Part shown: positions 1 through 64,000 of the stretch, in pieces
Position numbering within the stretch: the first letter of the stretch is position 1
How the letters are laid out: the number at the start of each line of letters is the position of its first letter
Assembly: GCA_037189525.1 (NCBI GenBank)
Contig: JBBCJC010000003.1
Coordinates: forward strand, 754,351 to 818,350
Direction: 5' to 3'
DNA: 64,000 nt
From: Gemmatimonadales bacterium
Lineage (GTDB): Bacteria; Gemmatimonadota; Gemmatimonadetes; Gemmatimonadales; GWC2-71-9
Notes under the pieces: model-generated
What the model was told of the DNA's origin: nothing
The model's database searches: none
What the model saw: the letters and a program-made list of their open reading frames with translations, nothing else
Program-made: the position numbers and the translations under genes

Positions 1-983
1 GGACCCACGGGAGCTTTTATCACGAGCCCCGCTGGCTCGAAACCATTGCGGGCATGTTCCGGTTTCCGCTCGACTGCCTAACGGTATACGACGACGATCG
101 ACCGGTTGCTGCGCTGCCACTGGCCACCGTTCCAGCGCTCGGCGGGCGTCCGCATCTGGTGAGCTTCCCGTTCAGCTATGTCACCGGAAGCATCGGCGAT
201 CCGACCGCGGACGCCGACCTGGCGCGCCATGCCATCGATCTCGCGCGCGAACGGCGGGTCCGGTATCTCGAGATCAAGCGGGCAGGGGAGCCCGCCCTGG
301 TCGAGCCGCTGGTTCGGGTGTCACGATACCATACCTTTGAAGTGCCGCTCGCGGGCGGATCCGAGGCGGTGTGGGCCACGCTCGACGGTGACAGCACGCG
401 CCGAGGCATCCGGAAGGCACAGAAGGGCGGGCTTCGGATCGAACGGGTGAGTGACGGCCAGGGATGGGACGCGATGGCGGCATTCCAGGACGACACCGCG
501 CGCCGCCACGGACTTCCCGCCCCGCCTCGGCGATTCTGGCGTGAAGGGGTCACCGGGCTCGCCGAACACGGGTTGGCGCGGGCATACCTCGCCTTTGCCG
601 ATACTACCCGTCCGATTGCGGGGATTACCGTCTGGACGGCGCCGTCGCGCTGGATCTACGCGTTCGGCGGGGCCGATCCCAGCCATCTGGGCCGGCGTCC
701 CAATCATTTGCTGCTCTGGACCGCGTTGACGGATGCAATCGCGGAGGGGGTTCAGATCTTCGACCTGGGCCGGGCCGCGCCGGAGCAGGAAAGCCTGGTA
801 ACTTTCAAGCGTCGCTGGGGCGGGCAACCGAAGCCGCTGGCGTACGATTACTGGCCGGCCGCGCGGGGAGTGCACCTGGCGCCGCGCAACCGCGGCCCGC
901 TTCGGATGGCGGCTCGCGTCTGGTCGGCCTTGCCGCTCGGGGTGACTCGGCTCGGTTCATCGCTGTACCGTTACTTGGGGTAA
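1..983 (+). CDS. GNAT/FemAB-like acyltransferase (5'-partial, starts upstream of the window)
   Basis: The frame is open from position 3 (THGSFYHEPRWLETIAGM...). It carries FemAB-like motifs RRGIRKAQKGGL, PNHLLLW, FDLGR and FKRRWG. Confidence 0.8.
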   Translation, partial: THGSFYHEPRWLETIAGMFRFPLDCLTVYDDDRPVAALPLATVPALGGRPHLVSFPFSYVTGSIGDPTADADLARHAIDLARERRVRYLEIKRAGEPALVEPLVRVSRYHTFEVPLAGGSEAVWATLDGDSTRRGIRKAQKGGLRIERVSDGQGWDAMAAFQDDTARRHGLPAPPRRFWREGVTGLAEHGLARAYLAFADTTRPIAGITVWTAPSRWIYAFGGADPSHLGRRPNHLLLWTALTDAIAEGVQIFDLGRAAPEQESLVTFKRRWGGQPKPLAYDYWPAARGVHLAPRNRGPLRMAARVWSALPLGVTRLGSSLYRYLG

Positions 984-987
984 GCTC

Positions 988-1449
988 ATGCTGCTCCGGA
1001 AAGTCCGTCGCAAGTTTTTGAAGACCTGGGCGCGGCACACCATGCTGCCCGGCTGGCGCCTCACCCTGCTTCGATGGGCCGGGGTGCGGATCGGTCAGGA
1101 TGCGTATGTCGCGGACGATCTGATCATCGTCGAGGAGCTGTCCGGACCCGGCCTCGTCACCATCGGCGACCGAGCCAGCCTGGCTCCGCGGGTGACGATC
1201 GTGACCTCGTCGCATCCGAATCACTCGCGGATCGGGCCGACCGCTCCGGTCGCTTCCGGCCCGGTGACCATCGAGGCCGATGCCTGGATCGGCGCCGGGG
1301 CCGTCCTCCTGCCCAACGTGACCGTCGGTCGCGGCGCCATCGTCGCTGCCGGCGCCGTCGTCACCCGCGATGTGGCTCCTCTCGATATCGTCGGCGGGCA
1401 GCCCGCGCGCACCATCGGCGCGGTAACGCCGCCGCCGGGATGGGCATGA
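988..1449 (+). CDS. Hexapeptide-repeat (left-handed beta-helix) O-acyltransferase
   Basis: VTIEADAWIGAGAVLLPNVTVGRGAIVAAGAVVTRDV...GGQPAR signature. Confidence 0.9.
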   Translation: MLLRKVRRKFLKTWARHTMLPGWRLTLLRWAGVRIGQDAYVADDLIIVEELSGPGLVTIGDRASLAPRVTIVTSSHPNHSRIGPTAPVASGPVTIEADAWIGAGAVLLPNVTVGRGAIVAAGAVVTRDVAPLDIVGGQPARTIGAVTPPPGWA

Positions 1450-2816
1450 CCGTTCTGGCCATGCTGGACGGGCTCTCGCCGCTCGAACGATACGCGATGG
1501 ACGTCCTGCTCGACCTGAGCCGGTTGCCGCGCACGGACCGGATGCTCGATGGTGCGACTCCGGTCACGGCCGGGGCGGCGGGAGCGACCGGATTCAATGT
1601 CGTCGAGGGACGTGTCGTCGTCGATCGCAACATCCTGGCCGAGACGGCGGCGTTGCTGACGCTTGCTGCGGAACGGGACAGTCCGGTACGAGACGCGCGT
1701 GGCCGAGTGCCGGCGAACGTCAATTTGCTGGGAGCGACCGGGCGCGAATTGGAGCCGGTCGTTCAACGTCACGCGGTTGCGCTGCGGCGTGTCGTCGCCG
1801 CCTTGCGCGGTACGATGCCGGCGCTGCTGGCGCCGTGGCCCGAGGGCGCGCGATGGGCGGTCGCGCTGACGCACGATCTGGACCTGGTCCGGTGGTGGGG
1901 CCTGGGCTATGCCGCTCGGAGTCTCGAACTGCTCCGCCGAGGCGAGTGGCGCCGCTGGATGCGGGCCACCGGTGCCGCACTCGGCGCGGTTGGCCGCGGT
2001 CCTGTGCTCGGAGCGATCGAACGTCTTCTGGAGGTGGAAGCCGCGCACGGTGTCACGTCGACCTGGTTCGTGATGGCCGGCGCGCCCAGCCTGCGCAGCG
2101 TACTGGCCGGGGACGTGACCTACCCGATCGAGTCGGCGCGGAGCATCCTGGAGCAGATCCGTACTCGAGGCCATGAGGTCGGACTCCACGGAAGCTTCGC
2201 GACGGCCCAATCCGACGCGATGCTGCGGCGCGAGCGCGATACGCTCGAGCAGGCAGTCGGGAGATCGGTGCGAGCCACTCGCCAGCACTTCCTCCGAATG
2301 GAACCTCTTGCTACGCAGGAGCGGGCGGCCGCACTGGGATTCACCGTCGACTCGACCGTCGGCTACTACGATCGCGCGGGCTTCCGGCTCGGCGTCGCCG
2401 ACCTCGTGCCGCTGGCCGATGGAAGCGGCAGGGCGCTCGGGATCGGCGAGGCGCCGCTGGTCTGGATGGATCGCGCCAGCAGTAAGTATCGCGGCATCGA
2501 GACCCCGGCTGCGTGGATCGATGAGGCGCTGACCTCGGCGCAGGTGGTCGAATCGGTGGAGGGGCTCTGGGTCGGCCTCTGGCATCCGAACCTGGCTGCG
2601 CCGTTCGGCTTTCCGGATGCGGAGCCGGCGTTTGCGGATCTGGTGACTCGATTGGCGGCGCACAAGCCATGGTTCGCGACCGTGAGCCAAGTTGCCGCCT
2701 GGCGGGGCCGGCGCCGGAGTGTGCGGGTAACCGGATTCGAGGCCGGCGGGCGGCCGATCCTCACCGACCCGGAAGGCGCCCGAGCGGACGAGTTCCTGGA
2801 GGCTCGCGCCGCATGA
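1446..2816 (+). CDS. Polysaccharide deacetylase-family protein
   Basis: Motifs ALTHDLD, STWF, EVGLHGS, RQHFLR, DST and LWHP. ATG at 1446 overlaps the upstream stop (ATGA), so the ORF-track N-extension is rejected. Confidence 0.8.
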   Translation: MTVLAMLDGLSPLERYAMDVLLDLSRLPRTDRMLDGATPVTAGAAGATGFNVVEGRVVVDRNILAETAALLTLAAERDSPVRDARGRVPANVNLLGATGRELEPVVQRHAVALRRVVAALRGTMPALLAPWPEGARWAVALTHDLDLVRWWGLGYAARSLELLRRGEWRRWMRATGAALGAVGRGPVLGAIERLLEVEAAHGVTSTWFVMAGAPSLRSVLAGDVTYPIESARSILEQIRTRGHEVGLHGSFATAQSDAMLRRERDTLEQAVGRSVRATRQHFLRMEPLATQERAAALGFTVDSTVGYYDRAGFRLGVADLVPLADGSGRALGIGEAPLVWMDRASSKYRGIETPAAWIDEALTSAQVVESVEGLWVGLWHPNLAAPFGFPDAEPAFADLVTRLAAHKPWFATVSQVAAWRGRRRSVRVTGFEAGGRPILTDPEGARADEFLEARAA

Positions 2817-3748
2817 CATCCGCCGAACCGGCAGGTGTCCGGCCGCCCCGAGCCTGGCTGCGGTACCTCCGCGGGCTGCTCGGTGTCCTGATCCTGTACT
2901 TCGTCGGGCGACACCTGCTCCGCAACTGGGAGCAGTTCCGGGGCATCGAACTCTCATGGCAGATCCGTCCGTTGCCGCTGATCGGGGCGGTCCTCGTGAT
3001 CGTCGGGATGTACGCCCTCCTGGTCGAAGCGTGGCGCCAGCTGGCGGCGGCTTGGGGATGGGACATGACGTGGCGTCAGGCAGCCCGGGTCTGGATCATT
3101 TCGAGTATGGGGAAGTACCTCCCGGGGAAAGTGTGGACCGTGGCCGGGGTGGCGTCTTTTGCGCAGGAAGCGGGTGTCTCGGTTTGGGCCGCGACCGGCT
3201 CGGCACTGGTCAACCAGGTGCTGTCGCTGGCGGCGGGAGCCGCGGTCGCGGCGCTGACCGGCTTCAGCGTGGCGCCGGATGGCATCTTTCGGGTGCTGAT
3301 CTGGATCAGTCTCGCCGGGGGCGTCGTCGGGCTGGCATTTCTGGTCTGGCCTGGGGCGCTCGGTCGGATCATGGCCGTGGCAACGAGCGGGCGGGTTGCG
3401 TTACCAATTCGCCGGGGTCCGGTCGTCCTGGCCGTGGCGATCCATGCGGTGTCCTGGGCGGGGTATGGCGTGGCGCTGTTGCTCGTGCTGGCGGGGACGC
3501 TTCCCGACGTTCAGCTTGGCCTGCGCGAGGCCATTGCGGGATTTACGATCTCCTATATCGTTGGCTTCCTGGCGCTCCTGGCCCCGGGTGGGCTCGGAGT
3601 GCGAGAGGGTACTTTGGTCATACTGCTGCAGGGGTCGATCGGTGCGGCGCCCGCAGTTGCCCTTGCCGCGGCATCGCGGCTCGTCATGACAGTGGCGGAC
3701 ATTGTGGCGGTGGCCCCGTTTCTCGCTGCCGGGAGAAAACCTAAGTGA
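2813..3748 (+). CDS. Lysylphosphatidylglycerol-synthase TM-domain / flippase-like membrane protein
   Basis: Multi-pass hydrophobic protein with GKYLPGKVW and PGGLGVREG motifs. ATGA overlap at 2813. Confidence 0.8.
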   Translation: MTSAEPAGVRPPRAWLRYLRGLLGVLILYFVGRHLLRNWEQFRGIELSWQIRPLPLIGAVLVIVGMYALLVEAWRQLAAAWGWDMTWRQAARVWIISSMGKYLPGKVWTVAGVASFAQEAGVSVWAATGSALVNQVLSLAAGAAVAALTGFSVAPDGIFRVLIWISLAGGVVGLAFLVWPGALGRIMAVATSGRVALPIRRGPVVLAVAIHAVSWAGYGVALLLVLAGTLPDVQLGLREAIAGFTISYIVGFLALLAPGGLGVREGTLVILLQGSIGAAPAVALAAASRLVMTVADIVAVAPFLAAGRKPK

Positions 3749-6114
3749 CCGATAGTACATCGCCCGATTTCGAACCCCGGCGGCCGGCGCTCGTGGCGGC
3801 GGTTGTTTTCGTCGTTGCCGCGCTGACCCTCTGCTGGCCGATGCTGCGCGGCGATTTTCTGATCGGGCAGTACTCGGACATGTACGAGGCAGGGTACGGT
3901 TTCCGGATCTTTGCCGCCAACTACTTCCGGGAGTACGGCTCGATTCCGCTCTGGAATCCGTATCTGATGGGCGGGGTACCGTTCGTCGGGGCCGGCGGCG
4001 GCGACATCTTTTACCCGACCGCGTGGCTTCGCTGGATCCTGCCAACCGATCTCGCGATCAACCTCGGCTTTGCGGGACATATCGTCCTCGCCGGCGCGGC
4101 CGTCTATGCATTGCTGCGCGCGCTTCGGGTCAGCTGGGCCGGCGCGTTGGTCGGCGGTCTGGCATTTCAGATGACCGGGATCGTCCTGTCACTGGTGCAC
4201 CCGGGACACGACGGCAAGCTGTTCGTCTCCGCGCTGGCACCGCTGTTGTTTCTGGCCATCGTTCGCGCGGTGCGCGACGGCTCGATTGTGGGTTACGGTA
4301 ACATCGCGCTGACCGTGGGTCTCTCGCTGCATGGTCATCCGCAGATGGCGTACTACCTGCTCGTGGGCGGGCTGATCTGGGGCCTCTTCTGGGTCTTTGG
4401 CCCGGAGGGGCCTCGAACGGCAGCAGGCCGAGGCAAAGTGATCGCTGCAAGCGTGGCGGTGGTGGTCCTCGGGATCGGCCTCTATGCTATCTACGGCATG
4501 CCGATGTCTGCGCACGTACCATATAGCCCGCGGGTCGAGGGCGGCGTCAGCTCCGGATGGGCGCATGCCACCTCGTTTGCACTGCCGCTGTCGGAACTCC
4601 CCGGCCTTCTGTTGCCGGCCATCGATGGTGGCGTAACGCCGACCTATTTCGGTCGGAATGGTCTCAAACTCCATACCGAGTACCTAGGCCCCGTCGCGAT
4701 CGTCCTCGCGATACTCGGCATGGGTGGCGTGGAGCGAAAGCGGATCCGACTCGCGCTGGGAGTCATCGCTGGATTGTTTCTCCTGGTCAGTGTCGGCGGC
4801 GGTACACCGTTCTTTCGGCTCTGGTATGCGGTCATGCCAATGTCCGCGACGCTTCGAGCGCCCGGCATGGCATTCTTTCTGGTCGCGATGCCGCTCGCGG
4901 TCTTTGCCGGGTTCGGAGCGGAGCGGCTCTTCCGCCGTGACATCTCGATTCCGCGTCTGAGCATCGTTGCCGGGCTGATCGCTTTGCTTGCGTTGCTCGG
5001 TGTGATCGGCTTCCTGCAGATGATGGTCGAGGACTGGGCCCGGGGGACAGGCTATCAGGGCGTTCCGGAAATGGCCATTGCCAATGCGGGCAAGCTTCGC
5101 ACCGACAGTATTCGTTTGTTGATCGTTACGGCGGTGACCGCTGGTCTGATCTGGGCTATTGCACGCGATCGGATTCGCGGTGTGGCCGCAGTTGCCACGA
5201 TCGGCGCCGTGCTTTGGGCGGATCTTTGGATCGTCGGCAGGCACTCGTTCGTCTTTTCGCCGGGGGCCAAGGTGACCTACGCCTCCGATCCGATCATGCA
5301 GCACTTGGAGCAGATCAAACCGCCTTATCGAGTCTACGCTCCCTCGGCACAGTATGCCGGGCTCAGTCCGTACCCGAAGAGCTGGCTGATGGCCGCCGAT
5401 ATTCCGGTGCTCTTCGGCTACCACGGCAACGAGATCCGTTACTTCGACGACCTGCTCGGTGGCAAGAACATCTGGCAGAACCAGTTGAGCCCCGCGATGT
5501 GGGATCTCTTCGCGGTCCGCTACTTCGTCGTCAAAGAACCCCAGCAGATTCCGGGGTTCCGTCAGGTCTTGGGGCCGGTCGAGACCCATCATGGCCCGGG
5601 ATATCTCTTCGAGGCGGAGAATCCTCCGCAGTACGCGAAGGTCATCGCCGGTGCGATCAAGGTGCCGGACGACGCGATCGTCGAATCCGTGACAGATCAG
5701 CGCTTTCCCATCGATCGGGTTCTGATCTATTCGGATACGGCCGGCGTTACGCCCCGCGACCTGGGTAACCAGGTGCCGGAACCGTCTGCCCGGCGAGCAG
5801 AAGTCACCGAATGGCGCCCGGGTCGGATGCGGGTAACAATCAGTGGCGACGCGGCACACGACGAGTATCTGCTGGTTTCGGAGAACTGGTATCCCGACTG
5901 GAAAGCCACCCTCGACGGCACTCCGATTCCGGTCCTGCGCGCCAACAATACGCTGCTCAGCGTGGTACTCCCGGCCGGCGCCCGCGAAGTCGTCTTCGAG
6001 TATGACTCGCGCAGCTATCGACGCGGGCGTGCCGTCAGCATGATGTCCCTCGTCGGCGTGGCGGCCATTTTCGCGGGAGCGGCGGTCAGGCGGAGAAGGG
6101 GTCGCGATGCCTGA
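3745..6114 (+). CDS. YfhO-family membrane glycosyltransferase (GT-C)
   Basis: PLWNPYLMGGVPF...FYP N-terminal motif, many TM helices, and C-terminal SENWYPDWKA..DG...LPAG..EV.FEY. Confidence 0.85.
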   Translation: MTDSTSPDFEPRRPALVAAVVFVVAALTLCWPMLRGDFLIGQYSDMYEAGYGFRIFAANYFREYGSIPLWNPYLMGGVPFVGAGGGDIFYPTAWLRWILPTDLAINLGFAGHIVLAGAAVYALLRALRVSWAGALVGGLAFQMTGIVLSLVHPGHDGKLFVSALAPLLFLAIVRAVRDGSIVGYGNIALTVGLSLHGHPQMAYYLLVGGLIWGLFWVFGPEGPRTAAGRGKVIAASVAVVVLGIGLYAIYGMPMSAHVPYSPRVEGGVSSGWAHATSFALPLSELPGLLLPAIDGGVTPTYFGRNGLKLHTEYLGPVAIVLAILGMGGVERKRIRLALGVIAGLFLLVSVGGGTPFFRLWYAVMPMSATLRAPGMAFFLVAMPLAVFAGFGAERLFRRDISIPRLSIVAGLIALLALLGVIGFLQMMVEDWARGTGYQGVPEMAIANAGKLRTDSIRLLIVTAVTAGLIWAIARDRIRGVAAVATIGAVLWADLWIVGRHSFVFSPGAKVTYASDPIMQHLEQIKPPYRVYAPSAQYAGLSPYPKSWLMAADIPVLFGYHGNEIRYFDDLLGGKNIWQNQLSPAMWDLFAVRYFVVKEPQQIPGFRQVLGPVETHHGPGYLFEAENPPQYAKVIAGAIKVPDDAIVESVTDQRFPIDRVLIYSDTAGVTPRDLGNQVPEPSARRAEVTEWRPGRMRVTISGDAAHDEYLLVSENWYPDWKATLDGTPIPVLRANNTLLSVVLPAGAREVVFEYDSRSYRRGRAVSMMSLVGVAAIFAGAAVRRRRGRDA

Positions 6115-6826
6115 GCGATACCTCGTCATTCTGCCGACCTACAACGAGAGCATGAACCTGCCCCAGATCGTCCCGGCGATTCTGGATCAGGATCCGCGAC
6201 TCGAAGTACTCGTCGTTGACGACAACTCGCCGGATGGAACCGGGGAGCTGGCCGATCAACTGGCCGCCGCCTTTGCCCGGGTGCACGTGCTCCATCGCGC
6301 CGCCAAGGAAGGTCTTGGCAAAGCCTATCTAGCAGGGTTTAGCTGGGGACTAGAACAGGGGTACGATCGGCTGCTCGAGATGGATGCGGACTTCTCCCAC
6401 GATCCCAAATTCCTGCCGCAGATGCTCGCGGCTGCCGACGAATCGGACCTGGTGATCGGCTCGCGCTACAAGAGTGGAGTCAATGTCATCAACTGGCCGA
6501 TGTCGCGGCTGTTGCTCTCGTATGGGGCCAATATCTACGTACGGTGGGTGACGGGCCTGCCGCTGACCGACGCGACCGGCGGTTTCAAATGCTTCCGCCG
6601 AGAAGTCCTCGCAGCGCTCCCGCTCGATCGGGTCCGGTCCAACGGATACGCCTTTCAGATCGAAATGAGTTTCCGCGCCTGGCGAAAGAAATTTCGCCTG
6701 ACCGAGATTCCCATCGTCTTTACCGATCGGGTCGAGGGCAGCAGCAAGATGAGCAAGGCGATCGTCCGGGAGGCCGTGTGGATGGTCTGGTGGCTCTGGA
6801 TTGCCGATCGCTTGGGGCGCCTATGA
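6107..6826 (+). CDS. Polyprenol-phosphate glycosyltransferase (GT2, DPM1/Ppm1-like)
   Basis: Motifs LPTYNE, VDDNSPDGTG, MDADFSHDP, IGSRY and GYAFQIE. Confidence 0.92.
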   Translation: MPERYLVILPTYNESMNLPQIVPAILDQDPRLEVLVVDDNSPDGTGELADQLAAAFARVHVLHRAAKEGLGKAYLAGFSWGLEQGYDRLLEMDADFSHDPKFLPQMLAAADESDLVIGSRYKSGVNVINWPMSRLLLSYGANIYVRWVTGLPLTDATGGFKCFRREVLAALPLDRVRSNGYAFQIEMSFRAWRKKFRLTEIPIVFTDRVEGSSKMSKAIVREAVWMVWWLWIADRLGRL

Positions 6827-7647
6827 GTTCGAACCGATTCTACAAGATGCAGGGATCCGGCAACGACTTCGTGTTCCTGGATGCCCGAGAGCACCGGCTG
6901 GAAGACTGGCCTGTCGAAAGGATTCAGCGGATTACCGATCGCCGGCTGGGAGTGGGAGCCGACGGTGTCGTCCATCTGGCGCAGACCGGCCCGCAGTCGA
7001 TCCGGATGATTTACTTCAATGCCGATGGCTCGCGGGTCGATATGTGCGGCAACGCCGCCCTCTGCAGTACGCGTCTGGCCGTCCGGCTTGACCTGGTCGA
7101 CGCGGAAACCGAGATCGCGCTCGATGCCGACGCAGGGCGATTCCACAGCCGAACGGTCGGGACGGGCGCCGATGCGGAGCTGGCGTTTCCGACTGTCGAC
7201 GTGCCGGCACCCATAGCTATCGAACTCGAGGCCGGCGAGCGCCGAGCGTTCTTTGGGGTGGTCGGTGTCGCGCACGTCATCGTGCTGGTCGACGACATCG
7301 AAGCCGTCGACGTCGCGCGACGCGGCCGGCAGCTGCGTTACTCGGAACACTTCGCACCGGACGGCACCAACGTCAACTTCATCGGGCCGATCGATGCCGC
7401 CGATGCCGGATGGCGGCTGCGCACTTACGAACGGGGCGTGGAAGCCGAGACCCTCGCGTGCGGCACCGGAACCGTCGCGTCGGCTCTGGCATTGGCGAGT
7501 GTGGGCCTGCTGACATTGCCGGTCCGGATCCGGTCGTCGAGCGGCGCCGTCTACGCCATCGACGGCCGCATCGACAGCGGGCGGGCGTACGACCTCTGGC
7601 TGCGCGGGCCGGGCCAGCTGGCCTTTGTCGGCGAGTGGGCCGGATGA
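6823..7647 (+). CDS. dapF: Diaminopimelate epimerase
   Basis: FYKMQGSGNDF, GVGADG, MCGNA and ERGVEAETLACGTG, with both catalytic Cys present. ATG at 6823. Confidence 0.95.
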   Translation: MSSNRFYKMQGSGNDFVFLDAREHRLEDWPVERIQRITDRRLGVGADGVVHLAQTGPQSIRMIYFNADGSRVDMCGNAALCSTRLAVRLDLVDAETEIALDADAGRFHSRTVGTGADAELAFPTVDVPAPIAIELEAGERRAFFGVVGVAHVIVLVDDIEAVDVARRGRQLRYSEHFAPDGTNVNFIGPIDAADAGWRLRTYERGVEAETLACGTGTVASALALASVGLLTLPVRIRSSSGAVYAIDGRIDSGRAYDLWLRGPGQLAFVGEWAG

Positions 7648-7663
7648 GACTGCGGCAGATCGC

Positions 7664-9772
7664 CTAACGCCGGAGCAGCCTGAGGCTGTTGCCGATCACC
7701 AGTAGACTGGCGCCAACATCGGCCACGACCGCCATCCACATCGTACCCGCTCCGACGGCTGTAGCCACCAGAAACACCAGCTTGATGCCGAGCGCCAGGG
7801 CGATGTTCTGATAGAGGACTCGTCGTGTCGCCCGCGCGATCCGGACGAAGGTCGGGATTTTTCGCAGGTCATCGTCGGCGAGGGCGACCCCGGCCGTCTC
7901 GATGGCGGTATCCGTTCCAGCCGCTCCCATGGCAAATCCGATGTCGGCCCGAGCCAGTGCCGGCGCATCGTTGATGCCGTCGCCGGCCATTCCGACACCG
8001 CCGCCCCGAGACAGCAGAGCCTCGATTTCCCGGAGTTTGTCGTCCGGCAACAGAGCGCCTCTAGCCGTCGTGATGCCGACCTGACGGGCCACCTCGTCGA
8101 CGTTGTCCTGACGATCGCCACTCAGGATCACCGTCTCGATACCGAACGACCGCAGCTGATCGATCGCCTCGCGGCTGCTCGGCTTGACCGTATCCGTCAT
8201 CACAAACCCGGCACGAACGCCATGCTCGTCGGCCAGCCAGGTCGAGGCCGGCCGTGTCATCGGCAGGAGAGATATGCCGAGTTCGCCGAGCCAGCGGGCG
8301 CTGCCCAGATAGTACCGCTGACCCGCGATGGTTCCAGTGACACCACGACCCGGCTCAGCCCGGAAGTCGTCGACGGTGGCCTGCCGTACCGAGTCGATGC
8401 CGGCGTGGGCGAGGATGGCAGCGGACGCCGGGTGATCCGAGAACGCGGCGAGACTTGCCGCAACGTGCATCGCGGCCTCGGTGTCCGTCTCGGCGGGAAA
8501 ATACACCTCAGCGACACCGAGTTGTCCCGACGTCAGCGTGCCGGTCTTGTCTACTGCGAGCCACCGTAACCGGTGGCCCAGTTCGAGAAACTTGCCGCCT
8601 TTGATCAGGATACCGCGACGCGCAGCTGCCGAAAGCCCGCTCACAATGGCAACGGGAGTCGAGATGACCAGCGCGCAGGGGCAGGCAATGACTAAGAGCA
8701 CCAGACCGCGATAGATCCAATCACTCCAGGCGCCGGCGCCGAGCAACGGCGGCAGAACCGCAACCAGCACGGCGCCGAGAAAGACTAGCGGCGTATAGAT
8801 ACGGGCAAAACGGTCGACGAAACGCTGGATCGGTGCTCGGGATCGTTGCGCGCTTTCGACGCTTCGCAGTACCTGCGCAAGTGCGGTGTCGGTCGCGGCT
8901 GCGGTCACCTCGTACTCGAGCGCACCCGTGCCGTTCATCGTGCCGGCAAAGACCCGGTCGCCGGGCGCGACATCGACGGGGATGCTCTCGCCGGTAATCG
9001 GGGCCTGGTCGACCGTTGATACGCCTGCTCGGACAACGCCGTCCAGGGCAATGCGTTCACCCGGCCGAGTGCGGACCATGGCCCCGACCGGAACCGTGCT
9101 GGCATCGACTTCATCCCAGCGGCTCTCGGCCGTCCGCATCACGGCCGTTGCCGGAGCCAACGCCAGCAGGTCGCGTATCGCGCGGCGGCTGCGGTCGAGC
9201 GCACCGGCCTCCAGTCGCTCCGCAACCGCAAACAGGACCATCACCATCGCGGCTTCGGGCCATTCGCCGATCAACAATGCGCCGGTCACGGCAATCGCCA
9301 TCAGCGCATTGATGTTGAGATTCCGGTTGACGAGCGCAACCCACCCTTTGCGATAGGTGGGCAGTCCGGTCGTTAGGATTGCAGCGGCAGACAGGACCGC
9401 CACGGCCCAGTGGAATCCTCCGACCGTCCAATGAACGAGCTCGGCCAGCAGGGCCGCCGCGCCAGAGAGAAGGAGGGGCCACCACGGCGCCGCGGCGCGA
9501 TCGACAGGCCCCGTCGCTCTGTCCTGTTTGAGGACCGGATCAAACCCGAGCGACCGGATGGCCGTGAGGGACCGCGGCAAGGCATCGGGAACATGGGTGA
9601 GGGTCAGGGTTCGGCCGATCAGGTCGAAATCCAGACTGTGAATGCCAGGCAGGCCCGTGAGCTTTGCCCGGATCAGTCCCTCCTCGGTGGGACAATCCAT
9701 CTGGATGATCGCCAGTGTCGTCTGATGGGTGAGGCAGCCGCACACCAGCTGATTGCACGCCGTCGCCGTCAT
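7664..9772 (-). CDS. cadA: Heavy-metal (Cd/Zn/Pb) P1B-type ATPase
   Basis: N-terminal MDCPTEE metal-binding domain plus TGES, CPC, DKTGT, HP and GDGINDAP. The start is placed at ATG 9772 because the upstream TTG lies inside the promoter. Confidence 0.93.
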   Translation of the reverse strand: MTATACNQLVCGCLTHQTTLAIIQMDCPTEEGLIRAKLTGLPGIHSLDFDLIGRTLTLTHVPDALPRSLTAIRSLGFDPVLKQDRATGPVDRAAAPWWPLLLSGAAALLAELVHWTVGGFHWAVAVLSAAAILTTGLPTYRKGWVALVNRNLNINALMAIAVTGALLIGEWPEAAMVMVLFAVAERLEAGALDRSRRAIRDLLALAPATAVMRTAESRWDEVDASTVPVGAMVRTRPGERIALDGVVRAGVSTVDQAPITGESIPVDVAPGDRVFAGTMNGTGALEYEVTAAATDTALAQVLRSVESAQRSRAPIQRFVDRFARIYTPLVFLGAVLVAVLPPLLGAGAWSDWIYRGLVLLVIACPCALVISTPVAIVSGLSAAARRGILIKGGKFLELGHRLRWLAVDKTGTLTSGQLGVAEVYFPAETDTEAAMHVAASLAAFSDHPASAAILAHAGIDSVRQATVDDFRAEPGRGVTGTIAGQRYYLGSARWLGELGISLLPMTRPASTWLADEHGVRAGFVMTDTVKPSSREAIDQLRSFGIETVILSGDRQDNVDEVARQVGITTARGALLPDDKLREIEALLSRGGGVGMAGDGINDAPALARADIGFAMGAAGTDTAIETAGVALADDDLRKIPTFVRIARATRRVLYQNIALALGIKLVFLVATAVGAGTMWMAVVADVGASLLVIGNSLRLLRR

Positions 9773-9801
9773 CGTCGTCCGATTCCTGATCGCATTGTAG
9801 C

Positions 9802-9832
9802 AGCTTACACCCTGAAGTAGCTTTAGGGTCAA
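9802..9832 (-). promoter_or_regulatory. MerR-type (CadR/PbrR) promoter-operator for cadA
   Basis: The minus strand reads TTGACC, a 19-nt spacer (CTAAAGCTACTTCAGGGTG), then TAAGCT. The dyad ACCCT(A/G)AAG-N3-CTT(C/T)AGGGT spans the spacer. A 19-bp spacer is the MerR hallmark. Confidence 0.9.
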
Positions 9833-9856
9833 GAGGCTGACGGGAAGGGGAAAAAA

Positions 9857-10306
9857 ATGACGTTACGGATCGGCGATCTGGCCCGGCGGACCGGGTGCCA
9901 GGTCGAGACCATTCGCTACTATGAGCGTCAGGGACTGCTGCCGAAGCCGGCGCGGAGCCCGGGCAACTATCGCGTCTACGGGCCCGCCCACGTCGAACAG
10001 CTGGCGTTCATTCGTCATTGCCGGTCCCTCGATCTGACCTTGGAGGAGATCGGCACGCTCCTGCGATACCGGAATTCACCCGTCGGGACCTGTCAGCGGG
10101 TCGACGGCCTGGTCGATGCGCACATCGCCGAGATCGAGACTAAGATCGCCGAGCTGACCGAGCTGCGGGGACAACTGGTCGCTCTCCGGGAGCAGTGCAA
10201 CGGACCGGTGGAGGGCGGCCAGATCTGCGGGATCCTGCGGGGACTCACCTCGTGCCAATGCCACGATATGGAGCCCGTAACCGCGAATCCCGGAGGCGAT
10301 CGATGA
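9857..10306 (+). CDS. cadR: Cd(II)/Pb(II)-responsive MerR-family regulator
   Basis: RIGDLA...VETIRYYE.GLLP.P.R..GNYR.Y and FIRHCRSLD motifs, three conserved Cys (TCQRV, EQC, ICGIL), divergent from cadA. Confidence 0.92.
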   Translation: MTLRIGDLARRTGCQVETIRYYERQGLLPKPARSPGNYRVYGPAHVEQLAFIRHCRSLDLTLEEIGTLLRYRNSPVGTCQRVDGLVDAHIAEIETKIAELTELRGQLVALREQCNGPVEGGQICGILRGLTSCQCHDMEPVTANPGGDR

Positions 10307-11547
10307 CCCGGTCCGTCAATGGCGCTCGTCTCCTCGACCGAATTCGGGACCTGGGGCAGATCGGCCGAGATGAGGCCGGTCGTCTCATTCGATTGGCTGG
10401 GACCGATCAGGATGGCGCGGGACGGGATCAGCTCCGGACCTGGGCGCATCAGGCGGGCCTCGCGGTCCGGGTCGATCGGATCGGAAACATGTTGCTGGTC
10501 TGGGAGGCTGGCGCCGGTGATCCCGTCATGATCGGATCGCACATCGATTCGGTCATCGATGCAGGCATCTTCGACGGGTCCTATGGCGTTCTGGCCGGCC
10601 TGGAGGTCGTGGAAACGTTGCGGGAACAGGGCGTGACGCCACGCCGGCCCGTCGTGGTCGCGGCGTTCACCAACGAGGAAGGCGTCCGGTACGCTCCCGA
10701 CATGATGGGGTCGTTGGTCTATGCGGGCGGCTTGAGCGTCGAAGAGGCGCTGGCGGCAACCGCTCCGGACGGCAACCGACTCGGCGCCGAACTCGAGCGG
10801 ATCGGCTATGCCGGCTCGGATGAGCCCGGCTGGCTTCGGCCGGCCGCGTACCTCGAACTCCACATCGAACAGGGGCCGATCCTCGAGCAGGAGCGGCTGG
10901 CCCTCGGCGCGGTCGAGAATCTCCAGGGCATCTCCTGGCAGCGGATCACGATCGACGGCACTGCGAACCATGCCGGCACGACGCCGACCTCGCTCCGCCG
11001 GGACGCCGGCTATGCCGCGGCTCGGGTGACGACGTTCCTTCGGGATCTCGCGGTGCAGTCGAACGGATCGACCGTCGCCACGGTCGGCACGATGCAGTAT
11101 GAGCCTGGGGCCATCAATGTCATCCCGGGGCGCGTCGTGTTTACGGTCGACCTGCGGAACCCGGACGAAGCCAAGCTCCAGGCCGCCGAACGCGCCCTGA
11201 GCGGATTCCTGGACGAACTGGCGGCGACAGAGCGGGTGGCGATTACGACTGAGCGCTTGTCACGTTTCGAACCAGTCCGATTCGATCCGGGCTTGGTGGA
11301 AATGATCGAGGCGGCCGCCTCGGAGCGTGGAATCCGGGCTCGGCGGATGACGTCGGGTGCAGGGCACGATGCCCAGATGATCGCCCGGATTGCGCCGGCG
11401 GCCATGATTTTCGTGCCGAGCCGCGATGGGATCAGCCACAATCCTCGCGAGTTTACATCGGATGACGAACTCGTGGCAGGTGCCAACGTTCTTCTGGACG
11501 TGACCGAACGCCTCTCGAATTTGACCGAAATAAGACCACAAGCCTGA
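10303..11547 (+). CDS. M20-family Zn-dependent amidohydrolase (allantoate / N-carbamoyl-amino-acid hydrolase type)
   Basis: GSHIDSV, FDG.YGVLAGLE, NEEG.R, ELHIEQGP, NHAGTTP, SGAGHDA and SHNP.E. ATGA overlap with cadR. Confidence 0.92.
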   Translation: MTRSVNGARLLDRIRDLGQIGRDEAGRLIRLAGTDQDGAGRDQLRTWAHQAGLAVRVDRIGNMLLVWEAGAGDPVMIGSHIDSVIDAGIFDGSYGVLAGLEVVETLREQGVTPRRPVVVAAFTNEEGVRYAPDMMGSLVYAGGLSVEEALAATAPDGNRLGAELERIGYAGSDEPGWLRPAAYLELHIEQGPILEQERLALGAVENLQGISWQRITIDGTANHAGTTPTSLRRDAGYAAARVTTFLRDLAVQSNGSTVATVGTMQYEPGAINVIPGRVVFTVDLRNPDEAKLQAAERALSGFLDELAATERVAITTERLSRFEPVRFDPGLVEMIEAAASERGIRARRMTSGAGHDAQMIARIAPAAMIFVPSRDGISHNPREFTSDDELVAGANVLLDVTERLSNLTEIRPQA

Positions 11548-11549
11548 GC

Positions 11550-11583
11550 AGTGGGGATGCTTTCCAGAGTTATCCCCACTTTT
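11550..11583 (+). terminator. Probable intrinsic terminator of the cadR-hydrolase unit
   Basis: 9-bp inverted repeat AGTGGGGAT...ATCCCCACT followed by a T run, just after the stop codon. Confidence 0.55.
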
Positions 11584-11593
11584 CCACCAAATA

Positions 11594-11621
11594 ACTTAAC
11601 ATAATACATCTTATACGACAT
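11594..11621 (-). other. dif: XerC/XerD dif-like recombination site
   Basis: The minus strand reads ATGTCGTATAA-GATGTA-TTATGTTAAGT: an 11-6-11 layout whose XerD arm is one mismatch from TTATGTTAAAT. It lies in an AT-rich intergenic spot where gene orientation converges. Confidence 0.85.
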
Positions 11622-11793
11622 TTATATGAACAGAAGAAGCCGCCATAGTCGCCCCCTAGGGCCTCGATAGTGTCTGGCTCGGTGGCTTGGATTGCTTCAC
11701 CGCACATGTTCTTGAAAGTGTGCCCGACCGCGCCCCGCATGGCTAACCCGGCAGACGCAGCAACGAAAAAGCCCTGGATCTCGGCTGGGCTTC

Positions 11794-12104
11794 CAGCTGA
11801 TCGCGTCGAGCTCGGCCAGTCGGACCCAGGCCTCGGCGGTTCCGGGTGTCCTTTCGGACGTGCCGCGCTCCGCCCCAGATCCGGCTCGCAAAGGCAGCCG
11901 ATTCGATCGGTGCGCCCTACACCCGCTCAGACGACATCGATCGCCCGACAGCGGCGCAACGAATCCACTGGAACGCCAGCCTTCCTGAACGAAAAAGCCC
12001 CGGACGGCGTGAGCGTCCGGGGCCTGTCCACTTCCGCCTGGCTGCTTCAGCTGATCGCGTCGAGCTCGGCCAGTCGGACCCGGGCCTCTGCGGTTCCGGG
12101 CGTC
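11794..12104. repeat. 57-bp direct repeat (11794-11850 vs 12048-12104) duplicating the 3' end of the TPR gene
   Basis: The two copies differ at 3 of 57 positions. Each is also preceded on + by AACGAAAAAGCCC (11762 and 11988). Confidence 0.9.
11988..12023 (-). terminator. Intrinsic terminator of the TPR gene
   Basis: GCCCCGGACG-loop-CGTCCGGGGC followed by TTTTTCGTT on the minus strand. Confidence 0.85.
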
Positions 12105-12742
12105 TCATCCTTGTTGTTCTTGACGATACCTTCGAGGATGCTCCGAGCCTCGGCCGTATTACCCTGAGCCCGATAGGTCCTGGCGGCGTTGAGGAGCGCG
12201 TCGTTCTTCTGGTACGGCGCCGTGGACAGCTCAGCCGCTTTGACGTACTCAGCTGCCGCTTCGGCGACCTTCCCGGTGTTTTCGAGGGCGACCGCCAGAT
12301 GCGAGTGCGCAGCCGACTTGTAGTACGCCGGCGGGTTGCTCGCGATGAACTTGCGCAAGTCTTCAATGGCGAGCTCGGCCTGACCCGACAGGAGCCGGAC
12401 CTGACCCAGGGCCAGCGACGCCTCGAGGCTGGCGTCGGTGCCGCTGAAGGTTTCCGTGATACGCTGGAACGCCGTGGCGGCGTCCGCATAGCTCCCGGCT
12501 TCCATCGAACCGCGCGCCTGATCGAGGGCGTCGAACGCCTGGGCCTGCTTGCGCCGCCCGCTCTCCATGACGTACCACCCGGCCAGCACCAGGAGGACCA
12601 GGACGCCGGCAACGATGCCGATCACCTTCTGCCGAGCCTGCACCCACGCAACGAACTGATTGTCGGTATCGGTCATATGTCGGTCGACGCGTTCTACGGC
12701 GCTTGATCCCATCGTGGTATGTGATTGTGTGGTCGAGGCCAT
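12047..12742 (-). CDS. Membrane-anchored tetratricopeptide-repeat protein (YfgM-like)
   Basis: A single TM segment (VIGIVAGVLVLLVLAGWY) followed by TPR-like helices. The start could be 12742 or a later Met. Confidence 0.8.
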   Translation of the reverse strand: MASTTQSHTTMGSSAVERVDRHMTDTDNQFVAWVQARQKVIGIVAGVLVLLVLAGWYVMESGRRKQAQAFDALDQARGSMEAGSYADAATAFQRITETFSGTDASLEASLALGQVRLLSGQAELAIEDLRKFIASNPPAYYKSAAHSHLAVALENTGKVAEAAAEYVKAAELSTAPYQKNDALLNAARTYRAQGNTAEARSILEGIVKNNKDETPGTAEARVRLAELDAIS

Positions 12743-12819
12743 CGAGTCCGGCAGGCCTGTCGTCTATGTCGCCAGCCCGTCCGCCACTGACGTAGCCCTG
12801 CAATATAACCTCATGCGAG

Positions 12820-12893
12820 TGCCCCCGAGAGGATTCGAACCTCCGGCCAACGGTTTAGGAAACCGCTGCTCTATCCAGCTGAGCTACGGGGGC
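12820..12893 (-). tRNA. tRNA-Arg (anticodon CCT)
   Basis: GCCCCCGTAGCTCAGCTGGATAGAGCAGCGGTTTCCTAAACCGTTGGCCGGAGGTTCGAATCCTCTCGGGGGCA cloverleaf. CCA is not encoded. Confidence 0.97.
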
Positions 12894-13296
12894 GCTGGGC
12901 GACGCAGAAATCGAACAATCTCAAAAATACCACATCCCAGACGGCGACGCAGCATTCCACGGCATGGGAGCCAGGCGGCTCGAGCAGCGCGACCGCTCAG
13001 GTCCCAGACAGCCGTTGAATGTGCCTGCCGCGACCGCGGGCCACAGCAGCCGGTTCGTTCTCCTGCACTCCGTTCAGCGCCCGCCGGGATCAAGCGTTTA
13101 GTTCCCAACCTGCACTTAGGCCCCGGAGGCACCCGGCTCCGCATCCGGCCCCACGAATGGCGCGGCCAGGAGGCGTTAAATCGCCCTGCCGCGCTACAGC
13201 TACCTTCGTCAAGCGTTAAACGCAATAATTAGCTTGAAACTGACAGCTCAAAGCAAGGTGTTGCAATAGTTTACTGTGTTGTCTTCAACCGAAATA

Positions 13297-13953
13297 TCAA
13301 GAAGGCTCAGTGGCGTTTTTCTCTCGCCGGGCCTTGATGGCCTCGATCACGACCGGCATGACCGACAGGATGATGATCGCGATGATGACCATCCCGAAGT
13401 TCTCCCGGACGAACGGCAGGTTCCCGAAAAAGTAGCCCAGCCAGACAAACAGGCCGACCCAGACCACCGCCCCGATCACGTTGTAGGTCAGGAACCTGGA
13501 GTAGTGCATCGTCCCCACTCCGGCCACGAACGGCGCGAAGGTCCGGACGATGGGAACGAATCGGGCCAGGATGATGGTCTTCCCGCCGTGCTTCGCAAAG
13601 AAGGCATGGGTCCGGTCGAGATACTCTTTCTTGAGCCACCGGACTTCCCCACTGAACGCCCGCGGGCCGATCCACGATCCGATCCAGTAGTTGACGGTGT
13701 CACCGATGATGGCCATCGCGGTGAGCAGGAAGAACAGGACCCACGGATTGAGCGATCCGAGCCCCGCGAACGCGCCGGCGGCAAACAGGAGCGAATCACC
13801 GGGTAGGAGCGGCATGACCACCAGGCCGGTCTCCGCAAAGATGATCAGCGCCAGGATGACGTACGTCCCGGTACCGTACCGGCTGATCAACTCCCCGAGA
13901 TGCTGGTCCAGATGGATGATGAAGTCGATCAGAAAGCGAAACAGGTCGATCAC
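13297..13953 (-). CDS. dedA: DedA-family membrane protein
   Basis: Motifs FAETGL, LPGDSLLF, GDTVNY and ARFVPIVRTFAPFVAG. Confidence 0.93.
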   Translation of the reverse strand: MIDLFRFLIDFIIHLDQHLGELISRYGTGTYVILALIIFAETGLVVMPLLPGDSLLFAAGAFAGLGSLNPWVLFFLLTAMAIIGDTVNYWIGSWIGPRAFSGEVRWLKKEYLDRTHAFFAKHGGKTIILARFVPIVRTFAPFVAGVGTMHYSRFLTYNVIGAVVWVGLFVWLGYFFGNLPFVRENFGMVIIAIIILSVMPVVIEAIKARREKNATEPS

Positions 13954-13968
13954 GATGCGTGTCTCAGC

Positions 13969-14640
13969 TCAGGAGGAGGAATCGAAGCCGAACTGCCCGA
14001 GCAGCGGCACGAAGCGGACACCCGACAGCGGTGTCTCGATGTACTGGTCGCCCTTCCGCTCGACCCGGACCAGCGTCTGCTCCTCGCGGTTGCCGATCGG
14101 GACGACCATCCGTCCTCCGGGCGCGAGTTGTTCGAGCAATGGCTTCGGGATGGATGGCGAGGCCGCGGCAACCACGATGGCATCGAATGGCGCCAGCGAC
14201 CGCCAGCCCAGGGTGCCGTCGCCGACGACGATCGTCACGTTCCGGATCCCCAGATCCCGGATCACATTCCGCGCCTGCTCCGCCAGCGCGGCCACCCGTT
14301 CGATCCCGACGACGTTCCCGGCCAACTGGCTGAGCAACGCCGTCTGGTAGCCGGAACCGGCGCCGACCTCGAGCACCTTCTCTTTGCCGGTCAGACCCAG
14401 TTCCTGAATCGATCGGGCCTGCACCCACGGCTGCGAGATGGTCTGGCCCGCCGCAATCGGGAGCGCCGAATCCTCGTACGATCGGTGCCGCACCCCTTCC
14501 GGTACGAACCGATGCCGAGGAACCGAGGCAATGGCTTTGAGCACCGCGAGGTCGCGAATGCCCTTGTCTTGCAGCTGTTCGACCAGCCGCTGACGGTACC
14601 CACCATAACTGTCCCGCTCGTTCAAGGCTCGAGCGCCCAT
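13969..14640 (-). CDS. pcm: Protein-L-isoaspartate O-methyltransferase
   Basis: VPRHRF, GQTISQP, VLEVGAGSGYQ, GDGTLGW, PFDAI and FVPL, directly downstream of surE. Start is approximate. Confidence 0.95.
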   Translation of the reverse strand: MGARALNERDSYGGYRQRLVEQLQDKGIRDLAVLKAIASVPRHRFVPEGVRHRSYEDSALPIAAGQTISQPWVQARSIQELGLTGKEKVLEVGAGSGYQTALLSQLAGNVVGIERVAALAEQARNVIRDLGIRNVTIVVGDGTLGWRSLAPFDAIVVAAASPSIPKPLLEQLAPGGRMVVPIGNREEQTLVRVERKGDQYIETPLSGVRFVPLLGQFGFDSSS

Positions 14641-15371
14641 TCGCTCACGGCCTCCATGAGGCGGTAGTTGGTGAGATCCATATGGAGAGGCGTAATGGAA
14701 ATGTAGCCTTGATGGACGGCCGCCTGATCGGAGTCCGGATCGACCGTCCAGGTCACGTCCCCGCCGCCGACCCAGAAGACTTCCCGGCCCCACGGGTCCA
14801 TCATCTTGGTAATCGATCCGGAAAAATAACGGCTGCCCAGCTTGGTCACTTTGACCCCGCGCACATCCTCCGCTGGAATCTGTGGCAGGTTGATGTTGAG
14901 CAGGGTCTCCTTCGGGAAGTTGCGGATCTCGGTGATCTGACGGATCAGGCGGACCAGGGTGACGTGATAGGTCTCCATCAGCGCCGGATCACGCCCGGCA
15001 AACGAAAAGGCAATCCCGGGCACGCCTAACGTCACGGCCTCCATGGCGGCGGACACGGTGCCCGAATACAGCACGTCCTCGCCCATGTTGGGACCGTGGT
15101 TGATCCCTGAGAACACGAAGTCGGGCTTCTCGTTCATCAGCGCGCTGATCCCGAGCAGGACGCAGTCGGTCGGAGTGCCGTCGATCTGGTACGCCCCGTC
15201 ATGGGTCAGCGCCGGCCGGAGCGGACGATGGAGCGTGAGCGAGTGGGAGGTGCCGCTCTGCTCCCGATCGGGAGCGACGACCGTAACCGTACCGACTTCG
15301 CGGCAGGCGTTGGCGAGATGCCGGATGCCCGGGGCCAGAATGCCATCGTCGTTGGAGACCAGAATCCGCAT
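14622..15371 (-). CDS. surE: 5'/3'-nucleotidase SurE
   Basis: MRILVSNDDG, GTPTDCV, SGINHGPN and YSGTV.AA.E. Confidence 0.97.
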   Translation of the reverse strand: MRILVSNDDGILAPGIRHLANACREVGTVTVVAPDREQSGTSHSLTLHRPLRPALTHDGAYQIDGTPTDCVLLGISALMNEKPDFVFSGINHGPNMGEDVLYSGTVSAAMEAVTLGVPGIAFSFAGRDPALMETYHVTLVRLIRQITEIRNFPKETLLNINLPQIPAEDVRGVKVTKLGSRYFSGSITKMMDPWGREVFWVGGGDVTWTVDPDSDQAAVHQGYISITPLHMDLTNYRLMEAVSEWALEP

Positions 15372-15374
15372 GGG

Positions 15375-15767
15375 TCAGTCGGCTCCTTCGCCGCCGGTCG
15401 CGGGCCGTTTCGGTGGACGCCCGTCGAGAGTATCGAGAATGGATTGAATCGCGGCGTCGAGTTCGTCGACCGCCTGCTGGGCAACGGCACGCCCGGCTTC
15501 TTTCTTGAGTTCACCGGTCCGGCGGAAATGTTCGACCCGCTGCCGGGCACCTTCGATGGTGTACTTCTCGGTGTACAAGAGATGTTTGACCAGCAGGATC
15601 ATCTCGACTTCGCGGCTCTTGTAGACCCGGTTGCCGGACCGGTTTTTGGCCGGACTCAGGAAGCGAAACTGACTTTCCCAGTAGCGCAGGACATGCGGTT
15701 TGAGGTCGGTCAGTGCGCAGACTTCACCGATCGAGAAGAACTCCTGCATCGGGCGGGACTGGTTCAC
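15375..15767 (-). CDS. MerR-family HTH regulator
   Basis: FSIGEV...KPHVLRYWESQF..L.P.KNRSGNRVY...LLY...YTIEGAR. GTG at 15767 overlaps the gpsA stop. Confidence 0.9.
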   Translation of the reverse strand: MNQSRPMQEFFSIGEVCALTDLKPHVLRYWESQFRFLSPAKNRSGNRVYKSREVEMILLVKHLLYTEKYTIEGARQRVEHFRRTGELKKEAGRAVAQQAVDELDAAIQSILDTLDGRPPKRPATGGEGAD

Positions 15768-16762
15768 GTCCACTGCTCCGGTTTGAGGGCGCGTTCCATC
15801 AGGGCGCTGATCGCATCGCGCGGCGTGGTATGGGCGCGGAGGACGTCCGCGACCTGCGCAATGATCGGCAGCTCGACGCCGTACCGCTCCGCCAGACGTA
15901 CCGCGGCCGGCGCCGTGGTAGCGCCTTCCGCGACGGTCCGATGCTGCCGCCGGTGCTGTTCCAGCGTTTCTCCCTGAGCAATGGCGATTCCGAGCGCCCG
16001 GTTCCTGCTCAGCGCTCCGGTAGTCGTGAGGACCAGATCGCCCATTCCGGCGAGTCCGGCAAAGGTGCCCGGGTCGGCGCCCATCGCGGCGCCCAGACGC
16101 GCGATCTCCGCGAGCCCGCGCGTGATCAGCGCCGCGCGCGGATTGTGGCCCAGCCCCAACCCTTCGAGGATACCCGCCGCAATGGCAATCGCGTTCTTGA
16201 GCGCCCCCGCCAGCTGCGTACCTACCACGTCGGTGTTGGAGTAGACCCTGAAGTATCGCGTCACGAAGAGTTCCTGCACCGCCTGCGCCGCCGCCAGGTC
16301 GTGCGCAGCAGCTACCACGGCCGTGGGCTGCTGCTGATACACCTCGCGCGCAAAACTCGGCCCGGACAGAACGACGAAACGGTGTGGGGGCAGCACGGCC
16401 GCCGCGACTTGGGACATCAGGTCGAGGGTCTCCGTCTCTAACCCTTTGGTCGCGCTGGCCACCAAAGCGTCCGGCGCCAACGCACTCTTGACGGACTCGA
16501 AGACTCGGCGCGCGACGTGACTGGGAGACGCCATCACCACACAATCCGCCGCGTCGACCGCAGTAACGGGATCGGCGACGGCAGTGAGACTCGGACTGAG
16601 AGGCGCGTCGTTCAGATAGATGGCGTTGACGTGGGTCTCATTGATGGCCGCAACCACCTCCGGCTCATAGGCCCAGAGCCTGACGTCGTGCCCTTTCCGC
16701 GAGAGCAGATCGGCGAGGGCCGTTCCCCAGCTACCGGCGCCCAGGACTCCGATGCGGCTCAT
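15764..16762 (-). CDS. gpsA: NAD(P)H-dependent glycerol-3-phosphate dehydrogenase
   Basis: GAGSWGTALA, TKGLE, LSGPSFA.EV, GALKN, GLAGMGDL, SRN and AEG. ATG at 16762. Confidence 0.96.
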   Translation of the reverse strand: MSRIGVLGAGSWGTALADLLSRKGHDVRLWAYEPEVVAAINETHVNAIYLNDAPLSPSLTAVADPVTAVDAADCVVMASPSHVARRVFESVKSALAPDALVASATKGLETETLDLMSQVAAAVLPPHRFVVLSGPSFAREVYQQQPTAVVAAAHDLAAAQAVQELFVTRYFRVYSNTDVVGTQLAGALKNAIAIAAGILEGLGLGHNPRAALITRGLAEIARLGAAMGADPGTFAGLAGMGDLVLTTTGALSRNRALGIAIAQGETLEQHRRQHRTVAEGATTAPAAVRLAERYGVELPIIAQVADVLRAHTTPRDAISALMERALKPEQWT

Positions 16763-17376
16763 GGGCGTCCCTCCGCGCGCGCGGCCCGTTTGCCGAACCG
16801 GTTCTCGGTGCCGGAGAGGAGCCGTTTGATGTTGGCGCGATGGGTGACCACTACGAACGCACCGAGTGCCACGAAGAGCCAGATTGCCGACCGGAGTTCG
16901 GGATTCAGAACCCACACCGCAATCGGCAGGATCACCGCCGCGACGATGCTGCCCAGCGAGACATAGCCGGAGATCCGGACCAGCAGCGCCCAGACCGCGA
17001 CCGCCACCAGGGTCGGTAGCGGCGCCAGGCCGAGTACCACACCGGCGGCGGTCGCGACTCCCTTCCCGCCCTTGAATCGGACGAACACGCTGAACACGTG
17101 CCCGATGATGGCGGCAAACCCCAGCAGTAACGCAATGCCGAGAGTTCCGCCTGCATAGGGAGCGAAGAGGAGGACCGGCACCGCTCCCTTGGCAATGTCG
17201 ACCAGCGCGACCGGGATCGCGTAACGCCATCCGAGTGTGCGGTAGAGATTGGTCGACCCCAGGTTGCCGCTGCCGACCTGGCGAAGATCGATGCCCTTGG
17301 CCAGGCGCGCCACGAGGTAGCTGGTCGGGATTGCCCCGAGCAGATACGACGCGCCGAGCCAGAGGGCGAGGGTCAT
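16759..17376 (-). CDS. plsY: Glycerol-3-phosphate acyltransferase PlsY
   Basis: YLLGAIP, GSGNLGSTN, DIAKG, GH.FS.F..FKGGKGVAT and HRANI.RL..GTE. Confidence 0.96.
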   Translation of the reverse strand: MTLALWLGASYLLGAIPTSYLVARLAKGIDLRQVGSGNLGSTNLYRTLGWRYAIPVALVDIAKGAVPVLLFAPYAGGTLGIALLLGFAAIIGHVFSVFVRFKGGKGVATAAGVVLGLAPLPTLVAVAVWALLVRISGYVSLGSIVAAVILPIAVWVLNPELRSAIWLFVALGAFVVVTHRANIKRLLSGTENRFGKRAARAEGRP

Positions 17377-18695
17377 CGGCTGCCTTTACGAGCCCGGATC
17401 TTGAGGCGGAGCGGCACGCCCGAAAAGGCCCAGGCCTCCCGGAACCCCTTGGTCAGGTAGCGGACGTAATGATCCGGAACATCATCGGGCCGGTTGCTGA
17501 TCAGCGCAAACGTCGGCGGCGCTATCGCAATCTGTGACGCGTAGAGGAGACGGACCTCTTCTCCGTTCTTTTGCGGCGGCTGGTTCCGGGCCAGCAGATT
17601 CTCCAGCACCTTGTTGACCTCGGCGGTCGGAATCCGGCGAGTCCGCGCTTCGGCAACTTCGAGGATCGAGTCGAGGACCTTACGCGCCCGCTGGCCCGTT
17701 ACGGCCGACAGGTAGATGAACGGAACGTCCGCCAGAAACGGCGCCTTCTCGACGACGATGGCATGACCGCGCACCGCGGTGTTGGCGTCCTTCTCGTCGA
17801 CCAGGTCCCACTTGTTGACGGCAATCACCAGCCCCTTGCCGCGCTCCCACGCGTCGGTCGCGATCCGAAGATCCTGATGATGGACACCCTGCGCGGCGTC
17901 GATCACCAGCACACAGACATGCGAGTCCTCGATGGCCCGGCTGGTCCGCACCGTCGAGTAGAACTCGACATCGTCGTTGACCCGCGACTTCCGCCGAAGG
18001 CCCGCCGTATCCACGAACCGGATGGTCCGGTTGTGGTAGGCCATCACCGAGTCGATCGCGTCGCGGGTCGTACCGGCCATCGGGGATACGACGTGGCGAT
18101 CTTCGCCGAGGAGCCGATTGGCGAGCGACGACTTGCCGACGTTGGGTCGCCCGACGATGGCAACCCGAACTTCCTCGGACGCCTCGATGTCTTCGGCCGG
18201 CGGCAGGCGATCGACGACCGCGTCGAGCAGGTCGCCGCTGCCTTTGCCGACGGCCGCCGATACCGGGACGGGGTCGCCCAGACCGAGCGAGTAGAACTCG
18301 GGGTCCGGCGACTCGCGCGGCATATTGTCGAGCTTGTTGGCCACCAGGAGCACCGGGCGCCGGGACCGGCGAAGGTACTCGGCCACCGCCTGGTCGATCG
18401 GATGGAACCCTTCCCGGCTGTCCACCACGAACATGATCAGGTCGGCCTCTTCGATTGCCAGCTCGGCCTGGCGTCGGATGGCGCGATCCATCGAGTCCTG
18501 CGAGTCGGGCACCATCCCGCCCGTGTCGACCACCCAGAACGAACGCCCGTTCCACTCGGCGTCGCCGAAGTGTCGATCGCGCGTCGTGCCCGCCTGGTCG
18601 GCCACGATTGCCATTCGACCCCCGATGAGCCGATTGAAGAGCGTCGATTTGCCCACGTTGGGGCGACCGACGATGGCAACGGTTGGCTTACTCAT
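17373..18695 (-). CDS. der: Ribosome biogenesis GTPase Der (EngA)
   Basis: Two GRPNVGKS G-domains, GTTRD twice, DTGG/DTAG, NKLD/NKWD and a KH-like tail. Confidence 0.97.
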   Translation of the reverse strand: MSKPTVAIVGRPNVGKSTLFNRLIGGRMAIVADQAGTTRDRHFGDAEWNGRSFWVVDTGGMVPDSQDSMDRAIRRQAELAIEEADLIMFVVDSREGFHPIDQAVAEYLRRSRRPVLLVANKLDNMPRESPDPEFYSLGLGDPVPVSAAVGKGSGDLLDAVVDRLPPAEDIEASEEVRVAIVGRPNVGKSSLANRLLGEDRHVVSPMAGTTRDAIDSVMAYHNRTIRFVDTAGLRRKSRVNDDVEFYSTVRTSRAIEDSHVCVLVIDAAQGVHHQDLRIATDAWERGKGLVIAVNKWDLVDEKDANTAVRGHAIVVEKAPFLADVPFIYLSAVTGQRARKVLDSILEVAEARTRRIPTAEVNKVLENLLARNQPPQKNGEEVRLLYASQIAIAPPTFALISNRPDDVPDHYVRYLTKGFREAWAFSGVPLRLKIRARKGSR

Positions 18696-18872
18696 AAATG
18701 GACTTCGATCGCGTCAGACGGTGACCCGAGCCGATCCGACGGCACGGTGAGCGGTGCGCCGCCGGGCGGGCATCCCTACTTCCAAAGATGCACGTATAGC
18801 TTTGTTTTTTCAATACTTAGCACTTCATCTCTCATCTCGTTTCGAGGCACACGTTGATACGAGATCGTGCTG

Positions 18873-18916
18873 AAAACACAAACGCCACCCGGTTACAGGG
18901 TGGCGTCGTGGGTTTT
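18873..18916 (-). terminator. Hairpin / probable terminator after tRNA-Gly
   Basis: ACGCCACCC-loop-GGGTGGCGT stem flanked by A and T runs. Confidence 0.65.
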
Positions 18917-18924
18917 GCGCAGAG

Positions 18925-18997
<73 letters not shown>

Positions 18998-19099
18998 AGG
19001 GTTGAACGGCCGGAAAGATTGCCCGGCCTGAGGCTGAGAGCAAGAGGCGCCGACCCGTTTCCGAATCGGCGCCTCACCACTCACCTGCTCAGTCGCTGC

Positions 19100-20524
19100 T
19101 TACTTTTTGCGATAACGCCAGCCGGCCACATCGGCGCCGGAGGCCTCCGCGTTGAACCGGTGCGTGGCACCGGCCTCGAGCACCGGTACGGCAACTTCCT
19201 TGCTGCCGACCACGTTACCCGCCGCCGTCACGAACTCGACGACCAGCGTGACAGGTTCAGACTTGATGGGCTTGCCCTGGGCATCCGTCGGCGCCCGGCC
19301 GGTCGCGACACCCTCCAGTCGAGCAGAACTGCGCCCGATCTGGAACCCGACGACCTCGACCTGGACCGGCAGACCGATCAACGTCTCGGCGGCCTTGACC
19401 ATCTCGTCCTGCTGCTCCAGACCCCGATGGCCCTGGCCCAACAACCGATAGGCGTCTTCGTTCATCGGCTCGATCGCCACCAGCTTCTTGGACGTCTCGA
19501 CCAGCTTGGCGTTGTCCTTGAGCGCGAGGTAGGCGTTGGCCAGGTTGTACACCGCGTCCCGGCTGTACGGGTTACGGCTGACGGCCTTGTCGAACGCCTC
19601 CGCCGCCCGCTGGAAATCCTGGGCGTTGAAGGCCGCGACGCCGATCGACAGGATGTCGCCGGTTTCGAGAGAGTCGAGGTTCTGCTTCGACAGCTCGGTC
19701 AGCATGGCGCGCTCGATCGAATCCGCCTGGGCGGTCTGACCGGCGCCACGATACGACTGCGCCAGCGCCTTGCGAGCATCGACGTTGGTGGGCTCCCAGG
19801 CCAGGTACTTGGTCAGCGTACCAATCGCATCCTGATGACGGCCCAGCCGCTGCTGCATCAACGCGAGGTTGAGCGCGTTGGAGTTCCGGTCGCCAATGGC
19901 CGTGGTGTCGGACTCGGCGTTGGTCTCGGCGATCTTGAGCGCCTTGGCAAAGAAGGTCGCGGCCGAGTCGTCCTTGCCGGCGTTGGCGTAGAGCACGCCG
20001 AGGTTGGCGGCGACGTGCGGCAGCTCGTCGAAGAGCTTGTCGGCGTCGCGGAACAGGACCATGGCCTCGTCGATCTTGTTGTCGCGCTGGAGCTCGAGGC
20101 CCGCGTTGGCGAGCTGGGCCCAGGCGTTCTGGCGGTACTGGCCAATGTCGAGTTCGCACTGCGGCTGCAGCGCCGCGGCCTTGGTAAAGGCGGAGTCGAC
20201 GCCGTCGACGTCACCCTGCATCAGGTAGACCCGGGCCAGGTAGTACCACGCGGCCGCGTTCTGGTCCTGTCCTTCTCCCGTAATCGACTTGACCAGGATG
20301 TCTTTGGCCTTGGTGAGCTCGGCGGCCTTGTCTGCCTTGGCGTCATGCGCCTTCTTGAGCGCGTCGACACCCTTGTTGATATTGCCGGCCGGCCGGAGAG
20401 GACAAAGCGGGACCGCAAACTTCTCCGGCTGGAACTCTGCCAGCTTCGGCTGGAGCGTAGGGCTCTGGGCCGACGCGGTGCTCGCGAGCACCGTGGCGAA
20501 GATCCCAGTCCAGATGCGCTTCAT
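19100..20524 (-). CDS. Exported TPR-repeat protein
   Basis: Signal peptide MKRIW...ASA|Q, multiple TPR helices, a short beta-rich C-terminal domain and a GGAG RBS. Confidence 0.82.
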   Translation of the reverse strand: MKRIWTGIFATVLASTASAQSPTLQPKLAEFQPEKFAVPLCPLRPAGNINKGVDALKKAHDAKADKAAELTKAKDILVKSITGEGQDQNAAAWYYLARVYLMQGDVDGVDSAFTKAAALQPQCELDIGQYRQNAWAQLANAGLELQRDNKIDEAMVLFRDADKLFDELPHVAANLGVLYANAGKDDSAATFFAKALKIAETNAESDTTAIGDRNSNALNLALMQQRLGRHQDAIGTLTKYLAWEPTNVDARKALAQSYRGAGQTAQADSIERAMLTELSKQNLDSLETGDILSIGVAAFNAQDFQRAAEAFDKAVSRNPYSRDAVYNLANAYLALKDNAKLVETSKKLVAIEPMNEDAYRLLGQGHRGLEQQDEMVKAAETLIGLPVQVEVVGFQIGRSSARLEGVATGRAPTDAQGKPIKSEPVTLVVEFVTAAGNVVGSKEVAVPVLEAGATHRFNAEASGADVAGWRYRKK

Positions 20525-20744
20525 CGTTTCGACTCCTTGGTTGACTTACTTCCATGATCGCACGCCCCGATGCGAGCGCGACCGTTCCAATGACGTTAGA
20601 GGGGGCCCGTAGTTGCACCGGCGCGACGCAAAATCGACTGGATTCAGGCGCTCACGGCGCAAGCCCCACGGGTCGGGGGCTCGGTGCCACGATCGGGCAC
20701 AGACATAGAAATATCGCCCCTGCCCGAGATTCCGGCAACCAGCC

Positions 20745-21890
20745 TCAGCGATAGAGCCATCCCGCCCCGGTATTGAAAATGACGACCCGATCTTCCGGAC
20801 CGATCGACCCCTCGCGGCGGAGCAGCTCGGCGGCGGCGAGAGCGGCCCCACCCTCAGGAGAAAAATCGACACCGGTCCGGGCCGTAGCCCCTGAGGCTGC
20901 GGTCGAGAGCGCCGCCTCGGTCACGGCCACGGCGCCACCGCCGCTGTCGCGCAGGGCTGTGAGCATGAGACGGTCGCCCAGGGGGCCCGGGACCCGGAGG
21001 CCGCTGGCGCTGGTCTGTGGGTCCGGCCACGGCTGGCACTGGTCTGCCCCGGTCCGAAACGCTGTAACCACGGGGGCGCAGCCCTCGGCCTGCACCGTAA
21101 ACATCCGCGGCATCGGGCCGGTGAGCCACCCCGCATCCCGGAGTTCGCCGAAGACCTTCCACATCCCGATCAGGCCGGTGCCGCCCCCGGTCGGGTAGAT
21201 GATGACCTCCGGCAAGGTCCAACCCAACTGCTCCGCGAGTTCGAGACCCAGGGTCTTCTTGCCCTCGATCCGATAGGGCTCGCGCAGGGTGGACAGATCG
21301 AACGCCCCGGACTCGGCCGCGTATGCGCGGCTGGCCTTCCCGCAGTCGCCGATATGCCCATCGAGCAGTTCGAGCCGGGCGCCGAATCGCCGGATCTGAT
21401 CGAGAATGGGAGCGGGCGTGGTGGCTGGTGCGTAGACCCGCACCGGCACTCCGGCGCGCGCGCCATACGCCGCCGCGGCCACGCCGGCGTTGCCCGCCGT
21501 CGGCAAGGTAAAGCTCGGTGCTCCCCCAGCGACGGCCCGCGTCACGGCGGCTGCGAGACCACGCGACTTGAATGAGCCGGTGGGGTTGGTTCCCTCATCT
21601 TTGACCAGAAGTCCGGGAAGACCGATCGGCTCGCCCCAGATCGGGATCGGGAGGAGCGGCGTATCACCTTCGCCGAGGGTGACGGGCGCTTCGCCGGGTT
21701 CGAGCGGCAGAAACGATCGGAAGCGCCACATCCCGCGCCCTGCCATGGCCGCGCGACGATCCTCGGGTCCGTGGGACCGGCCGGGATAGCGTACCAACCA
21801 GGGGCGCTGGCAGGTGGGACAGACGGTCGGGAGACCGGCGGCGGATTCGGTGGCTCCGCAGAGCGAGCATTCGAGATGCCAGGAACTCAT
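20745..21890 (-). CDS. thrC: Threonine synthase (fold-type II PLP enzyme)
   Basis: N-terminal CxxC...CPxC, LGEGDTPL, NPTGSFK.RG, RIEGKKT and PTGGGTG. Confidence 0.85.
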   Translation of the reverse strand: MSSWHLECSLCGATESAAGLPTVCPTCQRPWLVRYPGRSHGPEDRRAAMAGRGMWRFRSFLPLEPGEAPVTLGEGDTPLLPIPIWGEPIGLPGLLVKDEGTNPTGSFKSRGLAAAVTRAVAGGAPSFTLPTAGNAGVAAAAYGARAGVPVRVYAPATTPAPILDQIRRFGARLELLDGHIGDCGKASRAYAAESGAFDLSTLREPYRIEGKKTLGLELAEQLGWTLPEVIIYPTGGGTGLIGMWKVFGELRDAGWLTGPMPRMFTVQAEGCAPVVTAFRTGADQCQPWPDPQTSASGLRVPGPLGDRLMLTALRDSGGGAVAVTEAALSTAASGATARTGVDFSPEGGAALAAAELLRREGSIGPEDRVVIFNTGAGWLYR

Positions 21891-21929
21891 CGGACCTTGA
21901 TCGGTTGAAGGATACCGGACGGTCGGAAT

Positions 21930-23747
21930 TCACGACCCGGCGGGATTGCGCAGCTGCTCCACGATACGATCGGCCAGTGTGGTCGAGACGCCGGGTACCG
22001 TGGCGATTTCCGCGGCCGTCGCGGAACGGATTCCTGCCAAGCTGCCGAATCGTTCGATCAGCGCGCGCCGCCTGGAGGCCCCGATGCCGGGGATGCCGAG
22101 CAGTTCGGATGTAATGGTGCGCTTGGTGCGCCGCTTCCGATTGTATTCGACTCCGAAGCGGTGAGCCTCGTCCCGCGCGCGCTGGAGGAGCTTGAGCCCC
22201 GCGTGCCGGCGCGACAAACGCAACGGCTCCTCGACGCCCGGGAGATAAATCTCCTCTTCGCGCTTGGCGAGGCCGATGAACGGGATACCGGTCAGGCCGA
22301 TCGAGTGGGCGGCCGAGAGTGCCGCGCCCAGTTGGCCCTTCCCGCCGTCGATGACGACCAGGTCGGGCAGCGGTTTCTGTTCGTCGATCCGGCGCCGGAA
22401 GTAGCGGGTGACCACTTCGTGGATCGAGGCGAAGTCGTCCTGCTGCTCGATCGTCTTGATCTTGAACTTCCGGTATTCGGCCTTCTTGGGGCGCCCCGCT
22501 TCGAACCAGACCAGCGACCCCACCGTATCCCTGCCCTGATTGGTCGAGATGTCGATGCAGATCAGCGTCCGCGGCACGGTCGGCAGGCCGAGGGCGCGGC
22601 CGAGCGCGTAGACGGGATCGTCGGAGCGTTCGTCGGTTTCGAAGGACTCGAGCTTGAGACTTTCGAGCAGGTGTCGCGCGTTCTGATCGGCCAGGTCGAG
22701 CCAGCGCCGGCCGGTGCCCCGGACCGGCACGCTCAACTCGCCCCCCGCGAAGACGACTTCGATCTGCTCGAGATCGCCGGGCAGGAACGGCAGCACCACG
22801 CGCTTGGTGCGATCGTCGGTGCCGAGATAGTACCTGAGCAGGAAATGCTCGAGGATCGCGGGATCTTCCTCTTCCTCGAGATTTTCGAGGATGCGATGAT
22901 CCCGGGCAATCAGCTTCCCTTCGCGAACCTTGAGCAACACGGCCACGGCGTCGTCGCCATCGCGAGCGTATCCGATCACGTCCGCATCGCCGCCGGCCAT
23001 CAGATCGACCGAAGTCGGCGTTTCGAGTTGCTCCAGCCATTTGAGGGCGTCGCGCAAGTCGCGGGCGCGCTCGTAATCTTCGCGCCCGCTGGCCTCGGCC
23101 ATCATGTCACGCATCCGGCTCCGGACGTCGACGGTCCGTCCTTCGAGGAAGCGCAGCACCTCGTCGATCATGGCCCGGTAGGCGGCCTGATCCTGCCAGC
23201 CGACGCACGGCGCAAGGCAGCGACCGATGTGGTAGTCGAGACACGGACGCTCGCGCCGCACCAGCGGGATGTCGTCTGCGCAGCTCCGCACCGTGAAGAT
23301 GCGCCGGATCAGCGACAGCGTTCGCCGCATCTCGCTCACATCGGTGTACGGCCCGAAGTATCGCGCGCCGGGAATGTCCCGACGCCGAGTCACCAGCACG
23401 CGCGGAAACGGTTCGCGAACCGTGACGGCAATCGACGGATAGCTCTTGTCGTCCTTGAGCCGAACGTTGTAGCGAGGCTGGTGCTCCTTGATGAGATTGT
23501 TCTCGAGCAGGAGCGACTGGACTTCGTCGGGAACGACGATGGTCTCGACATCGGCGATGTGGCGCAGCAGCAGCTGGGTTTTGGGGCTGTTCGAGTGATC
23601 GATACCGAAGTAGCTGCGGACCCGGCTGCGGAGATTCTTGGCTTTGCCGACGTAGAGGACGCGCCCGTCCCGATCCTTCCAGAGGTAGACGCCAGGACTG
23701 TCAGGAAGGGTATCGAGCCGCCGCTCGAGGGGAGAAGGTCCGCTCAT
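21930..23747 (-). CDS. uvrC: Excinuclease ABC subunit C
   Basis: GIY-YIG region PGVY..YVGKAKNLRSRVRSY, UVR domain, DISTNQG, IDGGKGQ, RDEAHRF and HhH. ATG at 23747. Confidence 0.97.
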   Translation of the reverse strand: MSGPSPLERRLDTLPDSPGVYLWKDRDGRVLYVGKAKNLRSRVRSYFGIDHSNSPKTQLLLRHIADVETIVVPDEVQSLLLENNLIKEHQPRYNVRLKDDKSYPSIAVTVREPFPRVLVTRRRDIPGARYFGPYTDVSEMRRTLSLIRRIFTVRSCADDIPLVRRERPCLDYHIGRCLAPCVGWQDQAAYRAMIDEVLRFLEGRTVDVRSRMRDMMAEASGREDYERARDLRDALKWLEQLETPTSVDLMAGGDADVIGYARDGDDAVAVLLKVREGKLIARDHRILENLEEEEDPAILEHFLLRYYLGTDDRTKRVVLPFLPGDLEQIEVVFAGGELSVPVRGTGRRWLDLADQNARHLLESLKLESFETDERSDDPVYALGRALGLPTVPRTLICIDISTNQGRDTVGSLVWFEAGRPKKAEYRKFKIKTIEQQDDFASIHEVVTRYFRRRIDEQKPLPDLVVIDGGKGQLGAALSAAHSIGLTGIPFIGLAKREEEIYLPGVEEPLRLSRRHAGLKLLQRARDEAHRFGVEYNRKRRTKRTITSELLGIPGIGASRRRALIERFGSLAGIRSATAAEIATVPGVSTTLADRIVEQLRNPAGS

Positions 23748-25324
23748 CCTCTCGGTCCGAAACGCTGTCGGATTGCGGTCACCGTCGGTACGCCGAACAT
23801 CATCGTCAACACGATGTAGAGTAGTCCATATAGCCCGAGCACCGCCAGATCGACGATCCAGCCGTGTTCGATCGACGACAGAACCAGCCATCCGGCCGCG
23901 GCCGCGAGTATGGCGGATGCCCACAATCGCGCCAGCCGAGGCCAGTCGGTGGCAACGACACCGACCTGCCGGCTCAGCGAGCGGCGCAGCAGGCTGAATT
24001 CGACCCACCCCGCGATGCCCGATCCCAGGGTCAGTCCCGCGGTACCCCAGTGGGCTGGGACGCCCAGCACGATCGGAAGGCTCCACGCGGCCGCGACACC
24101 CAGAACAATACCGGTGGCAACCCGGGCGACGGCACAACGGAACGGCGTTCGGGTATCGCCCAGGGCAAAGTGGGCTGAGGCGTAGAGGCGTCCGAGCGTC
24201 GCCGCCAGGAGACCCACCGTGGCTCCGGCGAGAGTGCCCCAGACCCAGAGTGTGTCCTCACGCGTGAAAGCGCCGCTGCGCAGCACGATCCCGGCGATCA
24301 GGTGACCGAACGCGAGGAACGCGACCACCGAGGGGATGATGAAAAACGCTACGTGGCCGGAAGCCAGACTGACCCGTTGTCGCAGCGCAGCAGCGCGGGC
24401 GCCAGTGGGATCGGGACGATCGTGCCCCGCCGCTTCCGATAGTTCCGGAAGCTCCGCAGCGGCGACCGACATTCCGAACAGACTGACCGGCAGCGTGTAC
24501 AGGAGCTGCGCGTTAGTCAGCGCCGCCACCGAGCCCAGTGGGAGAAAACTCGCAACCATGCCGTCGACGAAGGTGCTGACCTGCACCACGCCACGGCCGA
24601 GCGCCGCAGGGACGAAGTTGCGAAGGACCCGGTCGACGCCGGGCGCACCGCGATCGAGCGAGAGCCGGATACCGCCCAGGAGCCGCCAGACACGCGGCAC
24701 CTGTATCAGCAGCTGCACCAGACTGCCGACGGCCGCTCCCCATGCCGTCCAGATAACCAGACGGTCGGGGTCGGTTTCCTGAGTAGCGCCCCAGAGCGTC
24801 GCCACGATGATGGCGGCATTCCATCCGACCGGAGCGGCGTAGGACAGGAAGAACTTGCGGTGGCTGTTGAGGATGCCCAGACACCAGGCCGACATGGTCA
24901 GCAAGCCGACGCCGGGCAGGATGATGCGCACCAGGCGAATGGCGAGATCCCGCCGGTCGCCGGCAAATCCGGGAACCAGGAGGTCGATGACGGCCGGGGC
25001 CGCCAGCACGCCTAACGCGACGACAGCCGTAACGACCAGTGTGAGCAGGCCCGCAATGGCTCCGGCCAGGCGATGAGCCTCCTCTTGTCGTCCCGCTGCT
25101 CGGAGCTTGGTGTACTCGGGTATCAGCGACGCCGAGAGCGCCCCTTCTCCGAAGAGGTTCTGGAGAAGATTGGGAATCCGGAATGCGGCGGCCAGAGCAT
25201 CGGCCGCGGCGGTGGCCTGGCCAAACTGGTGCGCGATGACCCGCTGGCGTACCAGGCCGGCAAGGCGGCTGGTCAAAATTCCGGCAGCGACGAACGCCGC
25301 TGCACTGCGGCGCGGCGCGCTCAG
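23744..25324 (-). CDS. murJ: Lipid II flippase MurJ (MviN)
   Basis: SRLAGLVR, AFRIPNLLQNLFGEGALSA, LYTLPVSLFG and DTRTP. The start is inferred at CTG 25324 (see findings). Confidence 0.93.
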   Translation of the reverse strand: MSAPRRSAAAFVAAGILTSRLAGLVRQRVIAHQFGQATAAADALAAAFRIPNLLQNLFGEGALSASLIPEYTKLRAAGRQEEAHRLAGAIAGLLTLVVTAVVALGVLAAPAVIDLLVPGFAGDRRDLAIRLVRIILPGVGLLTMSAWCLGILNSHRKFFLSYAAPVGWNAAIIVATLWGATQETDPDRLVIWTAWGAAVGSLVQLLIQVPRVWRLLGGIRLSLDRGAPGVDRVLRNFVPAALGRGVVQVSTFVDGMVASFLPLGSVAALTNAQLLYTLPVSLFGMSVAAAELPELSEAAGHDRPDPTGARAAALRQRVSLASGHVAFFIIPSVVAFLAFGHLIAGIVLRSGAFTREDTLWVWGTLAGATVGLLAATLGRLYASAHFALGDTRTPFRCAVARVATGIVLGVAAAWSLPIVLGVPAHWGTAGLTLGSGIAGWVEFSLLRRSLSRQVGVVATDWPRLARLWASAILAAAAGWLVLSSIEHGWIVDLAVLGLYGLLYIVLTMMFGVPTVTAIRQRFGPRG

Positions 25325-25599
25325 GTGTCGGACGGGGGCGGAAGGGTTGGACCGCGCGGCGATTCGAGCAGCTGCTGCAGGAAGCGGTTCTCGTCCCGCA
25401 ACGACTCGACCGAGCGCTGGAGATCGCCGACCTCGGACTCCAGGATTTCGACCCGCTTGAGCAGATGATCCACCTGGGGCGGGTTGACGGCGGGTCCTTC
25501 GAGACGTCGCGCAATCGCCCGCCCGATCGGCGAGTCGACCAGTACGACGATGATGGGAATCATCAGCGCCGCCAATACGATCAAGCCGAGTAGTGCCAT
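25321..25599 (-). CDS. Small membrane-anchored coiled-coil hypothetical protein
   Basis: N-terminal TM helix followed by a heptad-like segment. It fits tightly between bshC and murJ. Confidence 0.75.
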   Translation of the reverse strand: MALLGLIVLAALMIPIIVVLVDSPIGRAIARRLEGPAVNPPQVDHLLKRVEILESEVGDLQRSVESLRDENRFLQQLLESPRGPTLPPPSDT

Positions 25600-25608
25600 G
25601 TGTCGAGT

Positions 25609-27129
25609 CTAGGGGGTGGCGGTGCCGGCTTCAAGGGCGGCGTCATAGTGCGCGTCGATATGGGACGCAAGTTTTGCCAGCAACGCAGCGCCGCCGTATC
25701 GCCCGCCGAATGCCGGAAACCCGAGGACGCGCTCCTGCGGTTCGCTGTCGGGCCGCACCGCACTCCGCGCCCGATCCAGCTGGCCCACCAGCTCGCCCTG
25801 ACGCCGCTTCTGGGCCTGGAGAAGCCGCTTCTCCAGGTCACCCACCTGGCCGATGGCGGAGTTCTGTCCCGATTGCACCGGCTTTTCCAGGGTCACGTCG
25901 ATCTGTCGCGCCACGGCCGCAATGCGCTCGAACCCCGCCGCAATTGCCTCCCGCATCGCGGCGAACGCCGGGTCGAAATCGTCGGGAGAAAGGCTTTTGA
26001 GGACCCGATGCTCGAGGGTGCTGTCGCCGTCGATCAGATCGGCCACCGCCAGGCCGAACTTGTCGGCTGCCCGGTTGACGCGCGGCTCGATCAGCACGCC
26101 GGACCATCGCGGAACCGGAATCTGCCGATGCGCGCCAAGCGATGAGTAGAGAACCTCTGCCAGGCGGAGATACCGGAGTTCTCCCGGACCGCCGACATAG
26201 GCTACGGTGGGCAGCAGCACGCTTTCCATGACGGGCCTGAGCAGCACGTTCGGCGAGAACCGTTCGGGCTCGGTCCGCGCCAGCGCGTCCAGGTCCGCTT
26301 CGCTGTAGCGCTCACCGCTCCGCCGCGCGATTAGCGTATCGCCTTCCCGCCGGAGCCGGTCGCGCCCCCCTGCCCCTTCGACGAATACCAGCGTGGCGCC
26401 GTCGCCGACTTTGACGGAGACGGGCTGGCCGGCAGCCTCGAGCTGTTCTGCCCGGCTGGCGAGTATGGCATCCAACTCATCGGAGCGCCGCACGGCCTCC
26501 AGGAGGAACGGCGTGGCTGCGCGTTTCACCTCGGGCGCGGACGCATCGAGACACACGATTCCGTACGGATCGAGCAATTCGGCCAACGCCGTCCCGAAGG
26601 CGCGTCCGAGCGACTGGTCGGTCCGATAGTGGCGGCGGAGCCAGGTCAGGATTTCGTCGCGCGATGGGCTCGCGGGTAACGACCGCTCGAGTTCGTCCAG
26701 CCAGCCCGATACCGACGCCGGAACCGGTTCCCGAGCCAGCGGACGGAGAGGGGCGTCGGGATCCCGCGGATCGAGCGTCGCCCGAACCAGCGCGCCGTCG
26801 AGCCCGAACCACGCCGCCGTCGAGCCCTCCGCAAAATCATGATCGTCGCCGGCGACCCAGAACACCGGAACGACCGGCCGTTGCCAGCGGCGTTCGAGTG
26901 CCGCAGCCAGCGATCGCGCCGACAGAGCTTTGTAGATGGTGTAGAGCGGTCCGGTAAAAAGACCGGGTTGCTGTCCGGTGGTCACGACGAGCGCGCCGTC
27001 CGCCAGCTTGGCACGGGCCGCGGCTGCGCCCGGCAGCAACGCGCCTTCCAGTGCGGGGTTCCATCCGCCGGCGCGAGGTTCCGGAATGGCGGGACATCCG
27101 GCCAGCGGTGTATCGACGATCGAAATCAT
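25609..27129 (-). CDS. bshC: Bacillithiol biosynthesis protein BshC
   Basis: VTTGQQPGLFTGPLYTIYKA, PVFWVAGDDHDFAE, FSPNVLLRPV, YVGGPGELRY and PQER. Start is approximate. Confidence 0.9.
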   Translation of the reverse strand: MISIVDTPLAGCPAIPEPRAGGWNPALEGALLPGAAAARAKLADGALVVTTGQQPGLFTGPLYTIYKALSARSLAAALERRWQRPVVPVFWVAGDDHDFAEGSTAAWFGLDGALVRATLDPRDPDAPLRPLAREPVPASVSGWLDELERSLPASPSRDEILTWLRRHYRTDQSLGRAFGTALAELLDPYGIVCLDASAPEVKRAATPFLLEAVRRSDELDAILASRAEQLEAAGQPVSVKVGDGATLVFVEGAGGRDRLRREGDTLIARRSGERYSEADLDALARTEPERFSPNVLLRPVMESVLLPTVAYVGGPGELRYLRLAEVLYSSLGAHRQIPVPRWSGVLIEPRVNRAADKFGLAVADLIDGDSTLEHRVLKSLSPDDFDPAFAAMREAIAAGFERIAAVARQIDVTLEKPVQSGQNSAIGQVGDLEKRLLQAQKRRQGELVGQLDRARSAVRPDSEPQERVLGFPAFGGRYGGAALLAKLASHIDAHYDAALEAGTATP

Positions 27130-27201
27130 GGGTCCGTCTGCAGAATTGTAGGGCGCCGCGAGGCGCGGCCCGATGGCCGACACCGTACGGCACCCGTCGA
27201 G

Positions 27202-27660
27202 CTATTTGTGATACGGCATTCCGTGGAGAATAGTCAGGGCTCGATACCATTGCTCCACGACCACGACACGCGCCAGTTCGTGCGGCAGCGTGAGCGGTCC
27301 CAGGCTCCATCGCGCGTCGGCGCGGGCGACGACCGATTCGTCCACGCCGGTCGACCCTCCGATGACGAGGGCCAGAGTCCGGTGCTGCTGACGCCAGCGA
27401 TCGAGCTGCGCGGCGAGCGCCGTACTCGACCAGGCCGTGCCGGTCCGATCGAGGACGATAACGGCGGCACGATCGGGAATCGCCTCGATCATCCGCCGCC
27501 CTTCGGCCCGGCGCTGCTCCTCGGCGCTGGCCGAGGCGGGCCCTTCCCGGATTTCACGTTCTTCGACCTCGCCGAAGCGTCGGAGGCGTGCGAGATAATC
27601 GTCGCACGCCTCACGAAACGCCGGGCGCAACTTCCCGACGGCAATCAGGTGCGTGACCAC
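27202..27660 (-). CDS. rlmH: 23S rRNA (pseudouridine-1915-N3)-methyltransferase
   Basis: IAVGK, VIGGSTG and SLGPLTLPHELARVVVVEQWYRA.TI..G.PYHK. Confidence 0.95.
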   Translation of the reverse strand: MVTHLIAVGKLRPAFREACDDYLARLRRFGEVEEREIREGPASASAEEQRRAEGRRMIEAIPDRAAVIVLDRTGTAWSSTALAAQLDRWRQQHRTLALVIGGSTGVDESVVARADARWSLGPLTLPHELARVVVVEQWYRALTILHGMPYHK

Positions 27661-27675
27661 CGCCGGGCCTTACTG

Positions 27676-28974
<1,299 letters not shown>

Positions 28975-29020
28975 CGGTAACGATCTCCAAAAGGTTGAGT
29001 CACAACAAGGAGCGCTAAAA

Positions 29021-30064
29021 CTAATCGGCTCCCGAAGTGCGGAGGAGGCCATCCAGCCGGGCTTCGAATTCGGCTTGCCCGTCTTCCCACTGCACTTCGA
29101 GTTCCGCAACGAGCGGCTCCGGAATACTGGCCGGCCAGCGATCGCGTAACTTGACGGCGTCTTTCTCCGTCAGAATCACGAAATCCGCTTTGCGCGCCGC
29201 GCGGGCCAGCCAGGCAACGTCTTCATCGCGAAAATCGTGATGATCGCGCCAGGTGGCCGGCTGGACCTGCGCACCGGTCGCCTTGGTTTGGGCGATGAAT
29301 GCTTCCGGATTGGCAATGGCCGACGCCGCCACGACCCGGCGGCCGGCCAGTTCCGACCGGGCCAGCACCCGCCCCGACACCATACCCCGATACTGCGCCA
29401 CACCCAGATGCACGATGCCGACCGGGCCATCGATCATGGCCCCGAACTCGCGCGCCACCTGCGCTGCCGTTGCCGCATCCGCCCGTTTCCTGGTCACGAT
29501 GATGCAATCGGCACGCCGCGCTCCGGCAGGCGGTTCCCGCCACGGGCCGGCCGGGAGGCACCATCGGACCGCGCGGGCCGATTCGGCCGCCACGAGCAGG
29601 ACATTGAGGTCGCGCCAGACATCGCGCCGCTGGAAGGCATCGTCCAAAATCAGCACTTCGGCACCCCGGGCCGCGGCCAGTTCGGCGCCCCGGACCCGGT
29701 CGGCGTCGGCCACGACGACGGCCTCGGGAACGGTGCGCTGATGGACCAGGACCTCGTCGTGTCCGTACCCGCGCAGGAGAATGCCCGGAATACGGCCCTG
29801 GCGGGCCCACCGGGCCGCGATCCACCCCGCGATGGGGGTTTTACCCGATCCCCCCACCGTGAGGTTGCCTACGGCCACCGTCGGGAGGGGCATGTCCCGG
29901 GTCGGAAGCCAGCCCCGGTCGAACGCCAGGTTGCGGACGCTGGCCCCCGCCCGCCAAAGTCCGGCAAGGGGCACCAGACCTGCCCGGACCAGCCGGGCGT
30001 CGATCCGCCGGCTGGTCCAGAGCCATCGGATCAGCCGATGGCTGTCGCCACGTCGCGCTGCCAT
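29021..30064 (-). CDS. lpxK: Tetraacyldisaccharide 4'-kinase
   Basis: [37 protein letters not shown] and TEKDAVK. Confidence 0.93.
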
Positions 30065-30690
30065 GCGATCTCCGTTTCGATCGTGCTCAATGCCGTCACG
30101 GCCCGCCGAGCGGCCAGGTCGGAGGCGTCGGGACCCGATCCGACCTCGAAGGGTTTGCCGTAGCCGATCCGGACACGGGCCGCCAGCTTGGGAACGACGA
30201 AGCGGTCCCAGGAGGACAGCCGGATGGCCCGGTCGACTTCGGCGTGGATCGGAAGGATGGGAACCGCCGCCTTGGCGGCGGCCGCGAGGATTCCGGGTTT
30301 GAGTTCGCGGCGGGGCCCCCGGGGGCCGTCGGGCGTGAAGGCAACCGGGATGCCCGATTCCAGCGCCTTGATGGCGCCGACCAGAGCGCGCACCCCTCCC
30401 CGGGTACTCGATCCGTAGAGGCAACGATAGCCCAGCCGCTCGGCGTACGCGGCCAGATAGCGTCCGTCGTTGGCCTCGCTCACAACGATGGCAATGCCCT
30501 GATGCCGGTGATGCCAGAGCAGCGGCAAGAGCACCTCGTGCCAAAGCAGGAAGATGAACGGCCGCCCGGCGGTCCGCAGTGCGCGCCAAGCGTCGTCGCC
30601 GCGGGCGTCGATCCGCCAGGTCCGCGCCAGGGTGGACACCAGCGGGCCGACGAGGCGTGCCGTCGACGCGGGCGACAGGCGCCACTTCAT
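30031..30690 (-). CDS. DUF374 / LPLAT-family acyltransferase (LpxJ-like lipid A late acyltransferase candidate)
   Basis: WH, S...DG, GSSTRGG, TPDGPRGP and SWD motifs. It lies between lpxB and lpxK. Confidence 0.8.
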   Translation of the reverse strand: MKWRLSPASTARLVGPLVSTLARTWRIDARGDDAWRALRTAGRPFIFLLWHEVLLPLLWHHRHQGIAIVVSEANDGRYLAAYAERLGYRCLYGSSTRGGVRALVGAIKALESGIPVAFTPDGPRGPRRELKPGILAAAAKAAVPILPIHAEVDRAIRLSSWDRFVVPKLAARVRIGYGKPFEVGSGPDASDLAARRAVTALSTIETEIAWQRDVATAIG

Positions 30691-31796
30691 ACCAGAAAGG
30701 TCGACGCCAGCTCCGCAACCCGCTCGGCGGCGCCGGGGCCTCCCAACAGTTCCCGAACGGCGGCCAGATCCGCCCGCTGCGCAACCGTTTCTTTGGCGGC
30801 GGGGTCGAGGAGCGGGCGCACTGCGTCGGCCAGCCGCTCGGCGGTTACCTCCCCCTGCACCAGTTCGGTCACCGCCGCGCGATTGGCGATCAGGTTTGGC
30901 AGGCTGATCCATCGGACCCGCATGATCCGCCGCGCGAGCCACCCAGTAAACGGGTGAACGCGATAGGCCACCACCATCGGGGTATCCGTCAGCGCCGCCT
31001 CCAGCGTCGTGGTGCCCGACTTGGCAATTACGGCGTCGGCGGCGGCCAGCACCAGCATCGGATCGACGTCGACGAGTTCGAGGCCGCCTGCCTCGGGATA
31101 GTCGCCGACGCCGACGGTTGCGACCAGCACGCGATCGACCTGGCCTTCTGCGAGCAGCCGGGTGCCCGCATCGCGAAAGGGCGCCCAGTGGCGGGCCAGC
31201 TCCTGTCGTCGGCTGCCGGGAAAGAGACTGAGCACCCGGGCATCGGACGGGAGACCAAGCGCCGCGCGGGCCTCCGCGCGGGTCGGAACCCTCGCGCGAT
31301 CGGCCAGCGGATGACCAACATACTCGGCCGGCAGACCAAGCTTGGTGAAGAACGGCGCTTCGAAGGGAAAAATCACGGCAAAGCGATCGACCGCTTTCCG
31401 AAACCGCGCCGCGCGATCGGCGCCCCAGGCCCAGAGTTGCGGCGCGACATAGTACAGCACCGGTACCTGCGCGGCTTGCGCCGCTTCGGCCACGCGCAGA
31501 TTGAAGCCGGGATAGTCGATCGGGATGACCAGCCGGTAGCGGCCGCCCTTGAGATCGCGGCGGAGATCGCCCAGGAGCCGGGCGTGCGCGGGAATCTTCG
31601 ACACGATCTCGGCAAACCCCATGACCGTGTACCGCTCCATCGGCCAGCGGATCCGGGCGCCCGCGGCAGCCATGGCCGGCCCTCCGAACGCCTCGATCTC
31701 AACCTCGGGCATCCGCGCCTTGAGGGCCCGTACCACCGCCGCGCCATGCAGATCGCCCGAGGGCTCGCCCGCCGAAAGAAAGATACGGTCCGTCAC
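30687..31796 (-). CDS. lpxB: Lipid-A-disaccharide synthase
   Basis: AGEPSGD, IDYPGFN, PQLWAW, FPFE, VGHPL, PGSR.QE, SGTTTLE and LPN. Confidence 0.96.
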   Translation of the reverse strand: MTDRIFLSAGEPSGDLHGAAVVRALKARMPEVEIEAFGGPAMAAAGARIRWPMERYTVMGFAEIVSKIPAHARLLGDLRRDLKGGRYRLVIPIDYPGFNLRVAEAAQAAQVPVLYYVAPQLWAWGADRAARFRKAVDRFAVIFPFEAPFFTKLGLPAEYVGHPLADRARVPTRAEARAALGLPSDARVLSLFPGSRRQELARHWAPFRDAGTRLLAEGQVDRVLVATVGVGDYPEAGGLELVDVDPMLVLAAADAVIAKSGTTTLEAALTDTPMVVAYRVHPFTGWLARRIMRVRWISLPNLIANRAAVTELVQGEVTAERLADAVRPLLDPAAKETVAQRADLAAVRELLGGPGAAERVAELASTFLV

Positions 31797-32746
31797 CCCG
31801 GCCTGACCGCTTCGCCGACGCGGAGCGCCAATTCGAGGGCTGCCCGTCCTTCGGCCCCGCTCACGACCACCGCCTGCTCGCCGCGGACCGATCGGACGAA
31901 ACTGCGGATTTCCTCGCCCAGGGCATCCTGCTCCGGCGCATCCAGGGGAATCACTTCGACGATCTCCTCCAGATTGAGCGCTCCATTGGCCGGACGATCG
32001 CTGCGCAGCCGCATGAACACGCCGGTTCCGGCCGCCAGATCGAGCGAAAAATAACCGTTCGGCTGGAAGAGGCGCAGCTTGCGGACCCGCTCCCGCGCCA
32101 CGCGCGAGGCCGTGATATTGGCCACGGCGCCGGACCCGAATTCGACCCGCGAGTTGACGATGTCGACGTGCGGTGTCAGCACGGCCACCCCGCTCGCCCG
32201 CACCTCCACCGCCGGCGACCCGCGACTCAAGTGCAGCACCAGATCGAGGTCGTGGATCATCAGATCGAGGATCACGGCGACGTCCGTTCCGCGAGGCTGG
32301 AAAGGCGCCAGCCGAGTGCTCTCGAAGTACCGGATCTCTCCCAGATAGGGTTCGGCGGCCCGGACCGCCCGATTGAACCGCTCGATGTGGCCGACGTACA
32401 GCGGAGCGCCGAACCGGGCGGAGGCGGCCAGCAGCGCATCGGCTTCGTCGAGCGACGTCGCCAGCGGCTTTTCCATCAGCACCGCGCGTCCACGCGCGAG
32501 CGCGCGCAACCCGACGGTGACGTGATCCGGCGTTGGGACCGCCACGGTTACGGCTTCGACCCGATCGAGCAGCGCATCCAGGTCTGGATAGAACGTCGTC
32601 CCGTTAACCTCGGCGGTGTCACGACCGCGCGACGGATCGGTATCATGCACGCCCACCAGCTCCGCATCCGGCAGCTGCGCAAGGTGTCTGGCATGATGAC
32701 GGCCCAGAGCCCCGACGCCGATCACGCCAACGGGCAGGCGTTGCAT
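31793..32746 (-). CDS. gnnA: Gfo/Idh/MocA oxidoreductase (GnnA-like UDP-GlcNAc 3-dehydrogenase)
   Basis: GVGALG..HAR, EKP, VGHIERFN, DLMIHDLD and ASRV. Its position between lpxA and lpxB matches gnnA. Confidence 0.7.
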   Translation of the reverse strand: MQRLPVGVIGVGALGRHHARHLAQLPDAELVGVHDTDPSRGRDTAEVNGTTFYPDLDALLDRVEAVTVAVPTPDHVTVGLRALARGRAVLMEKPLATSLDEADALLAASARFGAPLYVGHIERFNRAVRAAEPYLGEIRYFESTRLAPFQPRGTDVAVILDLMIHDLDLVLHLSRGSPAVEVRASGVAVLTPHVDIVNSRVEFGSGAVANITASRVARERVRKLRLFQPNGYFSLDLAAGTGVFMRLRSDRPANGALNLEEIVEVIPLDAPEQDALGEEIRSFVRSVRGEQAVVVSGAEGRAALELALRVGEAVRPG

Positions 32747-33537
32747 CAGGACGGGATGCCGCGTCCGGAACGGGAAATGAAATCGAGGAACTGCCGCACT
32801 TCCGGGATCATCGGCACCTCGGTCTCTACCCGTTCGAGCGCCTGGGAGACATTGAGGTCCGAGTTGAAGAAGAGACGGTAGACCCGTTTGAGCGCCCGAA
32901 CGGTTTCCTCGGGCATGCCGGCGCGCTGGAGCCCGACGCTGTTGAGTCCGTACAGCTCGACCGGATTGCCCACCGCTTTGACGAACGGCGGAATGTCCTG
33001 ATTGACGCGCGAGCAGCCGCCGACGAAGGCGAGCGACCCCACCGTGACGAACTGGTGCAATGCCACGACACCGGAGATGATCGCGCGGTCGTGCACGGTG
33101 ATGTGGCCGGCCAGTTGGGTCCCGTTGGCGATGCTGACGTGATCGCCCACATGACAGTCGTGCGCCAGGTGCACATAGCTCATGATGAAGCAGCGCGCTC
33201 CGACCCGGGTCACCCCGGAAGCGGCGGTACCGCGATTGACCGTCGAATATTCCCGGATCGTGGTGCCGGCGCCGATTTCGACCCAGGTTTCTTCACCGCG
33301 GTACTTGAGGTCCTGCGGATCGCCGCCCAGGATCGATCCGGCCCCGATCGAGACTCCGGCCGCCAGACGCACGTTGCGCTCGAGCGTTACCCGCGGACCG
33401 ATCCGGCAGCCGTCGCCGATCGTCACGTTGGGGCCGATGATCGCAAACGGCCCCACCTCGACCCCGGCGCCAAGCACGGCATCGGGGTCCACGATGGCGG
33501 TGGGATGAACCGTCGTCTCCGTCGGAGGCGCTGTCAT
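32746..33537 (-). CDS. lpxA: Acyl-ACP:UDP-GlcNAc O-acyltransferase
   Basis: HPTAIV, PQDLKY.GE, REYSTVNRGT, HLAHDC, HQF and GLNSVGL. Confidence 0.97.
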   Translation of the reverse strand: MTAPPTETTVHPTAIVDPDAVLGAGVEVGPFAIIGPNVTIGDGCRIGPRVTLERNVRLAAGVSIGAGSILGGDPQDLKYRGEETWVEIGAGTTIREYSTVNRGTAASGVTRVGARCFIMSYVHLAHDCHVGDHVSIANGTQLAGHITVHDRAIISGVVALHQFVTVGSLAFVGGCSRVNQDIPPFVKAVGNPVELYGLNSVGLQRAGMPEETVRALKRVYRLFFNSDLNVSQALERVETEVPMIPEVRQFLDFISRSGRGIPS

Positions 33538-33544
33538 CGATGGC

Positions 33545-34813
33545 TCACCGGTCCATGACCATGGCCATCATCTCTGCTTCGCAGACGACGACGCCATCAA
33601 CGTATGCGACACCCTTCATGCGACAGACCCGCCCTCGCAATTGGACCATCTCGACCTCCTGTCGGACCTGGTCCCCCGGAACCACCGGACGCCGGAACTT
33701 GATGTTGTCCAGCGTCATGAAGTAAACCACCTTGTCCGAGGGCGCGTCCAGTTCCCCCATCAGAAGCATCCCGCCGGTCTGCGCCATCGATTCGACGATC
33801 AGGACGCCCGGCATGACGGGATGGTTCGGGAAATGCCCCTGGAAGAACGGCTCGTTGATGGTGACGTTCTTGATTCCGACCACGCGTTTCCGCGGTTCGA
33901 TCTCGATGATCCGATCGACCAGCAGGAACGGGTACCGGTGCGGAATCACTTCGAGGATCCGGCCGATATCGAGCACCTGGCCGTTCGACGCCGCGGTACG
34001 AATCAGCGTTCGCGCGAGCGCCACGTTCCCCTCGTGGCTCGGCCGCGTAGCCACGATGTGGGCGCGAATCCGAGCACCCGTGAGCGCCAGATCGCCCACG
34101 ATGTCGCCCGCCTTGTGGCGCAGGAATTCGTCCGGCCAGCGGAGCGGACCGGTCAGGACCTCGGATTCCGACAACACCACGGCCGACGCCGGGGTCCCGC
34201 CCTTGAGCAGGCCCTTGGCGCGCAGCCCGTCGAGTTCATGGGCAAACCCGAAGGTGCGGGCGGGCGCCAATTCCCGGCGGAACTCATCCAGCGTCAGGTC
34301 GTACGCACCGACCTGCCGGCCGATCAGGGGATGCGGCCATTCGATGGTCGTGGTGATCCGAAGCGCTTTGGCGGGCGACACGATGTAACTCGCGTCGCCG
34401 ACGGTGACCGTAAAAGGCGCCGTGACCGTGAGAACGACGGGCGTTCCCTCCTGTTCCGCGGTGCCCGCCTCTTCCAACGCCGCCAGGAACGGTGCAAACG
34501 ACCCGTCCAGGATGGGAGCTTCGGGCCCGTCGATTTCGATCAGCAGGTCGTCGAGTTCGAGCGCAGCAACCGCGGCCAGCAGGTGCTCCACGGTGTGAAC
34601 CGTTGCGCCATCCTGCCCGATCGCGGTCCGCCGTTCCGTCGCTTCGACCGCATCGATCCTGGCGGCAAATTCGGGCGCACCAGGCAAATCGATCCGCCGG
34701 AAACGGATCCCCGTTCCCGACGATGCGGGCATACAGCGAACCGTGGTAGTGGCACCAGTGTGCAGGCCGGTCCCGGTCAGCGTTGCCACGTCCTTCAAGG
34801 TTCGTCTAGCCAT
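33545..34813 (-). CDS. lpxC-fabZ: Bifunctional LpxC deacetylase / FabZ dehydratase
   Basis: LpxC motifs GTGLHTG, TVEHLLA, ARTF and HK..D..GD are fused to FabZ motifs PHRYPFLLVD, NEPFFQGHFP..PVMPGVL.VE and PGD. Confidence 0.95.
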   Translation of the reverse strand: MARRTLKDVATLTGTGLHTGATTTVRCMPASSGTGIRFRRIDLPGAPEFAARIDAVEATERRTAIGQDGATVHTVEHLLAAVAALELDDLLIEIDGPEAPILDGSFAPFLAALEEAGTAEQEGTPVVLTVTAPFTVTVGDASYIVSPAKALRITTTIEWPHPLIGRQVGAYDLTLDEFRRELAPARTFGFAHELDGLRAKGLLKGGTPASAVVLSESEVLTGPLRWPDEFLRHKAGDIVGDLALTGARIRAHIVATRPSHEGNVALARTLIRTAASNGQVLDIGRILEVIPHRYPFLLVDRIIEIEPRKRVVGIKNVTINEPFFQGHFPNHPVMPGVLIVESMAQTGGMLLMGELDAPSDKVVYFMTLDNIKFRRPVVPGDQVRQEVEMVQLRGRVCRMKGVAYVDGVVVCEAEMMAMVMDR

Positions 34814-35846
34814 CCTGCCTTCGATCTTTAACGATGGTTTCGAGTTCGGCCACCAGCGGCGCGAGCCGGTAGAGCGCCGCCTGTGCACGGAGAAACTCAC
34901 GGTGCGGCCGAGCGGGAAATCCGCTCACATCGGTACCGGGCGGCACCTCGGAGATGACCCCCGCTTTGGCGCCGACGCGGGCCCGATCGCCCACCGTGAA
35001 ATGTCCACCGATGGCACTATGACCCGCGAGGATCACGTCATCCCCTACCCTCGCGCTTCCCGCGACGACGACACCGCCCATGAGCAGGCAGCGAGCGCCA
35101 AGGCGGGCATTGTGCCCGACGTGGACATGGTTGTCGAGTTTGGTGCCGGCGCCGATGACCGTATCGCCGATGCTGCCGCGATCGATACAGCTGTTGGCGC
35201 CGATCTGGACGTCATCCTCGACTCGGCAACCGCCCACATGGGGAATGGGATGGTGCCCCTGCCGATCGGAGATGAAGCCAAAGCCGGTTCCACCCAACAC
35301 CGCGCCGGCTTTGATATGGACCCGTTTGCCGATGTCGGTGCCGCGATAGCAGACCACATGCGGATCGAGCACGCTGTCGTCTCCGATCCGGACGCCCGGT
35401 TCGAGCACGACACCCGCGGCGAGGACGACCCGGTCGCCCAATACCACACCCTCACCCAGCACCACATGCGCACCGAGTGACACGTCGGCGCCCAGTTGGC
35501 ACCCCGTCCCGATGCGAGCCGACGGATCGATTCCCGGGGTCGGACGCGGCAGCGGAAAGAGCGCGGTAACGACACGAGCGATAGCCCCTGCCGGGTCGCG
35601 TACCGCGATCCGGGTCGCCGGTCCCGGCGTCTCGGCCGGGAGATCGAGCGGCACCAGCACCGCCCCGGCGCGACTCGTTACGAACTGCTCGATGTACTTG
35701 GAAGATGCCAGGAACGAAAGCGCATCGCCGTGAGCCCGATCGAGCGGGCCCACGGCGCGGAGTTGCACAGTTCCATCCCCTTCGAGGCGGCCCCCGACGA
35801 GCTCGGCAACGGCCGCCGCGGTCAGGGACCCCGCGGCAGTGGTCAC
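34806..35846 (-). CDS. lpxD: UDP-3-O-acylglucosamine N-acyltransferase
   Basis: N-terminal LpxD domain, hexapeptide repeats, GFGF, IGANSCIDRG and KLDNHVHVGHN. GTG at 35846. Confidence 0.95.
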   Translation of the reverse strand: MTTAAGSLTAAAVAELVGGRLEGDGTVQLRAVGPLDRAHGDALSFLASSKYIEQFVTSRAGAVLVPLDLPAETPGPATRIAVRDPAGAIARVVTALFPLPRPTPGIDPSARIGTGCQLGADVSLGAHVVLGEGVVLGDRVVLAAGVVLEPGVRIGDDSVLDPHVVCYRGTDIGKRVHIKAGAVLGGTGFGFISDRQGHHPIPHVGGCRVEDDVQIGANSCIDRGSIGDTVIGAGTKLDNHVHVGHNARLGARCLLMGGVVVAGSARVGDDVILAGHSAIGGHFTVGDRARVGAKAGVISEVPPGTDVSGFPARPHREFLRAQAALYRLAPLVAELETIVKDRRQDG

Positions 35847-35847
35847 G

Positions 35848-36441
35848 TCAGCCGGGGGGGGTCTGCGCCAATCGCTGCGCAATCCTGAGGGTAATGTCGA
35901 GCGACCGATCATAGGTAATGATATTGGCCGACTCTTCCGCCCCGATGTCGAGGATCAGGGCGATATTCTCTTCGGCGCGGACGCCCTCGATGATGGCGCG
36001 GAGCCGCTGCTCCATCGGCGTCATCAGTTCCTGCTGCCGAGTTCCAAGCTTGGTCTGCAGCGCCTGCAGTTTGACCTGCAGCGAATCGCCCTGCGCCTGC
36101 AACTGCCGCTCACGGGCCGTGCGGTTGCTGGGCGTCATCATGGCCTGGCTCTGCTGATACGTCGCAACGGACGAATCGAACGCGGCGCGCAGCTTTTCCG
36201 CCTCGCTGCGGATCTGGGTCGCTTCCCGCGTAAACAGGCTCTCCGCCGCCGCGTAACCCGGCATACCGCGCAGCAACGCGCCGGCGTTGATGAACGCGAT
36301 CTTGAACGCACCGGTCGGCTGAGCGTTCGTCGGTCGCGGCTGTTGCGCCGCGGGCGGCGCCGCCTGCGCGGCGAGCGGAGATGCGACTCCCGCCAGGGCC
36401 AGAACGGTGGATGACATCAATACGAACCGAACCAGCGACAT
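35848..36441 (-). CDS. skp: OmpH/Skp periplasmic chaperone
   Basis: Signal peptide, KIAFIN, long coiled helices and DIT. It lies between bamA and lpxD, with a GGAGG RBS before ATG 36441. Confidence 0.88.
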   Translation of the reverse strand: MSLVRFVLMSSTVLALAGVASPLAAQAAPPAAQQPRPTNAQPTGAFKIAFINAGALLRGMPGYAAAESLFTREATQIRSEAEKLRAAFDSSVATYQQSQAMMTPSNRTARERQLQAQGDSLQVKLQALQTKLGTRQQELMTPMEQRLRAIIEGVRAEENIALILDIGAEESANIITYDRSLDITLRIAQRLAQTPPG

Positions 36442-36486
36442 CGTCGATCCTCCAACCCAGAGGGGGTGGTGTGAGTGTGCAGCCAT

Positions 36487-38931
36487 CTAGAAGAAATTGC
36501 CCAGCCGGAAGTGCAACTGCCATCCCGGATCGGGGCGCCCGGCCGCGTCGGTACGGTCGAGGCCGTACGCCACGTCGATGCCGATCGGCCCGAGCGGAGA
36601 AATCAGCGCAACACCGGCGCCCAGACTGCGGTACAACCGAGTCGGGTTGTACTGCCGGGCCCGTCCGTAGACGTTACCCGCGTCGGAGAAGATGTTGACG
36701 TAAAACTGTTGCGACAGCCGCGCGCCGGCCTCGACCGTGAAGGTCGCATACGACTTACCGAACGCATCCGGGCGTACGCTGGTGCCTCGCGCGCTGGGAT
36801 TGTAGCCCAGCGGCGTCACGGCAAACTCGTCGTAACCACGGAGCGGAATGCCGTACTGCACGCCGCCCAGCGAATAGAGCTCGTAGAAGAACGGTCCGAC
36901 CGTGCCGAAGACGAATCCGGACTTGGCCTTGAAGCCGAAGGTGAACTGGATTCCGCCGCCGAAGGCATCGCCGCCGGCTCGGCCGAGCGGTGCGTACCAG
37001 GCGCCATCGAGATCGATCTTCTGATACTGGCCGCTGCCGCCCAGGAACCCGCCGTTGTACTCGAACGAGGTGGTAATCGAGGTCCCCGCGACCGGGAACG
37101 GCAAACCGATCCGGGTATCGCGAACCAGGCTGAGCCCCAGCGACGAACGGACGCAGTTGTCGTCGCACCGATATTGATCCGCCAGGTCCGCAGGCATGTC
37201 GGTGAACCGGTTGCGCTGGAATCCGTAGCTGGCAAAGACGCGGGTATAGCGCGAGCCGAAGAACGGGAAGCCGAATTGGAGGTTGGCCCCTTCCCGCCGG
37301 ATCCGGCCCAGGTCACCCACCGTATAGCGCTGGCGGCTGTTGAACAGCGTGAGCGTGCCCGAGAACCGGCTGTCACGGATCGCCGGGTCGGAATAGCTCA
37401 GGTTGAAGTCGTTGATGTTGGCCCCGAACTGCCACTGGATCCGGCCCCGCTTGGCTTTGCCGAACAGATTCGGCTCTTCGAGACCGAGGAACCCGCCGAC
37501 CCCGACGCCCTGGCCGACCGACGCGCCGAAATTGACGTTGCCGGTACTCTTTTCGTTGACCCGGAACGTGATGTCGACGTCGATACCATTCTCCGCCTGC
37601 TCGACTTCCGGCCCCGGAAGCGGTTGCTCGAAAAAGTTGAGGTTGGAGATGTTCTGATACGACCGCATCAGCATGTCGCGATTGAACGTCATCCCGGGGA
37701 CCAGCACGATCTGTTCACGGATGACCCGCTCGTGGGTCACCTCGTTGCCGACGATGGTGATCTTGTTGATCGTCGCGGGCTGTCCCTCGTAGACCCGCCA
37801 GCGAAGGTCCACGATCGGCTGGCCATCGGCGCCGGTGCGACGAACCTCTTCCGGCTCGACCCGCGCCATGATGTAGCCGTTGTTCGAATACAGATCGCGG
37901 ACCTTGTCCGTCGCGCCTTCCCAATCCGCCCGGCTGAATGCCACGTCGGCGGCGACACCGCTGCCCGCCACGATGGCCAGACCGAACGGATAGTACAGGC
38001 TCAGTTCGTCGGCTGAGAACCGGCGATTACCGATGATATCGAAGGTGCCGACCTTGTACGGCTGGCCCTCATCGATCTCGACTTTGAGGATGGCTTTGCC
38101 CGGCACGGTATCAGCAACCAGCGTGTCTCGGAGCACGCGCAGATCGACATATCCCCGATTAGCGTACCACTGCGGAATCCGGTTGCGCAGATCGTCCTGG
38201 ACCCGATCCTCGGTGTACTCGCCCTTCCGGAACCACCAGAATCCTTCCGGACGCGACGACATGCCTTTGACGATTTCGCTGTCCTTGAAGCGCTCGTTGC
38301 CCTCGATGACGACCTGGCTGATCACCACCCGATTGCCTTCATTGACGACAAAGGCAATGTCGACGGCATTGGCCGAATCGCTGCGGGTTTCTTCGACCTC
38401 GACCTGGACGGCGTAGTATCCCTTCCGCTGATAGAGCGAGTCGATGCCAGCGGCCGACCGGGCAATGGCCACCCGATCGACCGGGCGCCCTTCCAGGACG
38501 GCAACCTTCTTCCGGACGTCCGACAACTCGAGCTTCTCGACCCCGCGGAGCGACCAGCGACTGAGCGTCGGACGCTCGCGCACGACGATGGTCACGATAT
38601 TGAGCGCGTCCACTTCCTGCGCTTCGATCCGGACATCATCGAACTGCCCGGTCTGATACAGGCTGGTGATGGCACGCTGGACCCCTCGGTAGTTGAGGGT
38701 CTGAAAAATCTGAATGCCCGAAAACGTGACGATCTCATCGGGCTGTAAGCGCTGGTTGCCGCGCACCACGATGCTGTCGACCAGGATTTCCTGGATCGGA
38801 TCGGGCTCCTGCGCCGCCAACGGTGCCGTGAGCACGGGGAGGAACAACAGCGCGAGGAGCGCGACGACGGCATGATGCCATCGTCCGCGTCCTCGACAAG
38901 ACGGATCGGCCACACGACCGGAACTCACCAC
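36487..38931 (-). CDS. bamA: Outer membrane protein assembly factor BamA
   Basis: POTRA repeats, NLFG.A, LRGY, SPLGPI and a C-terminal Phe. Confidence 0.95.
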   Translation of the reverse strand: MVSSGRVADPSCRGRGRWHHAVVALLALLFLPVLTAPLAAQEPDPIQEILVDSIVVRGNQRLQPDEIVTFSGIQIFQTLNYRGVQRAITSLYQTGQFDDVRIEAQEVDALNIVTIVVRERPTLSRWSLRGVEKLELSDVRKKVAVLEGRPVDRVAIARSAAGIDSLYQRKGYYAVQVEVEETRSDSANAVDIAFVVNEGNRVVISQVVIEGNERFKDSEIVKGMSSRPEGFWWFRKGEYTEDRVQDDLRNRIPQWYANRGYVDLRVLRDTLVADTVPGKAILKVEIDEGQPYKVGTFDIIGNRRFSADELSLYYPFGLAIVAGSGVAADVAFSRADWEGATDKVRDLYSNNGYIMARVEPEEVRRTGADGQPIVDLRWRVYEGQPATINKITIVGNEVTHERVIREQIVLVPGMTFNRDMLMRSYQNISNLNFFEQPLPGPEVEQAENGIDVDITFRVNEKSTGNVNFGASVGQGVGVGGFLGLEEPNLFGKAKRGRIQWQFGANINDFNLSYSDPAIRDSRFSGTLTLFNSRQRYTVGDLGRIRREGANLQFGFPFFGSRYTRVFASYGFQRNRFTDMPADLADQYRCDDNCVRSSLGLSLVRDTRIGLPFPVAGTSITTSFEYNGGFLGGSGQYQKIDLDGAWYAPLGRAGGDAFGGGIQFTFGFKAKSGFVFGTVGPFFYELYSLGGVQYGIPLRGYDEFAVTPLGYNPSARGTSVRPDAFGKSYATFTVEAGARLSQQFYVNIFSDAGNVYGRARQYNPTRLYRSLGAGVALISPLGPIGIDVAYGLDRTDAAGRPDPGWQLHFRLGNFF

Positions 38932-38941
38932 CGAAAGCTCC

Positions 38942-41418
<2,477 letters not shown>

Positions 41419-41422
<4 letters not shown>

Positions 41423-42507
41423 GCTCCCTGCCCGCGTCGGACTTCCTCTTCCAACGTCCAGCGGACGAACTCCGCCCGACGGATTGCCATCTCTTCCTCA
41501 TCCAATAACCGGCCCGCCTTGGCATTCAAGTGGGCCGGCTGGCTGAACACCAGCAATTTGTTCAGCGCATACATTCCGACGTTTGGAATCACCTTGAGGC
41601 TCACACCGAGCCGCACGCCGGACAACAGGTTCATCGTTTCTTCGAAGCTCAGCGAGCGCGCATAGCGCAGCAAGCCGAACGCCCGCCAGCACTTGTCTTC
41701 GAGTACCGCCGGCGCATCACGCAAGAGCACCTGACGAGCCCGCTCCTCGACTCCGATCACGTGCTGCACGATCGTGCCCAGGTGCTCCAATAGCTCTCCC
41801 TCGCTCTTGCCCAAGGTGGTCTGGTTCGACAACTGAAAGAAGTTGCCGACCACCTCGCTGCCCTCTCCGTAGAGACCCCGGTACGTCAACCCGATCTTGG
41901 TGAGACCGTGCAACGTTTTGTTGATCTCCTTCGTCAGCACGAGCCCCGGCAGATGGATCAAGACCGATGCCCGGAGCCCCGTTCCGACGTTGGTAGGGCA
42001 CGAGGTAAGGTAACCGAACGCCGAATGAAATGCGAAGGCAAGTCGTTGCCCCAGTTCAGTGTCCAGCCCCTCGACCTCACGCCAGCAGGCCCCAAAATCC
42101 ACCCCCGAAGCGAGCACCTGGAGCCGCAGGTGATCTTCTTCGTTGACCATCACCGCCGCCCGATTCTGCAGCAACAATGCCCGGGTTGTTGTGATCGAAT
42201 TTCGGTCACCCAACCCTGCGAGCTCGCGGCTGATCAGATGCCGTTCGAGCAGGAGCCGATTGTCCCACTCCTCCAACTGGTCGGGTCGGACGACCAGGGC
42301 GTGACCCAGCCCGGTCGTGGTTCCGGCGGCCTGAATGACCTGGTCGAGCACCTCTCGCCGCTCCGCCGCGTCCATTCGCGCGCCGAATCGCCGATCCGCC
42401 AGGTTCCGCGCCAACCGGACGCGGGTTGAGAGGACCAGATGACTGGCTGGCCCACTCGCTTCGAGCCATCCGAGACCGCCATCGGGCAACAGATCGAGAT
42501 CGATCAT
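41419..42507 (-). CDS. mcsB: Protein arginine kinase McsB
   Basis: STRVRLARN, ERHLIS, VNEEDHLR, GYLTSCPTNVGTGLRASV, RGLYGEG and QLSNQTTLG. Confidence 0.94.
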
Positions 42508-43007
42508 TCCCGCTCCTTCAATCGGTCACGCAGCTCCGCAGCCAGCTCGAACTGTTCCTGCTCGATGGCGCGTTTGAGCCGCTCTCGCAGCCGGTCGATC
42601 GATTCGGCCTCGATTTCGCGCGCCGGCGTGCCCGGTGCGTGATAGGCCTTCCCCGTGTGATGCGCAGAACCGTGCAGGCGTCGCAACAACTCCCGCAGCG
42701 GCTCGCCGAAGGTGTCGTAACACTGTCCACAGCCGAGCCGGCCCGACTCGCGAAAGTCCTGGAGCGATCCGCCACACCCCGGGCAGACCGGGCTCTCGGC
42801 GGTAGCGTCGGATGCGGCCACCTCGGTTTCGAGGGAGAGCGCAGCCAGCAGTCCGCCGATCGGGGTGTCCTCCATCGTCGCGGGTGTCTGAATCCCCTTC
42901 TCCGCTGCGCACTGAGCGCAGAGCTGGACCGTCTCGACCTGTCCGCCGACGATCTGGGTCAGCTTGATGACCCCTTCGCGCTCGTGGCAGTAGCTGCACA
43001 GCGTCAT
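42504..43007 (-). CDS. mcsA: McsA (Zn-finger/UVR activator of McsB)
   Basis: Four CxxC motifs, GRLGC..CY..F and H.GK, plus a C-terminal UVR motif EQFELAAELRD. ATG at 43007. Confidence 0.92.
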   Translation of the reverse strand: MTLCSYCHEREGVIKLTQIVGGQVETVQLCAQCAAEKGIQTPATMEDTPIGGLLAALSLETEVAASDATAESPVCPGCGGSLQDFRESGRLGCGQCYDTFGEPLRELLRRLHGSAHHTGKAYHAPGTPAREIEAESIDRLRERLKRAIEQEQFELAAELRDRLKERE

Positions 43008-43708
43008 GACGCCGGCTCCGCCGCTCCCGATTCGACCGTCAGGCGGCCCTCGGCCAGTCGGAGGATCTGATCGGCGCGATTGGCCAGATCGCGATTGTGC
43101 GTCGCGACCACCACCGCGGTGCGGAACTGATCGCGGACCCCGGCCAGCACCTCGTGCAGGACCGCCGCGTTGTGCGGGTCCAAGTTGCCCGAGGGTTCGT
43201 CGGCCAGCACGATGGCCGGCGCCGGTACCACAGCACGCGCGACCGCCGCCCGCTGCTGCTCCCCCCCGGAGAGTTGAGCCGGATAGTGACGCAAGCGAGC
43301 GCCGAGGCCCAGTTGCTCGAGCACGGCGGCCGCGCGCGTCTCCGCTTCGGCAGCGGAGACGCCGGCAATCAGCAGCGGCATCATCACGTTTTCGACGGCG
43401 GTGAAGTCGCGCAGCAGATGATGAAACTGGAAGACGAAGCCGATCCTGATGTTCCGGAGGCGCGCCCGCTCCTCGACGGACAAGGTCCCGACGTCGGTGC
43501 CTTCGATGCGCACCTGGCCCTGATCGGGCGCATCGAGCGCACCAAGCATGTGCAGCAGCGTGCTCTTCCCGGCCCCGCTGGCGCCGACCACGGCCAGGAA
43601 CTGCCCCGGGTGAATCGCCAGATCGAGCCCGTCGAGAACCCTGATCGGTGTTCCGTCGCCACCGACGTAGGTCTTCCCGACCCCGATTGCTTCGACGACG
43701 GGTGTCAT
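43004..43708 (-). CDS. lolD: Lipoprotein-releasing ABC transporter ATPase
   Basis: GASGAGKST, GFVFQFHHLL, LSGGEQQR and ADEPSGNLD. ATG at 43708. Confidence 0.92.
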   Translation of the reverse strand: MTPVVEAIGVGKTYVGGDGTPIRVLDGLDLAIHPGQFLAVVGASGAGKSTLLHMLGALDAPDQGQVRIEGTDVGTLSVEERARLRNIRIGFVFQFHHLLRDFTAVENVMMPLLIAGVSAAEAETRAAAVLEQLGLGARLRHYPAQLSGGEQQRAAVARAVVPAPAIVLADEPSGNLDPHNAAVLHEVLAGVRDQFRTAVVVATHNRDLANRADQILRLAEGRLTVESGAAEPAS

Positions 43709-44985
43709 TCGTGGCGGATCGCTTCGACGGGTTGCAGGCGCGACGCGAACCGCGAGGCCGGAATGGTCGCAGCCAGCGCAATGGCCAGGCTGACGATCAT
43801 GATGGCGATGACGTCGAACGGCTCGATATGCACCGGCAGATGATCGATGAAGTAGATCGACGGATCGATGCGGATCAACTGGCTTCCGTCGAGCACGAAT
43901 GCCACCGTAAAGCCCAGGATCAGCCCGAGGCCGGTCCCGACCACGCCGATGGTGGCTCCCTGCGCCACGAAGATGCGGCCGATCGACGCCGGGCGAAGTC
44001 CCATGGCCAGCAGAATGCCGATCTCGCGGGTCCGCTCGCCGACGATCATCGTCAACGTGCCGATGATGTTGAACGCCGCCACCACGCTGATGAACGTGAT
44101 GACCAGTGCCATCCCCAGCTTCTCGAGCTGCATGGCGCCGAAGAGGCTCTGATTCTGCTCTTGCCACGCAATGGTGCGGTACGGATAGCCGAGTTGCGTC
44201 TCGATCCGGCGCCCCACCTCCTGGGCCTTCCACGGGTCCCGTACCCGGACCTGAATGCCCGAGACCGCGGTACCAAGGCCGGCAAACTGCTGGGCTTCCG
44301 ACAGCCGCATCACGATGAACTCGTCATCGTACTGGTACATCCCGGTGTTGAAGGTGCCGACCACCTCGAAGAGCCAGGGCCGCACCGTGGGCACACCGAG
44401 CGCCCGGTTGCGGTTCTGGACGTCGTTCGGCGAAATCAGCGAGACGACGTCGCCGACGTAGGTCGACAACCGATTGGCCAGCCGGTAACCGATGATGATG
44501 CCGCCGTCGACGGTATCCTGGGTGGTTCGGAAGTCGAGCGCACCGTCCGAGATTGCCTTGGGCAGCGAGGTGACGGAAACCGCGCCGGTATCGGGGTCGA
44601 GCCCGATCACATCGGCGGCGGCCGGATAGTTGGCACTGTTGAGGACCAGCGTTTTCACCAGGACTTCCGGCGCGGCCGCAACGACATCCGGGTCCTTACG
44701 GACCGAATCGAGAACGGCACGCCAGTCGTTGACCCGGAGATTGGCGCCGAACGTCAGCACGTGCAGGTGCGGATTACCGACCAGGATCTTGTCGCGCAAA
44801 TCGTTCCTGAGACCGTTGATGATTCCTAAGACAACGATCAGCGCGGCCACCCCGATGGCCACACCCGCAATGGCGATCTTGGTGTTGAGGCTCGCGAAGC
44901 GCGACGATTTCCGGCCCGCCAGATAGCGCAGCGCGACCCGCCGCTCGAGCGGATCGGGCCACCAGGAGCGTCGAGGCGCGCTCAC
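43705..44985 (-). CDS. lolC: Lipoprotein-releasing ABC transporter permease (LolC/E)
   Basis: ALRYL, GVAIGVAALIVV, AFNI..TL.M.V.E..REIGIL..MG, YFIDHLP and P.EAIRHE. Confidence 0.9.
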   Translation of the reverse strand: MSAPRRSWWPDPLERRVALRYLAGRKSSRFASLNTKIAIAGVAIGVAALIVVLGIINGLRNDLRDKILVGNPHLHVLTFGANLRVNDWRAVLDSVRKDPDVVAAAPEVLVKTLVLNSANYPAAADVIGLDPDTGAVSVTSLPKAISDGALDFRTTQDTVDGGIIIGYRLANRLSTYVGDVVSLISPNDVQNRNRALGVPTVRPWLFEVVGTFNTGMYQYDDEFIVMRLSEAQQFAGLGTAVSGIQVRVRDPWKAQEVGRRIETQLGYPYRTIAWQEQNQSLFGAMQLEKLGMALVITFISVVAAFNIIGTLTMIVGERTREIGILLAMGLRPASIGRIFVAQGATIGVVGTGLGLILGFTVAFVLDGSQLIRIDPSIYFIDHLPVHIEPFDVIAIMIVSLAIALAATIPASRFASRLQPVEAIRHE

Positions 44986-46508
44986 CCCGGGCCGGCCCCT
45001 TCGGGACGCATGGCCGGAAAGAGAATCACGTCCCGGATCGACGCTTGGTCGGCAAGGAGCATGACCAGCCGGTCGATACCGAGGCCGAGCCCTCCGGTCG
45101 GCGGCATACCGTACTCCAGCGCCCGGATGTAGTCGGTATCGTACGGCTGGGTTTCGTCGTCGCCGGCGGCGCGCTGCCGCACCTGATCCTCGAACCGGGC
45201 GCGCTGATCGTCGGGATCGTTGAGCTCACTGAAGGCGTTGGCGATTTCCTTGGTGTTGACGAAGAGCTCGAATCGCTCGACGACACCGGGCTTCGAACGA
45301 TGGACCTTGGCCAGCGGCGAAATCGAGACCGGATGATCGACGACGAAGGTCGGCTGAACCAGTTCCAGCTCGACGAAGGTCTTGAAGAGTTCGTCGAGCA
45401 GGCGCCCGCCCGTCATGGTATCGACGGCCTCGCGCGGTTCGCCCGCGCGCACCAGGCGGTCGCGCATCTGGGCCTCGGTGGCCGTCGTGAGGGCGAGCCC
45501 CGACCGTTCTTCGATGGCCTCGACGAATGAGACCCGCTGCCAGGGCGGCGTAAAATCGATGGTACGCCCTCCGACCTCGATCGAGGTCGTCCCGTGACAG
45601 TGCTGGACCAATGCCGGGAGCATCGATTCCATCATGGCCATCATGTCCGTGTAGTCCATGTAGGCCGCGTAGAACTCGAGCATGGTGAATTCCGGATTGT
45701 GGGTCCGGTCCATGCCCTCGTTCCGAAAGTCGTGTCCGATTTCGTAGACGCGGTCGAACCCGCCGACGATGAGACGCTTGAGATAGAGCTCGTCGGCAAT
45801 GCGCAGGTAGAGCGGCATGTCCAGCGCATTGTGGTGGGTGACGAACGGCTGGGCCGAGGCGCCACCGTAGAGCGACTGGAGGATCGGCGTTTCCACTTCC
45901 AGGAAGCCGCGTTCGTCCAGGAACCGCCGGATGAACTTGATGGCCTCGGCGCGCAGCACGAAGACCCGGCGGACCTCGGGATGCACCGCCAGATCGGCAT
46001 ACCGTTGCCGGTAGCGAAACTCCGGGTCGGCCACGCCGCCATAGGTCACCGTTTCACCGGTGTCGGTCGTCTGCACCTTGCCCCGCGGCAGCGGCTTCAG
46101 ACTCTTGGTGAGGAACTGGACGCTCGCGCCTTTGATGGTGACTTCGCCCGTCTTGGTCCGGAAGAGCGCCCCCGAGACCCCGATGAAATCGTCGAGGTCG
46201 ATCTGCCTGACGACGGCGTACCGATCGCCCAGCGCGTCCTGCCGAAAGTAGACCTGGACCCGGCCGGTCTGATCTTCGAGGTGCAGAAAGGTGGTTTTCC
46301 CCTGCGAACGAAGCGCGACCACTCGGCCAGCTGCCTTGACCTCCGGCCCCTGCTCGCCCATGGCGTCGTCATACAAGGCGGCGATCTTACCGGCCTGATG
46401 GGTTCGGTCGAACCGATAGGCATACGGATTCTCGCCCATGGCTTCGAGCGCCGCTCGCGATTCCCGCCGCGCCGCCTCGACATAAGTCCGCTCGTCGCCT
46501 TGCGTCAC
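44982..46508 (-). CDS. lysS: Lysine--tRNA ligase (class II)
   Basis: OB-fold anticodon domain, RYRQRY.DL, LRIADELYLKR, FRNEG..HNPEF and YGMPPTGG.G.GIDR. Confidence 0.97.
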   Translation of the reverse strand: MTQGDERTYVEAARRESRAALEAMGENPYAYRFDRTHQAGKIAALYDDAMGEQGPEVKAAGRVVALRSQGKTTFLHLEDQTGRVQVYFRQDALGDRYAVVRQIDLDDFIGVSGALFRTKTGEVTIKGASVQFLTKSLKPLPRGKVQTTDTGETVTYGGVADPEFRYRQRYADLAVHPEVRRVFVLRAEAIKFIRRFLDERGFLEVETPILQSLYGGASAQPFVTHHNALDMPLYLRIADELYLKRLIVGGFDRVYEIGHDFRNEGMDRTHNPEFTMLEFYAAYMDYTDMMAMMESMLPALVQHCHGTTSIEVGGRTIDFTPPWQRVSFVEAIEERSGLALTTATEAQMRDRLVRAGEPREAVDTMTGGRLLDELFKTFVELELVQPTFVVDHPVSISPLAKVHRSKPGVVERFELFVNTKEIANAFSELNDPDDQRARFEDQVRQRAAGDDETQPYDTDYIRALEYGMPPTGGLGLGIDRLVMLLADQASIRDVILFPAMRPEGAGPG

Positions 46509-47609
46509 GCCGCCGATCCTCCGAACCGCTTGAGATAGATATGAATGAACTCGTCCAGATCACCGTCCATGACGCCCTGGACATCGCTCACCTTGAGTTC
46601 GGTCCGATGATCGTTGACCATGGTGTACGGCTGAAAGACATACGACCGGATCTGATTGCCCCAGGAGATATCCGTCTTGGTCGCTTCCACCTTGGCCTTC
46701 TCCGCTTCCTGCTCCTCGAGCTTCCGCTGATACAACGCGGCGCGCAGCATCTTCATGGCCGTTTCCTTGTTCTTGTGCTGGCTGCGCTCCTGCTGGCACG
46801 ACACCACGATTTTGGTCGGCATGTGGGTCAGGCGGACGGCCGACGACGTTTTGTTGACGTGCTGCCCGCCTGCGCCGGACGCGCGGAAGACATCCATCTT
46901 GATGTCTTCATCGCGCAGGTCGATATCGATGGTATCGTCGATATCCGGATAGACGAAGACCGACGCAAACGAGGTGTGCCGCCGCGCCTGCGAATCGAAC
47001 GGCGAGATCCGCACCAGGCGATGCACTCCCTTTTCCGCCTTGAGAAAGCCGTAGGCGTAGTCGCCCTCGATTTCGAGCGACGCGGAGGTAATCCCCGCTT
47101 CCTCGCCCGGTTCGAGATCGAGCACTTTGACCCGATAGCCGTGCTGCTCGGCCCAGCGACGATACATCCGGGTCAGCATCTCCGCCCAGTCCTGCGACTC
47201 GGTCCCGCCCGCTCCCGGATGGATGGTGAGCAGCGCGTTCCGCATGTCATCCGGACCCTGCAGCATCGACTTGAGTTCGAATGCCGCGACCGCCTTTTCC
47301 AGTCGGTCGACTTCGTGGCCGAGTTCCTCGGTCAGGCCTTCATCCGGCTCGACCTCGAGGAGTTCCTCCAGGCCCTTGGCATCCGTCAGGCGCTGCGCAA
47401 TCTCGCTGCCCGGCGTCAGCCAGCCCTTGAGCGCCTTGACCTCCTGAACGACCTCGCGCGCCCGTTCCTGGTTGGACCAGAATCCCGGACCGAGCTGCTC
47501 ACCTTCCAGTACTTCCAACCGCCGTGCTTTGCCAGGCAAGTCAAAGAAAGTCTCGCAGTTCGGTGGCGCGACGGTCGAGCGCGGCGAGACGATCGGTGAG
47601 ATTCGACAT
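46505..47609 (-). CDS. prfB: Peptide chain release factor 2 with programmed +1 frameshift: join(47544..47609, 46505..47542)
   Basis: ATG 47609 (GGAAAGGA RBS) gives MSNLTDRLAALDRRATELRDFL, ending at CTT-TGA-C. The +1 frame continues DLPGK... and contains the SPF and GGQ motifs. Confidence 0.96.
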
Positions 47610-47711
47610 CTGGCAATTCCTTTCCCATTCATGGAAACGATCGAGCCGACCATCGAGAGTTTCGAAGGTCGGCTCATCCGTCACAATATAGCCGGGAAAC
47701 CCCGGCCTCTC

Positions 47712-48713
47712 CTATGGGAAAAGCGCCTGTCCGTCTGCCAGGATTTCGTTCAGCGCCTCATGGAAATACGGCGTCGACTCGGCCAGTTCGCGACCGACCT
47801 GATCGATGTACTCCTCCCAGCTCTTCTTGATCTCCTCCTCGAAGAGCGACTTGAGCGTGTTGCGCTGCAACCCTTCGCGGCGCTTGGCGGGATGATACAC
47901 CACCATGTCGGAGATCAGGGCGCGAGCCAGCCGCCGCGCCTTGGCCGACGGATCCTGACTCATGAAGGGATTGACCCGGACCTTCCGCGCGCCCGCAGCC
48001 GGAGCCGCTGCTGAGGGCCGAGGCATGGCGGGAGCCGCTGCCGGAAAGGGCGTCGAGAGGGGCGGAACGGCCGCAGCGGGCGCCCGTGCGATGCTGCCCG
48101 GAACTGCGGGCGCTATCGGTGTCCGCGGGGCCGTGACCGGAGGCGCAATGGGCGGAAGCGCGGTATCCGAGACCGCGGCTGCCGGCTCGAACGGTCGCGT
48201 GGCGGGCGGAGTCCCACCCACTGCCGGCGGTGCCAGACTCGGACTCGTGACGACCGGCGGAACCGGCGGGAACTCCGCTGCCTTCGGCGCTGCTGCGACC
48301 GGCGCAGGCGGGGCGGATTCGACGACCGGTGGCACCACCGGAGCGACCGGCTCCGGCGGAAACTCGGGCCACGGCGCCGGGATCTCCGGCTCACGGGACC
48401 GACGCTCCTCGATGGCATCGGCGACCGCCGGGGCCGTGGTCCGGGCGTGCCAGTCGTCGAACGACTCTCCGAACGGCGAGGTCAGCGCCTCGTCGCGAGT
48501 CGAATCGACCCCGGCAGCAGCCTCAGCAGGCGTCGGCTCGGATACCGGTGCGGGCTTGGCAGCGACAGGTGCCGCCGCGGCCGGAACCAGTTCGGTCACC
48601 CGAACCCAGAAAATGCCGCTGCACACCGAACAGCGCGCCCGCACCCCGGCAGCCGGAACTTTGGCCGGGTCGACGCGGAAAACGGTCTGGCAGGATGTAC
48701 ACGTTGCGTTCAT
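47712..48713 (-). CDS. MJ0042-type zinc-ribbon protein with Pro/Ala-rich linker and helical C-terminal domain
   Basis: N-terminal CTSC...RCSVC, a long low-complexity P/A linker, and C-terminal ARRLARALISDMVVY...EEIKKSWEEY. Confidence 0.85.
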   Translation of the reverse strand: MNATCTSCQTVFRVDPAKVPAAGVRARCSVCSGIFWVRVTELVPAAAAPVAAKPAPVSEPTPAEAAAGVDSTRDEALTSPFGESFDDWHARTTAPAVADAIEERRSREPEIPAPWPEFPPEPVAPVVPPVVESAPPAPVAAAPKAAEFPPVPPVVTSPSLAPPAVGGTPPATRPFEPAAAVSDTALPPIAPPVTAPRTPIAPAVPGSIARAPAAAVPPLSTPFPAAAPAMPRPSAAAPAAGARKVRVNPFMSQDPSAKARRLARALISDMVVYHPAKRREGLQRNTLKSLFEEEIKKSWEEYIDQVGRELAESTPYFHEALNEILADGQALFP

Positions 48714-48722
48714 ACGGAGCCT

Positions 48723-49688
48723 CTACCGCCCGGCGCGGTCGTCGCCGGTCCGGGTCTGACGACGGTCGACCACGAAGACCGATCCGGGCAGCGTTTTGGC
48801 ATAGCTCTTCATCTCGGTCGCCAGTTCGCTGACCTCCGCCGGGTGCGCAAAGGAACGATGGCGATTGGTGACGATCCCGACCGAGAGGGTCATCAACGGC
48901 ACCCGGTGCAGTTGTCCCCGCCGGTCCTTGCCGAAGTAATACCCGGCCCGCCGGTCCTGTTCGTTGTACTGATAGGGCACCAGCGTATCGAAGACCGACA
49001 GGATCTCGGTACAGACCAAGCTAATCTCGGCCGCGGGGATGATGAAGATGAAGTCATCGCCCCCGATGTGGCCGACGAAGCCGTTCGGACCCAACACGCC
49101 TTTGACGACATCGTGGAGGATGCGCGAGAGCATGTAGATGACACGATCGCCGTCGTAGTAGCTGTAGCGGTCGTTGTACTCTTTGAAATGATCGAGGTCG
49201 GCGTAGCAGACCGCGAATTCCTGATCGTTCTCGAGCCGGCGGCGGATTTCCCGATCGATCTCCGGCGCGCCCGGCAGGCGGGTCGACGGATGGACCGACA
49301 CGTCGCGCTGGCTGCGCACGCGCAGGGCATCCAGCCGGGCCAGCTGCTCTTCCGGGGGGAAGACATCGGTCAGGATCTCATCGGCGCCGGCTGCGAACCA
49401 CTGCTGCATCTTGTCGGCCTGATGCTGCCCGCCGAGCACCAGAGCCGGCACGATGGCCGTGAACGAATCGGACTTGAGCCGGCGAATTAATTCGGTACCG
49501 ATGGTGCTGGTCGCGTCGCCGTCGACCAGCAGAATGCAAGGGTGTCCCCGCAAGATGATCGACTCGACCTGATCCGGTTCGTCGAGCACCTCTACCGGAA
49601 AACGCTGATCCGTGGCCCACCGGCGGACCAGATCAGGTACCGGTCGCCCGACCGGCCCGAAGTAGAGAATGGTCGGGCGATTCCTCAC
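48723..49688 (-). CDS. Receiver-like domain + GGDEF-family diguanylate cyclase (GGDDF variant)
   Basis: YADLDHFKEYND and GHIGGDDF. The N-terminal receiver-like fold (ILLVD, AGADE) lacks the usual acidic pair. Confidence 0.85.
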   Translation of the reverse strand: MRNRPTILYFGPVGRPVPDLVRRWATDQRFPVEVLDEPDQVESIILRGHPCILLVDGDATSTIGTELIRRLKSDSFTAIVPALVLGGQHQADKMQQWFAAGADEILTDVFPPEEQLARLDALRVRSQRDVSVHPSTRLPGAPEIDREIRRRLENDQEFAVCYADLDHFKEYNDRYSYYDGDRVIYMLSRILHDVVKGVLGPNGFVGHIGGDDFIFIIPAAEISLVCTEILSVFDTLVPYQYNEQDRRAGYYFGKDRRGQLHRVPLMTLSVGIVTNRHRSFAHPAEVSELATEMKSYAKTLPGSVFVVDRRQTRTGDDRAGR

Positions 49689-49746
49689 CAGGTCACATCC
49701 CGTAAGAGGTTACAAATGGGCAACTTAGGAGCGTTCGACCCGACTG

Positions 49747-51573
49747 TCAAATGAACAGCGCCGCCACCGCGACCACGGCGTAGAGCGCGACCAGCTGCAC
49801 CCCCCGGAACCACCCCGCCTCCTCTTCCGAGGAAACCACCGTCAGGGCGCCGGCAGCCACCAGCAGGCCCAACAGCTCCACCCTGCCCAGAACAAGACTC
49901 ATTCCCGATCCGAGCCCCGCCCCGACCGCGACCGCCAGCGGGGCCAGAACGAGGGCTCCCTGGACCGCCGCGCCCCAGCCTCCCTGAAATGCCAGGTCGA
50001 CCCGGCCACGCCGCGCCGCGCTCAACGCCGGAGCCCGCTCCGCCACCGCCGTCACGAGCGGGATCAGCACGAACGCCAGGAGACCGAACGGAACGCCCCG
50101 GGCGGTCACCGCCGGAAGGGCGCCGACCAGCAGGCCGGCGCTCGCCACCAGCCCGCCCAGCGCCAGCACCAGCAGCCCGATGGCCGTGCCCGGCCCCCAC
50201 GGCGGGGCAACCGGGGTATGCTCTCCCCGCCCGAACAGCGCCGTGCGGGTCCTCCGGGCATGCCAGATGGCGGCCAGATAGGTCAGCAGCAAGACCGGCG
50301 CAATCCCGAAGGACGGATCGGCGGAGGTCGTGGCCGGATCGGCGAGACGCACGAAGAGCGTTGCGGCCGCGAGTCCCATCAGGGCCAGCGCCAGCGTCGG
50401 ACCATTGGGCCGCTGCAACGTGCGGTTGGTCCGCATCGAGGGATCGACACCGGCGACGAGCGATGCCAAGCCCGGGACCAGCAACGTGGTGGCCACGACA
50501 GCGCCCGCCAGAGCCCCCTGCGCCAGATCGGCGGCGCCCGCCACGAGCGCGACGATGACGACGACCAGGGTCGCAATATTGCCTAACGCTCCGTGGAGCA
50601 CGGCGCCGATGGTCGGGCCGGCGCGATCGGTCAGCGCCTCAGCCACGTATCCGGCGAGCCCCGCAAAGGCCGCCAGACCCACGGCCGCCGCGACCAGGAT
50701 GGCCAGCGGATCTCCTCCCGTGTACCAGAGACCCAGCGCCGCGGGCAATCCCAGAAAGAGCAGCCAACTCGGGCTGAACCGGAAGGTAGGCTGCGGGCGG
50801 GCCACCCGACGCGGGCCAACCGGCGCTGCCGCCGCTCGAGCCGATGCCGTTTGCCGATTCGATTCGGGGCGCTCCCGCGCCGGCCGGTCGGCCCGGTTCT
50901 CTCCGCGCGGCGACGAGCCCTTGGCCTCGTCGCGCCGGGCGTCCTCCCGTTTGGGGCGCTCCGCTTTTTCGCGCTTGGCTTCCGCTCGCCCTTCGGTATT
51001 GCCGTCCTCCCGCGGCTTCTTTTCCCGCGGTTCTCGGGGTGGACGCGGCTCGCGCGGTTCCCGACCCTGGCGTCCTTCGGCCGCGGGCTTGGCCGCCGGC
51101 TCCGCATTTCCAGGCGCTACCTCCGCAGCTTTCGGCGCCGGCGGCGGCTCGACCACCGGTTCCGGGAGGCCGAGTGCTGCGCGCAACGCCACGGGCGCGC
51201 GGGGATCGGCCTTGAGCAGCTGGGACATCCGTCCCTTCGGCTGGACCAGCAGCTGGCGCAACAAGTCCCGGTCCTCGACCGTTTCGCGGCCTTCCCGGGC
51301 GGCTTCCGCGCGGGCGGCTTCGACCACCCGCTCGGCAAAGCGGCTGAGCGCCGGTTCCGCCGACTCCCCTTCCGGCCCCTGCCGGAGCCCGGTCAGGAGT
51401 TCCTGACGCGCGCGGGCCGGTTCGATCCCGGCGCTGGCAAACAGTGTAGCCGCCAGGCTCGCATCATCGGCAAGCAGCGCAGCAAGCAGGTGTTCGGTTC
51501 CCACGAAGCCGTGGCGATGTTCCGCGGCAAGCCCTCTCGCGGTCGAGAGTGTCCGATCGACGACCTCCGTCAT
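49747..51573 (-). CDS. Clp N-terminal (Clp-R) domain fused to a CAX/ChaA-type cation/H+ exchanger domain
   Basis: N-terminal A...[15 protein letters not shown]lp-N repeats, a charged disordered linker, then about 10-11 TM segments matching CAX (AEAL..RAGPTIG..L...LGN, DLA, W..G.QL.ALY). ATG at 51573. Confidence 0.82.
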
Positions 51574-51737
51574 ACCGGACGCGCCTCGTCGATCAGCATC
51601 ACGGGAATGTCGTCTTCGACCGGGTAGCCCAGCTTGCACACATGGCAGATCAGTACCTGATCATCCGGCCGGTATTCGAGGTCGCCCTTGCACTTCGGGC
51701 AGACCAGGATCTCCAGCAATTCTGGCGCGAGACTCAT
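51570..51737 (-). CDS. Trm112/YcaR-family small protein (55 aa, absent from the ORF track)
   Basis: [22 protein letters not shown]...[27 protein letters not shown], with ATGA overlaps on both sides. Confidence 0.93.
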
Positions 51738-52606
51738 CGCGCGTCCCTCCGTTCATGAAGGTCCGGGAATCCCAGCCGCGTCAGCAGGTCCGCAGACTGC
51801 CGCCAGCGCGGCAGGACTTTGACCCAGGTTTCCAGATAGACCCGGCTCCCGAGCAACCCCTCCAGGCGCTCGCGAGCATGCTGACCGATGGCCTTGATGG
51901 TCCGCCCTTGCGTACCGATCAGGATTCGTTTCTGGGAGTCACGTTCGACGTACAAGGTCGCCCGAATGTACACGGGGTCCCGATTCTCCTGGAACTCCTC
52001 GACGTCGGCCGTGAACGCATACGGCAGCTCGTCCTCGAGGTACTGAAACGCCGCCTCTCGCAGATACTCGACGACGAAGAACCGGAGCGGCTGCGTGCCC
52101 AGATCGTCGGCCGGATACTCCCAGTCCCCTTCGGGCAGCAGGTCGGTGATCCGGTTGAGCAACTGATCGAGTCCGGTCCCCTGCGCGGCCGACACGAAGA
52201 CGCCGTCGTCGCTCACCTCGGCGCCGTCGGGTACCAGGTCCGCCTTGGTGTAGACCGTGATCTGCTTCCGAGGCACTTTGGCCTCCGGTGGCAGCAGGCT
52301 CGCGAGCGGCGGCGCCGGCGCTTCCGACGCAGGATGGAGATGGAGAACCACATCGGCCTGCGCAAGTTCCTTGAGGGCGACGCCGACCATCCGGGACTGC
52401 AGCAGATACGAAGGGTCGAGCAGGCCCGGGAGATCGTGGAAGGCAATCTGCGCCTCCCCTTCGGTGCGAATCCCCACCACCGGAAGGCGCGTCGCCTGCG
52501 CCTTCGGACTCACCATCGAGAGGGGTTCGCCGACCAGCGCGTTCATCAGGGATGATTTCCCGACATTGGGCCGACCCGCGAGGGCGACACGTCCAAATCG
52601 GGTCAT
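51734..52606 (-). CDS. era: GTPase Era
   Basis: [39 protein letters not shown] (KH domain) and YLETWVKV...W. ATG at 52606. Confidence 0.93.
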
Positions 52607-52764
52607 CGAACCATCAACGGAAGTCCGGTCGAAGCGCAAAGCGGCATAGCCTGGAAGAATAATCGAGCGATCGCCCCCCTGCAGTCGGGTCGGTTAGCTT
52701 GCAGGGCGTGACTTTCCGCGATGCGCTGGAACGCCACAGCGGCGTCCGCATTCGTACCCGGGCC

Positions 52765-64000: not shown

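What the first reader, a model, noticed from the sequence alone, without database searches (positions are those of the whole stretch)
49747..51573. Clp-N (phospho-arginine reader-type) domain fused to a degenerate Ca2+/H+ exchanger: candidate undescribed stress-sensing membrane system
Seen: one 608-aa ORF joins a ClpA/C-type N-terminal repeat domain ([14 protein letters not shown]; second repeat eroded to ETVEDRDLL), a long charged low-complexity linker and a full CAX-like membrane domain. The CAX ion-binding alpha repeats are altered. GNxxE reads GNIAT (Glu lost), GSILSN reads GAVVAT, GNAAEH reads TAVAER, and GSSxQ reads GAAVQ. The gene is ATGA-coupled to era-Trm112 and lies in the same co-directional run as mcsA-mcsB-clpC. 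Known: ClpC N-domains bind McsB-made phospho-arginine through the GTEH Thr/Glu plus a nearby Arg, and stand-alone Clp-N proteins (mycobacterial ClpC2) act as pArg sensors. Inference: this may be a pArg- or adaptor-gated ion exchanger, or a non-transporting membrane anchor that recruits pArg-tagged proteins. Caveat: the phosphate-binding Arg of the T-x-R motifs is not obviously kept (MTEVV, LSRFA), so pArg binding is uncertain.
Basis: partly seen in the sequence, partly recalled or inferred. Interest (0 to 1): 0.8.

Follow-up and report, generated by a model that had tools for sequence, protein, structure and literature searches.

The report
Protease-sensor domain on disabled calcium exchanger
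In one family of uncultured soil and sludge bacteria, the substrate-recognition domain of the ClpC protease is fused to a calcium/proton exchanger, and in this genome's lineage, as in at least one other, the exchanger has lost its ion-binding residues while the protease-derived domain is still preserved, which suggests a membrane tether rather than a pump.

Summary
The fusion is real: one 608-aa ORF with Clp_N, a disordered Arg-rich linker and a full CAX fold. At least 37 of 96 sampled genomes of the window's family carry it in one conserved slot; it was not seen in 104 other genomes of the phylum. The degenerate exchanger is not the family norm: 71 of 81 complete fusions keep canonical ion motifs. 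Degeneration is derived, in at least two independent clades, with a rate burst confined to the membrane domain (relative-rate 123:20, against 9:13 for Clp_N). Both domains stay under purifying selection. This copy lacks the YfkE E72 equivalent, whose mutation abolishes transport. Clp_N derives from ClpC. Phospho-arginine site 1 is gone; site 2 keeps its Glu (84/84) but rarely its Arg (6/84). mcsB co-occurrence says nothing: 200 of 201 phylum genomes have it. Best reading: a transport-dead CAX kept as a membrane tether for a ClpC-type docking domain of unknown ligand. Nine literature searches found no description.

The parts
49747..51573 (-). Clp_N-linker-CAX fusion gene, 608 aa
   Evidence: full-length homologues
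51169..51573 (-). ClpC-derived N-terminal double-repeat domain (residues 1-135), eight helices, second repeat eroded in sequence
   Evidence: Pfam Clp_N; pLDDT 85-97; Foldseek to ClpC NTDs; closer to own ClpC than own ClpB in 80 of 84 fusions
51490..51501 (-). GTEH (residues 25-28): Thr/Glu half of the pArg2-type pocket
   Evidence: E27 84/84, T or S at 26 71/84; E32 is the pArg2 determinant in PMC12583610
51337..51345 (-). S77-R78-F79: helix-5 N-cap; F79 replaces the ClpC Arg (R83 in Bacillus numbering, recalled)
   Evidence: alignment to own ClpC; Arg at this position in 6 of 84 fusions
50788..51168 (-). Disordered Arg/Glu/Pro-rich linker (residues 136-262), ending in a semi-conserved PxRxxxP element before the first membrane helix
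   Evidence: pLDDT under 50 for most of 151-250; Arg 18% in 84 linkers against 6% in 19 control linkers
49750..50787 (-). CAX-fold membrane domain (residues 263-608) with the ion site eroded
   Evidence: Foldseek VCX1, YfkE, CAX1; phmmer to the same; motif table
50569..50583 (-). alpha-1 repeat, GNIAT: Glu (YfkE E72) replaced by Thr335
   Evidence: E72A/E72Q inactive in PMC10227063
50035..50052 (-). alpha-2 repeat, TAVAER: Glu512 (YfkE E255) kept, Asn lost, His replaced by Arg
51570..51737 (-). Trm112-like gene, ATGA-coupled upstream (context)
51734..52639 (-). era GTPase (context; exact start uncertain)
48723..49688 (-). REC-GGDEF gene, the constant downstream neighbour (context)
38942..43004 (-). 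mcsA-mcsB-clpC (context; clpC is the likely donor of the Clp_N domain)

Best explanation
An ancestor of the family fused a duplicate of the ClpC N-terminal domain, through a flexible linker, to the CAX exchanger already present in the era-trm112-CAX-GGDEF slot. Most descendants are working Ca2+/H+ exchangers carrying this docking domain. In the window's sub-lineage the exchanger lost its ion site and no longer does Ca2+/H+ antiport, but the gene is kept because the Clp_N domain does a transport-independent job at the inner face of the membrane, with the old CAX fold as its anchor. The likeliest job is binding a protein ligand through the surviving pArg2-type pocket (a pArg-marked protein, or an acidic mimic of the kind ClpC adaptors use), holding it at the membrane or away from ClpC, as ClpC2 does in the cytosol. 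Shown: architecture, origin from ClpC, polarity of change, rate reversal, purifying selection. Inferred from YfkE mutants: loss of antiport (about 0.85). Inferred from rates: retention for Clp_N (about 0.65). Conjectured: the ligand is pArg (about 0.35).
For: Five of eight YfkE site residues are lost (E72, N99, N252, H256, S278; alignment, residue list), and E72A/E72Q abolish transport (PMC10227063). The degenerate clade nests inside its genus with a normal stem in the neighbour-gene tree (0.13) and the Clp_N tree (0.19) but a very long CAX stem (about 4; about 1). Relative-rate counts: CAX 123:20, 125:15, 114:19; Clp_N 9:13, 5:10, 11:11. dN(CAX)/dN(Clp_N) is 1.9-3.0 in three degenerate pairs and 0.34-0.82 in six intact pairs (from; one nearly identical intact pair left out). 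G000/G048 dN/dS: Clp_N 0.05 (bootstrap 0.02-0.09), CAX 0.18 (0.12-0.23). A second clade (P0036, P0187, P0188) lost both Glu independently with the same pattern: N-domain 79-86% identical, CAX 55-57%; rate counts 96:19 and 89:13 against 7:3 and 6:8. Clean deletion of the gene is tolerated in relatives (G269, G151, G121, G134, G043), so retention is not forced by the operon. No stand-alone Clp_N was found in 42 plain or empty loci. The pArg2 Thr/Glu pair is kept while its symmetry mate is lost (T108 0/84, E109 8/84), and the genome's own ClpB has lost the first pair, so the fold does not require it.
Against: No binding partner was identified and nothing was measured. The Clp_N domain is dispensable in other lineages: unfused CAX needs six changes on the neighbour-gene tree, and fused, plain and empty slots coexist in genus g24. 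A complete site (T/S, E, T/S, R) is present in only 3 of 84 fusions, and the Thr is Ala, Leu or Gly in 13 of 84. For the deeper G000/G270 pair, Clp_N dN/dS is 0.20 (0.13-0.30), well above most neighbour genes (0.02-0.09) and overlapping the CAX interval (0.23-0.37). CAX dN/dS in G000/G048 (0.18) is close to that of the disordered linker (0.22). E512, N332 and Q538 are invariant in all five members of the clade. Only three genomes give DNA for the rate tests, and dS is near saturation.
Confidence: 0.55

Rival explanations
1. Slow decay of a dispensable gene. Transport was lost and the ORF persists as an operon passenger; selection only keeps it in frame and foldable, to avoid polarity on prfB, lysS, lolE/D, clpC and bamA and to avoid a misfolded membrane protein.
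For: The slot is often empty or lacks Clp_N in relatives; 37 of 96 family genomes had no CAX match at that threshold. Partial erosion appears in single sequences P0192 and P0200. Only 47 of 117 family-conserved CAX sites survive in all five members. The gene is ATGA-coupled inside a housekeeping run.
Against: Clp_N dN/dS of 0.05 in G000/G048 equals that of prfB, lysS and mcsB (0.04-0.07). Clp_N shows no acceleration in either clade. No stop or frameshift in the three genomes at dS about 0.8-1.2. Clean deletions exist, so a useless gene can be removed.
Confidence: 0.2
2. Changed specificity. The rate burst remodelled the site into a different transporter or channel (monovalent cation, proton leak, or an anion such as phosphate) using E512, R513, N332 and Q538.
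For: These four residues are invariant in the five clade members. YfkE co-transports phosphate using H256 and Q281 (PMC10227063), and His is replaced here by Arg. The fold and helix pattern are intact.
Against: 47% of all CAX-domain sites are invariant among the five, so four kept residues are not striking. The domain still evolves two to three times faster than Clp_N after the burst. The second clade lost both Glu, with no shared replacement.
Confidence: 0.12
3. pArg- or adaptor-gated Ca2+/H+ exchanger. Clp_N binds a stress mark, possibly on its own Arg-rich linker, and switches transport. Plausible for the intact family members (about 0.25), unlikely for this copy.
For: 71 of 81 fusions have canonical motifs. 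Plant CAX1 is controlled by an N-terminal region (PMC13591097 abstract). Linkers are Arg-rich in all 84 (9-28%), and McsB prefers unfolded segments (PMC8370763 passages).
Against: This copy lacks the essential alpha-1 Glu. If Clp_N served only to gate transport it should decay once transport is lost, and it does not. One fused member has a very short linker (G194).
Confidence: 0.08
4. Assembly or annotation artefact.
For: The linker is low-complexity and GC-rich.
Against: 85 fusion sequences from many independent assemblies, the same slot in dozens of genomes, and two ESM Atlas clusters of 76 and 101 members with both domains.
Confidence: 0.01

Closest known systems
CAX Ca2+/H+ exchangers (B. 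subtilis YfkE 4KJS, yeast VCX1 4K1C, Arabidopsis CAX1 9VSA; TIGR00378)
   Same: Whole membrane fold (Foldseek E 6e-10 to 8e-7); intact relatives carry both GNxxE repeats.
   Different: N-terminal Clp_N domain and long linker; in this copy five of eight site residues, including the alpha-1 Glu, are lost; score below the TIGR00378 cut-off (106.7 against 211.15).
ClpC N-terminal domain (pArg and adaptor receptor; 5HBN)
   Same: Eight-helix double repeat; T31/E32/H33 equivalents kept; the fusion profile's next best hit in the genome is ClpC (121 bits; ClpB 59).
   Different: No AAA+ module; pArg1 (T7, R9, T105, E106 equivalents) lost; the pArg2 Arg mostly lost; tethered to a membrane protein.
Mycobacterial ClpC2 (non-proteolytic Clp_N pArg sensor and sponge)
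   Same: A Clp_N domain reused without an unfoldase; one of two pockets conserved, which suffices for about 5 uM pArg binding in ClpC2 (PMC13345244 passages).
   Different: ClpC2 is a soluble DNA-binding repressor whose pocket is formed at the helix-1 N-terminus; here the opposite pocket is the one partly kept, and binding is untested.
Plant CAX1 N-terminal regulatory region, proposed transport-independent module
   Same: A CAX whose N-terminal part is proposed to signal without transport (PMC13591097, abstract only).
   Different: A short peptide in plants, not a folded ClpC-derived domain; here transport-dead natural alleles have been fixed in whole clades.

Membership tests
CAX Ca2+/H+ exchanger | Two Na_Ca_ex repeats and the CAX membrane fold | tested here: met
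CAX Ca2+/H+ exchanger | GNxxE with Glu in alpha-1 (YfkE E72) | tested here: not met
   Thr335; met in 71 of 81 complete fusions
CAX Ca2+/H+ exchanger | GNxxEH in alpha-2 (YfkE N252, E255, H256) | tested here: not met
   Glu kept, Gly-Asn and His lost
CAX Ca2+/H+ exchanger | TIGR00378 curated cut-off | tested here: not met
   106.7 bits against 211.15
CAX Ca2+/H+ exchanger | Measured Ca2+/H+ antiport | not testable with these tools
   needs a vesicle assay
ClpC-type N-terminal domain | Clp_N profile and eight-helix double-repeat fold | tested here: met
pArg-reading Clp_N (ClpC, ClpC2) | pArg1 pocket (T7, R9, T105, E106) | tested here: not met
   5/84, 0/84, 0/84 and 8/84 across the fusions; none in P0001 by the alignment
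pArg-reading Clp_N (ClpC, ClpC2) | pArg2 pocket (T31, E32; T81 and R83 recalled from memory) | tested here: inconclusive
pArg-reading Clp_N (ClpC, ClpC2) | Measured pArg binding | not testable with these tools
   needs ITC or MST
McsAB-ClpC module component | Specific co-occurrence with mcsB | tested here: inconclusive
   mcsB in 200 of 201 genomes, so there is no contrast; plain and empty slots share the synteny
Hsp100/Clp ATPase | AAA+ domains | tested here: not met
   no AAA family hit

The most novel reading that the evidence does not exclude
A membrane-bound reader of arginine phosphorylation: the ClpC-derived domain captures McsB-marked proteins (or its own McsB-marked, Arg-rich linker) at the inner membrane. 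In most of the family this couples proteotoxic stress to Ca2+/H+ exchange; in at least two lineages the exchanger was discarded and the protein became a pure membrane-anchored pArg sponge or adaptor for ClpCP, in a diderm phylum where McsB is nearly universal.
Probability: 0.25. Interest if true: 0.85.

Novelty: new variant of a known kind. Interest (0 to 1): 0.6.

Why it matters
No description of a Clp_N domain on a secondary transporter was found in the searches run. The family offers a natural series in one genomic slot: plain exchanger, fused exchanger, fused transport-dead protein (at least twice) and empty slot. That makes it possible to test directly whether a CAX can carry a transport-independent function, an idea currently argued for plant CAX1, and whether ClpC-type pockets act at membranes. 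If pArg binding holds, it would link the McsB/ClpC stress code to the membrane and to calcium handling in Gemmatimonadota. If it fails, this remains an undescribed lineage-specific fusion with repeated loss of transport.

Tried and rejected
Docking of Clp_N on the CAX domain (intact member P0013, 70-row alignment): the complex job gave no answer (score 0.00, controls not run), which is not evidence either way. Single-chain models gave pTM 0.62 and 0.68; no contacts were reported, so nothing is concluded about inter-domain packing. Expression: no RNA holder listed. Genomic context of the second degenerate clade: both scans returned mostly ClpC N-domains and no locus of that clade, so its synteny is unverified. 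ClpS and MecA were not found in the genome; GDT1 was not found in 5 congeners. Promoter scan: no sigma-70-like site in 47000-54100. The ClpC/ClpB donor comparison used a wrong ClpB frame and was redone. The careful CAX tree did not finish; the quick tree misplaces the degenerate clade through long-branch attraction, so placement is taken from the neighbour-gene and Clp_N trees (FastTree only). YN00 failed for many pairs; NG86 values are quoted. Whether the Clp_N fusion predisposes to loss of transport was not tested statistically: 10 of 81 fusions against 3 of 128 unfused top hits lost an acidic residue, but both sets are biased by the queries and by kinship. The conserved PKGR loop of genus g1 looked like a new basic patch but is variable family-wide and its K-G is inherited from ClpC. 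Earlier findings of the scan: nothing shown. The primary pArg structure paper was not held, so the roles of T81 and R83 are recalled. Two other Clp_N papers were seen only as passages and no supplements were read; they may define the pocket more exactly.

Full report
Observation. The window encodes a 608-aa protein at 49747-51573 (-). Pfam finds Clp_N at 12-60 and two Na_Ca_ex stretches, both above cut-off. AlphaFold2 gives an eight-helix N-domain (residues 1-135, pLDDT 85-97), a disordered linker and a well-modelled membrane domain. Foldseek matches the two parts to VCX1, YfkE and CAX1 and to ClpC N-domains. It is the only Na_Ca_ex gene in this 98% complete genome; its degenerate congener G048 has a second, unlinked one and G270 does not.

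Distribution. A protein search returned 18 further proteins with both domains, named Gemmatimonadales where named. Profile and follow-up searches brought the set to 85 distinct sequences, and the ESM Atlas holds two automatically named clusters of 76 and 101 members. In 200 phylum genomes at least 90% complete, at least 37 of 96 of the window's family carry the fusion (my count, with loci checked). None of the 104 genomes of other families showed a match reaching the N-domain; four of them were checked directly with an N-domain profile and were negative. That search used a stricter first look, so the counts are floors. The tallies include one unpublished genome (G210); no claim depends on it alone.

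Context. The order era, trm112, slot, REC-GGDEF, zinc-ribbon protein, prfB, lysS, lolE, lolD, mcsA, mcsB, clpC, bamA is conserved across the family. The slot has four states: fused and intact, fused and degenerate, plain CAX, or no CAX. The sister family has a plain CAX next to the same GGDEF gene (G122, G124, G131, G171), so the plain exchanger is probably ancestral and Clp_N was added later. The donor is most likely ClpC: fusion N-domains score higher against the genome's ClpC than its ClpB in 80 of 84 cases. Plain CAX needs six changes on a neighbour-gene tree of 46 genomes, and fused, plain and empty slots coexist in genus g24, so Clp_N and the whole gene have been lost repeatedly. mcsB is in 200 of 201 phylum genomes and sits downstream of plain CAX genes as well. 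Co-occurrence therefore neither supports nor refutes a McsB link.

The degenerate exchanger is derived. Of 85 sequences, 4 were partial and dropped; 71 of the remaining 81 keep both canonical repeats and 10 have lost the alpha-1 Glu. Among 22 genomes of the window's genus, 12 have an intact fusion (three of them cut by contig ends), 3 are degenerate (G000, G048, G270), 1 has an empty slot (G269), 1 is frameshifted along with its neighbours, and 5 are uninformative. The three degenerate genomes form a clade inside the genus. On the Clp_N tree the ten altered sequences need four changes, at least three forced by well-supported branches: the window's clade of five, a clade of three in a distant lineage that lost both Glu, and two partly eroded single sequences.

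The ion site. Against YfkE (alignment; residues from passages of PMC10227063) this copy keeps N69, E255 and Q281 and loses E72, N99, N252, H256 and S278. In that paper E72A and E72Q have no transport activity. Loss of Ca2+/H+ antiport is therefore a strong inference, not a measurement.

Rates. In intact pairs the CAX domain is better conserved than Clp_N (dN ratio 0.34-0.82 in six pairs; the near-identical G260/G254 pair is left out). In the three degenerate pairs the order reverses (1.9-3.0). Relative-rate counts show a burst limited to the membrane domain in both clades: 123:20, 125:15, 114:19, 96:19 and 89:13 for CAX, against 9:13, 5:10, 11:11, 7:3 and 6:8 for Clp_N. Neither domain is neutral: for G000/G048, dN/dS is 0.05 for Clp_N and 0.18 for CAX; for G000/G270, 0.20 and 0.30. 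Of 18 listed strain differences inside the gene, 14 are synonymous (only 40 of 376 differences were shown). Against a strong reading: the deeper pair shows weaker Clp_N constraint than most neighbours, dS is near saturation, and only three genomes give DNA. Of 34 polar residues conserved in intact members, 13 survive in the first clade and 7 in the second, against 12 and 15 of 22 Gly/Pro, as expected if the fold is kept and the chemistry dropped.

The Clp_N pockets. PMC12583610 (section 9 and passages) names E32 (pArg2) and E106 (pArg1) as the crucial determinants and places T7 and R9 at or near pArg1. Across 84 fusions the pArg1 equivalents are gone (T7 5, R9 0, T105 0, E106 8). At pArg2 the Glu is invariant, the Thr is Thr or Ser in 71 and the helix-5 cap is Ser or Thr in 73, but the following Arg (R83 by my recollection) survives in 6 and the full set in 3. 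The asymmetry argues that this pocket is used: its symmetry mate decayed without loss of the predicted fold, and the genome's ClpB has lost the same Thr/Glu pair in repeat 1. One pocket suffices in ClpC2 (passages of PMC13345244). The missing Arg and the 13 sequences without the hydroxyl argue that pArg is not a universal ligand; ClpC pockets also take acidic residues of partners. The linker averages 18% Arg in 84 fusions against 6% in the linker of the neighbouring zinc-ribbon protein from 19 loci. McsB favours unfolded segments (passages of PMC8370763), so the linker is a possible substrate, but charge next to the membrane could explain it too.

Mechanism. The family is best described as a CAX exchanger carrying a ClpC-derived docking domain, each part able to persist without the other's function: several lineages dropped Clp_N and kept transport motifs, at least two dropped the motifs and kept Clp_N. 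No free-standing Clp_N was found in 42 plain or empty loci, which fits a need for the anchor. For the window's copy I favour a transport-dead membrane tether for a ligand-binding Clp_N (0.55) over slow decay (0.2), changed specificity (0.12) and a gated Ca2+/H+ exchanger (0.08). A cytoplasmic position for Clp_N is inferred from its ClpC origin and from the basic segment before the first helix.

Literature. Nine full-text searches returned no paper describing this fusion; three aimed directly at it returned nothing. Read: passages of PMC13345244, PMC10149685, PMC9604228, PMC10227063 and PMC8370763; passages and section 9 of PMC12583610; abstract and outline of PMC13591097. No supplements were read, and most subscription papers are outside the library. 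The architecture is present in automatic annotations.

Verdict. A real and apparently undescribed fusion, with repeated conversion to a probable non-transporting form. Both parts are known folds and the ligand is unproven: new variant of a known kind, interest 0.6.

Noticed in passing
window 47540-47546 (-): prfB carries the CTT TGA C programmed +1 frameshift site; the real N-terminus is in another frame from the long ORF that the ORF listing reports.
   Followed up: partly
phylum-wide; window 41419-43004: An McsB-type arginine kinase domain is present in 200 of 201 Gemmatimonadota genomes, and the window's ClpC keeps both pArg pockets; the paper search listed no paper on this system in the phylum among its top 15.
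   Followed up: partly
window 48723-49688: The REC-GGDEF gene is unusually conserved (98% among close relatives), fixed next to the slot across the order, and its signature reads GGDDF; P0070 carries Na_Ca_ex and GGDEF in one chain, possibly a read-through or assembly error.
   Followed up: no
L059, L067, L068, L078, L194 (between trm112 and the slot): Several family members have a conserved gene of about 340 aa here that looks like an outer-membrane barrel of PorV type (label recalled, not tested), often with a second unknown gene.
   Followed up: no
P0057: A Ser/Thr protein kinase domain fused N-terminally to an intact CAX: another regulatory-domain/CAX fusion, origin unknown.
   Followed up: no
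L008 1183-1794, L009 1174-1974, L010: The genome has three further Clp_N-containing ORFs outside ClpC and ClpB (open frames of 203, 268 and 1016 aa); the two short ones look like stand-alone Clp_N proteins.
   Followed up: partly
L053 (G086), G195, G236: Otherwise intact fusions split over two reading frames; assembly error or recent inactivation was not resolved.
   Followed up: no
window 52699-54009 (+): A 436-aa ORF divergent from era with no Pfam or NCBIfam hit, conserved upstream of era within the genus.
   Followed up: no
P0109: A 1762-aa protein made of twelve Clp_N repeats with no other Pfam domain.
   Followed up: no
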